Origin: an uncultured Candidatus Rokubacteria bacterium
GTDB lineage: Bacteria > Methylomirabilota > Methylomirabilia > Rokubacteriales > CSP1-6
Direction of reading: 5' to 3'
Assembly (NCBI GenBank): GCA_963789955.1
Contig: CAWBMV010000001.1
Coordinates: forward strand, 320,001-384,000
DNA: 64,000 nt
Below, piece by piece: positions 1 through 64,000 of this stretch. The notes under the pieces are model-generated. The model was not told the origin of the DNA. It worked only from the letters and a program-made list of their open reading frames with translations, and did not search any database. Both the position numbers and the translations under genes were made by a program. Each line of letters begins with the position of its first letter. Position 1 is the stretch's first letter.

Positions 1-722
1 TGCTTGAGCGCCGGGTCGTCGATCGGCGCGTTGTCGTAGTTCGCCTTGATGTACTGCGGGTGGTTCGCGTTGCAGTGCCAGCACTCGCGGTTGTTTTCCC
101 ACACGAGCTTCCAATTTGCGTGGACCTCGTAGCTCCGGCTCGCGGCGATCCGCGCGCGCTCGAGCCCTTGCGGGCGCAGGAGCGCGCCGAGCGCGTCCGC
201 GGCGCCCTCGAACGGGGGCGGATCGTCGGCCAGGCACACGAAGATCAATCCGCCGACTTCACGGGCCTGCACGCGGTGCAGTCCGTAGTCGCGGCGCTCG
301 AGGTCGCCATCCTGGTCCATCCCGCCGCACGCGATGAGCTCGCCGTTGCGCGCGTAGGACCACTGGTGATACGGGCAGACGATCCGCGCGACGTGCCCGG
401 ACTGGGTCTGACAGACCTTCATTCCCCGATGACGGCAGGTGTTGTGGAGCGCTGCGATGTGTCCGTCGTCACCGCGCATGACGATGATCGAGTCGGTGTC
501 GATGTCGAAGACGAAGTAGTCGCCCGGTGCCTTGACCTGACAGGTGTGGCCGGCGAAGAGCCACCCGCGACGCCAGATACGCTCGAGGTCGAGCTGGTAA
601 ATGCCGGGGTCGGTCTGGAACTCGCGCTGCAGCGCGTGGCCCGGCGGGTGCTCCGCGATCAAACGCTCGAGCAGCGCGCGGGCGTCGGCGAGCTGTGAGG
701 ACGTGAGGAACGGACTCGGCAT
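1..722 (-). CDS. Rieske aromatic-ring-hydroxylating oxygenase alpha subunit (GbcA/Stc2-like quaternary amine demethylase type); 3' end runs off the window
   Basis: Manual translation from ATG 722: MPSPFLTSS...LERIWRRGWLFAGH...HNTCRHRG...IVCPYHQWSY (Rieske CxH...CxxH) ...NWKLVWENNRECWHC..NHP (mononuclear Fe site). Confidence 0.85.
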   Translation of the reverse strand, partial: MPSPFLTSSQLADARALLERLIAEHPPGHALQREFQTDPGIYQLDLERIWRRGWLFAGHTCQVKAPGDYFVFDIDTDSIIVMRGDDGHIAALHNTCRHRGMKVCQTQSGHVARIVCPYHQWSYARNGELIACGGMDQDGDLERRDYGLHRVQAREVGGLIFVCLADDPPPFEGAADALGALLRPQGLERARIAASRSYEVHANWKLVWENNRECWHCNANHPQYIKANYDNAPIDDPALK

Positions 723-761
723 CGCCTCACCATTATAGTGACAGGCGACGGCTTTGCGGCG

Positions 762-1512
762 TCACTTCAAGGGTATGCGGAACTCGACGAACACGCCGCC
801 GCTTCGGGGGATCCCGACCCGGATGTCCGACTTGATCCCGAGCAGGCTTTCCGCCATGTAGTTCAGCGCGCCGATCGGATCGGTCGCGATCAGGCCGACG
901 TGGTCGTACCACTTGAGCTCGGGCTTGCGTCTGATCCAGTTTCTGAATGGCTCGAAGACGAAGCCGCCGAGCAGAGAGCCCCCGACGGGCGTGACGATCA
1001 GATCCTGGAAGGAGGGCCGTTCGAAGATCGCCTCGATCCCGAACTCGTAGATCGCCGAGGCGACGGCCGAGTACAGGAACGAGTCGATGCGGTCGAAGCC
1101 ACGCTCACGCGCGCGAGTGTAGTAGGTGGCGCCAAAGTACGAATGCCCGATGTAGTTCACGGGCCAGCTGTCGTCATCCCAGTGAGGGCTTGAAGCGTTC
1201 TCCCACCATTTCTCGAAGCTGATCTCCTTGTTCTGATGGGACCAGTTCGAGACGCTCGCCGGGACGACGATAGAGGATCGCGGCGCCGACGACCTGGTAG
1301 CCGATGATGAACCCGGTGTCGCGCAAGAGTCCCAACCAGTCGCGAGGCTGCTCCGAGTCGTCGGGCAGGAGGTGAAACTTCACGGGCGCATTCTCGGTCG
1401 TCACGCGAACCCACCATTCGGTCGCGTCGGGATCTTCCTCGGCGAACGCCGCCGGCACCGCCGCGAGCGAAAGGGATGCTGCCACGAGTAGAGCGACGAG
1501 GGAACGCAACAC
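762..1512 (-). CDS. DUF3943-like secreted/outer-membrane protein (frameshifted)
   Basis: Signal peptide VLRSLVALLVAASLSLAAVPAAFA in ORF 1174-2367; C-part NYIGHSYFGATYYTRAR...YEFGIEAIFERPSFQDLIVTPVGGSLLG in ORF 762-1160. Confidence 0.65.
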
Positions 1513-1603
1513 CGGATGCGTACCATGCCGGGCGCGAGTCGGCTCCGTCCATCGGACCTTGGTCCATGCCGACCCGGACGGACGAGACGCGCGCGATATG
1601 GCG

Positions 1604-4056
1604 CTAGACGCGAAGCCGTGCGCCCGCGGGATCGTAGAGCACGTCCGGCGCGACCTCGGCGGCGAAGCGCGCGCCGAAGGCTTCCACCTCGAGCGGTGTG
1701 CCGGTCGCCGAGAGCGCCGTTGGTAAATACACGAAACCGATGTGCTTCGCGACCGTGTAGCCCCAGCCCACGCTGCGCAGCCGTCCCGCCACACGGCCAC
1801 CGGCGTACACCGCCTCGCCACCGTAGAGGTCCGACATGGTCGGGCATCGCCGCCGTCAGTGTGATCGTGCAGAGCTTCCGCGTGAGTCCCTCGGCCTTGA
1901 TCCGGCTCAGCGCCTCGCGGCCGACGAAGTCTCCCTTCTGCAGGCGCACGCAGAAGCCGAGCCCGGCTTCGTAGGGGTTCTCGGCCGGCGTGAGATCGCT
2001 GCTCCAGTAGCGGTAGCCCTTTTCGAGCCGCAAGGAGTCGACGGCCTTGTACCCGACGGGCTCGATGGCAAAGGGCCGGCCGGCCGCGAGCAGCGCGTCC
2101 CAGACCGCGACGGCATGGCGGTTCTCGACGTAGAGCTCCCAGCCGAGCTCGCCGACGTAGGTCACACGCTGGGCGCCGACCGCGGCGCCGGCGATCTCGA
2201 TCGGTCGCGCCGACATATAAGGAAGGGCCGCGTTCGACACGTCGCTCGCGGTGACGGCCTGGAGCACGCGACGCGCGTCGGGGCCCCAGAGGCCGATGCA
2301 CGCGAACGCGTCCGTCACGTCGCGCACCTGCACGCTGTCGTCGGACGGCAGGTGCATCAGGATCCACCCGAGGTCGCTCGCGACGAAGTTGCTGCCGGTC
2401 GTCACCCGGAAGCGATCCGGCGCCCAGCGCGTGACGGTCAGGTCACTCTCGATTCCGCCGCGCGGGTTGAGGAACTGCGTGTAGATCACGCTGCCGACCG
2501 GGCGATCGACGTCGTTGTCGGCGAGCCGCTGCAGCAGCGCCAGCGCGCCCGGGCCGCTCACGTCGAGCTTGCCGAACGAGGTGAAGTCGAAGAGGCCGAC
2601 CCGCTCGCGGACGGCCCGGTGCTCGGCGCCGACGCGGTCGAAGAACGCCGCGCGCGCCCAGCCCCAGCGGCGCTGATCGGTGCCCGCGCGGCGACCGGGT
2701 GTGCCCGGCATGAAATAGTTGGCGCGCTCCCAGCCGTTCTTCTCGCCGAACACCGCGCCGGCTTCGCCGAGCCGCGCGTCGAGCGGGCTCAGGCGGCGCG
2801 CGCGGGCCCACTCGTTCTCGTCGTGGGGATAGCGGAGCATGTAGTAGTACTTGTACGATTCGCGCGCGCGCTCGGCGGCGTACGCGCGATCCTCGTACAC
2901 CGGCCCGAAGCGTCGGACGTTCAGCTCCGTCACGTCGTGCGGCGGCTCGCCGTCGACGAGCCAGTCGGCCACGATGTGGCCGATCGCGCCGCCGGCGCCG
3001 AAGCCGGTGTGCGACAGACCCGCCGCGACCCAGAACCCGGGGACGCCGGGCACCGGACCGAGCAAGGGACGGCTGTCGGGGGTGATACCTTCGGGGCCGT
3101 TCACCAGGTGCGCCAGCTCGGCCTTTGACAAGATCGGCACGCGCCGGATCGCGCCCTCGAGGATCTCGTTGAACAGCTCCCAGTCGGACGGCAGGAGCTG
3201 CTGCGTGAAGTCCCAGGGCACGCCGCCGACCGACCACGCGACCGGGCTACGCTCGAAGCCGCCGATGAGAAATCCGCCGACCTCCTCACGCATGTAGACG
3301 AGGTTCTCCGGGTCGCGCAGGCACGGCGTCGAGCGGGGGAGCTGGTGGTCCGGGATCGGCTTCGTCGCCAGATGCTGATGGACCAGCGGCGTGATCGGCA
3401 GACTGACGCCGACCATCGCGGCGATCTGCGACGCCCACATCCCGCCCGCATTGATGACGATCTCCGTGTGGATCGCGCCGTGGTCCGTCTCGACGGCCGC
3501 GACGGCGCCCCGGCGATGTCCGCCGGATCCCGGTGACGCGCACGCCGGTGTTGAGCTCGACGCCCAGGCGGCGTGCCTGCGCGGCCAGCTCCATCGTCGC
3601 GCCGCTCGGATCGAGCCAGCCATCGCCCGGCAAGTACATCGCGCCGTGGAGGCTCTCGGCGGACATCAACGGGAAGATGCGAAGTGATTCGGCCGGCGAG
3701 ATGGTGTCGACGTCGAGCCCGATCGCGCGGGCCATGCCGACCTGCCGCTGGAGGAATCGAAGCTGATCGCCGCTCGAGGCGACGCGAAGGCTCCCGACCT
3801 CGTGCCAGTGCTCCGCCGATCCGGGCTCCGCCTGCAGCCGCCGATAGAGCTCGATGCTGTACTTCCGCATCCGCATGAGCGTCGGCGACGTATGAAAGTG
3901 CGTCACCATCCCCGCGGCATGCCACGTCGACCCGCTCGTCAACTCCCCCTTGTCGACGAGCACGACATCCGTCCACCCCTTCCGCGCCAGATGATACGCA
4001 ACACTACACCCCGCAATCCCCCCACCAACAATCACCACCCGCGCCCTCTCCCTCAT
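1604..4056 (-). CDS. GcvT-family FAD-dependent oxidoreductase (dimethylglycine/sarcosine dehydrogenase-like), split by indels
   Basis: VVIVGGGIAG...LTSGSTWHAAG FAD motif; GcvT domain FDFTSFGK, YVGELGWELY, DSLRLEKGY; C-terminus LYDPAGARLRV. Confidence 0.9.
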
Positions 4057-4158
4057 AAGCCGCGCCACCATCCCATCCGCTCCACCCGCGGTCTCATGCG
4101 CACGACCGGGGGCGCGTGCTCGGCGTGGATCACGGCAACATTGGCCGACACGGGATGT

Positions 4159-4323
4159 CGGGGTGCGGCGGGCGAGTGGGCGTGGGAGGGGTCGACCGGA
4201 CCCGTTCCCTCCAGGCGACGTCGGAAGTCGCGTGCCGAGATGGAGCCCAGCCGCCGCGGAGCAGCGCACGCGTGCCGCGTGGTCCGGCGACCCCTCCCAC
4301 GCCCGCTCGCCCGCCGCACCCCG
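4159..4323. repeat. Intergenic long inverted repeat (REP/MITE-like)
   Basis: 4159-4194 CGGGGTGCGGCGGGCGAGTGGGCGTGGGAGGGGTCG is the reverse complement of 4288-4323 with one mismatch; it extends to 4202/4281 with one gap. Confidence 0.85.
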
Positions 4324-4354
4324 GCGCCCAGCGTCGAAGCGGAGGTTGTGGGCA

Positions 4355-6060
4355 CTAGCGCTGTCGCCACGCTTGCGTCCGCCGCGTGAGCCACCGACCG
4401 AGGAGCAGATGGAGCATGCGAGCCGCGACGTTGGTGTAGAAGATCATCATCGCCATGGCCGCTGCGGACGCGATCTCACCCGTATCGTCCATGTTCAGCA
4501 CGGAGATGGACGCCAGCTCCGTCTTCGGTCCATAGATGAAGACGACGCCCGAGACGGTCGTCATCGCGTTCACGAACATGTAGATCGCGATGTCGAGCGT
4601 CGACGGCAAGCACACCGGCACGGTCACGCGCCAGAAGGTTCGATAGAACGGCTGCTTCAGCGAGGCGGATACCGTCTCGAACTCGGGATCCATCTGACGC
4701 AGCGCCGTCAACGCGGTCAGGTGCCCCACGGTGTAGAAGTGCACGATCGTGTTGATGACCAGGATCGCCATCGTGCGGTAGAGCACGTTGAGCGGATTCG
4801 CCGGGTGCGTTGAAGAAGAAGATGTAGGCGAGGCCGAGGACGAGCCCGGGCACCGCCATCGGGAGCATCGCCAGGAAGTGGAAGATGCCTCGGCCCAGCG
4901 CGAAGCCCCGCGCCTTCTCGACGAGATAGGCGCCGGCGAACACGACCACGGTTCCGATGACACCCGTCAGGAACGCCAGCCGGATCGAGTTGTAGTACGA
5001 GGCCCAGCCCCCGCCGCCCTTCTGGTCGAAGTCGTAGTGCGCCGTCGTCAGGGTCAGGTTGTAGGGGAAGAACTTCACGACGGCTGCGAACTGGGAGATC
5101 GCGACGATGCTCAGGATGGCGAGCCCCGTCACGACGCAGTAGCCCAGCATCAGGAGGTCGAACAGGCGCTGCGGCGCTGGCTGGTAGGGCACGGCGCGCG
5201 CGGAGAGGAGCGCCACCTGGCGGCGCCGCACCGCGCGATCGACGATGAAGGCGAAGATCGCGGGCACCAGCAAGATCACGCTGACGACGGCGCCCATCTG
5301 GAAGTTCTGCTGGCCGATGACCTGCTTGTACACGTCGGTCGCCAGCACGTTGTACTGGCCGCCGATGACCTTCGGCGCGCCGAAGTCGGTGACGACCGTG
5401 GTGAAGACGACGAACGTGGCGCTGATCAGACCGTAGCGCGCGCCCGGCAGGGTGACGGTCCAGAAGATCTTCGGCCGCGACGCGCGGAGCGCCACCGCCG
5501 CCTCGTAGAGCCGCGCGTCGGCGAGCGCGAGCGCGGCCAGGATGATCAGCAGGGCGTGCGGGAAGGTCGTGAAGACTTCCGCCATGACGATGCCGATCGG
5601 CCCGTAGATGCTGTGTCCGAGGAGCGCCCCCTTCAGCAACCCCTGGTTGCCGAACAGATAGACGAGCGCCAGGCCGGGCAGGAGCGAGGGCACGAGGATC
5701 GGGACGAGCGCGACGGTCTTGAAGAATCCGCGAAAGGGCATGCGCGAGCGCGTGAGCGCGTACGCGTACACGAACGCCAGCGGCACCGTGATGAGGGTGC
5801 TGAGGATCGAGACCCACAAGCTGTTACCGATCGACTGGAAGAGCGCCGGGGTCGAGAAATATCGGACGTAGTTGGCGAGACCGACGAACTCTTCCTTCGG
5901 CCCCTGGAAGCTCTTGGCGAGCATGAGACCGAGCGGCAGCGCGAGCGCGGCGACCAGGTAGAGCCCGATGACGCCGATGAAGAGGCGCATGAGCCGATCG
6001 TCGCGGCTCGACTCGGGCCGGACGATCGCGGCGGCATGATCCGCGCGCGCGACCGCGGCG

Positions 6061-6068
<8 letters not shown>
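4355..6068 (-). CDS. Putative 2-aminoethylphosphonate ABC transporter permease (double permease domain; frameshifted; start approximate)
   Basis: Many TM helices with EAA loops (LYEAAVALRAS, FETVSASLK); operon with PhnS/PhnT-like genes. Confidence 0.8.
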
Positions 6069-7146
<1,078 letters not shown>

Positions 7147-7157
7147 ACCCGTCTGCC

Positions 7158-8212
7158 TTACTTCTTCGGCTCCGACTTCGCGCCGTAGCGCTTCTCCCAC
7201 TCGCCGAGGATCTTGGCGCGGTTCGTGGCCGCCCACTGGAAGTCGTTCTTGACCATGTGCGTCGAGCATGTTGCCCGGCAGGTACTCGACCGGCTGCGAC
7301 ATCTTCGAGATCGCGACCACCGCGTAGCCTTCGTTGTAGAGCTTCATGGCCTTGTCGGTGACCGACCAGTCGACGAGGGTCTTGGCCGCTTCGAGGTTCT
7401 TCGTGCCCTTCACGATCGCGGTGGCCTCCATGTCCCAGCCCGAGCCTTCCGACGGGAACACGATGTCGATCGGCGCGCCCTGCTTCTTCTGACGGGCGGC
7501 GCGGAACTCGAAGGACACCCCGATCGGGTACTCGCCGGCGCCGGCCATCGTGCACGGCTTGGAGCCGGAGTGCGTGTAGACGCCGATGTTCTGGTGGAGC
7601 GCGTCCATGTACTTCCAGCCCTCGGTCTCGCCGAAGAGCTGGAGCCAGCTCGAGACGTCGAGAAAGCCCGTGCCCGACGAGGCCGGGTTCGGCATGACGA
7701 TCGTGCCCTTGTAGACGGGCTTGGTCAGGTCCTTCCACGAGGCCGGCTTCGGGCAGGTTCTTCTTCTGGGCCTCGACGGTGTTGAAGCAGAGGGCCGCGA
7801 CCCACGCGTCCATCCCGACCCACGCCGGCGGGTTGTCCTTGTCCCGGAACTGCGCGTCGAGCCGCTCGACGCCCTTCGGCGCGTACGGCATCAGCATGCC
7901 CTCGGGCTTCAGCACCAGGAGACTCGTCGCGGCGAGACCCCAGATCACGTCCGCCTGCGGGTTTGCCTTCTCCGCGAGCAGCTTGGCGGTGATGACACCC
8001 GTCGAGTCGCGGACCCACTTGATCTCGATGTCCGGATAGTCCTCGTTGAAGCGGGCCGCGTACTTCTTGAGGTCGTCAGCCTCGACGGCCGTGTAGACCG
8101 TCAAGGTCGCCTTGGCGGCGCGAACGCTGGTCGCCGCGAATCCGATCGCCGCCGCGACGATCGCCGCGCACACCAGGAATGAGCCAAGCCTGACGCCGGT
8201 TCTGTGAGCCAT
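7158..8212 (-). CDS. Putative 2-aminoethylphosphonate ABC transporter substrate-binding protein (frameshifted)
   Basis: Signal peptide, then LTVYTAVE...[44 protein letters not shown], characteristic of the PhnS-like family. Confidence 0.8.
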
Positions 8213-8287
8213 TGAGGGCCCTCCCTTCGCGAGGTGTCGCGATTCTAGCCTAGACGCCGGACTTTGTCAGGGCTCGCCACGAAACCG

Positions 8288-9026
8288 TCACACGAGCCGA
8301 TCACGCAGCCGCGAGCTGATCGCGTCGACCACCATCACCATGGCCACCGTCACGAGCAGCACCGTGGACGCCGCGCGGTAGTCGATCATCCGCAGATAGG
8401 TTTGAAGGTAAAAGCCGATGCCGCCGGCCCCGACGAAGCCGAGCACCGTCGCCGCGCGGATGTTGGTCTCGAGGCGATAGAGGACGTAGGAGAGGAACAG
8501 CGGCAAGCACCTGCGGGATCACGCCGAAGCGCAGCACCTGCAGCCGGGTCGCGCCCGTCGCGGTGATCGCGTCGACGGGCCCGGGATCGACGCCCTCGAC
8601 GGCCTCGCCGTAGAGCTTGGCGAGTGAGGTCGTCGTGTAGGCGACGACGGCGAGGACGCCGGGAAACGGGCCGAGCCCGACGGCGGCGACGAAGACCAGG
8701 GCGTAGACCAGCGTGTCCACGCTGCGGAAGAAGTTGAGGACGGCTCGCGCCGGGTAGAACACAGCGCCCGGCGCCACGTTGCGCGCGGAGAGGAAGCCGA
8801 GCGGCAGCGCCAGGACGGCGGCCACGGCGGTCCCGAGCAGCGCGATCTCGACGGTCTTGATCGCGCCCAGCAGCGCGGCCGGCAGCACGCTGAGATCGGG
8901 CGGCATCATGCGCCGGAGGAAATCGACGATCCAGGGCACGCCGCGGGCGAGACGGACCGGGTCGGCGCCGGTGTCCCAGACGAGCCACGCGAGGACGAGC
9001 AGCGCGACGAAGAGCCGGCGCGCATT
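8288..9026 (-). CDS. phnE: Phosphonate ABC transporter permease (frameshifted)
   Basis: AAVGLGPFPGVLA, LAKLYGEAVE, YRLETNIRAATVLGFVGAGGIG motifs. Confidence 0.85.
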
Positions 9027-9130
9027 ATTGTAGCGGGGGCCGTGAGGCCGGCTGGGCCGAGGGTGGCCTGAGACAGGTGCGACCCGGCTCCGCACGCCCG
9101 GTCTTCTTCTCAACGCGAAGTGGCCCGGCT

Positions 9131-9877
9131 TCATGTGTTGGGATCGTCCCCGTAGATCGCGCGCACGACCGTCGGCGTCACGGCGGCGGGTGGGCCGTCG
9201 AACGCGACGCGGCCCTGGCGGAAGCCGACGATGCGCGTCGCGTAGGCCAGCGCGGTTTCGAGCTGGTGCTGGCTGACCACGAGCGTGAGCCCCTGCTCGG
9301 TGTTGATGGCCTTGAGGATGTCCATGATGCTGCTGGTGAGCGCGGGATCGAGGCTGGCCGTGGGCTCGTCGGCCAGGATGACCTCGGGCCGTTGCGCCAG
9401 CGCGCGGGCGATCGCGACCCGCTGCTGCTCGCCGCCCGATAGCTTATCGGCGCGCCGCTCGGCGAGGTGAGCGAGGCCCACCTGGTCCAGACACGCGCGA
9501 GCCAGCTCGCGGTCGGCCTGCGGAAAGCTCCCGAACACGCTGGCGATCGGCGGCACGTAGCCGAGCCGTCCCGCGAGGACGTTGTCGATCGCCGAGGCGC
9601 GCCGCACCAGGTTGAACTGCTGAAACACCATGCCGATCTGCCGGCGAACCTCGCGGACCGCGACCGCGCCGGCGCCGGTGACGGCGCGGCCGGCCACGCG
9701 GATCGTTCCCGCGGTCGGCTCGACGAGCCGGTTCAGGCAGCGCAAGAAGGTGGTCTTGCCGGCGCCGCTCCGGCCGAGGACGACGACGAACTCGCCGCGG
9801 CCGATCGAGAGATCGACGCCGTGCAGCGCGACCGTCGAGGGCGGCAGGACGACACGCAGCCCCGCGACCTCGATCAT
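9131..9877 (-). CDS. phnC: Phosphonate ABC transporter ATP-binding protein
   Basis: [44 protein letters not shown]. Confidence 0.9.
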
Positions 9878-9897
9878 CGGAGAGGAGGCGGCGGAGG

Positions 9898-10775
9898 TCA
9901 GCGCGGCTTGACGCCGAGCAGCTCGACCGCTGCGCGCACCGGGTCGTAGTCGCGGTCGTCGGCCGGCGCGAACCCGTCGATTTCGTAGAGGCGGCGCAGC
10001 AGCGCCGCATAGGCCGGCGCGCGAATCTGCAGGAGGGCCTCGCGCACCTTCGCGAACGTCGCCGGATCGAGGCCCGGGCGCGCGGCGATCCCGGCCTCCG
10101 GGATCTCGGGCGTCTCCGCGATATAGATGATGCGCTCGCGCTCGACGGGATCGGTCAGATACTGCTCGCGGGCCATGTCGAACGAAGCGAGCGCATCGAC
10201 GTGACCGTTGAGCAGGGCTCGCATCCCGGCGTCATGCGCGCCCGCGAACAGCACCTCACGAAAGAACGTCTTCGGGTCGCGGTCCTTCACGAGGCCGCGC
10301 TGGATCAAGAGGACCATCGGGTAGGTGTACCCCGACGAGCTGGCCGGATCGATGAACGCCATCGTCTTGCCGCGCAGATCCTCGAGCGTCTTGAGCCCGG
10401 ACTCCTTGCGGACGTAGATGCGCGAGGTGAACGAGCTCTTACCGTGCCAGAGGTTGCGAACGACGATCGTCGCCTTCGCCTCGCGGCTCGCCAGCACGTA
10501 GCCGACGGGGTGCACGAACGCGAGGTCGGCCGTGCGGTTGCGCAGCGCTTCGATCACCGCGGCGTAGTCCGAGGCGACGGTCACGCGCACCGGGATGCCC
10601 GACGCAGCTTCGTCAGCACCTTCGCGAACTCGTCCCCGGTCGCCAGCAGATCGGTCGGCTTCTGCGAGGGCGTGAGGACCAGGTGCAGGCCGTCGGCGGC
10701 GAGCGCGCTGCCCGGCGCTATGGCGCTCAGCGCGAGCGCCCACAGCGTCAGGCACGCAAGAGTGCGGGCGATCAT
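9898..10775 (-). CDS. phnD: Phosphate/phosphite/phosphonate ABC substrate-binding protein (frameshifted)
   Basis: Signal peptide MIARTLACL...; DYAAVIEALR, FIDPASSSGY, GAHDA, DDRDYDPVR. Confidence 0.85.
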
Positions 10776-10806
10776 CGGCGGTGAGTGTACCATCGAGAGA
10801 CCGGCC

Positions 10807-11499
10807 ATGAGATTCCTCTGGGCGCTGGTCTTCATCGCCGCGGCGGCGGGCGGCATCTATCTGGCCGATCGAATGGTCCTCGCTCCGAGCCGCGCGATGC
10901 AGCGCCAGCTCGAGGAGCGCGACGCGCAGATCCGCGCGCTCACCGAGCGCAATCAAGCCCTCGAAGCCGCCGTCCGGCTCCTGCGTTACGCCGAGCGGCG
11001 TGCCCGTCTCGTCGTGCTGGATCAGGCGCCCGGTCCCGAAGGTCATCAGCGGACCCGCGTCCGGTTCACCGAGCTCGACCCCCAGGGCGATCCGGTCGGC
11101 GAGCCGCGCGAGCTCACGCTCGACGGCGACGAAGTCTACGTCGACACGCTGGTGATCAAGTTCGAGGACAACTTCGTGATCGCGGGCGACGCGCTCAAGG
11201 GCAAGGCGCTGCTGCTCTTCCGGCGGATCTTCACCGACCGCAAGCGGCCCGCGGAAGGCGAAGTGCTCGACAAGGAAGGTCAGATCCCGCAGAGCTACGC
11301 CGCGGAGCGCGCGCCGACGGCGTTCGAGCGCGAGCTCTGGGCGCGATTCTGGGAGCTGGCCAACGACCCGGAGGAGGCGAAGCGGCGCGGAGTCCGCGCG
11401 CTGCACGGCGAGGCGGTGTCGACGCGCCTGCGTAAGGACCGCGTCTACTCGATCACCCTGCGCTCGACCGGCGAGCTGACGATCCAGCCGATCAAGTAG
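10807..11499 (+). CDS. Hypothetical protein with N-terminal TM anchor and coiled coil
   Basis: ORF from ATG 10807 (MRFLWALVFIAAAAGG...) with typical high-GC3 codon usage; divergent from phnD. Confidence 0.75.
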   Translation: MRFLWALVFIAAAAGGIYLADRMVLAPSRAMQRQLEERDAQIRALTERNQALEAAVRLLRYAERRARLVVLDQAPGPEGHQRTRVRFTELDPQGDPVGEPRELTLDGDEVYVDTLVIKFEDNFVIAGDALKGKALLLFRRIFTDRKRPAEGEVLDKEGQIPQSYAAERAPTAFERELWARFWELANDPEEAKRRGVRALHGEAVSTRLRKDRVYSITLRSTGELTIQPIK

Positions 11500-11539
11500 C
11501 GTTGACAAGCGCGCGGGGCGTGCGACCATATCCCCCCGC

Positions 11540-12916
11540 ATGAGCGCGCCCACCGCGGAAGTCGTCATCTGCGGCGCCGGCATCGCCGGTATCGCCGCCG
11601 CGTATCACCTGGCCGTGCGTCGCGGCGTCACCGGCGTCGTGCTCGTCGACGAAGGCCCGCCGCTCTCGCTCACCAGCGACAAGTCGACCGAATGCTATCG
11701 GAACTGGTGGCCGGGACCCGGCGACGACATGGTCGCCCTGATGAACCGGAGCATCGATCTTCTCGAGGATCTGGCGCACGAGAGCCACAATCGATTTCTG
11801 CTGAACCGGCGCGGCTATCTTTTCGTCACGGCCGATCCGGCGCAGGTGCCGGTGTTCGTCGAGCGCGCGAAGGAAGCCGCGACGCGCGGCGTCGGCCCGG
11901 CCCGCATCCACGATCACGCGTCGAGCGACTACGAGCCCGCGCCGGCCGACGGCTTCGAGGATCAGCCGACCGGGACGGACGTCATCACCGATCCGACGCT
12001 CCTGCGCCGGTACTTTCCACACCTGGCGAGCGATACGAAGGCCGTGCTGCACGCGCGCCGCTGCGGCTGGTTCAGCGCGCAGCAGCTCGGGATGTACTTG
12101 CTCGAGCGCGCGCGCGAGCACGGCGTGCGATTCGTCGAGGGCCGGGTCGAGCGCGTCGACACGACCGGCGGGCGCGTGCGCGGCGTGCAGGTCGGCGCGC
12201 GGGGCGGCGACGTGCGCATCGCGACGGACCGGTTCGTGAACGCGGCCGGGCCGTTCGTGGGACGCATCGGCCGCTTGCTCGGTCTCGATCTGCCGGTGTT
12301 CTGCGAGCGCCACGCGAAGGTCGCGTTCAACGATGTCCTGGGCGCGGTGCCGCGCTGGGCCCCGATGACGATCTGGACCGACCCGATCACCTTGCCGTGG
12401 TCCGACGAGGAGCGGCAGGAGCTCCTGGCGTCGGCCGAGCACAAGCGCCTCGTCGACGAATTTCCGGGCGGCGTGCACGGTCGGCCGGAGGGCGCCGGCG
12501 ACAGCCCGGTCGTCCTGCTGATCTGGACCTACGACATCGAGCCGGTCGAGCCGACGTTTCCGATGGAGTTCGACGGCGCGTACGGCGAGATCTGCATCCG
12601 CGGGATGTCGCGAATGATCCCGGCGCTGTCGAAGTACCTGACGCGACTGCCGCGCGTCGTCGTCGACGGCGGCTATTACACGAAGACCCGGGAGAATCGT
12701 CTGCTCTCCGGGCCGTTGCCCGTCGAGGGGGCGTACATCCTGGGCGCGCTCTCCGGCTACGGGCTCATGTCTTCCAATGGCGCGGCGGATCTTCTGGCCG
12801 ACCACATCGCCGGACGCACGTTGCCGCGCTACGCGCCGGCATTCGCGCTGTCCCGCTACGACGATCCGGCGTATCGCGCGCTCGTGGAGCAGTGGGGAGA
12901 CTCGGGGCAGCTCTGA
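11540..12916 (+). CDS. FAD-dependent oxidoreductase, DAO/sarcosine oxidase beta-like
   Basis: VVICGAGIAG dinucleotide-binding motif; VNAAGP; C-terminal SGYGLM. Confidence 0.85.
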   Translation: MSAPTAEVVICGAGIAGIAAAYHLAVRRGVTGVVLVDEGPPLSLTSDKSTECYRNWWPGPGDDMVALMNRSIDLLEDLAHESHNRFLLNRRGYLFVTADPAQVPVFVERAKEAATRGVGPARIHDHASSDYEPAPADGFEDQPTGTDVITDPTLLRRYFPHLASDTKAVLHARRCGWFSAQQLGMYLLERAREHGVRFVEGRVERVDTTGGRVRGVQVGARGGDVRIATDRFVNAAGPFVGRIGRLLGLDLPVFCERHAKVAFNDVLGAVPRWAPMTIWTDPITLPWSDEERQELLASAEHKRLVDEFPGGVHGRPEGAGDSPVVLLIWTYDIEPVEPTFPMEFDGAYGEICIRGMSRMIPALSKYLTRLPRVVVDGGYYTKTRENRLLSGPLPVEGAYILGALSGYGLMSSNGAADLLADHIAGRTLPRYAPAFALSRYDDPAYRALVEQWGDSGQL

Positions 12917-12977
12917 TCGAGGTGCGGCCGGTCGCGAGCGATCACCCGTGGCAACCATCGAGAAGAGGAGAACGATC

Positions 12978-13373
12978 ATGGCGGCGAAGCTCGAGAAGTA
13001 TTGCGCGCCGGGCGTCTACGATCCGCCCGGCTACAGTCAGGCCATCAAGGTGACGGGCGCTCAGACGATTCTGTTCCTGGCCGGCCAGGTGCCCTACGAG
13101 ATGGACGGCACCGTGAAGCACCGCGGCGATTTCCGAGGGCAGGCGCGGACCGTGTTCGGCGCCGTCAAGGCGCTCGTCGAGGCCGGCGGCGGCACGCTCG
13201 CCAACGTCGTGAAGATCACGACCTACGTCACCGACGTCCGCTATCGGATGGACTTTCGCGTCGTGCGCGACGAATTCTTCGGCGAACGGGGTCCGGCCTC
13301 GACGATGGTCCAGGTCGCGTCGCTCTCGCACCCGGACTACATGATCGAAGTCGAGGCTCTGGCGGTCGTCTAG
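12978..13373 (+). CDS. RidA/YjgF family protein
   Basis: YSQAI, LAGQV, NVVKITTYV, PASTMVQV, IEVEALAV; RBS GAGGAG. Confidence 0.9.
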   Translation: MAAKLEKYCAPGVYDPPGYSQAIKVTGAQTILFLAGQVPYEMDGTVKHRGDFRGQARTVFGAVKALVEAGGGTLANVVKITTYVTDVRYRMDFRVVRDEFFGERGPASTMVQVASLSHPDYMIEVEALAVV

Positions 13374-13573
13374 CCTCTAGCCCGCATGCCCAATTGCGGG
13401 CCATCGGGCGTGACGCATCTGGCAGATCGCGCCCCGGACGCGCGACCGCGTGGCGTTGGGGGATGCTCGGCGAATATCCTGATCTGGGTATCCCGCTGCA
13501 CGGCGGACATGTGATGGGCGAAGTCCGCGTCAGGGCGGCGCGATTCGCCTGTACCGGACGTGCTCAGGCCCGC

Positions 13574-13635
13574 GATATGCTGCGAGATATGCCGCGAGGC
13601 GGGGATATGCGGTTCTGGATAGTTAGAAGTTAGGC
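13574..13635 (+). other. Candidate integron attI-like site at the 5' end of the cassette array
   Basis: Core GTTAGGC at 13629-13635, preceded by GTTAGAA and three GATATGC direct repeats (13574, 13586, 13604). Confidence 0.5.
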
Positions 13636-13757
13636 TTCGACCAATATTGCGCACTGCGTGGATGAGAGATCGAACGGTCTCCCGGATTCTCGCGCTGCTC
13701 AGATCGCGACCGCTGAGCCCGAGCATTCGCCATCCGTGGCATTCGGCCACTAGGATC

Positions 13758-14735
13758 ATGCCGCTTGGGCTCACCGTTGTTCTGGCGTTTGTCCACCACG
13801 CCGCGGCACCCACCGTTGAGGCCCAACAGGCGTCCAAGGTGGCCCGGGTCGGTGTCCTGGCCGGTGGGGGTGATCTCTTCCGTGCCGGCTTTGAGTCTTT
13901 TCGGCGGCGGCTGCGGGAATTGGGCTACGTGGAGGATCAGACCATCACCCTCTTTGTCCGGACCGCTGAGGGTCGAGCCGAGCGCTATCCGGACCTTGCC
14001 GCCGAACTCGTCCAGCTCCGGGTCGATGTCATCCTCGCTCAGGGCAATCCTGCTCTCGTTGCCCTTAAGCAGGCGACGTCGACAATCCCCATTGTGATGG
14101 CTCAAGTCGGCGACCCGGTGGGGTCCGGCTTCGTGGCCAGCCTCGCCAGACCCGGGGGCAACATCACCGGGCTGTCCAACATGGCCGAGGGCATCAGCCG
14201 CAAGTGGGTAGAACTGCTCAAGGAGGTGTCGCCCAAGACCACGCGCCTTGGCGTCCTCTGGGACCCGCGAATCGCTGCGCACGCGGGTATGTGGAAGGAA
14301 ATCCAGGTGGCGGGCCGGGCGTTGAACGTGACACCGCTGGCCTGGGAGGTCCGAGGGCCCGACGACATCGAGCGGGCCTTCTCGGTGATGGGCAGCGAGA
14401 GGATAGGCGCCATTGTCATCCTTCCCTACCCGGTGGCCGGCCAGAATCGACGCCTCATCGTCGACCTCGCGGCCAAAGCCCGGCTACCCGCCATCTACGC
14501 GTTTCGGGAGTTCGCGGAGGCAGGGTGCCTCATGACCTACGGACCGAACAACGCCGACTTGTATCGGCGCGCGGCCAACTACGTGGACAGGATCCTGAAG
14601 GGTGTCAAGCCGGCGGAGCTGCCCGTGGAACAACCCACCACGTTTGAACTGGTCATCAACCTTAAGACCGCCAAGGCCCTCGGGCTGACAGTCCCGCCGG
14701 CGCTCCTGCTGCGCGCGGACCAGGTCATTGAGTGA
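13758..14735 (+). CDS. ABC-type substrate-binding protein (PF04392-like), cassette gene 1
   Basis: ATSTIPIVM...DPVGSGFVASLARPGGNITG, YVDRILKG.KPAELPVEQPTTFELVINLKTAKALG, LLLRADQVIE; attC lies 10 bp after the stop. Confidence 0.85.
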   Translation: MPLGLTVVLAFVHHAAAPTVEAQQASKVARVGVLAGGGDLFRAGFESFRRRLRELGYVEDQTITLFVRTAEGRAERYPDLAAELVQLRVDVILAQGNPALVALKQATSTIPIVMAQVGDPVGSGFVASLARPGGNITGLSNMAEGISRKWVELLKEVSPKTTRLGVLWDPRIAAHAGMWKEIQVAGRALNVTPLAWEVRGPDDIERAFSVMGSERIGAIVILPYPVAGQNRRLIVDLAAKARLPAIYAFREFAEAGCLMTYGPNNADLYRRAANYVDRILKGVKPAELPVEQPTTFELVINLKTAKALGLTVPPALLLRADQVIE

Positions 14736-14744
14736 TTTGACACT

Positions 14745-14816
14745 GCCCAACATTGCGCTCCAACGGACCGGCTGCTCGCGTTGCTCGCATGCCGTCCGCT
14801 GAGCGCAGCGTTATGC
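14745..14816 (+). other. attC recombination site (72 bp)
   Basis: R'' GCCCAAC ... GCGCTC-AACGGACCGG..GC..GCG / ...CCGTCCGCTGAGCGC ... R' GTTATGC; imperfect hairpin. Confidence 0.85.
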
Positions 14817-14843
14817 GGAGTGAGATGGAAGGAGGCTAGGTCG

Positions 14844-15404
14844 ATGTTTGATCTGGATGTGTTCAAGGATCAGTGCGCCGCGGCGGCAGCTGGAGGAGCG
14901 GGCCAACAGGCCATTCGCGAGATCGTGGCCCGCGCGGTCGGGATGCCTGACGTGGTTCTCAAGTTGCTAGGCGAGCCCCGGCGCGCCGAGGTTAAGACTC
15001 TACACCGCTCCGCAGGTCTCACGATTCTGAATGTCATCTGGGGGCCACGCATGACCGTGATGCCGCACAATCACAACATGTGGGCCGTCATCGGGATATA
15101 CACAGGCCGCGAGGATAATATCCTATGGCGGCGGGTAGCGGATGAGTCCAGTGGTCGAATCGAGGCCGCAGGCGCCAAGGCACTCAGCGAACGTGATGCC
15201 CTACCCCTTGGCCGCGACATCATCCACTCCGTGACAAATCCGATCGGGCGGTTGACCGGCGCTATTCACGTGTACGGCGGCGACTTCTTCAGCGCGCCAC
15301 GCAGCGAGTGGGATCCGGAGCGGCTGGTCGAGCAGCCTGGCGATGTGCAGAGGACACTGCAGTTGTTCGAGGAGAGCAATCGCCTGTACGCCGCGCGATC
15401 GTGA
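14844..15404 (+). CDS. Cysteine-dioxygenase-like cupin protein, cassette gene 2
   Basis: PHNHNMWAVIGIYTGREDN ... IIHSVTNP ... AIHVYGGDF; RBS AAGGAGG. Confidence 0.8.
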   Translation: MFDLDVFKDQCAAAAAGGAGQQAIREIVARAVGMPDVVLKLLGEPRRAEVKTLHRSAGLTILNVIWGPRMTVMPHNHNMWAVIGIYTGREDNILWRRVADESSGRIEAAGAKALSERDALPLGRDIIHSVTNPIGRLTGAIHVYGGDFFSAPRSEWDPERLVEQPGDVQRTLQLFEESNRLYAARS

Positions 15405-15450
15405 CGGAGCGGGCCGAGCAAGCCGTGGAAGCGCGAAGTGCAGCCAACCC

Positions 15451-15507
15451 GTATAACTTCGCAGTAGAGCGGACGCGCTTCGCGCGCCGCTCACCGCGGC
15501 GTTAGCC
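15451..15507 (+). other. attC recombination site (57 bp)
   Basis: GTATAAC-TTCGCAGTAGAGCGGACGCGC-TTC-GCGCGCCGCTCACCGCGGC-GTTAGCC. R'' CCGTATAAC matches the cassette's own 5' core GTTATGCGG at 8/9. Confidence 0.9.
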
Positions 15508-15534
15508 CGATTGGACTGATGTCCAACCCCTGAC

Positions 15535-16287
15535 ATGTACGACGAGATTGCGCCGCTCTATCACCTCATCTATCGAGACTGGAACGCCGTCATCGCTCAA
15601 CAGGCGGCGGCACTCGACGCCATCATTCGCGAACATGTGGGGCCGCCTCCGCGGTCGATCCTCGACGTCTCGTGCGGGATCGGTACCCAAGCCCTTGGTC
15701 TCGCGGCGCTCGGGCATGCGGTCGCGGCTTCCGATTTATCGTCGGCGGCCGTGGAGCGTGCTCGGCTCGAGGCGGCTCAACGCAACCTGGCCATTCGCTT
15801 CACGGTCGCGGACATGCGCCGGTGCGCAGGGGTTCACGGATCAGGGTTCGACGTCGTGCTCAGTGCCGACAATTCCATCCCGCATTTGCTCAGTGACGAC
15901 GCGATCCGCGAGGCGCTAGGAAACTTCCACCAATGTGTCCGACCCGGTGGAATCGCGATCCTCGGTCTCCGCGACTACTTGACGGAGGAGAGATCTTCGC
16001 CACGGCTGGTGCCGTACGGATTCCGCTCGGACGGTGACGACCGCTACTTCGTCGCCCAGACGCGAGACTGGGACGGCGACTTCTATGACGTGGCGATGTA
16101 CTTCATCCGCGAGGGGCGCGGTTCGAGACCGGCGGCGTTGATTGCGGGCTCGTCGCGATACTACGCCGTCCCAATTGATCGACTAGTCTCGCTGCTCGAG
16201 GAGAGCTCCTTCATTGAGATCCAACGGCTCGATGGTGTTCTGTACCAGCACCAGCCAGTATTGGTTGCGCGCCGTGGGACGAGCTAG
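15535..16287 (+). CDS. Class I SAM-dependent methyltransferase, cassette gene 3
   Basis: ILDVSCGIG motif I, ASDLS, ADMR, NSIPHL, VRPGG. Confidence 0.85.
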   Translation: MYDEIAPLYHLIYRDWNAVIAQQAAALDAIIREHVGPPPRSILDVSCGIGTQALGLAALGHAVAASDLSSAAVERARLEAAQRNLAIRFTVADMRRCAGVHGSGFDVVLSADNSIPHLLSDDAIREALGNFHQCVRPGGIAILGLRDYLTEERSSPRLVPYGFRSDGDDRYFVAQTRDWDGDFYDVAMYFIREGRGSRPAALIAGSSRYYAVPIDRLVSLLEESSFIEIQRLDGVLYQHQPVLVARRGTS

Positions 16288-16480
16288 CATTCGCATTCAC
16301 GAGGTTATCGCGGTTCAGAAGGACGCCCACGCGGCTCAAGCGCGGAGCGCAGCCTGACCCGGGCCGCTCTTCGGGCGAAGAGGAATGATTGCACCGACCG
16401 TCGGCTGCCGCTCCAGCCGTCGACGCCGAACACACGCTGATACGGCACGTGAGCGTGCGATCAGCGCAGAGGCGAACCGT

Positions 16481-17299
16481 ATGAGCAATGCCGATACCGA
16501 CAAAGTCTTCAGTGGCTCGATTGCGAAGCTCTACGAAACCTATCTGGTTCCGCTGATCTTCGAGCCCTACGCGACAGATCTGGCGAATCGCCTTGCTTCA
16601 AGAACTCCGTCGCGCGTACTCGAGATTGCGGCCGGCACGGGTGTCGTGACGCGTGCGCTGGCATCCGTGCTACCCGAACGCGTGTCCATCGTCGCCACGG
16701 ATTTGAATCAGGCCATGCTCGACCAGGCTCTGGTAGTCGGGACCAGGCGTCCTGTGGAGTGGCGTCAGGCCGACGCCATGCGACTGCCGTTCGCAGACGA
16801 GACGTTTGACGCCGTCGTATGCCAGTTCGGAGTGATGTTCTTCCCCGAAAAGTCCAAGGCCTTTTCGGAGGCACGTCGAGTGCTTCGACCGGGCGGCGTT
16901 TTCATGTTCAACGTGTGGGATCGCATCGAGGAAAACGAATTCGCTGACACGGTCACGACCGCTCTGGAATCCCTGTTTCCCGAGGATCCGCCCCGCTTCC
17001 TGGCCCGCACACCCCACGGCTACCACGACCGCCCCACCATCGAGCGCGATCTCGCAAACGGGGGCTTCACGAAGTCAGCCCAGATCGCGACCGTTGCGGC
17101 GCGCAGTCGGGCGGAATCCTCGCGCGTGCCGGCCATCGCGTACTGCCAGGGAACCCCCCTGAGGAACGAGATCGAGGCGCGCGGCGCTTCGCGTCTCGGC
17201 GAAGCAACCGACCACGCGGCAGCGGCGATTGCCCAGCGTTTCGGGCGGGGGGCTGTGGACGGCAAGATCCAGGCGCACATCGTCACCATCGAAAACTGA
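16481..17299 (+). CDS. Class I SAM-dependent methyltransferase (UbiE-like), probable cassette gene 4
   Basis: [41 protein letters not shown]. Confidence 0.85.
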
Positions 17300-17349
17300 C
17301 AGCCGCGAATCGTGAGTGCCGGAGACCGAACAGCGCGAGGTGGTTCCTG

Positions 17350-18014
17350 TCACGACAACGAGGCACGCACGGCGGCGAAGGGCGCCGTCCAGCCGACGAT
17401 CCCGCCCTGCGCGTGGACCATCGCGAGCGTGGCCTGCTTGAACTCGGGGAAGTAGCTCTCGGTCGCGTCCTCGACCAGCAGGCACTCGTAGCCGCGGTCG
17501 TTGGCTTCGCGCATCGTCGTCTGCACGCAGACTTCCGTCGTGACGCCGGCCAAGATCAGGTGCGTGATGCCGCTGCGATCGCAGCAGCTCGTCGAGCGCG
17601 GTCGCGTAGAAGGCGCCCTTGCCGGGCTTGACGATGACGGTCTCGCCGGCGCGCGGCGCGAGCTCCGGCACGATGTCGTTGCCGGGCTGGCCGTCGACGA
17701 GGATGCGGCCCATCGGGCCGGCGTCGCCGATCCGAAGCGCCGGACGGCCCCGCTGCCGCTTGGCCGGCGGGCAGTCGGCGAGATCCGGGCGGTGGCCTTC
17801 GCGCGTGTGGACGATGCGGATGCCGCGTGCGCGCGCCCACGCCGAGCAGGTCGCGCACGGTCGGCACGATCGCGGCCAGCCGGCTCACGTCGTTGCCGAG
17901 GGCTTCGCCGAAGCCGCCGCGCTCGACGAAATCGCGCTGCATGTCGATCACCACGAGCGCCGTGGTCGCCGGCTCGAACGAGTACGCGTACGGCCGCGCC
18001 GCGATCTCAGCCAC
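17350..18014 (-). CDS. trtA: Triuret hydrolase-like cysteine hydrolase (frameshifted)
   Basis: [85 protein letters not shown]; signature recalled from characterised TrtA. Confidence 0.8.
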
Positions 18015-19591
18015 GGGCAGGTGAGAGCGCCGGCGCCGCCGCGTGGTGTCCGGCCATGCACGGACCGATGACCGCGATGTCGGCCTTCGCGGTGGCGGTC
18101 TCGTGGACGATGCGGCCGTCGAAGATGACCACGATGCGGTCCGACAGCTCGAGCAGCTCGTCGAGGTCTTCGCTGACCAGCAGGACGGCCGCGCCGGCGT
18201 TACGCGCCGCCAGGATCCGGTCGTGGATCTCGGCGACCGCCGCGAAGTCGAGCCCGAAGACCGGATTGGCGGCGATCAGCACCGACACCGGCTCGGACAG
18301 CTCGCGCGCGAGCACCGCGCGCTGGACGTTGCCACCCGAGAGCGTCGCCATCGGCGCGTCGGGCCCTTCGCGTCTTCACGCCGAACGCGCGGATCCAGCG
18401 CTCGGCCTGAGCGCGGAGCGCGCCACGCCGGAGCCACGGGCCCGACGACTGAGGCGGCCGGTCGAAGTTTCGCAAGGTCATGTTCTCCGCGACGCTCATC
18501 GCAGGCACGCAGGCGTTCCGCAGCGGCTCTTCCGGCAAGCTGAACACGCGGTGACGGCGGATCTCGTCGCGGGTGGCGTGGAACGGCTCGCCGCCGACGA
18601 GAATCTCGCCCCCGGCCCTCGGGCGCTGGCCGATGAGCGCCTCGACGAGCTCGCGCTGGCCGTTGCCCGAGACGCCGGCGATGCCGACGATCTCCCCGGC
18701 GGCGATCGTGAGGTTCAGCCGGTCCACCGCGACCCGGCCGGCGTCGTCCTCGACCCGCAGATCACGGACGACGAGCGGGGGCGCACCGCCGTTACTCGGC
18801 GCGAGCGTCTTCTTCGCATGCGATTGCGGGATCTCGCGCGCCCCGACCATCAGCTGCGCCAGCACGGCCGGCGTCAGCTCGGCCGTCGACCCCTTGCCGA
18901 CGAGCTTGCCCCGCCGCAGCACCGCGACCTCGTCCGCGAACGCCATCACCTCACGGAGCTTGTGCGTGATCATCAGCACGGTGACATTGCCGGCGCGTGT
19001 CATCGCCCGCAGCATGCCGAGCACCTCGTCGGCCTCGACCGGTGTGAGCACGGACGTCGGCTCGTCGAGGATCATGAACCGGCGGCGGAGATAGAGCTGC
19101 TTCAGGATCTCGACCTTCTGCTTCTCGCCGGCCGCGAGCCGCGCGACCGGCCGATCGAGGTCGAGCTTGAACGGCACGGTGGCCATGAAGGCGGTGAGAC
19201 GATTCCACTCCGCCGGCCAGTTGACGACCGCGGGCACCTCGTCGCGGGCCATCACGAGGTTCTCGGCCACCGTCATGCTCGGCACCAGGGTGAAGTGCTG
19301 GTAGACCATGCCGATGCCGAGCGCGTGCGCGTCGTGCGGCGAGTGGATATCGCGCTGGCGCCCGCCCACGGTGATCTCGCCGGCGTCCGGCCGGTGATAG
19401 CCGACCAGGCATTTCACGAGGGTGCTCTTGCCGGCGCCGTTCTCGCCCAGGAGCGCCATGAACGAGCCCGCGCCGACGCGCAGCGACACATCGTCGAGCG
19501 CGGTGAAGGCGCCGAAGCGCTTGGTCATGCCGAGGACCTCGACCGCGACCGCGCGGCGCTGACCGCCCGCCGGCGCGCTGGCGCTCGCCAT
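18007..19591 (-). CDS. ABC transporter ATP-binding protein (nucleoside/CUT2 type, two ABC domains; frameshifted)
   Basis: [40 protein letters not shown]. Confidence 0.9.
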
Positions 19592-20268
19592 CAAGCCGGC
19601 TCCCGGATGGCCGCGATGAAGTCGGTGGAGCGCGACACCGCGCCGAAGACGCCGCCTTGCATCGTGACCATCTTGATCGCGGCCTGGTAGTTGCCGTAGT
19701 CGGTCGCGCCCGTGCAGTCCTCGAGCAGCAGACACTCGAAGCCGCGGTCGTTGCCTTCGCGCATCGTCGTGTGGACGCAGACGTCGGTCGTGATCCCGGT
19801 GAGCACCAGGTTCTGGATGCCGCGCGTTCTCAGGATCAGCTCGAGGTCGGTCGCGCAGAACGAGCCCTTGCCGGGCTTGTCGATCACGGTCTCGCCGGGC
19901 TTCGGCGCCAGCTCGGGCACGATCTCCCACCCGGGCTCGCCGCGCACGAGAATGCGCCCGCACGGCCCGGGATCGCCGATGCCGGCGCCGATGCGCCGCG
20001 AGCGCCAGCGCTTGTTCGCCGGCAGATCGGACAGATCCGGCCGATGTCCCTCGCGCGTGTGGATCACGTGAAACCCGCCGGCCCGCGCCGCCGTCAGGAC
20101 CGCCCGGATCGGCTCGATCGGCGCGCGCGTGAGCGACAGATCGTAGCCCATGCGATCGACGTACCCGCCGATCCCGCAGAAGTCCGTCTGCATGTCGATC
20201 ACGACCACCGCCGTGTTCTCCGCCCGCAGATCCCCGTTATACGGCCACGGATACGGCTCCGCCTTCAC
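19591..20268 (-). CDS. biuH: Biuret amidohydrolase
   Basis: [80 protein letters not shown]; close to characterised BiuH. Confidence 0.9.
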
Positions 20269-20296
20269 ATACCGCTCGGTCCCCGCGAGCCGTTAG

Positions 20297-21351
20297 TCAT
20301 GCGTCCTCCGTTCTAGGCAAGAAACCGAGCATGAACGGAATCGCCAGCCCGGGCCGGGCCCTGCGACAGGCCCCGCCCGCCTCGACGCGACGATCGCTCA
20401 TGAATAGGCCGGGCCGGCGACTCACGCTCATGCTACGATTGATGCTCAGCTCGCCCGGCGCGCCGGAGAGCGTGCGCCGTGGCGAGCACGTGGCGATCAT
20501 GATGCCGAGCGTGACGACGTACGGCGCGGCGTTGAAGAGATAGTAGCCGGACGTGACGCCGACCGACTGGAGCGCCGGGCCCAGCGATCCCGCGCCGCCG
20601 AAGAGCAGCGCGGCGTAGAAGCACTGGATCGGGTTCCAGCGCGCGAAAATCACGAGCGCCACCGCCATCAGTCCCTGACCGCTCGACAGTCCTTCGCTCC
20701 AGCTGCCCGGATAATACAGCGACAAGAACGAGCCGCCGACGCCGGCGAGAAAGCCGCCGAGCGCGGTCGAGAGCGTGCGCACGCGCGGGACGGCGTAGCC
20801 CATGGCGCGCGCCGCATCCGAGCTGTCGCCGACCATGCGGACGACGAGACCCCAGCGCGTGTTGCGAAACGCCCAGCCGAGCCCGATGGCGAGCGCCAGG
20901 CCGATCAGAAACAGCGGGTTCACCTGCAGCGCCGCGCGGATCTGCGGCGAGTCACTCCACGCACCGAGCGGGATCGCCGGCAAGGTCGGCGCCTTCGGCT
21001 GCACGTACGGCTTGCCCAGGAAGAACGCGAGCCCGGTGCCGAACAGCATGAGCCCGATCCCGACCGCGATGTCGTTGACCTTCGGCAGGTTGCACGCGAG
21101 GCCGTGGAGCAGGCCGAGCAGAAGCCGGCTCCGCCGGCGGCCAGCACGCCGAGCCAGGGGTTGCCGCTCGTGTACGAGACGGCGTAGCCGCTCATCGCGC
21201 CCATCACCAGAATGCCCTCGAGGCCGAGGTTGATCCGCCCGCTGCGCTCGGTGATGCACTCCCCGAGGCTCACGAACAGAAACGGCGTGCTCACGCGGAT
21301 CGCTCCACCGATGACACCGATCGGCACGCCCCACCACCCCAGCTCGACCAC
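20297..21351 (-). CDS. ABC transporter permease (frameshifted; true stop may be near 20433)
   Basis: ITERSGRINLGLEG, GQGLMAVALVIFARWNP, APYVVTL. Confidence 0.8.
20357..20383 (+). repeat. Dispersed REP-like repeat, copy A
   Basis: GGCCCTGCGACAGGCCCCGCCCGCCTC is identical (27 bp) to 31591-31617. Confidence 0.8.
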
Positions 21352-21352
21352 G

Positions 21353-22414
21353 TCAGGCCGTCCTGGCTCGGAAGAGCCGGAGCCGGCCGTAGAGCGCTTC
21401 GCTGCCGAGGATCATCATGAACGCGATGCCTTGCAGAACGAGCACGGTCGCGTCCGGCAGATCGAGCCGGCGCTGTAGCATGCCGCCGGACGCCGAGAGA
21501 CCGCCGACGAGCACCGCGACCGGCACGATCGCGAGAGGATTCTGGCGGGCGATGAACGCGACGACGATCCCGGCGTAGCCGTAGCCGGCGATCAGCGAGG
21601 CGTTGGCGCTGCCGTGGACCGCGGCGACTTCGACGGCGCCGGCGAGCCCGGCGGCGGCGCCGCCCAGGAGACACGCGATCAGCACGAGCCGCCCGACCGG
21701 CAACCCGGCCAGGCGGGCCGCGCGCGGGTTGCCGCCGACGATGCGCAGCGCGAAGCCGAACGTCGTGTACCGAACGAGCACGTACATCGCCGCGCAGAAC
21801 ACGACGCCGTACGCGAGGCCCCAGTGAATGTCGAGCCCGGGCAGGTTGCCGAGCATGTTGACGTCGCCGATGTGGGTGGTCGAGGGCTTGTTGAGGCTCG
21901 ACGGATCGCGCAGCGGTCCCTCGACGAAGTGGTTGAAGAGCGCGACGGCGACGTAGGTCAGCAGGAGGCTCGAGATCGTCTCGTTGACGCCGCGATACTG
22001 GCGGAGCGCGCCGGCCAGCGCGATCCAGAGCCCGCCGATGACCATGCCGGCCAGCGCCATCGTCACCTTCACGCCGATCGGCGCGGCGCCGCTCAGGAGA
22101 TGGCCGGCGACGGCCGCCGCGAGGCCGCCGAGCACGACCGCGCCCTCGCCGCCGATCACCATCAGGCCCGCCTGCGCCGGCAGCGCGACGCAGAGCGCCG
22201 TCAGCACCAGCGGGGCGGCGCGCGAGAGCGTGTTCTGCCAGGAGAAGGCGCTGGCGAAGGCGCCCTTGTAGATCAGCGCGTAGATCTCGAGCGGATTCTG
22301 CCCGAGCGCCGCCGTGAAGATGCCGAAGACCACCATCGCCGCCGCCAGCGCGCCGATCGGGATCGCCAGCGCTTCGGCGGCGTGGCGCCACGCACCGGAG
22401 CGGTCGGACGCCAT
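21353..22414 (-). CDS. ABC transporter permease
   Basis: MVIGGEG, GVNETISSLLL, GYGYAGIVVAFIARQNP. Confidence 0.85.
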   Translation of the reverse strand: MASDRSGAWRHAAEALAIPIGALAAAMVVFGIFTAALGQNPLEIYALIYKGAFASAFSWQNTLSRAAPLVLTALCVALPAQAGLMVIGGEGAVVLGGLAAAVAGHLLSGAAPIGVKVTMALAGMVIGGLWIALAGALRQYRGVNETISSLLLTYVAVALFNHFVEGPLRDPSSLNKPSTTHIGDVNMLGNLPGLDIHWGLAYGVVFCAAMYVLVRYTTFGFALRIVGGNPRAARLAGLPVGRLVLIACLLGGAAAGLAGAVEVAAVHGSANASLIAGYGYAGIVVAFIARQNPLAIVPVAVLVGGLSASGGMLQRRLDLPDATVLVLQGIAFMMILGSEALYGRLRLFRARTA

Positions 22415-22425
22415 CGCCGCCGAGA

Positions 22426-23548
22426 TCAGACCTTGCCGATCACGCCCTCGACCAGATAGTTCATCTGCTCGAGCACCACGTCGGTCTGCTTGTGCGCGGT
22501 CCCGGCGGCGATGACGGTGCTTGCCGGTGTTGTCCTTCAGCGGCCCCTTGAAGATGACGAAGTCGCCCTTCATCATCTGCGCCTTGACCGCGTCGGCGCT
22601 CTTGCGCGCGGGCTCGCCGACCGCGCGGCCGTAGGCGCCGGCTTTGACGAAGCCGTCCTTCAGGCCGCCGCGCATGAAGTTGTTCATCGGCCGGCCGGCC
22701 ATCGCCTCCTTCACGTGCGTGGTGTACGGCGTGGTCCAGTTCCACTCGGCGCCGGTCAAGTAGCCCTTGGGCGCCAGCGCCGACTGATCGGCGTGATAGC
22801 CGCAGACGAAGATGTTGCGGCGCTCGGCGGTCTCGACGATCACCTTCGGGCTGTCGACGTGGCAGGTGACGACGTCCACGCCCTGGTCGATCAGGCTGCT
22901 GGCCGCCTCCGCTTCCTTGACCGGCAGGGACCAGTCGCCGGTGACGATCAGCTGCGTCGTGATCTTCGGATCGACCGTGCGCGCGCCCATGGTGAACGCG
23001 TTGATGTTCCGCAGCACCTGCGGGATCGGCTTGGCCGCGATGAAGCCGAGCTTCTTCGTCTTGCTGGTGTGGCCGGCGACGATGCCGTTCAGGTACTGGC
23101 ATTCGTCGATGTAGCCGAAGTAGCTGCCGACGTTCCTGGGATGCTTGCCCTCGGTCCAGAGCCCGCCGCAGTGCGCGAACCGAATCTTCGGGTACTTCTC
23201 GGCCATGCGAAGAATGTGCGGATCGAAGTAGCCGAACGAGGTCGGGAACAGCAGGGTCGCGCCGTCCTGCTCGATCATCGAGCCCATCGTCTTCTGCACG
23301 TCGGTGGTCTCCGGCACCTTCTCCTGCTCGACCACCGTGATGCCCGGCATCTTCTTGAGGGCGGCGGCCGCCTGGGCCTGCGCCTGGTTGTAGCCGTAGT
23401 CGTCGCGCGGGCCGACGTAGATGACGCCGACCACCAGCTTGTCAGCGGCGAACGAGCGGCCGACGGCCGCGAGCGCGCCGAGCGCTCCGGCTCCCGCGAG
23501 GCCCAGCAAGAGTTCCCGGCGATCGAGTTGTCTCACGAGCTCCTTCAT
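22426..23548 (-). CDS. BMP-family ABC substrate-binding protein with Tat-like signal (frameshift near 3' end)
   Basis: DRRELL Tat-like motif; IYVGPRDDYGYN, PTSFGY, NINAFTMGA. Confidence 0.85.
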
Positions 23549-23616
23549 TTCCGCTCCTTCGTGCAGAGATTTCCGCCCCGGCTGAGTCCGTTTCCCGCCT
23601 GGAGACACGGCAAATC

Positions 23617-23632
23617 AGCAAGGACCAAGCCA
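23617..23632 (-). promoter_or_regulatory. sigma-54 (-24/-12) promoter of the triuret/biuret operon
   Basis: Minus-strand TGGCTTGGTCCTTGCT (GG-N10-GC) about 70 bp upstream of the BMP start. Confidence 0.65.
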
Positions 23633-23665
23633 GGGCGGGCCAGGTGACTAAGTCGCGGTTCTATT

Positions 23666-23722
23666 TGCCTCTGGCGCCGGCAGCCGGGACCGGCACCGAC
23701 CCGATTGCCTCTCTCTTGGGCA
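23666..23722. promoter_or_regulatory. Two NtrC-type TGC-N11-GCA upstream activator sites
   Basis: TGCCTCTGGCGCCGGCA (23666-23682) and TGCCTCTCTCTTGGGCA (23706-23722). Confidence 0.5.
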
Positions 23723-23777
23723 GTCGCCGGGCGGCGACTGACTAATACTCGTGCGTTCGCGGCTCGTGGGGCCCGGG

Positions 23778-25008
23778 CTACCCTCGCACCGTCACGCCGC
23801 CCTTGATCACGCGCTTGATGCGGCGCTTGTCCTGCAGGATGGTGATGTCCCGCAGCGGATCGCCCTCGACGAAGACCAGGTCGGCCCACTTGCCCTTCTC
23901 GATCGTGCCGATCTCGCCCTGGAGCCCGAGGCACTCGGCGGCGCGTCCCGTCGCGGCCTGCAGCGCCTGCATCGGCGTCATCCCGGCCGACACCAGCAGA
24001 GCCGGCTCGAGCGCGTTCGCCGGGTGGCCGTGGCCGCCGGCGTCGGTCCCGGCGACGACCTTCACGCCGGCCGCGAGCGCGCGCGCGACGCTCTCGACGT
24101 GGTGCGCGCGCAGCGCGTGGGCGCGCTCGCGCACGTGGGGCGCGGGCGACTCGCGATGATACTCGTAGACCGTCAACGTCGGGACGTAGAAGACGTGGTG
24201 CTCGGCCATCATCGGGATCAGCTCGCGGTCCTCGTCGAGATAGCAGCCGTGCTCGATCGAATCGACCCCGGCCTCGATGGCGACGCGCAGCCCGGCTCCG
24301 CCGAGCGCGTGGCACATCACGCGGCGCCCGAGCGAGTGCGCCTCGTCGACGAGCGCTTTCATCTCCTCGAGCGTGAACTCGGAATCTTTGGGTCCGTGGC
24401 CGGCGCGCGAGCTGGCGCCGCCGGTCGTCGCGCACTTGATCACGTCGGCGCCGGCGCGGACCATCGTGCGGACCGTCGTCCGCACGGCCTCGACCCCGTC
24501 GGCGACGCTCGAGGGCAGACTCGGATCGCTGTCGGCCGGCGCCCGGTGGCCCGACGGGCTCACGCGATCGCCGAGCCCGCCGGTCGGCGAGATGATCGCG
24601 AGCGAGAGCACCAGGCGCGGCCCGGGGATCAACCCTTCCTGGATGGCGACGCGGAAGCCCGCGTCGAGCCCGCCGGCGTCGCGGATCGCGGTGTAGCCGG
24701 ACTCGAGGATCTGCCGCGCGACGGTGGCGGTCCTGAGATGCCAGGTCGAGCGCGGCTCGTCGAGCCCCCAGCGCTTCGCGAGCTCGTAGCCGTGAAAGGC
24801 GAGATGGTCGTGGCAGTCGATGAGCCCGGGCAGCACGGTGAGGCCCGATGCGTCGATCACCTCGGTGCCGGCCGGCCAGCTCCCGCTCGGCGCGGCCGTC
24901 GTCACCGCCTCGATCCGGCCGTTGTCGATCTGGATCACCGCGTCGCGAACCGGCAGGCGCGCCGGTGCCGTCGATCAAGGTGCCCGCGCGGACGATCTTC
25001 ATCGTCAT
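23778..25008 (-). CDS. Metal-dependent amidohydrolase (Xaa-Pro dipeptidase-like; frameshift near 5' end)
   Basis: PGLIDCHDH, GADVIK, MCHA, SIEHG, AGTDAG, GKWADLV. Confidence 0.85.
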
Positions 25009-25853
25009 CCCTTCACCGAGCCGGCCGTCAGGCCGGCCACGTAGTACTCCACGAAGAACGAATAGATGATGGCGACCGGCACCGAGCCGAGCAGCGCGGC
25101 CGCCATGAGCTGGCCCCAGTAGAAGACGTCGCCGCGGATCAGCTCGGTGACCACGCCGATCGGCACCGTGCGGACGTCGCTCCTGGCCAGGAAGATCAGC
25201 GCGTACAGGAACTCGTTCTGGGCCAGGGTGAAGGCGAAGATGCCGGCCGAGAGCAATCCCGGCGTGCACAGCGGCAAGATGATCCGGGTCATCGCCTGGA
25301 ACCGGCTGGCGCCGTCGATCCGCGCGGATTCTTCCAGCTCGCGCGGCACGCTCTTGAAGTAGCCCATCAGGAGCCACGCGCTGAACGGGATCAGCAAGGT
25401 CGGATACGTCAGCATGACGGCCGTCAGCGTGTTGCCGAGCTCGAGCCGGTTGATGATGTCCGACATCGGGATGAAGAGCAGCGGCTGCGGCACGAGGTAG
25501 GTGGCGGCGACGCCGATGGCGACGACGGCCGTGCCGGGAAAGCGCATCCGCGCGAGCGGGTACGCCATCATCGTGCCGATGACGAGCGAGATCACCGTGG
25601 TGACGACCGCGACCAGCATCGTGTTGTAGGTCCACGTGAGGAAGTTCGTCTCGTACAGCAGGTCGACGTAGTGCTTGAGCGTCGGCTGGTAGACGATCAG
25701 CGGCATGATCTTCGCGTTGTAGAGCTCGCGGTTCGGCTTGATCGACGTGATCAGCATCCAGTAGAAGGGAAAGAGCATGCCGACGACGAACACGGCCAGC
25801 GGCATGTAGAGCCGCAGCATTCGCCCGCCGAGCGTGCGCCCGCCGATGATCAC
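25005..25853 (-). CDS. Carbohydrate-type ABC permease
   Basis: ELEESARIDGA EAA motif, NEFLYA, WGQLMAA. Confidence 0.9.
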   Translation of the reverse strand: MIIGGRTLGGRMLRLYMPLAVFVVGMLFPFYWMLITSIKPNRELYNAKIMPLIVYQPTLKHYVDLLYETNFLTWTYNTMLVAVVTTVISLVIGTMMAYPLARMRFPGTAVVAIGVAATYLVPQPLLFIPMSDIINRLELGNTLTAVMLTYPTLLIPFSAWLLMGYFKSVPRELEESARIDGASRFQAMTRIILPLCTPGLLSAGIFAFTLAQNEFLYALIFLARSDVRTVPIGVVTELIRGDVFYWGQLMAAALLGSVPVAIIYSFFVEYYVAGLTAGSVKG

Positions 25854-25874
25854 GGTCGCCGGGCCCCTGGGCGA

Positions 25875-26807
25875 TCATTCCCGCCGCAGGTAGATCGTCA
25901 GCCCGACGATGAGCACGGCCAGCGCCGGCAGGATCGCCAGCGCGACCGCGGCGCCCATGCCGAGCTGGCCGGCCGACATCCCGATGTCGAACGACAACGT
26001 CGAGAAGACGTGGGTCGCGTTGGCGGGCCCGCCGTGGGTGAGCGCGTAGATGAGCTGGAAGTCGCCGAACGTGAAGATCACCGAGAACATCGTCACGATG
26101 ATCAGCACCGGCTTGATGACGGGCAGGGTGACGTAGAGAAACCGTTGCACGCCGGTGGCGCCGTCGATGGCGGCAGCCTCGTAGAGCTCGGCCGAGATCG
26201 TCTGCAGCCCCGCGAGCAAGGTGATGCCGTAGAAGGGCATGCCGCGCCACGTGTTGACGACGATCAGCGATCCCATCGCCAGGGTGGCGTTGCCCAGGAA
26301 GGAATAGCCGCTGGTGAGCAGCTTGCCGTGCACGAGCAGCCAGTTGACGACGCTGAAGGTGGGATCGAGGATCCACATCCACGCGACCGTCGAGAGCGCG
26401 GTCGGGACGATGAACGGCAGCAGCAGGAACGCGCGCACGAGGTTCCGGCCGCGGAACGCCTGGTTCATGACCAGCGCCATCCCGAGCCCGCCCGTGAGCT
26501 TGAGCACCGTCGTGATCGCGACGTAGACGAACGTGTTGCCGACGACCTGCCAGAAGACGGCATCGTGCGCGAGCGTCACGAAGTTGGCGAAGCCGACGAA
26601 CGTGCCCTGGCTCGCGACCCGGCGTTCCTGCAGGCTCAGGAAGATGCCGTAGAAGAACGGGTAGGCGACGAACGCGAGCAGGAAGAGGACGCCGGGGGCC
26701 AGCATGAGCCAGCCGAAGATCCCTTCCCGCTCGAGGAACCCGCGCAGCGCGGAGCGTCCGGCGGCGACCGGAGCGGTCCGCGCGAGCGTCGCCGGCCGGA
26801 CGGACAT
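25875..26807 (-). CDS. Carbohydrate-type ABC permease
   Basis: ELYEAAAIDGA, THGGPANAT. Confidence 0.9.
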   Translation of the reverse strand: MSVRPATLARTAPVAAGRSALRGFLEREGIFGWLMLAPGVLFLLAFVAYPFFYGIFLSLQERRVASQGTFVGFANFVTLAHDAVFWQVVGNTFVYVAITTVLKLTGGLGMALVMNQAFRGRNLVRAFLLLPFIVPTALSTVAWMWILDPTFSVVNWLLVHGKLLTSGYSFLGNATLAMGSLIVVNTWRGMPFYGITLLAGLQTISAELYEAAAIDGATGVQRFLYVTLPVIKPVLIIVTMFSVIFTFGDFQLIYALTHGGPANATHVFSTLSFDIGMSAGQLGMGAAVALAILPALAVLIVGLTIYLRRE

Positions 26808-26813
26808 CGCGGG

Positions 26814-28089
26814 CTACTTCGCTTTGTAGATCTGCTTCAGCTGCGGACGCGGCCGTCGCGATGACGTCCTTCGTCGAGTCGCCGCGGCACGCCTTGGCGA
26901 ACATGTCGACGAGCACGTACTTGGCCACGCTCTCCGACATGGCGTGGCTCGGCGGCCCGGGCCACCCGTGCAGCCGCGACGTCTTCAGCGACTCCTTGTA
27001 GGGCAGGTAGCGCGGCTCAGGACCCCACATCGGGTGGTTCTCGTAGCCGTTGAGGAACGGCGCGTAGTAGGCGTCGCCGGACGCGAGCCAGCGCGACAGC
27101 TGCTTATCGTCGTAGAGCCAGCGCAGGAAGGCCTTGGCCGCCGCCTGGTCCGGCGCGTGGGTCAGGAGGGCGTGCGAGACCGGATTCAGAAGGTGGAACC
27201 GGCCCTTGGGCCCCTGCGGATTCATCGCGTGGTCGGTGACCTTGGCGATCTCGGGGAAATCGCGCTTGCCGACCACCAGGATCGACGACGCGTTGTTGGT
27301 GCAGGAGATCTGCTCGCCGAAGAACGACTTGTTGTTGCTCACGTCGGTCCAGCCGAGCACGTCCTCGAACATCGTCTCCTTGTAGAAGCGGCGGCAGAAA
27401 TCGACGGCCTTGGCCGTCTCGTCGGAGTCGATGAGCACGGTCTTGCCGTCCTTGTCGACCTCGCGACCGCCGTACGACCACAGAAGCGGGTAGAGCCAGC
27501 CGTGGTTGTCGCCGAAGCCGTGACCGAGCTCGAAGCCGAAGGGATGGCCGGCCTTCTTGAGCAGGCGCCCGGCCGAGAGCAGGTCTTCCCAGTTGTCGGG
27601 GAACTTGCTGACGCCGGCTTCCTTGAACCAGTCGGTGCGGTACACCTCGAGCTGGCCGATGTTGCCCCACGGCAGCGCCTTCCACTTCTTGTTGACCACG
27701 ACCGCGTCGAGGATGTTGTCGTGCCAGGGACCGATCTTCTTGCCGATCTCGGTCGCGATGTCGGTGAGGTCCACCAGGCTCGCGTCGAAGAGGTGAGGCC
27801 AGTTGAGCGCCGTCATGGCGATCTCCGGTCCCGACTTCGTCTCGGCGATCGTCGTGAGCCGCGTGAGCATCCCGCCCACGCTCGTGGCCTCGTAGTTGAT
27901 CTTGATGCCCGTGAGCTTCTCGTAGTCGGTCGCCAGAGTTTTGGCGAAGTAGTCGTCGAACGGCTTGATGAAGGAGCTCTCGCGGACGACGGTCATGGCC
28001 TTGGGCGCGGCGGCGGCGCGCCGGGCGCCGAGTGTGGCGCCGGCGAGGGCGCCCGCGGTCACGGTCAGGAAGTCGCGACGGGTGGTCAT
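26814..28089 (-). CDS. ABC extracellular solute-binding protein, Tat signal (frameshift near 3' end)
   Basis: MTTRRDFL Tat motif; YRTDWF, GFELGHGFGD, WTDVSNN. Confidence 0.85.
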
Positions 28090-28102
28090 GGGATCCTCCC
28101 GA

Positions 28103-28357
28103 CTACTTGCCCGGCTTGGCCGCATCGTCTTTGGCTTTCAGGCGCTCGGCCTGCTCCTCGGCGAGCCTCTGATAGGCGAGATAGTACTTGTCGCTGTTGG
28201 AGACGTAGGTGACCGTCGAGGTCGCCGGTCCACTTCGTGGCGACGGGGCTGCGGAGGTCGAAGGCGCTCGCCGGCGCCTGAGCGGGAGCCTGGGCTGCGC
28301 GACGGCGGCGGGCAGGCAAAGCGCGGGCGGCGGGGCGAGGGACACAATGCGCGTCAT
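28103..28357 (-). pseudogene. Internally deleted MltF-like lytic transglycosylase remnant
   Basis: N-terminal-type motif KWTGDLDG joined out of frame to C-terminal-type motif TVTYVSN.DKYYLAY at about 28215; no catalytic core. Confidence 0.6.
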
Positions 28358-28432
28358 GAGGCGACCCTCCATACGATGAATGACCGTTCGGGGCAAAGAT
28401 CGCGTTCCGGCGCACGTCACCGCCCGCCGTCC

Positions 28433-28461
28433 TTGACACCCGCGCGCCGGGCGCGTATCAC
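28433..28461 (+). promoter_or_regulatory. sigma-70-type promoter
   Basis: TTGACA-N17-TATCAC upstream of RBS GAGGAGG and ATG 28503. Confidence 0.55.
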
Positions 28462-28502
28462 CCAATCGGATCGGCCGTTTAGGCCGAAGAGGAGGACACA
28501 CG

Positions 28503-29439
28503 ATGCGCGCGACCTCGCAGCTCCGGCAGCTCCTGAAGTCCGGCAAGACCGCTGTTCGTGCCCGGCTGCTACAACGCCCTCAGCGCCCGGATCCTCGCCG
28601 ACGTCGGCTTCCCGGCCGTCTACATGACCGGCTACGGCACCTCGCTCTCGCTGCTCGGCATGCCCGACGCGGGGCTGGCGACCATGACCGAGATGCACCT
28701 GAACGCGCGCTACATCGCCAACGCCGTGCCGGTGCCCGTCATCGCCGACGCCGACAACGGCTACGGCAACGCGATCAACGTGATGCGCACGGTGCGCGAG
28801 TACATCGGCACCGGGGTGGCCGGCATCCACATCGAGGACCAGGTGATCCCCAAGCGGTGCGGCCACGTGGCCGGCCGCCGCGTGATCCCGATCGAGGAAG
28901 CCGTGGGCAAGTACCGCGCGGCCGACGCGGTGCGGCGCGAGCTCGATCCCGATTTCGTCCTGATCGCCCGCACCGACGCCCGCGGCGCCACCGGCGGCTC
29001 GCTCGACGAGGCGATTCGCCGCGCCAACGCCTATCTCGCGGCCGGCGCCGACCTCGCGTTCGTCGAAGGGCCGACGAGCGTCGAGGAAGTGCGCCGCGTG
29101 TGTCGCGAAGTGAAGGGGCCGGTGTTCTACAACCAGACCGGCGTGTCGCCGCGGTTCAGCCTCGCGCAGATGCAGGAGCTCGGGATCGCCGTGACCATCA
29201 TCCCCGGCGCGACCTTCCGCGCCACCATCGAGGCGGTCTACGATCTGGCCGTGGCGCTCCGCGACGAGGGCCCGCTGGCCGAGGAGCGCTTCGCCGAACG
29301 GTTCAAGCGCCATCCGCTCGGCGACGTGCACACCTTCGCCGGCTTCGATCGCATCCGCGAGTGGGAGGCGCAGTACTTGCCGCCCGAGGAAGCGGAGAAG
29401 TATGCCGACTCGGTCGGCCACCAGCCCACGCGCAAATGA
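28503..29439 (+). CDS. Isocitrate lyase/PEP mutase family protein (methylisocitrate lyase-like; frameshift near 5' end)
   Basis: ADADNGYG, IEDQ..PKRCGH, ARTDA. Confidence 0.85.
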
Positions 29440-30143
29440 CCGCTTCGCCCGTGCGCAAGCAGATCGTCGCGATGGGCGGCGGCAGCTTCAGCGCCGAGCC
29501 GGACGGCTCGGCCCTGGACGCCTATGTCCTGGCCCTGGCGGGTAAGCCGCGCCCGAAGATCTGCTTCGTCCCGACCGCGAGCGGCGACGCACCGGAGTAC
29601 GCGACGAAGTTCTACGATTCGTTCGCCCGCCGGGCCGAGGCGAGCCACCTCTATCTCTTCGGACGCCCGCGCACGGACATGGCGAGCCTTCTCGCGAGCC
29701 AGGACATCATCTACGTCGGCGGCGGGAACACCGCGAACATGCTCGCGGTGTGGCGCGTGCACGGCGTGGACCGAATGATGCGTGACGCATGGGAGCGCGG
29801 CGTGATCCTGACCGGTGTCAGCGCCGGGATGATCTGCTGGTTCGAGTGCGGGGTGACCGATTCGTTCGGGCCGCTCGCCGCGCTCCGCGACGGCCTCGGC
29901 TTTCTCCCGGGCAGCGCGTGCCCGCACTACGACGGCGAGAAGGACCGGCGGCCCACGTATCAGCGCCTCGTCCGCGGCGGCTTTCCGGCCGGCTACGCCG
30001 CGGACGACGGCGCCGCGCTGCACTTCGTCGACACCGACCTGGTGGCCTGCGTCGCCTCGCGGCCGACGGCCGGCGGCTACCGGGTGCGCGCCGAGAGCGA
30101 CACGGTCACGGAAACGCCGCTCTCTGTTCGTCTCCTCGGCTGA
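29436..30143 (+). CDS. Peptidase E (S51 family)
   Basis: AMGGG, FVPTASGD, YVGGGNT, GVSAG (Ser nucleophile), CPHYD. Confidence 0.85.
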   Translation: MTASPVRKQIVAMGGGSFSAEPDGSALDAYVLALAGKPRPKICFVPTASGDAPEYATKFYDSFARRAEASHLYLFGRPRTDMASLLASQDIIYVGGGNTANMLAVWRVHGVDRMMRDAWERGVILTGVSAGMICWFECGVTDSFGPLAALRDGLGFLPGSACPHYDGEKDRRPTYQRLVRGGFPAGYAADDGAALHFVDTDLVACVASRPTAGGYRVRAESDTVTETPLSVRLLG

Positions 30144-30295
30144 AGCGGGCGAATCTCGAACACGACACGGCTTCGTTCGTCACGGCGCGCCCGGCTCCTC
30201 AGGGGCTCGCCGAAATAGTCGATCAGGCGGTCGATGCGCCGTGCCGAGTCTCGCTTGAATGGCGTGAACCGATCGAGCACGACCATGGTAGTCAT
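30077..30295 (-). CDS. Small hypothetical protein under a candidate sigma-54 promoter
   Basis: MTTMVVLDRFTPFKRD...; upstream TGGCTCAGGCATGGCA (30321-30336, minus) and two GTTYC-N5-GRAAC boxes; overlaps the 3' end of the peptidase E gene. Confidence 0.4.
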   Translation of the reverse strand: MTTMVVLDRFTPFKRDSARRIDRLIDYFGEPLRSRARRDERSRVVFEIRPLQPRRRTESGVSVTVSLSARTR

Positions 30296-30375
30296 GCCCC
30301 CGCGACGCACTCAACTTCGATGCCATGCCTGAGCCACGCGTTTCCGCGGGGTTGCCCGCTTGCGCCGTCGCGATT

Positions 30376-30410
30376 GTTTCCGAACGGAACGCGATGTTCC
30401 GGGACGAAAC
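30376..30410. promoter_or_regulatory. Tandem GTTYC-N5-GRAAC palindromic boxes
   Basis: GTTTCCGAACGGAAC (30376-30390), GTTCCGGGACGAAAC (30396-30410). Confidence 0.6.
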
Positions 30411-30423
30411 GGTAAATTCGAGC

Positions 30424-31360
30424 TCAGGCCGCTCCGACGTGGGCGGCCATCCGGTCGCGCATCGCCGCATCCGGGAGCCTGCCGGTGGCGGCCTTGAGAT
30501 TGTCGACCATGTGCTGCGGCCGGCTCGTGCCCGGGATCGCGCAGGTCACCGCCGGGTTCGCCAGGATCCACTTCAGGAAAAACTGCGCCCAGCTGTCGCA
30601 GTCGAACTCGGCCGCCCACGGCGGCACCGCCTGGGCGCGCACGCGCTGGAAGAGTCCGCCCTCGGCGAACGGCCGGTTGGCGAGCACGGCGACGCCGCGG
30701 TCGCGGGCCAGGGGCAGGATGCGGCGCTCGGCTTCACGCTCGCCGAGGGAGTAGTTGACCTGGACGAAGTCGAGCGTCTCGGCACGCAGCACGCGCTCCA
30801 GCTCGTCGTAGGCGCTCGACGTGTAGTGCGTGACCCCGAGATAGCGAATGCGGCCGGCCGCCTTCCACTCTCGCAGGGTGCGAAGATGCGTCCGCCAGTC
30901 GAGGAGGTTGTGGATCTGGATCAGATCGAGTCGCTGGGCGCGCAGCCGCTTGAGCGACTGCTCCATCTGCGCCACGCCGGCCTCTCGCCCGCTCGTCCAC
31001 ACCTTCGTGGCCAGGAACAGCTTGTCGGTGATCGCGAGATCCGCGGCGAGATCGCCCACGACCGACTCGGCCGTGCCATACATCGGCGACGAGTCGACGA
31101 CACGTCCGCCCAGCTCGAGCAGACTCTTCAGCACGTCCTTGAGCGGCGCCCGCTCGGATGGCGAGCCTGCCGACGTCGAACACGCGCCACGTGCCGAGTC
31201 CGACCACCGGGATCATCTCGCCGCTGACGGGAATCGGCCGACTCAGCACCGGCGAGGCCGCACCACCGCCGCCCGGACGCACCGCCAGCCCCGCCGCCAT
31301 CAATCCAAGCACCACCCGCCGCGAGAGCCGCCCCGATCGATCGTCATGCCCTCTCCTCAT
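30424..31360 (-). CDS. Aldo/keto reductase with Tat-like leader (frameshifted)
   Basis: GLGTW, DSSPMYG, LATKVW, DLIQIHN, QVNYS, IPGTS. Confidence 0.85.
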
Positions 31361-31590
31361 ACCACGGACATACCACGACCACCGACCGAGTGCCTACGCG
31401 ACCCAACCGAGCGAGTGTCTACGCCGAACTGACGAGCGGTAACGACGTGACGAGGGCGGGGCGAGAGCCGGGCGGGTGGCGCAGGGCGCGGCTCCGGCGA
31501 GCCCGGCGGAGTGGGCCCCCCTCGTCCCGCCCGCAGCTCGAAGAGCTGCGAATCGGGCGAGCGGGTGACGCAGCCGGGCTGGCCGGAGCC

Positions 31591-31617
31591 GGCCCTGCGA
31601 CAGGCCCCGCCCGCCTC
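31591..31617 (+). repeat. Dispersed REP-like repeat, copy B, within a structured intergenic region
   Basis: Identical to 20357-20383; nearby hairpin CGCAGCTC-GAA-GAGCTGCG. Confidence 0.8.
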
Positions 31618-31640
31618 ACGCGGCCACCACGCCAGGAGAG

Positions 31641-32987
31641 CTAGCGATCGATTCCGTATTCTTTGAGCTTCCGCCAGAGCGTCGTCCGCCCGATCCCGAG
31701 CGCTTCCGCGGCGCTGGAGTGATTGCGCCCGAAGCGCTCCAGGGTCTGCGAGAATGTGCACGCGCTCGGTTTCGGCGAGCGTCGTCTGGCGCGGAAGCTG
31801 AGGCGAAGGGCCGAGCAGCAGTCCCGCCGACACGTGCGGCGGCAGATCCTCGGGCTCGACGCTGTCGCGGCGAGCCAGGATCGCGGCGCGCTCGATCGCG
31901 TTCTCGAGCTCGCGCACGTTCCCGGGCCAGGGGTAGCGGAGCAGCCGCTCGACCGTCGCGGGCGACAGACGCAGCTCGCGGCCGAGCTTGCCGCCGGCCC
32001 GGGCGAGGAAATGCTCGGCCAGCGCCGGAATGTCTTCGCGGCGATCGCGCAGCGGCGGCAGCGCGACCTGGATGACGTTCAATCGATAGAAGAGGTCTTC
32101 GCGGAAGGTCCCCTGCGCGATGAGCGACGCGAGATCGCCGTGCGTGGCCGCGATCACGCGCACGTCGATCGTGCTCGACTGGGTCGCGCCAAGCCGCCGC
32201 ACCTCGCCGCTCTGCAGCGCGCGCAGGAGCTTCACCTGGAGCGCGGCCGGCATCTCGGCGATCTCGTCCAGGAACAGCGTGCCGCCGTCGGCTTCCTCGA
32301 AGAGCCCGAGCTTGGAGACCGCGGCGCCGGTGAACGCGCCGCGCATGTAGCCGAAGAGCTCCGACTCGAGCAAGGTCTCGGGCACGGCGCCGCAGTTCAC
32401 GGCCACGAACGGCCGCGCCGCGCGCGGGCTCGCGTGGTGGACGGCCTTGGCGATGACCTCCTTGCCGGTGCCGGATTCGCCCTGGATCAGCAACGTCGCG
32501 TCCGTCGGCGCCACGCGCTCGACGAGGTCGAGGACGGTGTGCATGGCCGACGACTGCGCGATGAGCCCGGGCAGGCCGTAGCGCTCCCGGAGCTGGGCGC
32601 GCAGATTCTCGTTCTCACGGCGGAGCGCGCGCCCGGCCAGCGCCTTGTCGATCCGGTGATAGAGCTCGTCGGGCTCCTGTCCCTTCTCGAAATAGTCGAG
32701 CGCGCCGAGGCGGATCGCTTCCTTGGCCGACTTCCACTCGGCGTACGCGGTCAGCAGGATGACCTCGGTTTCCGGCGCGTGGGCCTTGGCCGCTCGCAGC
32801 ACGTCGAGGCCATCGCCGTCGGGCATGCGCAGATCGGTCACGACGAGATCGAACACTTCGTCGGAGAGCTTGGCCGTCGCCGACGTGACCCCGTCGGCCT
32901 CCACGACGCGGTGCCCCGTTTCCGCAGCAGCAGCGCCAGGGTGCTCCGCGCCGACGGCTCGTCGTCCACGACCAGGAGATGCGCCAT
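31641..32987 (-). CDS. sigma-54-dependent response regulator (REC-AAA+-Fis HTH, NtrC family; frameshifted)
   Basis: [71 protein letters not shown]. Confidence 0.9.
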
Positions 32988-34330
32988 CTCAGGTAGCCTC
33001 GACCGGGCAGCTCGACCGGGAACAGGAGCGTCACCCGCGTGCCCCGGCCCAGCTCGGAGTCGATCTCGATGCGGCCCCCGTGCGCGCCCATGATGCGCTC
33101 GGCGATGGTGAGGCCGAGCCCGCTGCCGTTCGGCTTGCCCGTGTAGAACGGCTCGAACACGCGCGAGAGGTTCTCGGCGGAGATCCCGCCGCCGGTATCG
33201 CTGACCGAGAGCGCGACGTCGCCGTTCTGACGATTGACCTCGAGCGAGAGCCGGCCGCGTCCGTTCATCGCTTCGACGGCGTTGAGCGCCACGTTCCAGA
33301 GCACCTGGGTGAGCTGGTCGCGGTCGAACGAAAAGCGCGGGACGGCCGGATCGACCGCCACGCGCACGTCGACGCGCGGTGCGCGCGAGCGATCCTCGCG
33401 GATGAGCGAGCTCACGTGCTGGACGACCTCGCGGATATCGCCGGGCGCGCGCCGCGCCTCCTGAGGCCGCGCGAACTGGAGGAAGTCGGACAGGATGCGG
33501 TTGAGCCGGCGCGCCTCGGTCCGGAGCGCGCCGAGCGTCGACGTGCGCTCGTCGGGGGTGAGTCCCATGTCGTCGGTCAGGAGCGCGGTGGCGTTCAGGA
33601 TGGCCGCGAGGGGATTGCGGATCTCGTGCGCCATGCCGGCGGCGAGCTCGCCCGCCGTGGCCAGGCGCTCGGCTTCTCGCAGGCGCGCGTGGAGCCGCTC
33701 GCTCTCGCTGCGGGCTCGCTCGAGCACCATGATGATCACCGCGAAGGTCGACAGGAAGTAGAGGAGGATGAACACCGCGTGCACCGCGAGGTATCCGGGC
33801 GATCCCGGCACGATGTTCACGAACTGGGTGGCGATGCGATGAACGCCCCAGAGGGTGAGGAATCCGGCCAGGAGCCGCTCACCCCGAAATCCCGTCATGC
33901 GCGTTTGCGCGGGCCAGAAGAGCAAGCCGGCGGCCATCTGCGCCATGCCGAGGGCAATGCCCACGGCGCGCTGAGTCTCGTCGCCGCTGCCCATGTCGCC
34001 GGCGAGGGTCAAGCCGACCGCGGCCGCGGCGCCGATCACGAGGTCGCGTGCGTGCAGTCGATAGCCCCACCGGTGCGCGAACGCGGCCGCGAGGGTCAAG
34101 CCGACCGCGGCGACCGTCGCGAGATCGGTGACGAAGCTCGGATGATCGACGCCCAGCACCAGCACGTCCACGAGCCTGAGACCTTTGGACAAGGTGTAGG
34201 CGCCCCAGGCCAGGAGCAAGTACTGGAAGAAGCGAACCCGGTGCGACTGGTAGAGGTACGCGAAGATGAGCAGCTGAACCGCGAACGCGACCGTCGAGAC
34301 GAACGTCAGGATCAGCGGCGCCGGCATCAC
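32988..34330 (-). CDS. Sensor histidine kinase with about 7 TM helices and no large periplasmic domain
   Basis: Seven hydrophobic segments in the first ~215 aa; H-box MAHEIRNPL; N box NVALNAVEA; DTGGG, FEPFY, GSGLGL. RBS GGAGG. Confidence 0.9.
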
Positions 34331-34356
34331 AACCTCCAGTTCAGTCTACGCTGTCC

Positions 34357-34372
34357 CGCAAATCGTGTGCCA
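34357..34372 (-). promoter_or_regulatory. sigma-54 promoter for the kinase-regulator operon
   Basis: Minus-strand TGGCACACGATTTGCG, a near-perfect TGGCAC-N5-TTGC consensus. Confidence 0.8.
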
Positions 34373-34413
34373 CGCGAGCCCCGCGTCGAATCACGCGAAA
34401 TCGTCGCGCGCAC

Positions 34414-34514
34414 GTTTCACTTCGAAACGACGTTCCACTGCGGAACTCGCGATCGCGCCGTCGGTGCGCGACCGAGCATTGATTCACGGTGAACCCGGCG
34501 TTTCGCCTTGGAAC
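34414..34514. promoter_or_regulatory. Three GTTYC-N5-GRAAC boxes (candidate enhancer for the local bEBP)
   Basis: GTTTCACTTCGAAAC 34414, GTTCCACTGCGGAAC 34432, GTTTCGCCTTGGAAC 34500. Confidence 0.65.
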
Positions 34515-34568
34515 CATCGCGCGCGCTCGCCGGGCGAGTGTTCTCAATGATTTCAGGAAGTTCACGTC

Positions 34569-34584
34569 TGGCACGTCCTCTGCT
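34569..34584 (+). promoter_or_regulatory. sigma-54 promoter for the repeat-peptide gene
   Basis: TGGCACGTCCTCTGCT (GG-N10-GC), then RBS GAGGGAGG and ATG 34631. Confidence 0.75.
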
Positions 34585-34630
34585 TTAACGCGTTGCGGCT
34601 CGCACAAAACGATTGAGGGAGGACGAAGAC

Positions 34631-34863
34631 ATGAAGCGCACAGGCACACTCGCAGTTTTCCTGGCGGCATCACTCGCGCTGCTCGCTGGTGTCGCGAGCG
34701 CATCGCTCCGGCGGCGGAGGACATCCAGGCGCCGCGATCGTCCAACCAGGACATTCAGGCTCCGCGTGCCGGCAACGAGGATCTCCAGGCGCCGCGCTCG
34801 GACAATCAGGACATCCAGGCGCCGCGCATCGAGAGCGAAGACGTTCAGGCGCCGCGCGGCTGA
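34631..34863 (+). CDS. Small secreted precursor (~77 aa) with five tandem (E/Q)D(I/L/V)QAPR repeats; one indel near 34700
   Basis: Signal peptide MKRTGTLAVFLAASLALLAGVAS.., then in the shifted frame IAPAAEDIQAPRSSNQDIQAPRAGNEDLQAPRSDNQDIQAPRIESEDVQAPRG*. Confidence 0.8.
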
Positions 34864-34875
34864 TGGTCGAGTCGG

Positions 34876-34900
34876 GCGAGCGAGGTTGAGCCTCGCTCGC
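34876..34900 (+). terminator. Stem-loop after the peptide gene
   Basis: GCGAGCGAGG-TTGAG-CCTCGCTCGC; no U-tract. Confidence 0.45.
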
Positions 34901-34926
34901 TCGGCACACCTCTCGCGAGATGATGG

Positions 34927-35124
34927 ATGGCGCAGCGTATGGCGTGGATGGATTCGAACGACTATTTCCTGATCGTGGAGACTGCCAGAGATCGGATCGA
35001 GAGCCTCCTCTCGTCGACCGAGATCGCGATGGAGACGGCGGCGACGTCTGACGGCCGCCGCCCGACCGAGCCCGCGCACGTTTGTGACGTGCCGGGCTGC
35101 GCGCTCGTGCATCTGCCGGTGTAG
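34927..35124 (+). CDS. Small hypothetical protein with C-terminal HxCx4Cx3H
   Basis: 65-aa ORF; upstream CGGCACACCTCTCGCG (34902-34917, GG-N10-GC). Confidence 0.55.
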   Translation: MAQRMAWMDSNDYFLIVETARDRIESLLSSTEIAMETAATSDGRRPTEPAHVCDVPGCALVHLPV

Positions 35125-35380
35125 TCCGCGACAGCGGCGAGCGGGCTCGTCCCGCCTGACCAGAGCCCCGCCCATTTTTGTGACGTGCCGGGCCCGGCGC
35201 TCGGCCACTTGCCTGTTTGGTTGGCACGTCGTCGCGCGAAGAGCCAGCGCGGCTCAGCGGGCCGCCGGACGGATCGTCATTCCTGGCCGGACTTAGCGCC
35301 AAACGCCCCCGGGTGCGGCTCGTTGGCACGCGCCGTGCTCGCATGGGGCGCGTCGAACGAAGCCCGGGCAGGAGGCAACG

Positions 35381-35563
35381 ATGGATTGGTGGCGCGAGCT
35401 CGATGACGAAATCGTAAACTGCCTCGTCGGTCATGAATCGTTGACACCCGACGAGCTGAGCCAGAAGGTCGGCATGTCGACCGAAGCGGTGACCTCATTG
35501 CTCGGACGACTCGCGCAGGAAGGGAGAATCACCATCCTGCGAGTCGCGAGGACGTCCGGCTAG
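35381..35563 (+). CDS. Small winged-helix-like DNA-binding protein
   Basis: LTPDELSQKVGMSTEAVTSLLGRLAQEGRI; RBS AGGAGG; sigma-54 site TGGCACGCGCCGTGCT at 35324-35339. Confidence 0.7.
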   Translation: MDWWRELDDEIVNCLVGHESLTPDELSQKVGMSTEAVTSLLGRLAQEGRITILRVARTSG

Positions 35564-36923
35564 CACGGAGACAAAATTCCTCGCGGTGTCGTCGAGCTCG
35601 CAGGTCGCGGTCGCATCTCCTACCTGACAGAGGGCAGCGGCGCGCGGGCCGCGCTCCTGATCCACGGCTCGGGCATGAGCGCGCGCTCATGGGTGAACCA
35701 GCTGCCCCGCGAGTACCCGGGTGTCACGTTCTTCTTCCAGCCGGCGGACATCGTGAGCCAGATCCTGAACTTCGGGCTGCCGGCGCCGATCGACGTGCAG
35801 GTGATCGGATTCAATCAGCAGGCGACGCACGAGATCGCGCTCGAGGCCGCCGCCCGCATCTCGCGCATTCCGGGCGCGGCCGACGTGCACCTGCACCAGG
35901 TGGTCAACGCGCCGTCGCTTCAAGTCAACGTCGACCGGTCGCGGCTGGCCGAGCTCGGCCTGACCCAGCGCGACGTGGCCAACAACGTCCTGGTCACCTT
36001 GAGCTCGAGCGCGGTCGTGGCGCCGAACTACTGGTCGGATCCGCGGAGCGGCATCAACTATATCGTTGCGGTGCAGACGCCGCAGAGCCGCGTCGATTCC
36101 GTCAACAGCTTGATGAGCACCTCGGTGACGCCGGTGACCGCGGGGCCGCCGCAGCTCTTGAGCAATCTGGCGACGCTCGGAGCGCCGAGAAGTGCCGGCC
36201 GTCATCAGCCACTCGAACGTGCAGCCGGTGTTCGACGTGTACGCCAACGTGCAGGATCGCGACCTCGGCAGCGTCGCCTCCGCCGTCCAGCGGATCATCG
36301 CCGACCTCCGGCCCAAGCTGCCGCCGGGCCACACGATCGCGCTGCGCGGCCAGGTGCAGAGCATGAACTCGGCGTTTCTCCGGCTGGGGTTCGGCCTGAT
36401 CTTCGCGGTGCTGCTGGTCTATCTGCTCATGGTGGTGAACTTCCAGTCGTGGCTCGACCCGTTCATCATCATCACCGCGCTGCCGGCCGGGTTCTGCGGC
36501 ATCGTGTGGATGCTCTTCATCACGCACACCACGTTCAGCGTGCCCGCCCTGATGGGCGCCATCATGAGCGTCGGCGTCGCCACCGCGAACAGCATCCTGA
36601 TGGTGACCTTCGCGAACGATCAGATGCTCGAGGGCCACGACTCGCGCAGCGCCGCGCTCGCGGCCGGCGCGACGCGGCTGCGTCCGGTCATGATGACCGC
36701 GCTGGCCATGATCATCGGCATGCTGCCGATGTCACTCGGTCTCGGCGAGGGCGGCGAGCAGAACGCGCCGCTCGGGCGCGCGGTGATCGGCGGTCTGTCG
36801 GTGGCGACCTTCGCCACGCTCTTCCTGGTGCCCCTGGTCTACAGCGTCCTGCGGCGCCGTCCGCCGAAGCGGGACTTTCTGGCCGATGACGAGCCTCACG
36901 GCTCGCCCGTACCTCAGGAGTGA
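35564..36923 (+). pseudogene. Chimeric remnant: alpha/beta-hydrolase 5' fragment fused to the 3' ~40% of an RND (AcrB-family) permease
   Basis: ISYLTEGSG...LLIHGSGMSARSWVNQL joins PREYPGVTFFFQPADIVSQILNFGLPAPIDVQ at about 35703; RND C-terminal motifs VATANSIL, RLRPVMMT, PLGRAVIGG. Confidence 0.7.
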
Positions 36924-36926
36924 ACG

Positions 36927-38237
36927 ATGCCCAAGTCACGAACGACGTGGAGTCTGCTCATCGGGATCGTGCTGGCGGTGATCCTGCTCGGGATCGGCGT
37001 GTTGCCGCGACTGCGCCAGAACGCGGAGCTCGTCGCGGCGTCGACCGCGCCCGACGCGGGGCTCGTCCAGGTGAGCGTGGCGCCGCCGAAGCGGTCGGAC
37101 GGTCCGATCGACCTCGTACTGCCGAGCAACATTCAGGCGATCGAGGAGGCGACCATCTACGCCCGCACCAACGGCTACGTCCGCGAGCGCTACGTCGATA
37201 TCGGCGCTCCGGTCACGGCCGGCAAGGTGCTGGCCCAGATCGACACGCCCGAGCTCGACCAGGAGCTCAGCCAGGCCCGCGCCGCGCTGGCGCAGACGCG
37301 GTCGGCGCTCGCGCAGGCCCGGGCGAGCTACACCCAGGCGCAGGCGAACCTCAGCCAGTCGCGCGCCGGCCTCGAGCAGTCGAAGGCAAACGAGAGCTTC
37401 GCCAAGGTCACCGCCGAACGCTTCGGGAAGCTGGAGCGCGACGAGCTCGTCGCTCATCAAGACGCCGACGAGAAGAGAACGGCGCTGGCCGCGGCGAGCG
37501 CGACCACGGCGGTGTCCCAGGCCAACGTCGCCGCGATGGAGGCCAACCTCGGCGCGCTGGAAGCGAGCGTCGAGGCGGCGCGCGCGACCGTGGCGGCGAG
37601 CGAGGCCAACGTGCAGCGGCTGCTGGCGCTCCAGTCTTTCCAGAAGGTCGAGGCGCCGTTCGCCGGGATCATCACCGCGCGCGGCATCGACCGCGGGGCC
37701 TTGATCACCTCGGGTAGCGGGAACGGCGCGACGTGGATGTTCCGCATCGCCCACGTCGAAAATCTGCGAATTTTCGTCAACGTGCCCCAGACGTTCGTGC
37801 GCTCGATCACGCCGGGCCAGGAGGCGCAGGTGCTGGTCCCCGAGTTTCCGACCCGGCCGTTCGTCGGCAAGATCGCGAGCACCGCCGGTGCTCTCGATCC
37901 GACCTCGCGCACCTTGCTGACGGAAGTGCGTTTGAAGAACGACGATCACGCGCTGATGCCCGGGATGTACGCCCAGGTGAAGTTCAGCCTGGTGCCGGCG
38001 GACACCGTATGGGTGATTCCGGCGACGACGGTGATCGCGCGCTCGGCCGGGCCTCAGGTGGTCGACGTGCGCCGCGACGGCACCGTGCACTATCTCGGTG
38101 TGCAGCTCGGGCGCGACTTCGGGCAAACGGTGGAAGTGGTCGGGGGGCTCAGCGGAAGCGAGCGGCTCGTCCTGAGCCCGCCGGACGGGCTGAAGGAAGG
38201 CATGCGCGTCGTGGCCGAGGACACCAAGCGGAATTAG
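36927..38237 (+). CDS. RND efflux periplasmic adaptor (MFP)
   Basis: IYARTNGYV..RYVDIG..V..G.VLAQIDTPELD, APFAGIITAR, LDPTSRTL, LMPGMY. Confidence 0.9.
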   Translation: MPKSRTTWSLLIGIVLAVILLGIGVLPRLRQNAELVAASTAPDAGLVQVSVAPPKRSDGPIDLVLPSNIQAIEEATIYARTNGYVRERYVDIGAPVTAGKVLAQIDTPELDQELSQARAALAQTRSALAQARASYTQAQANLSQSRAGLEQSKANESFAKVTAERFGKLERDELVAHQDADEKRTALAAASATTAVSQANVAAMEANLGALEASVEAARATVAASEANVQRLLALQSFQKVEAPFAGIITARGIDRGALITSGSGNGATWMFRIAHVENLRIFVNVPQTFVRSITPGQEAQVLVPEFPTRPFVGKIASTAGALDPTSRTLLTEVRLKNDDHALMPGMYAQVKFSLVPADTVWVIPATTVIARSAGPQVVDVRRDGTVHYLGVQLGRDFGQTVEVVGGLSGSERLVLSPPDGLKEGMRVVAEDTKRN

Positions 38238-38269
38238 TAGTAATCTTCCGCCCGGGAGAGCGCCTGGGC

Positions 38270-39669
38270 GTGAGTGCACCGCGCACCATGTTCGAGAAGA
38301 TCTGGGCCCGGCACGTGGTTGCCGAGGGCCCGGGCGGTCACGCGCTCCTCTATATAGACCGCCATCTGCTGCACGAAGGCACGACCGCCGCGTTCGGCCG
38401 GCTCGCCCGCAGCGGCCGGCGGGTCCGGCGCCCCGATCTGAGCTTCGCGACCGCCGATCACTATCTGTTGACCTCGCCGGGCACGCCCACGAGCGATCGC
38501 CGAGACGCGCGAGATGGTCGAGGCGCTCGGCCGTCACACCGCCGATCAGCGCATCCTCTACTTCGGGGTCGATGACCCTCGCCGCGGCATCGTGCACGTG
38601 ATCGGCCCGGAGCAGGGGCTGACGGTGCCCGGCATCACGCTCGTGTGCGGCGATTCGCACACGGCGACCCATGGCGCGTTCGGCGCGCTGGCGTTCGGGA
38701 TCGGCTCGAGCGAGGTCGAGCACGTGCTGGCCACGCAGACCTTGTGGCAGAAGAAACCGCAGACGATGCGGATCTCGGTCGAGGGCCGGCTGGCCCAGGG
38801 CGTCAACGCGAAGGACGTGATCCTGGCGATCATCGCCAAGATCGGCGCCGGCGGCGGCGTGCGGCACGCGATCGAGTACGCCGGCTCGACGATCCGGGAT
38901 ATGTCGATGGACGAGCGGATGACCGTGTGCAACATGTCGATCGAAGCGGGGGCGCGTGCCGGGATGATCGCGCCGGACGACACGACGTTCGCTTACATCC
39001 AGGGCCGGCCGCTGGCCCCGGCCGGTGAAGCGTGGCCGAAGGCGCTCGCGCACTGGAAGGCGCTGCCGAGCGAGCCGGGCGCGGTGTTCGATCGCGAGGT
39101 GCAGCTCGCCGCGAGCGAGATCGCGCCGACCGTCACCTGGGGCACGAGCCCGCAGGACGCGCTGCCCATCACCGCGCGCGTGCCTGATCCCGCCGCGATC
39201 ACCGATCCCGGGCGGCGCGAGAGCATGGCGCGCGCGCTCGCCTACATGGGGCTCAACCCGGGGATGCCGCTCAGCGACGTCACGGTCGAACCGCGTGTTC
39301 ATCGGCTCGTGCACCAACAGTCGGCTGGACGATCTGCGCGCGGCGGCGCGCGTCGCGAAAGGGCGCCGCGCGGTGGTGCCGGCGTGGATCGTGCCGGGCT
39401 CCGGGCTCATCAAGCGCGCGGCCGAGGCCGAAGGGCTCGACCGCGTCTTCCTCGACGCGGGCTTCGAGTGGCGCGAGGCCGGTTGCTCGATGTGCGTCGG
39501 GATGAACGGCGAGACCGCCGCCGCGGGCGAGCGCGTGGCCTCGACGTCGAACCGCAACTTCGAAGGACGCCAGGGCAAGGGGGCCCGGACGCATCTGATG
39601 TCGCCCGCGATGGCGGCGGCCGCCGCCGTCACCGGGAAGCTCACCGACGTGCGGACGCTCGGGGCCTAG
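38270..39669 (+). CDS. leuC: 3-isopropylmalate dehydratase large subunit family (frameshifted)
   Basis: [46 protein letters not shown]. Confidence 0.85.
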
Positions 39670-39670
39670 G

Positions 39671-40300
39671 ATGGAGCCGTTCACGCGCGTCACCGCGGTG
39701 GGCTTGCCGATCGATCTGCCGAACATCGACACCGATCGCGTCATTCCGGCGCGCTTCCTGCGCAAGGACCGGAGCGTGCCGGAGTACGCGCGCTACCTCT
39801 TTCACGACGTGCGCTTCGACGCCGACGGCGCCGAGCGCCCGGAGTTCATCCTGAACCAGACGCCGTTCCGGGCGGCCCGCATCGTGGTCGCCGCCGAGAA
39901 CTTCGGCTGCGGCTCGTCGCGCGAGGCCGCGGTGTGGGTGCTCGCGGCCAACGGATTTCGCTCGGTGGTCGCGCCGAGCCTGGGCGACATCTTCCATCAG
40001 AACTGCTTCAAGAACGGCCTGCTGCCGGTGATCCTGCCGGCCGAGGCCGTCGCCGGATTGCGGCGCCAGCTCCACGAGCGGCCCGGCGCCACGCTCACGG
40101 TCGATCTCGAGACGCAGACGGTGACGGCGCCCGACGGCGCTCAGCATCGCTTCGAGGTCGACGCGTTTCGCAAGGAGATGCTCCTGACCGGCCGAGACGA
40201 GATCGGACTGACGCTCGGCTTCGAGGCGAAGATCGTCGAGTTCGAGGCGCGCCACGCACGCGAGATGGCCTGGACCGTGCCGCCGCGCCCCGGCAGCTGA
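39671..40300 (+). CDS. leuD: 3-isopropylmalate dehydratase small subunit
   Basis: [36 protein letters not shown]. Confidence 0.9.
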
Positions 40301-40315
40301 TTCCAGGAGGAAGCC

Positions 40316-40780
40316 ATGACCACGCTCAAAGTCGAGTACCCCAAGGACCTGTTGAAGCTCGTGGGTAAAGAGCTCGGCCCCTCGGAGTGGACGACGGTCG
40401 ATCAGGCGATGATCGACAAGTTCGCCGAGGCCACCGGCGACCACCAGTGGATCCATGTCGACGTCGAGCGGGCGAAGCGCGAGATGCCCGGCGGCAAGAC
40501 GATCGCCCACGGGTATCTGACCCTGTCGCTCGTCCCGAGAATGGCCGCCGGCCTGCTCGAAGTCACCAAGCGGAGCCGCGGCATCAACTACGGCTCGAAC
40601 AAGATCCGCTTCATCTCGCCCGTTCAGGCCGGCGCGCGCATCCGTGTCCGCCAGCGCATCACCGGCGCCGAGGAAGTGCCCGGCAACGGCGTGCGCGTGA
40701 GCTCCGAGATGACGGTGGAGATCGAGGGCCAGGAGAAGCCCGCGCTGGTCGGCGAGATCATCGGCGTCCGGTACGCCTGA
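40316..40780 (+). CDS. MaoC-family dehydratase
   Basis: FAEATGDHQWIHVD, TIAHGYLTLSL, NYGSNKIRF. Confidence 0.9.
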   Translation: MTTLKVEYPKDLLKLVGKELGPSEWTTVDQAMIDKFAEATGDHQWIHVDVERAKREMPGGKTIAHGYLTLSLVPRMAAGLLEVTKRSRGINYGSNKIRFISPVQAGARIRVRQRITGAEEVPGNGVRVSSEMTVEIEGQEKPALVGEIIGVRYA

Positions 40781-40781
40781 G

Positions 40782-41627
40782 ATGAAGCTCGTACGCTACG
40801 GCCGACCCGGCGCCGAGCGTCCCGGCGCGATCGACGCGGACGGCAAGCTGCACGATCTGGGACGCGTGATCAAGGACGTGACGCCGGCGGCGCTCGCGCC
40901 GACGTCGCTCAAGAAGCTGCGCGCGGTGAATCTCGCGCGGCTGCCAGTGGTGAAGGGGCGGCCGCGTCTCGGCTGCCCGCTCGCGGGCATGGGCAAGATG
41001 GTCTGCATCGGCCTCAACTACACCGACCACGCGGCCGAGGTGGGGATGGCGCTCCCGAAAGAGCCCACCCTGTTCATCAAGGCGCCGAGCGCGGTCTGCG
41101 GCCCCGACGATCCGATCGTGCGCCCGCGAGGCTCCGTGAAGCTCGACTACGAGGTGGAGCTGGGCGTGGTGATAGGCCGCGACACCCGCTACGTCAGCGA
41201 GGCCGAGGCGCTGCGCTACGTCGCCGGCTACTGCCTGATCAACGACGTCTCCGAGCGCGAGTTCCAGATGGAGCACGGCGGCACGACCACCAAGGGCAAG
41301 AGCGCCGATACGTTCGGTCCGACCGGCCCGTGGCTCGTCACGGCGGACGAGGTCGGCGATCCGCAGGCGCTCTCGGTGTGGACGACGGTCAACGGCGAGA
41401 AGCGGCAGGACGGCAACACCGGCAAGATGATCTTCTCGGTCGCGTCACTGATCGCCTACGTGAGTCGCTTCATGTCGCTCCGAACCGGCGACGTGATTTC
41501 GACGGGTACACCGGCGGGCGTCGGCCATGGCGCGAAGCCGCCGCGGTACCTGCAGCCGGGCGACGTGGTCGAGATGGGCATCACCGGTCTCGGCACCCAG
41601 CGCCACAAGATCGTCGAGTCGAAGTAG
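40782..41627 (+). CDS. Fumarylacetoacetate hydrolase family protein
   Basis: CIGLNY..H, DYEVEL, NDVSER, GKSADTFGP, TGTPAGVG. Confidence 0.9.
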   Translation: MKLVRYGRPGAERPGAIDADGKLHDLGRVIKDVTPAALAPTSLKKLRAVNLARLPVVKGRPRLGCPLAGMGKMVCIGLNYTDHAAEVGMALPKEPTLFIKAPSAVCGPDDPIVRPRGSVKLDYEVELGVVIGRDTRYVSEAEALRYVAGYCLINDVSEREFQMEHGGTTTKGKSADTFGPTGPWLVTADEVGDPQALSVWTTVNGEKRQDGNTGKMIFSVASLIAYVSRFMSLRTGDVISTGTPAGVGHGAKPPRYLQPGDVVEMGITGLGTQRHKIVESK

Positions 41628-41637
41628 CACGTCCGCG

Positions 41638-43570
41638 CTAATTCCGTCCAGGCAGATCCACTTTGATCGCCCGGACCTCTGCGGCGCGCCCGTCAACCGG
41701 GATGGTGGGTAGTTCGCCTTTCGTCTTGACCGGCAGCCTGCGCAGGTGATCCATGATCGCCTGCCATTCCTTGATCTCGCGGCCGGCATCTTTTCCCGTC
41801 CCGGTGGCGATACTGCCCTTGTCCGTCCTTCCGGGCGGCGGCAGCAGGTAAGGTGAGTTGTTGTCGCGAGGCGCGTCGAGAGCCTCGACCTTCGACTTGA
41901 GGGGCTGACCCGCCTTGTTCTTGGGAACCAGAGCCAGTTTGCCCTTGGTGTACTTCGGGATGGCCATGACGATCAAACCGAGATACAGGGGGCACGTGAG
42001 ACTGTACAACCGCTGGTCCTTCCCGCTGATGTCGATCGTGCGGTAGCCGCGGTCGAGGTCTCCCATCTCGATGGTCGTCACGACGTCGAACTTCGGGCGC
42101 GACGGGTCGTAGCCGAACCGCATGCCGGACGCGCGAGGGAAATACTCCCCGGGGTGAGCGGGGCTGTCCACGAGCAGAAACTCGAGCAGATTCTTCAGCT
42201 CCAGGCCTGTGAAGTAGCCGGTCACGAGTGCGCTGCCGGCCGTGGGATCGACGACGCCCGCGCCGAGGGGCGCCACGGCGAACACATCGTAGACCGTTTG
42301 CACGCCTGACTTTCCCCGTGTAAGCCCGGCGCGCATCAGCCCGTTGGCGCTGAAGCCGACGTCCGCCTTCGTGGCGCTTCTGAAGGCGTCGGTGACGAGG
42401 TTGGCAAGGGGTGTGCTCGCGGCGATGTCGGTGAACGTGTTGGGCAGGTCCCGCGGCGCCACTGCCAGCGGCTGATCGATGCGGTACCCGCGGGACGCAA
42501 ACACGGCCGCGCTGACAGACTTCTTGAGCTCATCGATCGCGTCGGCAGTGGCTCGGTCACCGGCAACGGTGTCGTCGATCGCGTAGAGCCGGTAGGACTC
42601 GACCGTCAGCTTGCCGCCGTCCAGGGTGATCACCAGCTCGCCGAGGTTCTCGCCTTCCTTCCCGGTCTGGACGACGGGCGTGCGCTCGTTGATGATGATC
42701 GCCTCTTGCAGCGCCGTGTGACTGTGGCCGCCGATCACGACGTCGATGCCCGGCACGGCTTTGGCCAGGCGCACGTCGTCGCCGTCGGTGTAACGCCCGT
42801 CCTTCCCTTTCTCGAGGCCGCCGTGGCTGAGCGCGATGATCACATCCACCTTTTCCGTCTCGCGAAGGACCTTCACCATCTCTTTGGCGGTCTCGATGGC
42901 GTCGGAGAACGACACCGCACCGCCGCTGGTGTAGAAGATGGCCTCCTTGCCGAGCACCCCGAAGAGGCCGAAGCGAATGCCCTCGCGCTCGATCACGAGG
43001 TGGCGGCGAATCACCCCAGCCTTGACCAGACGCTGGAGGCCGGCCAGCGTTGGGTCGCTCCCCGCGGAACTGGTATTGGAGGCGAGCACCGCCGGAACCC
43101 GGCCGGCTTTGCTGGCCACGCCGATCGACTTGCCCAAACCATCCGGCCCAAGGTCGAATTCATGATTGCCAAAGGTGGTGGCGTCGTAGCCCATCCGGGA
43201 CATGAGCTGCAGCTCGCCGCCGGTCTCGCGGCCGGCGGCGCCGAACGCGGTTCCCATGCTGTAGTCGCCCGCGTCAAGCACCAACACCGGGCCCTGAGCT
43301 TTGCGCGCATCCTTCCTCTTCGCGATCAGGCCGGCCAGACGCGCGTATCCGCCCCGGGTGGTGTCGTCGTTAAGCGTGAACGGCGTGCGCGGCTGGACCC
43401 ATGCCGATGAACGCCGAGTGCATGTCGTTGGTGTGCAGGATGGTGAAGGTCTTTTTCCCGTCCGCTGCCGCGGCGACTTGTTCAGGCAAGACAATCGTCG
43501 CGCCGACTGCGACTGCGCCGGCCAGGAACTCACGACGAGAGAGAGACGGTTCTTCGTATGTGGTTTCCAT
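41638..43570 (-). CDS. Tat-exported 5'-nucleotidase/UDP-sugar hydrolase family metallophosphoesterase (frameshifted)
   Basis: SRREFL; HTNDMH, DAGD, GNHEFD, LSH, GGHSH. Confidence 0.85.
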
Positions 43571-43650
43571 AGTCGTCTCCCTTTTAATCATTTCACCCTC
43601 CGGGCCGCATCTGTTCTACGCAGATGCGGCCCGGTGGATTGATGCCCGTC

Positions 43651-45251
43651 CTACTTCGAAGAGCTTTCCTTGAGCTTGCGAAGAACTTCATCCAGGTTGA
43701 AGCTGTCCGCCTTCTGCCGCTGTGGGTAGTCCTTGAAGGTCATCAGGAACTGACCCACGTAGGCCTGCGCGGGGACCATCAAAAAAGCATGATCGAGAAG
43801 CCAGTCCCAGTAGGTGTTCGACGTGATGTCCGCCCGCTCGTACGGATCCGTGCGGAGGTTAAACATCTTCGGGACCCGCAAGCTGGTGAACGGGTTCGCC
43901 CAGATAAGCATCGTTCCCGGGGTCCGCTGCTCCATGAACACGAGCTTCCAGTTGTCATATCGCAGCGCGGTCAATTGCTGGTCGTCGTTGATATATAGGA
44001 ACGACTCCCGCGGGCTTTTCGCGACTTGCCCAGTCAGGTAGGGGACGAGGTTGTCGCCGTCCAGATGAACCTTGTAGGTCATGTCGCCGGCCTTGAAGCC
44101 CTTGAGCAGCTTGTCCTTCACCTGCGTGTCGCCGGCCATGGCTAGAAAGGTCGGCAGCCAATCGAGGTGGGCGACAATTTCGTTGGACACACTGCCCGGT
44201 TTGATTTTGCCTGGCCAGCGGATCATGGCCGGCACCCGGTAGGCGCCTTCCCAGTTCGAGTTTTTCTCGCTGCGGAATGGCGTCATCGCCGCATCCGGCC
44301 AGGAGTTCATGTGCGGGCCGTTGTCGGTGCTGTACATGACGAAGGTATTGTTCGCGATGCCCAGGTCGTCGAGCACTTTGAGAACCGTGCCGACATTCTT
44401 GTCGTGGTCGACCATGGTGTCGTGATACGGGCTCTGAAAACGCCCCGCCTGGCCGATGCTCGCCGGCTTGGTGTGGGTGCGGAAGTGCATGTGAGAGAAG
44501 TTCACCCAGACAAAGGCCGGCTTGCCGGCCTGGTTTTGCCGCTTGATGAAGTCCACGGCGCGGTCGGCGACGTCATCGTCGATGGTCTCCATCCGCTTCT
44601 TGGTCAGCGGGCCAGTGTCTTTGCACACCTGCTTGCCCACCTTGCCGAATCGCGGATCTACCGTCGCATCGTCCGTGCTCGAGGCCTTGCAGTCGAGCAC
44701 GCCGCGCGGGCCGAATTTGCCGAGAAACGCCGGGTCTTTCGGATAGTCCGGCAGTTCCGGCTCTTCGTTGGCGTTCAGGTGATAGAGGTTGCCGTAGAAC
44801 TCGTCAAAACCGTGCACGGTGGGCAGGTACTCGTTGCGGTCGCCCAGGTGATTCTTACCGAATTGGCCAGTGGCATAGCCCTGTGCTTTCAGCAGCTCGG
44901 CAATCGTCGGATCTTCTTTTTGCAACCCTACCGCGGCACCCGGCAAGCCGACCTTGGTCAAGCCGGTGCGCAGGCCGGATTGGCCGTGATGAACGACGCC
45001 CGGCCGGCCGTGCAGCTCTGCTCGGCATAGTAGTCGGTGAACATCATGCCTTCCCTGGCAACCCGGTCGATGTTGGGCGTCTGGTAGCCCATCACGCCGC
45101 GCGAGTAGGCGCTGATGTTGGACTGGCCGATGTCGTCGCCCCAGATGATGACGATGTTGGGTTTCTGCTGCGCGGATGCTGGAGTGTCCGCCAGCGCCCC
45201 GGCGGTGCACACCACCAGGAGGCCGAGCAAAACTTTGCGTGCGTACCCCAT
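43651..45251 (-). CDS. Arylsulfatase (frameshifted)
   Basis: KPNIVIIWGDDIG, SCTAGR (Cys-type site), GKNHLG, TDNG, WEGAYRVP. Confidence 0.9.
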
Positions 45252-45408
45252 CCTTTGTCTCCTTGCCTGTCTTTCAGTTAGTTGGCATCGCTCGGCGTCT
45301 CGCCCAGGAGGAGCCCGAGATAGTGCGAGACGCCGATGAGTTGGGCGCCCTTGGCTTTGAGTTCCCGCAGCGCGCGGTCACCCCTGCCGATCGGCGAACA
45401 GTAGATGC

Positions 45409-46149
45409 CTATGATCTGGGTGCCGAGGACAGGAAATCGACGACCGCCGTTTCTAGGTTATACATCGCCCCGGCGATCTTGACGGCGCCCGCGGTCTCGA
45501 GCTCGGCGATGACGGCACTGCCACTGCGGATCCCGGCCATGGTGAGCTCGACATTCTTTCGAGCGACCGCGTCGACGAAGGCATAGTTCTTCGCGGAGCG
45601 CTCGCCCTGATACGAAGTGGCATCCACCGCTGGCTGGATCTTCGCGAGCAGCCCGGTGAGATTGCCGAGCTGGGCCCGGTCGATGGCGCCCTTGATCGCG
45701 CCGCACGCGGTGTGGCCCATCACCAGCACGACCTTGGCGCGGGCTATCTTGCAGGCGAACTCCATGCTCCCGAGGATGTCGTCGTTGGCGATGTTGCCGG
45801 CCACGCGCGCATTGAACACGTCGCCGATGCCGAGGTCCATGACCGTCTCGGCGGGTGCGCGAGAGTCGATGCAGCTCAGGATCACCGCGGCCGGATACTG
45901 TCCCTTCGCGCTGGCTCGCTGCTGAGCCAGGTAATCTTGCGTCGTTTTCCGGCCCATGCGGAAGCGCTCATTGCCTTTCTTCATCAGCTGGATGATCTCG
46001 TCCTGCGTCAGCCGGTCGCGCTGCGCCTTGGTCAGCGCGGCCGCCCAGGCGATCCGGCCGGGGAGCGCGGAACCAACGAGCGCGACCGCGCCGGCCATGC
46101 CCGCGGCTCTGAGAAATGCTCTGCGGTCGCGATCCCCCGGTTTGCTCAT
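45409..46149 (-). CDS. Beta-carbonic anhydrase with Tat signal
   Basis: RRAFL; SCIDSR, RVAGN, GHTACGA. Confidence 0.9.
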   Translation of the reverse strand: MSKPGDRDRRAFLRAAGMAGAVALVGSALPGRIAWAAALTKAQRDRLTQDEIIQLMKKGNERFRMGRKTTQDYLAQQRASAKGQYPAAVILSCIDSRAPAETVMDLGIGDVFNARVAGNIANDDILGSMEFACKIARAKVVLVMGHTACGAIKGAIDRAQLGNLTGLLAKIQPAVDATSYQGERSAKNYAFVDAVARKNVELTMAGIRSGSAVIAELETAGAVKIAGAMYNLETAVVDFLSSAPRS

Positions 46150-46345
46150 GCCGATCTTCCTCGAACACGTGCTGTATGTCAGGGACGCGATCGTCTCAGG
46201 CGGGCCGACGACCCTCCGTCAATCTTCAGCGCCGCCCTGGTTGCTCGTCACCATCCGCCAGACGCTGTCTGTCCCCGCGTTCAGGACGGGTTACGATGGC
46301 GCGCTCAATGGCCTTCCCCAGCCGAAGCATCGAGGAGACCCTGAC

Positions 46346-47401
46346 ATGATTCTACGAGTTTTGCTGCTCGCCATCCCGGCGACATTTCTTGTGCACCAGC
46401 TGGCCGGCGATCGCACGACCCTGCTGTTCTTTTGCAGCATAGTCGCGATGATCCCCGCGTCGTTATATATCGAGAAGTCCACAGACTCGCTCGCGACGTA
46501 TCTCGGACAGAGCGTGGAGGACTGGTCAACGCGACGTTCGGGAACCTCCCGGAGCTCTTCATCGGCGTGGCCACTCTGCGGCTGGGCTTGCAGGATTTCC
46601 TGAAGGCGCAGATCGTCGGCGGCATCATCGTCAACCTGCTGCTCGTCCTTGGAGTGGCCATGCTCCTCGGTGGCCTTCGCTATCACCTGCAAGCGTACAG
46701 CACGATCAGCGCACGATCCTACTCGTCCCTGATGCTTCTGGCGATCGTCGCTCTTCTGTTCCCTTCCGCCTATGTCGCGGCGTCGCCGCAGTTCGACACC
46801 CATCGGCTCGTCGTGTTGTCGGTCTGTGTCGCGCTCGTCCTTTTGATCACGTACGTGCTGTACCTGGTCTTCAGTTTACGGACTCACAAGGACGTCATGG
46901 ACACGCCCGAAGAGGTCGAAGCTGTTCAGACGAGTCTCGCTGGTCACTGCCGGTTTCCGTCGCGGCCTTGCTGGCCTCATCGCTCTGTGCCGTGTGGCTC
47001 AGCGATATCCTGGTCGACTCGGTGACGCCGGCAGCAACCGCGCTGGGTCTCAGTCAGGTCTTCATGGGCATCATTCTGATGGGCACGATCGGCAACGTCT
47101 CGGGGTTGGTCACCGCGATCAAAGCAGCGCGGAAGGATCGGATGGACCTGGCGTTCAGCGTGTGTGTGGGCTCGAGCGTCCAGCAGGCGCTTTTCGTGGC
47201 TCCGGCCCTGGTGCTCCTGAGCTTGGTCCTCGGGAAGGCTCCAATGGATTTTGCGTTCAAGCCGGCGATGGCCGTGAGCCCCTTGCTTTGCGTGGTGCTG
47301 ATGGGCGTGCCATCTCCGACGGCCAGAGTCACTGGATGAAAGGTGTTCAGCTGCTCGCGCTCTTTGGCGTCCTCACGAGCGTCATTCTGGTGCTGACGTA
47401 G
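46346..47401 (+). CDS. Ca2+/H+ antiporter (CAX/ChaA family; several indels)
   Basis: GGLVNATFGNLPEL, FSLRTH, IGN, GSSVQQALFVAP. Confidence 0.8.
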
Positions 47402-47524
47402 GCGGTGATCGGAGGTCAGGAGGCCCCCCGCGCTGCAGGAGCTCGTCGACCCACTCGCGGGCGAGTGGGTCGGCATGTCGGTGTAGTCGCAGTGGCCAGG
47501 GACGAAGGTCCGATAGCCCCGGAT

Positions 47525-47878
47525 CTAGCTGGCGTCGCGCCAGAGCGCCATCCGCCTGAAGCCCTCGGCGTGCTTGACCCCGACCTCCTTGCCGTCGCGC
47601 AGCGCCCACGCGCGCAGCAGCTCATCGACCCACTCGCCCTTACCCACCTGCGACACGTGCGCCTTGAGCGCGGAGCACTTGAGCGCGAGCGTGTCGGTGA
47701 TGTCGATATAGGTGTCGGACGGGATCGCGCCGCTGATGAACACTTCTTTCACTTTGTGCGGCTCGAGCCCCTCGGCGAGGAGCTCCTGAAAGATCACGCG
47801 CGTCTCCGAGGACGGAAAGACCGCGTCGAGCGCCGCGCTGGCGACCGCGCGGTGGTCGGGGTGATTCAGGTACTCGTT
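47525..47878 (-). pseudogene. Duplicated 3' half of the PIG-L deacetylase gene
   Basis: NEYLNHPDHRAVASAALDAVFPSSETR...RRMALWRD is nearly identical to ~48189-48538, with synonymous differences. Confidence 0.85.
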
Positions 47879-47888
47879 AGCGCAGACG

Positions 47889-48074
47889 AACTCCGATGGG
47901 TCGCTGACGCTCTTCATCCAGAACAAGACGCCGGGGCGGGCCAGGGAATCCAACTGGCTACCCGCGCCGGCCGGCCCGATCTACCTGGTGATGCGCCTGT
48001 ACTGGCCGAAGGACACGCCGCCCTCGATCCTGCCGGCGGGTGAGGGAACGTGGAGTCCGCCCGCGCTCGTCGCG
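47889..48074 (+). pseudogene. DUF1214-type C-terminal fragment
   Basis: Manual translation NSDGSLTLFIQNKTPG...ESNWLPAPAGPIYLVMRLYWPK...WSPP; no start codon. Confidence 0.7.
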
Positions 48075-48141
48075 TCGCTCCGCAATTCCCGCAGAAATGG
48101 TTGCCGTCGGGATTCTGAGACTTGTACGCGGCGCAGAACAT
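48075..48141 (-). pseudogene. 5' fragment of a zinc-ribbon-led protein
   Basis: MFCAAYKSQNPDGNHFCGNCGA (double zinc-ribbon-like) with RBS GGGAG, truncated after ~23 codons. Confidence 0.55.
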
Positions 48142-48180
48142 GAATCTCCCACCGGGTGGTGCAGTACAGGACCGGGGCCC

Positions 48181-48931
48181 CTAGGTCTCGTCGCGCCACA
48201 ACGCCATCCGCTTGAACCCCTCGGCGTGCTTCGACGCCGACTTCCTTGCCGTCGCGAAGCGCCCACGCGCGCAAGAGCTCGTCGACCCACTCGCCCTTGC
48301 CCACCTGCGAGACGTGCGCCTTGAGCGCCTGAGCACTTCAGGCGCGAGCGTGTCGGTGATGTCGATGTAGGTGTCGGTCGTGGAGCGCGCCGCTGATGAA
48401 GACTTCTTTCACCTTGTGCGGCTCGAGCCCCTCGGCGAGGAGCTCCTGGAAGATCACGCGTGTCTCCGAGGACGGAAAGACCGCGTCGAGCGCCGCGCTG
48501 GCGACCGCGCGGTGGTCGGGGTGGTTCAGGTACTCGTTGCCGTACCAGCGCATCGTCGGATCGCCGCACACCACGACGTGCGGCTTGACGCGGCGAATCA
48601 CGCGCGTCAGGTCACGCCGCAGCGCGATCGTCGGCTCGACGACACCGTCCTGATAGCCGAGGAAGACGATGTCCTTCACGCCGAGGATCTTCGCGGCGTC
48701 CCACGACTCGCGCTCGCGGATCGGGATCAGCCCCGTGTTGTCCGGCGTGTGCTCGTTGGTGCCGGAGCCGCCGGTCGTGACCAGGCAGAACACGACGTCG
48801 CGGCCCTCACGCGCCCAGCGGGCGACACTCCCCGCGATCGTGAACTCGTTGTCGTCCGGGTGCGCGGAGATGCAGAGGATCCGCGTGAAGTCTTTTGGCA
48901 GCGTGTGCGGCTTGCGCGCTTTGTCCGCCAT
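48181..48931 (-). CDS. PIG-L family deacetylase (frameshifted)
   Basis: SAHPDD, NHPDH motifs. Confidence 0.85.
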
Positions 48932-48949
48932 CGTCCTGCTCCGTCCCGC

Positions 48950-50497
48950 CTATCCTCGCATGCCGAAGGTCGACGGCCCCGGCCGCCGGAGCGGCGCCGT
49001 GAGGTTGGCGAACTCGCACAGGAGCGGCCGCGTGTCGCGCGGGTCGACGATCTCCTCGATCCAGAAGGTCTCGGCCGAGCGGAACGGCGAGCGGAGCTTG
49101 TTGAGCCGATCTTCGATCTCCGCCATCTTGGCCGTCCGGTCCGGCGCCGCGTCCAGATCGGCGCGATAGGCGGCCTCGATCCCGCCCTCGAGCGGTAACG
49201 AGCCCCAGCGGCCCGACGGCCACGCGTAGCGCATGCAGTAGCGGCTCTGATTTCGATGGGCGGCGCCGGCCACGCCGAACGAGTTGCGCACGATCACCGC
49301 GCACCACGGAATCGTGGTCTGCCACATCGCCGACATGGCGCGCACGCCCTGCTTGATCGTCCCGCTCTTCTCGGCGTCGAGCCCGATCAGGAATCCGGGG
49401 CAATCGACCAGATAGACGACCGGAAGGTGGAACGTCTGCGCGATGTCGAGGAAGCGCTCGACCTTCTGGCAGGTGTCGGCCGGCCAGGCGCCGCCGTAGA
49501 AGTACGGATCGCTCGCCATCAGCGCGACCGGCCAGCCGTCGAGACGCGCGTAGCCGGTGATGACCGAGCGACCGTAGAGCGGCGCCACCTCGAAGAACGA
49601 GCCCTGGTCGACGACGGACTCGACGATGCGCCGCATCTTGTACGGCTTGCGCGGATCGTGCGGGATCGCCTCGAAGAGCCACGGGTCGCGGCGCTGCGGA
49701 TCGTCACCGCGGGGCCCGCGCGGCGGCACGTCGTCGATCGACGACGGGAGGTACGAGAGAAAGCGCCGCGCGCGCGCGAAGGCTTCTTCCTCGCTGTCGA
49801 CGGCGTCGTCGACGGCGCCGGCCTTGAGCTGGATCTCCCAGCCGCCGAGCTCGTTCTTGGTGAGCTTCTGGCCGAGGCGCTCGACCACCGGCGGGCCGGC
49901 GACGAAGAGCGCCGAGAGGTTCTTCACCATGATCGAGTAGTGCGCGGCGGCGAGGTGGGCGGCGCCGAGGCCGGCGACCGAGCCGAGGCCGAGCGCCACG
50001 CGCGGGATCGTCGCCATGTTGCTGACGACCCACTCCCAGCCGTCGACACCCGGCACATTGGCGCGGCCCGTCGTCTCGATCGTCTTCACCGAGCCGCCGC
50101 CGCCGGAGCCCTCGACCAGTCGGATCAACGGCAGGCGCAGGTCGTGGGCCATCCGCTCGCACTGGTTGTGCTTGCCGCGAATGGTCGCGTCGGCCGAGCC
50201 GCCGCGCACGGTGAAGTCGTCACCGCCGATCACGACCGGCCGCCCGTCGACCTCGGCGCGGCCGAACACGAAGTTCGAAGGCGTGAACGCGACGAGGTCA
50301 TTCTTCGCGTCGTATCTCGCGCTGCCGGCGATCTTGCCGATCTCGTGGAAGCTGCCGGGGTCGGCGAGCTTGGCGACGCGCTCGAGAATCGTCAGGCGGC
50401 CGCCGTCGTGCTGGCGCTTCACCCGCTCGGGCCCGCCCAGCTGCGAGGCGAGCTCCTCGCGACGCCTCAGCTCGTCCAGCTCCTTTTGCCAGTCCAT
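48950..50497 (-). CDS. Acyl-CoA carboxylase carboxyltransferase subunit
   Basis: DFTVRGGS, LFVAGPPVV, VDCPGFLIG, IVDPRDTR. Confidence 0.9.
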   Translation of the reverse strand: MDWQKELDELRRREELASQLGGPERVKRQHDGGRLTILERVAKLADPGSFHEIGKIAGSARYDAKNDLVAFTPSNFVFGRAEVDGRPVVIGGDDFTVRGGSADATIRGKHNQCERMAHDLRLPLIRLVEGSGGGGSVKTIETTGRANVPGVDGWEWVVSNMATIPRVALGLGSVAGLGAAHLAAAHYSIMVKNLSALFVAGPPVVERLGQKLTKNELGGWEIQLKAGAVDDAVDSEEEAFARARRFLSYLPSSIDDVPPRGPRGDDPQRRDPWLFEAIPHDPRKPYKMRRIVESVVDQGSFFEVAPLYGRSVITGYARLDGWPVALMASDPYFYGGAWPADTCQKVERFLDIAQTFHLPVVYLVDCPGFLIGLDAEKSGTIKQGVRAMSAMWQTTIPWCAVIVRNSFGVAGAAHRNQSRYCMRYAWPSGRWGSLPLEGGIEAAYRADLDAAPDRTAKMAEIEDRLNKLRSPFRSAETFWIEEIVDPRDTRPLLCEFANLTAPLRRPGPSTFGMRG

Positions 50498-50509
50498 GCG
50501 GCCCGCCCG

Positions 50510-50656
50510 TTACTCTTTCTTTCGACGGCGATCGTCGCCACCTTGTGGATATCGCTGGCGCAGGAGCTCGATGAGCTTTTGCTCTTCTTGCTTCGTCAGG
50601 GCGTCGAGCCAGCTCCTGATGTCGTGACGGTCGTCACGGTCGGCGGTCTCGGACAC
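50510..50656 (-). CDS. Small hypothetical protein
   Basis: GTG start with RBS GGAGG; DIRSWLDALTKQEEQKLIELLRQRY. Confidence 0.5.
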   Translation of the reverse strand: MSETADRDDRHDIRSWLDALTKQEEQKLIELLRQRYPQGGDDRRRKKE

Positions 50657-50836
50657 GTCGCACCTCCCCCGGGGCCCCGTCATTATACGGGACGCATGAC
50701 GCACTCGGCGGTGTGTTACCTATCTATCCATATGCGCTATATGCGCGCCTAGCCCGGCGGGGCCTCAGCCCCACGACGGGCTGCGGCGCGCACCGCGATC
50801 GAGCAGAGAGCCCACCGGCTCGGAGGGAGGCCCGGC

Positions 50837-52355
50837 GTGGACGACATACTGATCGGCAAGGGTGACCGGCCCGTTCACCTGCTGCCCAGGTACGGCAACC
50901 GCCACGGCCTGGTCGCCGGCGCCACCGGCACCGGCAAGACGATCTCGCTGATGGTGATGGCGGAAGGCTTCTCGCGTCTGGGCGTGCCGGTGTTCATGGC
51001 CGACGTGAAGGGCGACGTCGCGGGCCTGTCGATGGCGGGCACGCCGAACGACAAGATCCGCGAACGCGTCACCCAGATCGGCATGCAGGGCTACACCAAC
51101 GAAGCCAGCCCCGTGGTGTTCTGGGATCTCTACGGCAAGGCCGGCCATCCCGTCCGCGCGACGATCAGCGAGGTCGGCCCGAGCCTGCTGGCGCGCATGC
51201 TCGAGATCAACGACACGCAGGAGGGCATGCTCGAGATCGCCTTCAAGCTCGCGGACGACCGCGGGCTCCTGCTGCTCGATCTCGACGACCTGCGCGCGCT
51301 GCTCGACTTCGTCGCCGACAACCGCAAGGAGATCTCGACGAAGTACGGGCTGATCAGCACGCAGTCGATTGCGGCCATCCAGCGCGCGCTCCTCGGGCTC
51401 GAGCGCGAGGGCGGGGAGGCGCTGTTCGGCGAGCCGGCGCTCGACCTCAAGGACCTGATGCGCACGGATACGAGCGGCCGCGGGCTCGTCAACATCCTGG
51501 CGGCCGACCAGCTCATCCTGAAGCCGCGGCTCTACTCGAGCTTCCTCCTGTGGCTCCTCTCGGAGCTCTTCGAGAATCTCCCGGAGGTCGGCGATCTCGA
51601 CAAGCCGAAGCTGGTCTTCTTCTTCGACGAGGCGCACCTGCTCTTCGACGATGCGCCGTCGGCGCTGCGCCAGCGGGTCGAGCAGGTCGTCCGGATCATC
51701 CGATCGAAGGGCGTCGGCGTCTACTTCTGCTCGCAGTTCCCCGACGACGTGCCGAACGAGATCCTGGGCCAGCTCGGCAATCGAGTCCAGCACGCGCTGC
51801 GCGCCTACACGCCTCGCGACCAGAAGGCGGTGCGCACCGCGGCCGAGACGTTCGTGGCCAACCCCAAGCTCGACGTCGCCAAGGTGATCGCCGAGCTCGG
51901 CGTGGGCGAGGCGCTCGTGTCGACGCTCCAGGACAAGGGCGTGCCGATGCCGGTCGAGCGCACGATGATCTGCCCCCCGCGCTGCCGCATGGGCGCGATC
52001 ACGCCGGAGGAGCGCGCGACGGTCCGCTCGCGGAGCCCGATCGGTGGCAAGTACGACACGCGGGTGAATCGGGAGTCGGCCTACGAGATCCTGAACAATC
52101 GGACCGTGTCGACCGGTGCGCCGGCGGCGAAGCCGAGCGATGCGCCGTCGCAAGCCCCGGCCGCATCCGCGCCGAGCAGGACGCCGGCAGACCGGCCTCG
52201 GCTCGCAGGTGAGCGAGATCCTCTGGGGCAACAAGCGCCGCCAGGGCATGGTCGAAGCGATGGCCAAGCAGGCCGCGCGCACGGTCGGCAGCCAGATCGG
52301 GCGGCAGATCATCCGCGGCGTGCTCGGCGGAATCCTCGGCGGGTCTCGACGATAG
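50837..52355 (+). CDS. DUF853/HerA-like ATPase (YjgR family; indel near 3' end)
   Basis: NRHGLVAGATGTGKT, DVKGD, FFDEAHLLF, GNRVQHALRA, C-terminal GRQIIRGVLGGILGG. Confidence 0.9.
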
Positions 52356-52473
52356 TGCGCGCGCTCGTTTGGTTCGGCCTCATGATGCACCGTCGCGGAC
52401 CGCGCCAAGCAGACCTACCCCGCAACATCCCGATCCCCTGAGGACACATGCGCGACGAGGTGTTCGAGACGAG

Positions 52474-53325
52474 CTAGATCTGCGAGTAGCCGCTGCCCGG
52501 CGTCTCGACGCCCCGGCCGCGCCCATCCGTGATCCAGCCGAACTCTTTCAGGATCTGCTGGCTGTACGTGACGCGTCCGGAGACTCGTTCGATCGGCTCG
52601 GTCGCGAGCAGGAGCGCCGCCTTCGCCATGAGCTCCGGCCCCTCGCCGCGAGGGTCGTCGATGCTCTTGACGAGACGGTGGTAGACGGTGCCTGGTGTCG
52701 GCACGATCTGCGAGGGTGAGACGCACGTCACCGACACGCCGTACTGATAGACCTCGGCGGCGAGGCCCTGCGAGAAGCGCTCGAGCGCCGCCTTTTCCGC
52801 GCCGTAGCACGTGCCGCCGCGCGCCCCGATCGCCGGATCAGGATACGGGCCGCGTCCGGGCCCGATCGCGGCGCCCGACGAGATGTTGACGATCGCGCCC
52901 GTACCACGCGGAATCATCTCGGCGAGCGCCAGCTGGCTCAGCACGAATGGGGCGTGGAAGTTCACGGCCCACGAGCGCAGCCACCGATTCAGCGGGAAGT
53001 CCTTGATCGGCAGGTAGTAGGTGAGCGCCGCGTTGTTGACGAGCACGTCGATGGGGCCGTAGCTCTCACGCGCGGCGCCGATCAGCGTCTCGCACTCGGC
53101 GGGCTCGGCGATGTTGGCGGTGAACGCCCGCGCCTCACCGCCCGCGGCGCGAATCGACGCGACCGTGGTCTCGAGCGAGCCCGCCAGCTGGTGATCGCCC
53201 TCGCGCAGGGTGCGCGCGGCGCAGATCACCCGGCCGCCTTCGGCCGCGAAGAGCCGCGCGATCTCGGCGCCGATGCCGCGCGAGGCGCCCGTCACCACCG
53301 CGACTTTCCCGTCCAGTTTTCCCAT
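52474..53325 (-). CDS. SDR family oxidoreductase
   Basis: TGASRGIG, NNAA, YGAEK. Confidence 0.9.
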   Translation of the reverse strand: MGKLDGKVAVVTGASRGIGAEIARLFAAEGGRVICAARTLREGDHQLAGSLETTVASIRAAGGEARAFTANIAEPAECETLIGAARESYGPIDVLVNNAALTYYLPIKDFPLNRWLRSWAVNFHAPFVLSQLALAEMIPRGTGAIVNISSGAAIGPGRGPYPDPAIGARGGTCYGAEKAALERFSQGLAAEVYQYGVSVTCVSPSQIVPTPGTVYHRLVKSIDDPRGEGPELMAKAALLLATEPIERVSGRVTYSQQILKEFGWITDGRGRGVETPGSGYSQI

Positions 53326-53511
53326 GGCTTTTCGTGGGTCTGTCGATGATTCCGCCAATCAATAACAGCCTCGCCAGGCCTGGCGCAAGCGGCTTTCTTA
53401 CGCGCGCGCCAGGGGATCTTCCGCCGGCCCCGGCCGGGAAAGTCCCGATTGTGACGGATCGGCGACGCGGGCGATCGTGGCTTTCAGGACTACGGAACGA
53501 GGGAGGTCGCC

Positions 53512-53687
53512 ATGACCGTCGTCTGTGCGTGGTGTCAGCGTCAGGGACGGTGACGGTGCTCCGGGAGAAGGAGCCACTCGACTATCCCGGCATCTCGCAC
53601 GGCATCTGCGAGGAGCACGCGGTCGCGTTCATGGCCGAGGTCCGAGCCCAGATCCGCTCGACGCCCCTCGACCGTCGCGCATCGTAA
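53512..53687 (+). CDS. Small Cys/His putative metal-binding protein (frameshifted)
   Basis: MTVVCAWCQ... plus SHGICEEH; RBS GGAGG. Confidence 0.65.
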
Positions 53688-53891
53688 GAAGAGTTCTTTG
53701 TTCGCCCGCCGAAGGCTCGCGCGAGCCCGTCCTGGGATTTCCGCGCGAATGGTCAGGTAAACACCTGATGGGAGGGTCAGCATATGACCCCCTAGAGTTG
53801 TTCTGTTACCGCACGCGCCCGCGCTCTCGACCCGTGTCGAGCATGTCGCGCAAGGCCAGGAGGACCCGATGAATGGAAGCCAAGATGTGGC

Positions 53892-54075
53892 ATGACGAGG
53901 GAAGAGCTCTTCGCCGAAGCCGCATCCGTCTACGACCCCAGACCCTTGTTAGTATCGGGGTAGACCTGGGGAAGATGAACACGGTCGGCGACTCCAGGGT
54001 GGTATCGAGGAGGCCGAGCGGCTGCTCGGCTACAAGGTCGTCCTGATGCAGGAGCCCACGGCGCATTCCGCCTAA
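53892..54075 (+). pseudogene. rsbR: rsbR remnant with large internal deletion
   Basis: MTREELFAEAASVYD joined to STAS tail QTLVSIGVDLGKMNTVGD-QGGIEEA; directly upstream of rsbS. Confidence 0.65.
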
Positions 54076-54087
54076 GGGGACAAGGGC

Positions 54088-54471
54088 GTGCAGGTTCCGA
54101 TCCTCAAGCAGGGCGCCTATCTGATCGCCACGGTGCAGTCGGCGCTGACCGACGAGGACCTCAAGCAGCTGCGCGACACCCTGGTGCTCCAGGTCAGCAA
54201 GGTCCGGGCCCGTGGAGTCATCGTCGACGTCACCGCGCTCGACGTGATCGATTCGTTCGCGACCCGCACCTTGCGGGACGTGGCCTACATGATCCGACTG
54301 CGCGGCGCCGAGACCGTGATCGTCGGCATTCAGCCGGAGGTCGCCTTCTCGATGGTCAAGCTCGGGCTCACCCTGGAGGGCGTCGCGACCTCGCTGGACC
54401 TGGAGGAAGGCCTCGCGTACCTCAACCGCAAAGGCAATGCGCACGCTCAGGAGGTCCGGACTCATCGCTGA
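54088..54471 (+). CDS. rsbS: Stressosome STAS protein
   Basis: VPILK, GVIVDVTALDVIDSF, LRGAETVIVGIQPEVA, LDLEEG. Confidence 0.9.
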   Translation: MQVPILKQGAYLIATVQSALTDEDLKQLRDTLVLQVSKVRARGVIVDVTALDVIDSFATRTLRDVAYMIRLRGAETVIVGIQPEVAFSMVKLGLTLEGVATSLDLEEGLAYLNRKGNAHAQEVRTHR

Positions 54472-54865
54472 TGAGGTGCGTGTTTCCATAGATTGTGACT
54501 CCGACGTCGTCTCGGCCCGGCAGAAGGGGCGCGAGCTGGCGTCACAGTGCGGATTTCCGTCCACCGACACGGCCGTCGTCGCCACCGCGATCTCGGAGCT
54601 GGCGCGGAATATCGTCCGCTACGCGGTGCGCGGCGAGATCATACTGCGATTGGTGCAGAACAACGGCAAGCGGGGGATCGAGGTGGTCGCCGCCGACGAC
54701 GGCCCGGGTATCGCCGACATCGGCCTGGCCATGCAGGACGGCTATTCCACCTCGGGCGGTCTGGGCCTCGGGCTGCCCGGCACCCGGCGGCTGATGGACG
54801 ACTTCGAGATCACCTCGGACTACGGGAAGGGCACGACGATCACGGTCCGGCGGTGGCGGCGTTGA
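54437..54865 (+). CDS. rsbT: Stressosome Ser/Thr kinase
   Basis: DVVSARQKGR, TAISELARNIVRYA, DDGPGI, GYST.GGLGLGLPG.RRLMDDF. Confidence 0.9.
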   Translation: MRTLRRSGLIADEVRVSIDCDSDVVSARQKGRELASQCGFPSTDTAVVATAISELARNIVRYAVRGEIILRLVQNNGKRGIEVVAADDGPGIADIGLAMQDGYSTSGGLGLGLPGTRRLMDDFEITSDYGKGTTITVRRWRR

Positions 54866-54965
54866 CCATTGCATGCATCGACCTGAGCCTTCTGGGCACG
54901 CGGAATCCGATGGACGACTTCGAGATCACGTTCGACCTAAAGGGCACGACGATCACGGTCCGCCG

Positions 54966-55580
54966 ATGGAGACGTTGATCAACGCGCCGATCGAGTGGGC
55001 CGTCGCCGAGCTCGCCCAGCCGGGCCAGAGCGAGTCCGGCGATCGTCACCTGGTCCTGTCCACCCCGGACGGCGGGCTCGTCGCGGTCGTGGACGGCCTG
55101 GGACACGGCGCTGAAGCCGCGAACGCCGCGAAGGTCGCGGTGAGGGCGCTCGAGCGCGGCGGGGATCGGCCGCTCGCTCAGCTCTTCCGGGACTGCCACC
55201 AGAGCCTGATCGGAACGCGCGGCGCCGTGATCAGCGCCGCGTCGTTCAGCGTCCCCGACGAGACGATGACGTGGCTCGGCGTCGGTAACGTCGAGGGCCG
55301 GCTTCTGCGGGCGCCCGTCTCGGGCGGCCCGCCGCCCGACGCGCTCCTCGTGCGGGGAGGCGTCGTCGGCGTCCGTCTGCCGCCGCTCGTGGCCCGGATC
55401 GCCCGCATCCGTCGGGGCGACATGCTGATCGTCGCGACCGACGGCATCCGCAGCGAGTTTCTGGACGCGGCGCTGCCCTATCAGGAGCCGCAGGCGCTCG
55501 CCGACCACGTGCTGGCGCGGTGGGGCACGCAGGCCGACGACGCCCTCGTCCTTGTTGTGCGCTATCTCGGGGCCGCGTGA
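54966..55580 (+). CDS. rsbX: RsbX-like PP2C/SpoIIE phosphatase
   Basis: SGD, VVDGLGHG, TRGAV, GVGNV, ATDGI, DDALV. Confidence 0.8.
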   Translation: METLINAPIEWAVAELAQPGQSESGDRHLVLSTPDGGLVAVVDGLGHGAEAANAAKVAVRALERGGDRPLAQLFRDCHQSLIGTRGAVISAASFSVPDETMTWLGVGNVEGRLLRAPVSGGPPPDALLVRGGVVGVRLPPLVARIARIRRGDMLIVATDGIRSEFLDAALPYQEPQALADHVLARWGTQADDALVLVVRYLGAA

Positions 55581-56908
55581 ATCCGGAGCTCCGCGACCTC
55601 GCCAAGCAGTACGCCCGCGCGCTCCAGGAATATGTCGCGGGACGCGGCGAGGCCGCGCTCCAGGAGGCCTGCGACATGGGTCGCAAGGCGCTCAGCGACG
55701 GCGTCGGCGTGCACGACATGGCGGCCATCCAGCATCGCGCCCTCCTGAAGTCGCTCATGCGCGTGCGAACGCGCGAGGAGAGCTCGAGCACGCTCCGTGC
55801 CGCGAGCCGGTTCATCGTCGAGAGCCTCCTGCCGTTCGAGATGTCCCATCGCCGGAGCCAGGAGGTCAACGCCGCCCTGCGCGAGTCAGAGGAGCGGTAC
55901 CGCAGCGTGGTCGACACCGCGCGCGACATCATCTTCACGCTCTCGCCCGACGGCCGGATCCTGTCGATGAATCCGGTCTTCGAGACGGTCACCGGCTGGT
56001 CGCGCACCGAGTGGATCGGCAAGGACTTCTTGCCGCTCGTGCATCCGGACGATCGGCCGCGCGCCGCCGAGATCTACCAGGCCGTGCTCAAGGGGCAGGT
56101 GCCGCCGCTCTTCGAGCTGGGCGTGCGCGCCAAATCCGGCTTTACCATCCCGGGCGAGTTCGTCGCCACGCCGCTGGCGCGCGGCTCGCGCATCGTCGGT
56201 GTGCTGGGCGTCGCGCGCGACATCACCGACCGCAAGCGCGCCGAGCGGGCGCTGCGCCACCTCAACGAAGCGCTGGAGCAAGAGGTCAAGCGGATCGCCC
56301 ACGCGCTGCACGACGAGGCCGGCCAGCTGCTGGCGTCCGTGCACATCGGCCTGGCCGACATCGCCCGTGATCTGCCGGCCCCCGCGGCGCGGCGTCTGGA
56401 GGACGTGCGCGGGCTCCTGGACAAGATCGAGGAGCAACTGCGCCACCTGTCGCACGAGTTGCGTCCGACGATCCTCGACGACCTGGGGCTCGGCCCCGCG
56501 CTCGAGTTCCTGGCCGACGGCGTCTCGAAGCGCACGGGCCTCGCGATCACGGTGGAGGGCTCGCCGGGCAAGCGGCTGCCGGCGCCGGCCGAGACCGCGC
56601 TCTATCGCATCGTCCAGGAGGCGCTGACCAACGTCACGAAGCATGCGCAGGCGACGCGCGTCTACATCAAGTTCATGCGGAATCGCCGCTTCCTGCGCGG
56701 TGTCATCCGCGACGACGGGGTCGGATTCGACGTGCCGGCCGTCCTGACCCGACGGGGCGAGCGCGGTCTCGGGCTCACCGGGATCCGCGAGCGGCTGCAC
56801 GCCGTCGGTGGAACCCTGGACATCATCGCCAGCCCGCGTGGCGGAACTCAATTGATCCTCACCGTACCGGTGGAGGCGGACAATGCCGAATCGGATTCTC
56901 CTCGCTGA
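55577..56908 (+). CDS. RsbU-N-domain / PAS / HisKA_3 histidine kinase
   Basis: N-terminal helical region YARALQEYV...MGRKAL..G; PAS (VHPDDR, RDITDRK); IAHALHDEAGQ, LRPTILDDLGL, QEALTNV.KHA, DDGVGF. Confidence 0.85.
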   Translation: MNPELRDLAKQYARALQEYVAGRGEAALQEACDMGRKALSDGVGVHDMAAIQHRALLKSLMRVRTREESSSTLRAASRFIVESLLPFEMSHRRSQEVNAALRESEERYRSVVDTARDIIFTLSPDGRILSMNPVFETVTGWSRTEWIGKDFLPLVHPDDRPRAAEIYQAVLKGQVPPLFELGVRAKSGFTIPGEFVATPLARGSRIVGVLGVARDITDRKRAERALRHLNEALEQEVKRIAHALHDEAGQLLASVHIGLADIARDLPAPAARRLEDVRGLLDKIEEQLRHLSHELRPTILDDLGLGPALEFLADGVSKRTGLAITVEGSPGKRLPAPAETALYRIVQEALTNVTKHAQATRVYIKFMRNRRFLRGVIRDDGVGFDVPAVLTRRGERGLGLTGIRERLHAVGGTLDIIASPRGGTQLILTVPVEADNAESDSPR

Positions 56909-57515
56909 CGACCACGCGATCGTCCGGCAGGGGCTCAAGGCTTTGCTGGAGCGCGAGGGCTTCGCGGTCGTCGCGGAGGCGGGCGACGGGCAGGAGGCGC
57001 TGCGCGAGGCCCGCGAGCGCTGCCCGGACGTCGCCGTCCTCGACTTCTCGATGCCGCTCCTGAACGGGCTCGACGCCGCGCGCGAGATCCTCAAGATCTG
57101 TCCGCGCGCGCGCGCCATCTTGCTCACGATGCACACCGACGATCACTACGTGCTCGAGGCAGTGCGCGCGGGCATCAAGGGCTACGTCGTCAAGACCCAG
57201 GCGTCGGCCGATCTGGTGCGCGCGATCAACGAGGTGCTGCGCGGCATGATGTACTTGAGCCCCGGCATCTCGCACGCCGTGGTCGAGGCCTACCTGGCCA
57301 AGTCGGAAATGCCGGCCGACCCGCTGACCTCGCGCGAGCGCGAAGTGCTCCAGCTGGTCGCGGAGGGCAAGTCGACGAAGGAGATCGCTCGTCTCCTCGG
57401 TATCAGCTTCAAGACCGCCGAGTCACACCGCACGCGGATCATGAAGAAGACCGACATCCACGAGACCGCGGGGCTCGTCCGCTACGCGGTGCGCCGGGGC
57501 CTGATCCAGCCCTGA
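56883..57515 (+). CDS. NarL/LuxR-family response regulator
   Basis: LADDH, LDFSMP, LTSREREVLQLVAEGKSTKEIA. Confidence 0.9.
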   Translation: MPNRILLADDHAIVRQGLKALLEREGFAVVAEAGDGQEALREARERCPDVAVLDFSMPLLNGLDAAREILKICPRARAILLTMHTDDHYVLEAVRAGIKGYVVKTQASADLVRAINEVLRGMMYLSPGISHAVVEAYLAKSEMPADPLTSREREVLQLVAEGKSTKEIARLLGISFKTAESHRTRIMKKTDIHETAGLVRYAVRRGLIQP

Positions 57516-57620
57516 GCGGGCGGCGGCGGGGGTCTGCCCCGCCGCGCCGGGTAATTACCGCCCCCCATATGCGGCGGTTGCCGGATTTGCGTCCTCGGCC
57601 AAGTCCTTAGACTTCCTCTT

Positions 57621-58253
57621 ATGGCCACGCGCGTACTGCTGGCGGACGACCACACGATCGTGCGACAGGGTCTGCGGCTCTTGCTGCAACGCGAGGGATT
57701 CGAGGTGGTGGGCGAGGCGGCCAACGGCGCCGAGGCGGTCCGCCTGGCCACCGAGACCACGCCCGACGTCGTCGTGCTCGACTACGGCATGCCGCTCATG
57801 AACGGCCTCACCGCCGCCCGCGAGATCATGGCGGTCTGCCCGCGCGCCAAGCTGATCTTGTTGACGATGCACTCGGACGATCGGTACGTGCTCGAGGCCG
57901 TGCGCCTGGGCGTCAAGGGCTATGTCGTCAAGAGCCAGGCGCCGACGGATCTGGTGCGGGCGATCCACGAAGTGCTCAACGGCATGATGTACCTGAGCCC
58001 GCGCGTCTCGCGGACGGTGGTCCAGGCGTACCTCGCGAAGTCCGAGCTGCCCCCCGATCCGCTCACGCCGCGTGAGCGCGAGGTCTTGCAGCTGGTCGCG
58101 GCCGGGAAGACCACGAAGGAAGTCGCCGAGCTGCTCGGGATCAGCGTGAAGACCGCGGAGTCCCATCGCACGCACATCATGCAGAAGCTCGACACGTCGA
58201 ACACCGCCGGCGTCGTCCGCTACGCGATCCGCCAGGGTCTGATCCAGGTCTGA
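57621..58253 (+). CDS. NarL/LuxR-family response regulator (tandem paralogue)
   Basis: Highly similar to the preceding gene; LTPREREVLQLVAAGKTTKEVA. Confidence 0.9.
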   Translation: MATRVLLADDHTIVRQGLRLLLQREGFEVVGEAANGAEAVRLATETTPDVVVLDYGMPLMNGLTAAREIMAVCPRAKLILLTMHSDDRYVLEAVRLGVKGYVVKSQAPTDLVRAIHEVLNGMMYLSPRVSRTVVQAYLAKSELPPDPLTPREREVLQLVAAGKTTKEVAELLGISVKTAESHRTHIMQKLDTSNTAGVVRYAIRQGLIQV

Positions 58254-58553
58254 GCGCCGCGCCGCGGCGCGTTCCGTCGTCACACCGCCGTCCGTCACAC
58301 CGCCGTCACATTCTGAACGCATCAAACTCCTCGAGCGCCCTCGAAGTTCCCGGTGCACGCTCGGCGTAAAGGCCTGACCGCTCTCTGCGGGATTTTCCGA
58401 ATGGGCATTCGGGGGTTCGGCGCATTGAGGCGCAGGACCGCAGATCGTACCGTCGTATGTGTGGCTCACGACGTCACGCCCGAAGGACGCCGGTCGCTGA
58501 AGGTTCACGAAATCGCACGGCGCTCACCAGATCACGAAAGGGGACGAATCATC

Positions 58554-59198
58554 ATGATTTTGTACAAGCCCATCGTCGCCTCGATCGTCATGTCGCTGAT
58601 GATCGCCGGCCTCGCGGCCGCGCAGGACCCGGCGAAGCGAGCGCCCGCGCCGGCCGCCGCGGCGGCGCCCACCAACGCCGCTCCGGCGCCGGCCGCGCCC
58701 GCCAACGGCGCGCCCGTGGGCGCGGATTACAAGATCGGCATCGACGACGTGCTCGACATCGCCGTCTGGAACAACACGACGGTGAGCCGCACCGTGCCGG
58801 TCCGGCCCGACGGCAGGATCTCCTTGCCGCTGCTGAACGAGGTGCAGGCGGCCGGGCTCACCCCGTCGCAGCTGCGCGCCTCGCTCATGGCCAAGCTGGT
58901 CGAGTACATGCCGACGCCCGAGGTGTCCGTCATCGTGCGCGAGGTGCACAGCAACAAGATCTCGGTGCTCGGCGAGGTCAGGAAGGCCGGCCGCTACGAG
59001 ATCAGCCAGCGCGCGACGGTGCTCGACGCGGTGGCGCTCGCCGGTGGATTCAACGATTTCGCCCGGCGCACCAAGCTCGTGATCATGCGGCAAGAGGGCA
59101 CCGGGACCAAGCGGATCCCGATCAACTACAACCGCATCGTCGCCGAGGAAGAGGACAACGTGATCCTGCAGCCCGGCGACATCGTGGTGGTGCCGTGA
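58554..59198 (+). CDS. Polysaccharide export protein (Wza/Poly_export + SLBB)
   Basis: YKIGIDDVLDIAVW, VRPDGRISLPL, VLGEV, ALAGG, LQPGDIVVVP. Confidence 0.9.
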   Translation: MILYKPIVASIVMSLMIAGLAAAQDPAKRAPAPAAAAAPTNAAPAPAAPANGAPVGADYKIGIDDVLDIAVWNNTTVSRTVPVRPDGRISLPLLNEVQAAGLTPSQLRASLMAKLVEYMPTPEVSVIVREVHSNKISVLGEVRKAGRYEISQRATVLDAVALAGGFNDFARRTKLVIMRQEGTGTKRIPINYNRIVAEEEDNVILQPGDIVVVP

Positions 59199-60712
59199 AC
59201 CTGGCCGCGTTCTCCGCGATCTGGGCTCGTCGGAAGTACCTCGCCCTCGGCGTCCTGGCCGCGACCCTGGCGGCGGCGCTGACGGTCGTCCTGGCCATGC
59301 CCGGCATCTATCGCGCGACCGCCACGGTGCTCGTCGCCCGGCCGGAGATGACGAGCTCGCCGTCGCGCGCCGCGCTCACCGGCGAGCTCGAGGCGCGGTT
59401 GAACCGAATCGGTGAGGAGATCCTGAGCCGCTCCCGGCTCGAGCAGCTCCTGAATCGCTATGACCTCTACGGTCCGCACACCAAGGACGACATGGAGCAG
59501 AGCGTGACGCGCTTCCGCCGTGACGTCCGGGTCGACATGAAGGGCATCGATCCGGTGCAGGGGCGGGGCACCACGATCGCCTTCACCATCACCGTCCGCG
59601 GGCGGGATCCGAAGATGGTGGCGGATGTCGCCAACGAGCTGGCGGCGTTCTACGTAGCGGAGAACTCCACCATCCGTGAGCGGCGCGCCAACGAATCGCT
59701 GCAGGACGTGAAGCGCGAGGTGGACGACGCGCAAGCACGACTCGACGAGCAGGATCGTCGCACCAACGAGTTCAAGCGCCGCAACATGGGCCAGCTCCCC
59801 GAGCAGGTGGCCGCCAACCTGTCGATGCTCGAGCGGCTCAACGCCCAGCTGGCGCTCAACAACCACAACCAGGTCGTTACCATGGAGCGGCGCACCGCGA
59901 TGCGGCGTCCCGGCGACTCGGAGATGCAGGTCGCGGCCTCGCCCGAAGAGGCGCTGCACATGCGCCTCAATCAGCTGAACTTCGACCTCGCGAAGCTCCA
60001 GCGCACCTACAGCGACAAGTATCCGGACGTGATCTTGACGAAGCAGGAGATCGAGAACACCAAGAAGCAGCTCGCGGAGCTCGGCCCGAGCGCCGGAAAG
60101 TCCTCCGCGCCGAAAGCGGCGGCGCCCCCTCGCGCCATGGACAGCGAGCTGGCCGGGCTGAAAGCCGAGGATCAGCGGCTGCGGCAGATGATCGCCGCCT
60201 ACCAGAGCCGGGTCGAGATCGCGCCCGAGCGTGAGCAAGAGCTGCAGCAGCTCTCGCGCGACTACCGCGCGAGCCGCGAGATCTCCGATGCGGCGCTCAA
60301 GCGGTACCACGATGCGCAGGCCGCCGTCGATGTCGAGCGCCGGCGCGCCCGCGAGGAGTTCCAGGTGCTGGAGTCGGCGGTTGCGCCGCGCGAGCCGGCA
60401 GCGCCCAATCGTCCCAAGCTCGTGCTGCTCGGCGTGGCGCTGGCGTGCGCGGCGACCGCCGCGATCGTGATGCTGGCCGAGCAGCTCGACACCTCGTTCC
60501 ACGGCGTCGACGACCTGCGGTCGTTCAGCAAGCTGCCGGTGCTGGTCACGATTCCCGAGATCACGACCCGCGCCGATCGGACGCGGCGGCGCTGGCGCTG
60601 GCGGCTGGCCGCCGGCGCGGGCGTGGTCGGTCTCTTTCTCGTCATCGGCATCGCCTATGTCGGCGCGCACAACGATCTGCTGATCACACTGCTGACGCGA
60701 ACCGGATCCTGA
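59195..60712 (+). CDS. Polysaccharide chain-length determinant (GumC/Wzc periplasmic part)
   Basis: N-terminal TM, ILSRSRLE, YSDKYPDV, coiled coils, P..PNRPK plus C-terminal TMs. Confidence 0.85.
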   Translation: MNLAAFSAIWARRKYLALGVLAATLAAALTVVLAMPGIYRATATVLVARPEMTSSPSRAALTGELEARLNRIGEEILSRSRLEQLLNRYDLYGPHTKDDMEQSVTRFRRDVRVDMKGIDPVQGRGTTIAFTITVRGRDPKMVADVANELAAFYVAENSTIRERRANESLQDVKREVDDAQARLDEQDRRTNEFKRRNMGQLPEQVAANLSMLERLNAQLALNNHNQVVTMERRTAMRRPGDSEMQVAASPEEALHMRLNQLNFDLAKLQRTYSDKYPDVILTKQEIENTKKQLAELGPSAGKSSAPKAAAPPRAMDSELAGLKAEDQRLRQMIAAYQSRVEIAPEREQELQQLSRDYRASREISDAALKRYHDAQAAVDVERRRAREEFQVLESAVAPREPAAPNRPKLVLLGVALACAATAAIVMLAEQLDTSFHGVDDLRSFSKLPVLVTIPEITTRADRTRRRWRWRLAAGAGVVGLFLVIGIAYVGAHNDLLITLLTRTGS

Positions 60713-60722
60713 GGACACGACC

Positions 60723-61709
60723 ATGTACTTGAAGTTCTTCGGACTGCTGGAAAAGCCCTTCAACGCGACGCCGGACCCCCGGTTCCTCTACATGAGCCCG
60801 GGCCACCGCGAGGCGCTCGCCCAGCTCCACTACGGAACCCAGGAGCGCAAAGGCTTCATCGTGCTGACCGGGAAGGTGGGGACCGGCAAGACGACCTTGC
60901 TCCACGCCCTGCGTCAGCGGCTCGACGGCAACACGGCGGTCTCCTTCATCTTCAACTCGACCCTGCCGTTCGACGACATGCTCGAGTACGTCCTGGCGGA
61001 CCTCGGGATCGCCAAGCGCGAAGAGTCGCGCGCGCAGCGCATCATGGCGTTCAACAACTTCCTGATCGAGCGCGAGCGCGCCCGCCAGAACACGGTCCTC
61101 ATCATCGACGAAGCGCAGAACCTGTCGCCGGAGACGATGGAGCAGGTCCGCCTGCTCTCCAACTTCGAGACGGCGACGACCAAGCTTTTACAGATCCTTC
61201 TGGTCGGACAGCCGGAGCTCAAGGCCAAGCTCGACCTCCCCGAGCTCAGACAGCTCAAGCAGCGCGTCGGTCTGCGGTGTCAGATCCCGCCGTTGACCGT
61301 CGAGGAGGCTCGCCAGTACATCCGGAACCGGCTGCGCATCGCGGGGGCGCGCGATCTGGGGATCTTCACGGACTCGGCGATCGAGCGGATGACCGAGTAC
61401 TCCGGCGGCATCCCGCGGGTCATCAACATTCTCGGCGACCACTGCCTCCTCTTCGGGTACGCCGACCAGACGCGCAAGATCGACCGTTCGTCGGTCAGCG
61501 AGGCGATCGAGTACCTCGAGGAAGGCATGCCGACGCAGCGGAAGATCCTGTCGATCAACCGGGTGATTCCGCGGCGGCGCTCGCAGTGGTTCGTCAAGAC
61601 CTCGGTGGTTGCACTGGCAGTCGCGGCGACAGGGCTCGTTCTCAGCCTCGACGCCGGCGTGGGTGTGGTGAATATCTTCGAGACGCTCCGACGGGCGGTG
61701 ATGCCATGA
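60723..61709 (+). CDS. ExeA-type AAA ATPase (EPS/PEP-CTERM-locus type)
   Basis: PF.ATPDPRFLY, GKVGTGKT, IIDEAQNL, LVGQPEL, SGGIPRVIN. Confidence 0.85.
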   Translation: MYLKFFGLLEKPFNATPDPRFLYMSPGHREALAQLHYGTQERKGFIVLTGKVGTGKTTLLHALRQRLDGNTAVSFIFNSTLPFDDMLEYVLADLGIAKREESRAQRIMAFNNFLIERERARQNTVLIIDEAQNLSPETMEQVRLLSNFETATTKLLQILLVGQPELKAKLDLPELRQLKQRVGLRCQIPPLTVEEARQYIRNRLRIAGARDLGIFTDSAIERMTEYSGGIPRVINILGDHCLLFGYADQTRKIDRSSVSEAIEYLEEGMPTQRKILSINRVIPRRRSQWFVKTSVVALAVAATGLVLSLDAGVGVVNIFETLRRAVMP

Positions 61710-62772
61710 GCAAGTTCTTCAAGGCGCTCGAGCAGGCCGAGCGAGACAGCGCACAGCAGGAATCGCCGGAGGCCCCGCAGGCCACAGCCGAGGCCGTGGC
61801 CGAGGCGGCGGCGAAACGGCGGCTGAAACGGTGAGCGAGCGGGCTCCCGTCGTCACCCGTTGGCCCGAGCCGGAGAAGGAGCAGCCGCCGGTCTTCACGC
61901 CTCCGACGCCGCGCGCCGTGAGTCAGGTCATCGACCCCCCGCGGCGGGTTGTCGATGCGCCGGGCCCGGTGTTCGAGCCCCCGCGCCCTTCGGTCGACGC
62001 CCGCCGCCCGGTCTTCGAAGCTCCGCGCCCGGTTGTCCAGAAGCCGCGAATCGCGACCGCGTTGCTCGACGAGCACCTGGTGAGCCTGCAGGCGCCGTCC
62101 ACGGCCGCGGCCGAGCAGTACCGCGTGCTTCGCCACCTCGTGGAGACGTTGCGCAAGCGCGCCAGTCTGCAAGTGCTCGGCGTCACGAGCCCCGGCGTCG
62201 GTGACGGCAAGACCGTCACGGCGATCAACCTGGCCGGCGCGCTCTCGCAATCGGACGACGCACGCGTGCTCCTGATCGACATGGACCTGCGGCGTCCCGC
62301 GATCGCGCGCTACCTCGCGATCGCCCAGGCCCGGCCGACCTTGGCCGATGCGCTGGGCACTCCGGGGCTGGCGCTCAAGGACGCCGTGATCGAGCTACCC
62401 CGCTTCAATCTTTCGGTGCTGCAAGCACCGGTGTCGGCCGCCTCGCCGTACGAGCTCTTGCGATCGCCCAAGCTCGAGGCGCTCCTGGCCGAGGCGCGGC
62501 AGCAATACGACTACGTCGTGCTCGACACGCCGCCGTTCGTTCCGTTCCCGGACTGCCGGCTGATCGCAAAGTCCGTCGATGGATTCGTCCTGGTGGTCGC
62601 GTCCAATCGAACGCCGCGCGGTGTCCTGGCGGAGGCGCTCAAGGCCATGGACCCGGAGAAGGCGGTGGGCTACGTGTTCAACGCCCATCGCTCGCGCCCG
62701 ACTCCGGAGTACGAGGACGCCAACGGTCACGGCCGGACGCTCGGTTGGCGGCACAAAGGAGAGACTTCGTGA
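61706..62772 (+). CDS. CpsD/CapB-family tyrosine kinase with Pro-rich linker (indel near 61830)
   Basis: MSKFFKALEQA; AEQYR; SPGVGDGKT; DMDLRRP; VLDTPP. Confidence 0.85.
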
Positions 62773-63752
62773 ACGTTGTCGCCATTGGCGGCGGGACCGG
62801 GCTCCCGGTTGTCCTCACGGCGCTGCGCCGTCATCTGGCGGCGAGCGACCACATCGCGGCGGTCGTGACGGCCGCCGACGACGGAGGCAGCTCGGGAGCC
62901 CTGCGGAAAGAGTACGGCGTCATTCCGCCGGGAGACATCCGCAATTGTCTCCTGGCACTGGCCCGCGTGGCACCCGAGGTGTCGGCGGCTCTCCAGTACC
63001 GGTTCGACGGCGGCGACGCCCAGCACCCCGTCGGCAATCTCCTGTTGGCGGCGCTCGACATGGTCGCCACCGACGGGCTGACGGCGATCAAGCTGGCCGC
63101 CGAGCTCCTGGGCGTGGACGATCTCGTCCTGCCCTCCACGACTGAGCGCGTACACCTGGTCGCCGACCTCGCGGACGGGCGGTGCGTGTACGGCGAGTCG
63201 TCGATTCCGCGAAGCGGCGCGGCGATCAAGCGCGTTCGCATCGATCCGGCCACGGCCACGGCGACGCCCATCGTGCTGGAGGCCCTGCGCGAGGCTGACA
63301 TGATCATCCTCGGCCCCGGCAGCCTCTACACGAGCCTGCTCGCCACGCTCGTCGTCCCCGGCGTCGCCGAGGCGGTGACGAGCTCGTCCGCGGTGCGGAT
63401 CTTCGTCAGCAACGCCATGACCGAGCCCGGCGAGACCGACGGGTACGGAACCGCCGAGCATCTCCAGGCGCTCGCCGCGCACGGTCTGCCGCTCAGCAAG
63501 CTCCACTACGTCGTGACACCGACCACGACGATCCCGGCCAAAGTCCTCGGACGCTACGCCTCCGAGGGCGCGGTGCCGGTGGATGCCGATTTCATGCTGC
63601 CCAGCCAGGGCCCGGTGACGGTTCGCGCCGACGTCCTCGAGCTCGGACCGGTCGTGCGGCACGACCCCGACAAGCTGGGGCCCGTTCTGCGCGATCTGGC
63701 GACGCGCCGTTGCCACACCGTCCGGACGTCACAGGTCGCCGCCGGGGTATGA
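62769..63752 (+). CDS. YvcK/CofD (UPF0052) family protein
   Basis: IGGGTG, DDGGSSG, PPGDIRN, GPGSLYTS, PGETDG, RHDP. Confidence 0.9.
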   Translation: MNVVAIGGGTGLPVVLTALRRHLAASDHIAAVVTAADDGGSSGALRKEYGVIPPGDIRNCLLALARVAPEVSAALQYRFDGGDAQHPVGNLLLAALDMVATDGLTAIKLAAELLGVDDLVLPSTTERVHLVADLADGRCVYGESSIPRSGAAIKRVRIDPATATATPIVLEALREADMIILGPGSLYTSLLATLVVPGVAEAVTSSSAVRIFVSNAMTEPGETDGYGTAEHLQALAAHGLPLSKLHYVVTPTTTIPAKVLGRYASEGAVPVDADFMLPSQGPVTVRADVLELGPVVRHDPDKLGPVLRDLATRRCHTVRTSQVAAGV

Positions 63753-64000
63753 ACGTGATGGCGGTGGCTCACCAGCTCCTTCCGGAGATGCGGCTCGGCG
63801 AGGGCGCGCTGTACGCGTGCCTCCTGGTCCTGGCGTTTCTGGTCGGCTCCCGAGCCTACGGCGGTGTGCGTCACTTTCGCGGTCGCGGCGAGCGGCTGCT
63901 CATCGTCGGCACGAGCCCGCTCACGCGCCGGGTCGTCGAAACGATCGCGCGGCATCCCCGTCGATACAAGCTCGTCGGCATGGTCGAGGACGGGATCGAC
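63749..64000 (+). CDS. Probable priming sugar transferase N-terminus (partial)
   Basis: Hydrophobic start, then RERLLIVGT...YKLVGMVED (CoA-binding-like domain of polyprenyl-phosphate glycosyltransferases); runs off the window. Confidence 0.55.
   Translation, partial: MNVMAVAHQLLPEMRLGEGALYACLLVLAFLVGSRAYGGVRHFRGRGERLLIVGTSPLTRRVVETIARHPRRYKLVGMVEDGID

What the first reader, a model, noticed from the sequence alone, without database searches (positions are those of the whole stretch)
31641..34863. Candidate peptide quorum-sensing system: secreted DIQAPR-repeat precursor opposite a 7-TM histidine kinase and sigma-54 activator
Seen: gene 34631-34863 encodes a Sec-type signal peptide followed by five 10-aa units, AAEDIQAPR-SSNQDIQAPR-AGNEDLQAPR-SDNQDIQAPR-IESEDVQAPR-G. 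The 30-bp units differ at synonymous positions in the core (GAC/GAT, ATC/ATT, GCG/GCT, CGA/CGT/CGC) while the D-[ILV]-QAPR core is conserved and the spacers vary, which indicates selection on the peptide. It is transcribed back to back with a kinase whose sensor is about 7 TM helices and an NtrC-family regulator, and both directions have sigma-54 promoters. Established: intramembrane multi-TM kinases sense secreted peptides in Firmicute Agr/Com systems, and some Phr/PapR-type precursors are exported and then cleaved. Inference: the precursor is cut after Arg into several copies of a signalling peptide that activates this kinase, which in turn induces both the peptide and the receptor (positive feedback). 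I do not recognise a described system of this form with a sigma-54 output in a probable diderm. The ORF caller splits the gene because of one indel, so it is easy to miss.
Basis: partly seen in the sequence, partly recalled or inferred. Interest (0 to 1): 0.92.

Follow-up and report, generated by a model that had tools for sequence, protein, structure and literature searches.

The report
Repeat-peptide signal loop in Rokubacteria
A soil bacterium of the uncultured Rokubacteria carries a small gene for a signal peptide plus five copies of a short motif, back to back with a seven-helix membrane sensor kinase and a sigma-54 activator; relatives keep this trio together, and it likely forms an undescribed peptide-signalling feedback loop in a double-membraned bacterium, though binding of the peptide to the sensor is untested.

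Summary
The indel is an assembly error: short-read contigs of 3 of 4 runs add one base behind 34707, and relatives carry the intact gene. The organism is a Rokubacterium. The precursor lies opposite this kinase in 33 of 35 short-form genome loci and 69 of 69 metagenome loci, and stays linked in two other gene orders. A rare palindrome (GTTYC-N5-GRAAC) plus sigma-54 promoters marks a small regulon: kinase operon, precursor, a third small gene. The sensor matches no Pfam family; its model is a GPCR-like 7-helix bundle with conserved Lys/Arg/His on the outer side. Against the simple picture: QAPR-type repeats occur in 141 of 158 family genomes but the sensor in only 55; many repeat genes are longer ones with a different enhancer; three distant kinase-bearing genomes show no repeats; no Arg-specific protease was found; co-variation is suggestive but not significant on independent pairs. 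The divergent sigma-54 layout equals ZraP/ZraSR, where the exported protein is not an inducer. Best reading (about 50%): an autoinducing peptide loop that taps a family-wide peptide signal. The scan noted the long repeat protein before on other DNA, not this kinase link. No paper found.

The parts
34631..34863 (+). Short repeat precursor: Sec-type signal peptide, five D-[ILV]-QAPR units, final Gly; split by a one-base assembly error near 34707
34618..34622 (+). Ribosome-binding site GGAGG of the precursor
   Evidence: sequence
34569..34583 (+). Sigma-54 -24/-12 box facing the precursor
   Evidence: conserved in 32 of 35 short-form loci
34358..34372 (-). Sigma-54 -24/-12 box facing the kinase-regulator operon
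   Evidence: conserved in 26 of 35 short-form loci
34414..34514 (.). Three palindromes GTT[TC]C-N5-G[GA]AAC (34414, 34432, 34500): inferred binding sites of the activator
   Evidence: 15 sites in 6.77 Mb, only two clusters; present at 35 of 35 short-form and 17 of 19 long-form kinase loci
33700..34330 (-). Sensor domain of the kinase, 7 predicted helices, no Pfam or NCBIfam family
32990..34330 (-). Histidine kinase (about 441 aa in relatives; HisKA + HATPase_c); 3' end blurred by indels
31641..32987 (-). Sigma-54 enhancer-binding response regulator (receiver, AAA+, helix-turn-helix), frameshifted by assembly indels
34864..34915 (+). Strong hairpin after the precursor stop (-34.6 kcal/mol), no U-tract
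34927..35124 (+). Conserved 65-aa ORF behind the precursor (D-A-N-E-Y motif), unknown; takes the precursor's place behind the promoter in L041 and L076
30311..30410 (-). Second palindrome pair (30376, 30396) and sigma-54-like box TGGCATCGAAGTTGA
30077..30295 (-). Small ORF with R-R-I-D-x-x-I-D-Y-F-G motif: third inferred target of the activator
   Evidence: motif in 18 of 54 kinase loci

Best explanation
The short gene encodes a signal peptide plus five QAPR-type units and shares an enhancer palindrome and sigma-54 promoters with the adjacent kinase-activator operon; the units are likely released by proteolysis in the periplasm, likely bind the outer pocket of the seven-helix sensor, and would then switch on the activator, which is predicted to induce the precursor, the receptor operon and one or two small genes (positive feedback). 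Shown: gene anatomy, synteny, promoter and enhancer conservation, family-wide spread of the motif. Strongly inferred: export by Sec, and control of the precursor by this activator. Inferred and untested: cleavage, its register (after Arg, giving x-D-I-Q-A-P-R, or after the Ile/Val/Thr as an HtrA-type protease would prefer), binding and activation. Because nearly all family members also make long precursors with 7 to about 45 such units from another sigma-54 enhancer, the kinase is best read as one optional receiver of a family-wide signal, and the short precursor as its local booster.
For: Linkage: 33 of 35 short-form genome loci, 69 of 69 metagenome loci with enough upstream DNA, control 8 of 3000; kept in two further gene orders, convergent behind the regulator in L021/L062 and co-oriented upstream in G245. 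Enhancer: tandem palindrome in 38 of 158 family genomes, 37 of them among the 55 with the sensor. Function sits in a short motif, not a fold: 1 to 9 units, variable spacers, D/E-V/I-Q-A-P-R core in 129 units of 33 precursors; repeats disordered in the long protein's model. The sensor has no soluble outer domain, as in AgrC (PMC8534201, passages), resembles GPCR bundles (Z 12.4-14.7, rmsd 3.5-4.6, about 200 residues aligned), and keeps K49 (52 of 53 rows), R165 (51 of 53) and H184 (50 of 53) in the predicted outer half, which fits an acidic peptide. In genus g42 short and long precursors both change Gln to Asn/Asp (5 of 5; none of 26 others), and the same five sensors alone carry T13M and T72P: one event. 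Within a genome, short and long cores agree at the hydrophobic position more than within-genus shuffles (0.542 against 0.399, 23 genomes, p<1e-4), without longer shared DNA than with congeners. The two short-form loci that lack the short gene lie in genomes with long precursors.
Against: Repeats are far more widespread than the sensor: 141 of 158 against 55 of 158. Long precursors carry a different upstream motif and not this palindrome. Only 1 of 19 long-form (PAS-containing) kinase loci had a precursor in the fetched DNA (several loci are truncated), and G050, G060 and G040 have the sensor but no repeat hit; their sensors keep K49 and R165, so these residues are not specific to this peptide. 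No processing enzyme is in the locus; the protease beside 58 of 112 long precursors is HtrA-like with no trypsin-type Asp in the S1 loop, and its catalytic Ser is Asn in G240. Co-variation does not survive a test on independent pairs (1 to 4 pairs per trait, p=1); held-out genomes gave 4 concordant, 2 partial and 3 discordant cases. Two close relatives (L224, L225) have units ending in Leu or Phe instead of Arg. ZraP shows that an exported protein opposite a sigma-54 two-component operon need not be an inducer.
Confidence: 0.5

Rival explanations
1. The precursor is only an output: a ZraP/Spy-like periplasmic effector (for example a disordered, acidic decoy substrate or activator of HtrA/DegP-type proteases) that the two-component system induces in response to another signal, such as an envelope or small-molecule cue.
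For: Same layout as ZraP/ZraSR, divergent sigma-54 promoters under one activator (PMC4987338, passages); kinase and regulator score best with AtoS/ZraS and AtoC/NtrC/ZraR models, all below cut-off. Repeats family-wide and mostly unlinked to the kinase. Long precursors sit directly before an HtrA-like protease in 58 of 112 genomes. In the distant locus L068 the divergent promoter drives an unrelated exported protein. Kinases without repeats exist.
Against: ZraP-type proteins are folded helical chaperones (recalled); this product is 20 to 100 residues of Pro-containing repeats, down to a single unit (L042, L037, L038), hard to square with a bulk effector. The g42 motif change is matched by sensor changes (one event). 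The precursor follows the kinase through three gene orders.
Confidence: 0.3
2. The precursor or its units bind the sensor but dampen it: a negative-feedback accessory protein like ZraP, CpxP or MgrB.
For: Same synteny and regulon evidence; the title of a paper cited in PMC4987338 calls ZraP a repressor of ZraSR (reference list seen); loss of the short gene in L041 and L076 with promoter and kinase intact is tolerated.
Against: Multi-copy short cores behind a signal peptide are typical of amplified ligands (Phr duplications, PMC5199041, passages); nothing in the sequence tells the sign of the effect.
Confidence: 0.13
3. The gene is a multi-core precursor of a modified peptide (RiPP) matured by an unlinked enzyme.
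For: Repeated cores with a conserved motif; M16 peptidases and a protease flank many long precursors.
Against: No modifying enzyme among the ORFs at the window locus; a Sec signal peptide instead of a leader; no Cys, Tyr or Trp in the window's cores; no family hit.
Confidence: 0.05

Closest known systems
Agr (AgrD/AgrC/AgrA), Fsr and Com peptide-pheromone two-component loops of Firmicutes
   Same: Works like: an exported peptide and a multi-helix kinase without a soluble outer domain; AgrC has six helices and binds the peptide at the membrane domain (PMC8534201, passages). Autoinduction of peptide and receptor (recalled).
   Different: Kinase core is HisKA/HATPase_c of the AtoS/ZraS/NtrB type; the regulator is a sigma-54 activator, not LytTR; 7 helices; Sec signal peptide, no Cys for a thiolactone, no double-glycine leader; many cores per precursor; diderm host.
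ZraP / ZraSR (and CpxP / CpxAR)
   Same: An exported protein transcribed divergently from a kinase-activator operon, both from sigma-54 promoters controlled by that activator (PMC4987338, passages).
   Different: ZraP is a zinc-binding periplasmic chaperone; here the product is a short unfolded repeat with no family hit, and the sensor is intramembrane rather than a periplasmic domain between two helices (recalled for ZraS).
Rap-Phr (RRNPP) prepeptides with duplicated cores
   Same: Signal sequence followed by several identical or diverged copies of a 5-6-residue autoinducer, cut during secretion (PMC5199041, passages).
   Different: Phr is re-imported and binds a cytoplasmic Rap receptor; no such receptor gene lies beside this precursor, whose partner is a membrane kinase.
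7TM sensor domains of bacterial kinases (HisKA_7TM, 7TMR-DISM_7TM, MASE3/4)
   Same: Seven-helix membrane sensor in front of a kinase core; the nearest named Atlas clusters belong to these families, at 0.79-0.82 only.
   Different: No member of 17 reaches a Pfam cut-off; best 7TMR-DISM_7TM E=0.19 in 1 of 17.
Eukaryotic polyprotein precursors read by GPCRs (fungal alpha-factor, neuropeptides); recalled
   Same: Signal peptide, many copies of a short peptide separated by basic residues, a seven-helix receptor.
   Different: Analogy only: 5-13% identity in structural alignments to GPCRs, output by phosphotransfer, no dibasic sites.

Membership tests
Agr/Com/Fsr peptide two-component systems | Multi-helix membrane sensor without soluble extracytoplasmic domain | tested here: met
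   7 helices with short loops, pLDDT 85.5
Agr/Com/Fsr peptide two-component systems | AgrC/ComD-type kinase core and LytTR-type (or NarL-type) regulator | tested here: not met
   HisKA + HATPase_c; sigma-54 activator domain
Agr/Com/Fsr peptide two-component systems | Precursor with thiolactone Cys/Ser core or double-glycine leader and a dedicated processing gene in the locus | tested here: not met
   Sec-type signal peptide, no Cys, no processing gene among locus ORFs; the rest of the genome was not searched for AgrB
Agr/Com/Fsr peptide two-component systems | Peptide binds and activates the kinase | not testable with these tools
   Needs a bench test; co-folding was not available
ZraP/ZraSR | Divergent sigma-54 promoters for an exported protein and a kinase-activator operon | tested here: met
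ZraP/ZraSR | Exported protein of the folded Spy/CpxP/ZraP family | tested here: not met
   No such Pfam or NCBIfam hit for an intact relative; Pro every 8-13 residues
ZraP/ZraSR | Kinase and regulator above the ZraS/ZraR model cut-offs | tested here: not met
   204 bits against 479; 353 against 760 (the regulator query was frameshift-truncated)
Rap-Phr / RRNPP | Sec-exported prepeptide with short, sometimes duplicated cores | tested here: met
Rap-Phr / RRNPP | Adjacent cytoplasmic TPR receptor | tested here: not met
   Neighbours are a membrane kinase and a sigma-54 activator
HisKA_7TM / 7TMR-DISM_7TM / MASE sensors | Profile match above cut-off | tested here: not met
   0 of 17 members
HisKA_7TM / 7TMR-DISM_7TM / MASE sensors | Remote homology at fold level | tested here: inconclusive
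   GPCR-like bundle, Z up to 14.7; Foldseek no E<=0.001; Atlas 0.79-0.82
Multi-core RiPP precursor | Linked modifying enzyme | tested here: not met
   None at the window locus; the genome was not searched for unlinked enzymes

The most novel reading that the evidence does not exclude
Rokubacteria of this family run a hormone-like peptide language: exported polyproteins with 1 to about 45 copies of a genus-flavoured x-[DE]-[IVT]-[QN]-A-P-R unit are cut into peptides and read by a histidine kinase with a GPCR-like seven-helix sensor that drives sigma-54 transcription of its own receptor and booster precursor. This would be a peptide quorum-sensing circuit in an uncultured diderm soil lineage, built from protein families that none of the libraries searched describes.
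Probability: 0.42. Interest if true: 0.9.

Novelty: new variant of a known kind. Interest (0 to 1): 0.72.

Why it matters
Peptide-activated kinase loops are a Firmicute paradigm; a case in a diderm soil lineage with sigma-54 output, multi-copy precursors and a GPCR-like sensor would widen it and give a bacterial seven-helix kinase sensor a defined ligand. All parts are small and identified (peptide, receptor, enhancer, promoter), and natural variants (Gln against Asn peptides, with matched sensor changes) supply a built-in specificity test, so it can be tried in a heterologous host although the organism is uncultured. Even under the rival reading, the repeat proteins are a near-universal, unexplained hallmark of this family (141 of 158 genomes, 2 of 92 outside it).

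Tried and rejected
Artefact or non-coding repeat: rejected. Real frameshift: rejected, short-read contigs and 69 of 69 relatives are in frame. Sigma-54 box counts in the window alone: not above chance. Sigma-70 promoters and intrinsic terminators: none above chance. Foldseek on the sensor: no E<=0.001. Long precursor model: three helices (29-42, 138-153, 157-171) around disordered repeats, mean pLDDT 53.6, best Z 7.3, none at 8 or more, so no fold assignment; Atlas lists only unnamed Methylomirabilota/Rokubacteria clusters or minority Pfam labels. Gene conversion between short and long genes: no longer exact DNA match within a genome than with congeners. Arg specificity of the neighbouring protease: no supporting residue found; the S1-loop table matched only 11 of 38 loci and was not used. 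Activator of the long precursor: its upstream motif occurs once in this genome; other multi-helix kinases were listed but not tied to it. Tandem DxQAPR pattern in viral contigs: 0. RNA runs: contigs cover the precursor and the next ORF in X15, X17, X19 at depth 6-12, and collapsed repeat contigs of the long gene's type reach about 300 in X15; contigs cannot show strand, level or co-transcription, and DNA may be present, so this is not used as evidence. Profile comparison of sensor and precursor alignments: nothing. First permutation run failed on two empty rows and was repeated. Literature: DIQAPR gave 1 unrelated plant proteomics paper; DVQAPR/QDVQAP/EVQAPR/QAPRGQ gave 0; topic searches gave no description of the system (listings only). 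The library lacks most subscription papers, and supplements were not searched.
Full report
Observation. The window is G000:C1:320001-384000 of a 6.77-Mb, 68% GC assembly with many frameshifts. ATG 34631 starts a hydrophobic signal peptide; five cores D-[ILV]-QAPR and a final Gly-stop lie in another frame. Short-read contigs from 3 of the 4 DNA runs laid add one C behind 34707, and the closest relatives are in frame (L223-L225, L023), so the split is an assembly error. Among the window's five cores 17 codon pairs differ synonymously and 7 non-synonymously (of 60); among four spacers 3 and 18 (of 24). On the other strand lie a HisKA/HATPase_c kinase and a receiver/sigma-54 activator, both touched by further indels. 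Record titles of related loci name Candidatus Rokuibacteriota/Rokubacteria or Methylomirabilota in most rows; Rokubacteria are predicted diderms (PMC5712423, passages). An RpoN box is present in the genome.

Synteny. The kinase is in 15 of 16 congeners. Of 20 loci fetched, 16 had a close kinase with upstream DNA and all 16 had a divergent signal-peptide/repeat gene; 2 lacked upstream DNA, L020 had none, and L021 had it convergent behind the regulator. A wider scan gave 54 genome loci, partly the same genomes: 35 of a short-form clade (about 441 aa, support 100/100) and 19 of a longer form with an inserted PAS-like segment (label from my reading of the sequence, not from a profile hit). Short form: 33 of 35 have the divergent precursor (32 by the detector, plus L034 seen); L041 and L076 do not. 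Long form: 1 of 19 in the DNA fetched (L062), several loci truncated; G245 adds a third order, precursor upstream and co-oriented, and G135 has a short precursor with palindrome and sigma-54 box at a contig end. In metagenomes, the best 80 of 274 loci were returned; 11 had under 680 bases upstream and were dropped; 69 of 69 others have the in-frame precursor, against 8 of 3000 random windows. These loci are close kin, not independent.

Regulon. A palindrome GTT[TC]C-N5-G[GA]AAC occurs 15 times in the genome and clusters only at 34414/34432/34500 and 30376/30396. It lies within 300 bases of 35 of 35 short-form and 17 of 19 long-form kinases; sigma-54 boxes face the kinase in 26 of 35 and the precursor side in 32 of 35 (long form 13 and 1 of 19; background 2-3%). 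A tandem pair is found in 38 of 158 family genomes, 37 of which have the sensor; the exception is a simple tandem repeat in G240. The second cluster precedes a sigma-54-like box and a small ORF whose R-R-I-D-x-x-I-D-Y-F-G motif recurs in 18 of 54 loci. I infer that the activator binds this palindrome and induces its own operon, the precursor and this ORF; binding was not tested.

Sensor. The 210-residue domain has 79 relatives among 1.84 billion representatives, no Pfam or NCBIfam family, and unnamed Atlas neighbours. It is in 55 of 158 family genomes, as a rule once, and 3 of 92 other genomes of the phylum. The model has seven helices, pLDDT 85.5. The 50 rows of the wide structure search are GPCR or GPCR-like bundles, Z 12.4-14.7, rmsd 3.5-4.6; the tool warns that Z near 13 can be a common helical arrangement, and Foldseek gave no E<=0.001. 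With the kinase core inside, K49, H164, R165 and H184 fall in the outer halves of helices 2, 6 and 7 (inference); they are kept in 52, 46, 51 and 50 of 53 rows (L075 dropped for a frameshift), including kinases of genomes without repeats.

The peptide family is larger than the finding. The genome holds two more repeat genes, on C10 (8 units) and C30 (over 20): signal peptide, Cys helix, repeats, Cys helices; the model shows three helices around a disordered loop. A repeat profile hits 141 of 158 family genomes and 2 of 92 others; a strict tandem pattern 85 of 158 and 0 of 92. Long genes mostly have a sigma-54 box with a different upstream motif (GCAG-N2-TG[CT]C plus a second site) and not the palindrome. 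In 58 of 112 genomes the long gene lies within 600 bases upstream of a membrane-anchored HtrA-like protease; in 36 the listed protease is elsewhere and in 18 the listing was cut. That protease is also in 13 of 21 genomes of a family without repeats, shows no trypsin-type acidic S1 residue, and has Asn for the catalytic Ser in G240. HtrA-type enzymes prefer small hydrophobic residues (recalled; also noted in e1-1086507), which would cut D-I/V/T from Q-A-P-R; the P-R-G/S/T context resembles a thrombin-type site (recalled). The register is open. In 33 short precursors (129 units) the six-residue core is D/E (120), V/I/L/T (122), Q (116), A (120), then P-R (fixed by the search pattern), followed by G in 65; 14 of 33 end in P-R-G. 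Some long genes vary further (D-D-Q-A-S-R, Q-Q-E-A-P-R).

Co-variation. In 23 genomes with both genes, the hydrophobic position agrees more than in within-genus shuffles (0.542 against 0.399, p<1e-4), with no sign of gene conversion. Held-out genomes: G012, G024, G212, G237 concordant; G025, G166 partial; G002, G029, G245 discordant. In genus g42 both genes have Asn/Asp for Gln (5 of 5, 0 of 26 others), and only these five sensors carry T13M and T72P (V73I is also in L053 and L058). On a tree of 31 sensors there are only 1 to 4 independent pairs per trait, none in the opposite direction, p=1. This is a hint of shared constraint, not proof.

Mechanism and odds. A sensor with only a membrane pocket, a regulated exported gene whose information lies in a short multi-copy motif, and linkage through three gene orders point to an autoinducing loop (0.5). 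The wide spread of the motif fits if the kinase is an optional receiver of a family-wide signal; the two loci lacking the short gene lie in genomes with long ones. The same facts, and kinases without any repeats (G050, G060, G040, at most 150 candidates scored each), also fit a ZraP-like regulated effector (0.3) or inhibitor (0.13); ZraR controls divergent sigma-54 promoters of zraSR and zraP (PMC4987338, passages). A modified-peptide precursor is unlikely (0.05). Binding could not be modelled.

Comparison. It works like Agr/Com (PMC8534201, passages), has a precursor like duplicated Phr prepeptides (PMC5199041, passages) and the layout of ZraP/ZraSR, but fails membership of each. Database homologues of the precursor are unnamed or 'hypothetical protein' (64 hits). 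Searches for the motifs and topic found no description (listings only; subscription papers and supplements not covered). Earlier notes of this scan cover the long repeat protein in two other genomes, none this locus or the short gene.

Verdict: real and conserved, built from undescribed families, with a testable but unproven ligand-receptor link. New variant of a known kind; interest 0.72.

Noticed in passing
G000:C30, L002 9461-10450 (-) and 8005-9384 (-): Long repeat gene (over 20 AGQDIQAPR-type units between Cys helices) directly upstream of a membrane-anchored HtrA-like protease with a rhodanese-like tail, divergent from a pair of M16 peptidases; own sigma-54 box and enhancer-like motif whose activator is unknown.
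   Followed up: yes
G000:C10, L001 about 9625-10190 (-): Second long-type repeat gene (8 units), frameshifted, with no sigma-54 box or palindrome found upstream, next to a BON-domain gene.
   Followed up: partly
window 35381-35563 (+): 60-aa winged-helix protein (Pfam HTH_24 above cut-off) behind a further sigma-54-like box at 35324; conserved in 7 relatives' loci.
   Followed up: partly
L058 (632 bases before the kinase) and L197 (G245): A second tiny exported peptide, signal peptide plus about 12 residues ending in N-S-I-Q-x-x, next to long-form kinases of genus g58.
   Followed up: no
L064, L065, L129: ECF sigma-factor-like genes behind palindrome plus sigma-54 box at long-form kinase loci; similar genes flank a short repeat precursor in G209, which has no sensor hit.
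   Followed up: partly
L099, L100, L101, L153 (genus g35); L113 (G240): The protease next to the long gene has an altered active-site loop (E-A-G-T-S-G-G) where the repeats mostly carry Thr/Ser/Ala; in G240 the catalytic Ser is Asn.
   Followed up: partly
L068: In a Nitrospinota-labelled locus the same palindrome and divergent sigma-54 promoter drive an unrelated 139-aa exported protein with three Cys.
   Followed up: no
L039 and L062: Two short precursor genes at one kinase locus.
   Followed up: no
G000:C22 122539-124812, C6 374911-377052, C34 near 948586: Three other kinases with 7 or more N-terminal helices; candidates for a family-wide receptor of the long precursor, untested. About 30 sigma-54 activators are in the genome.
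   Followed up: no
window 35675-36923: RND transporter gene begins abruptly behind the winged-helix gene; relatives have about 3 kb more DNA here, so this is a deletion or mis-assembly.
   Followed up: no
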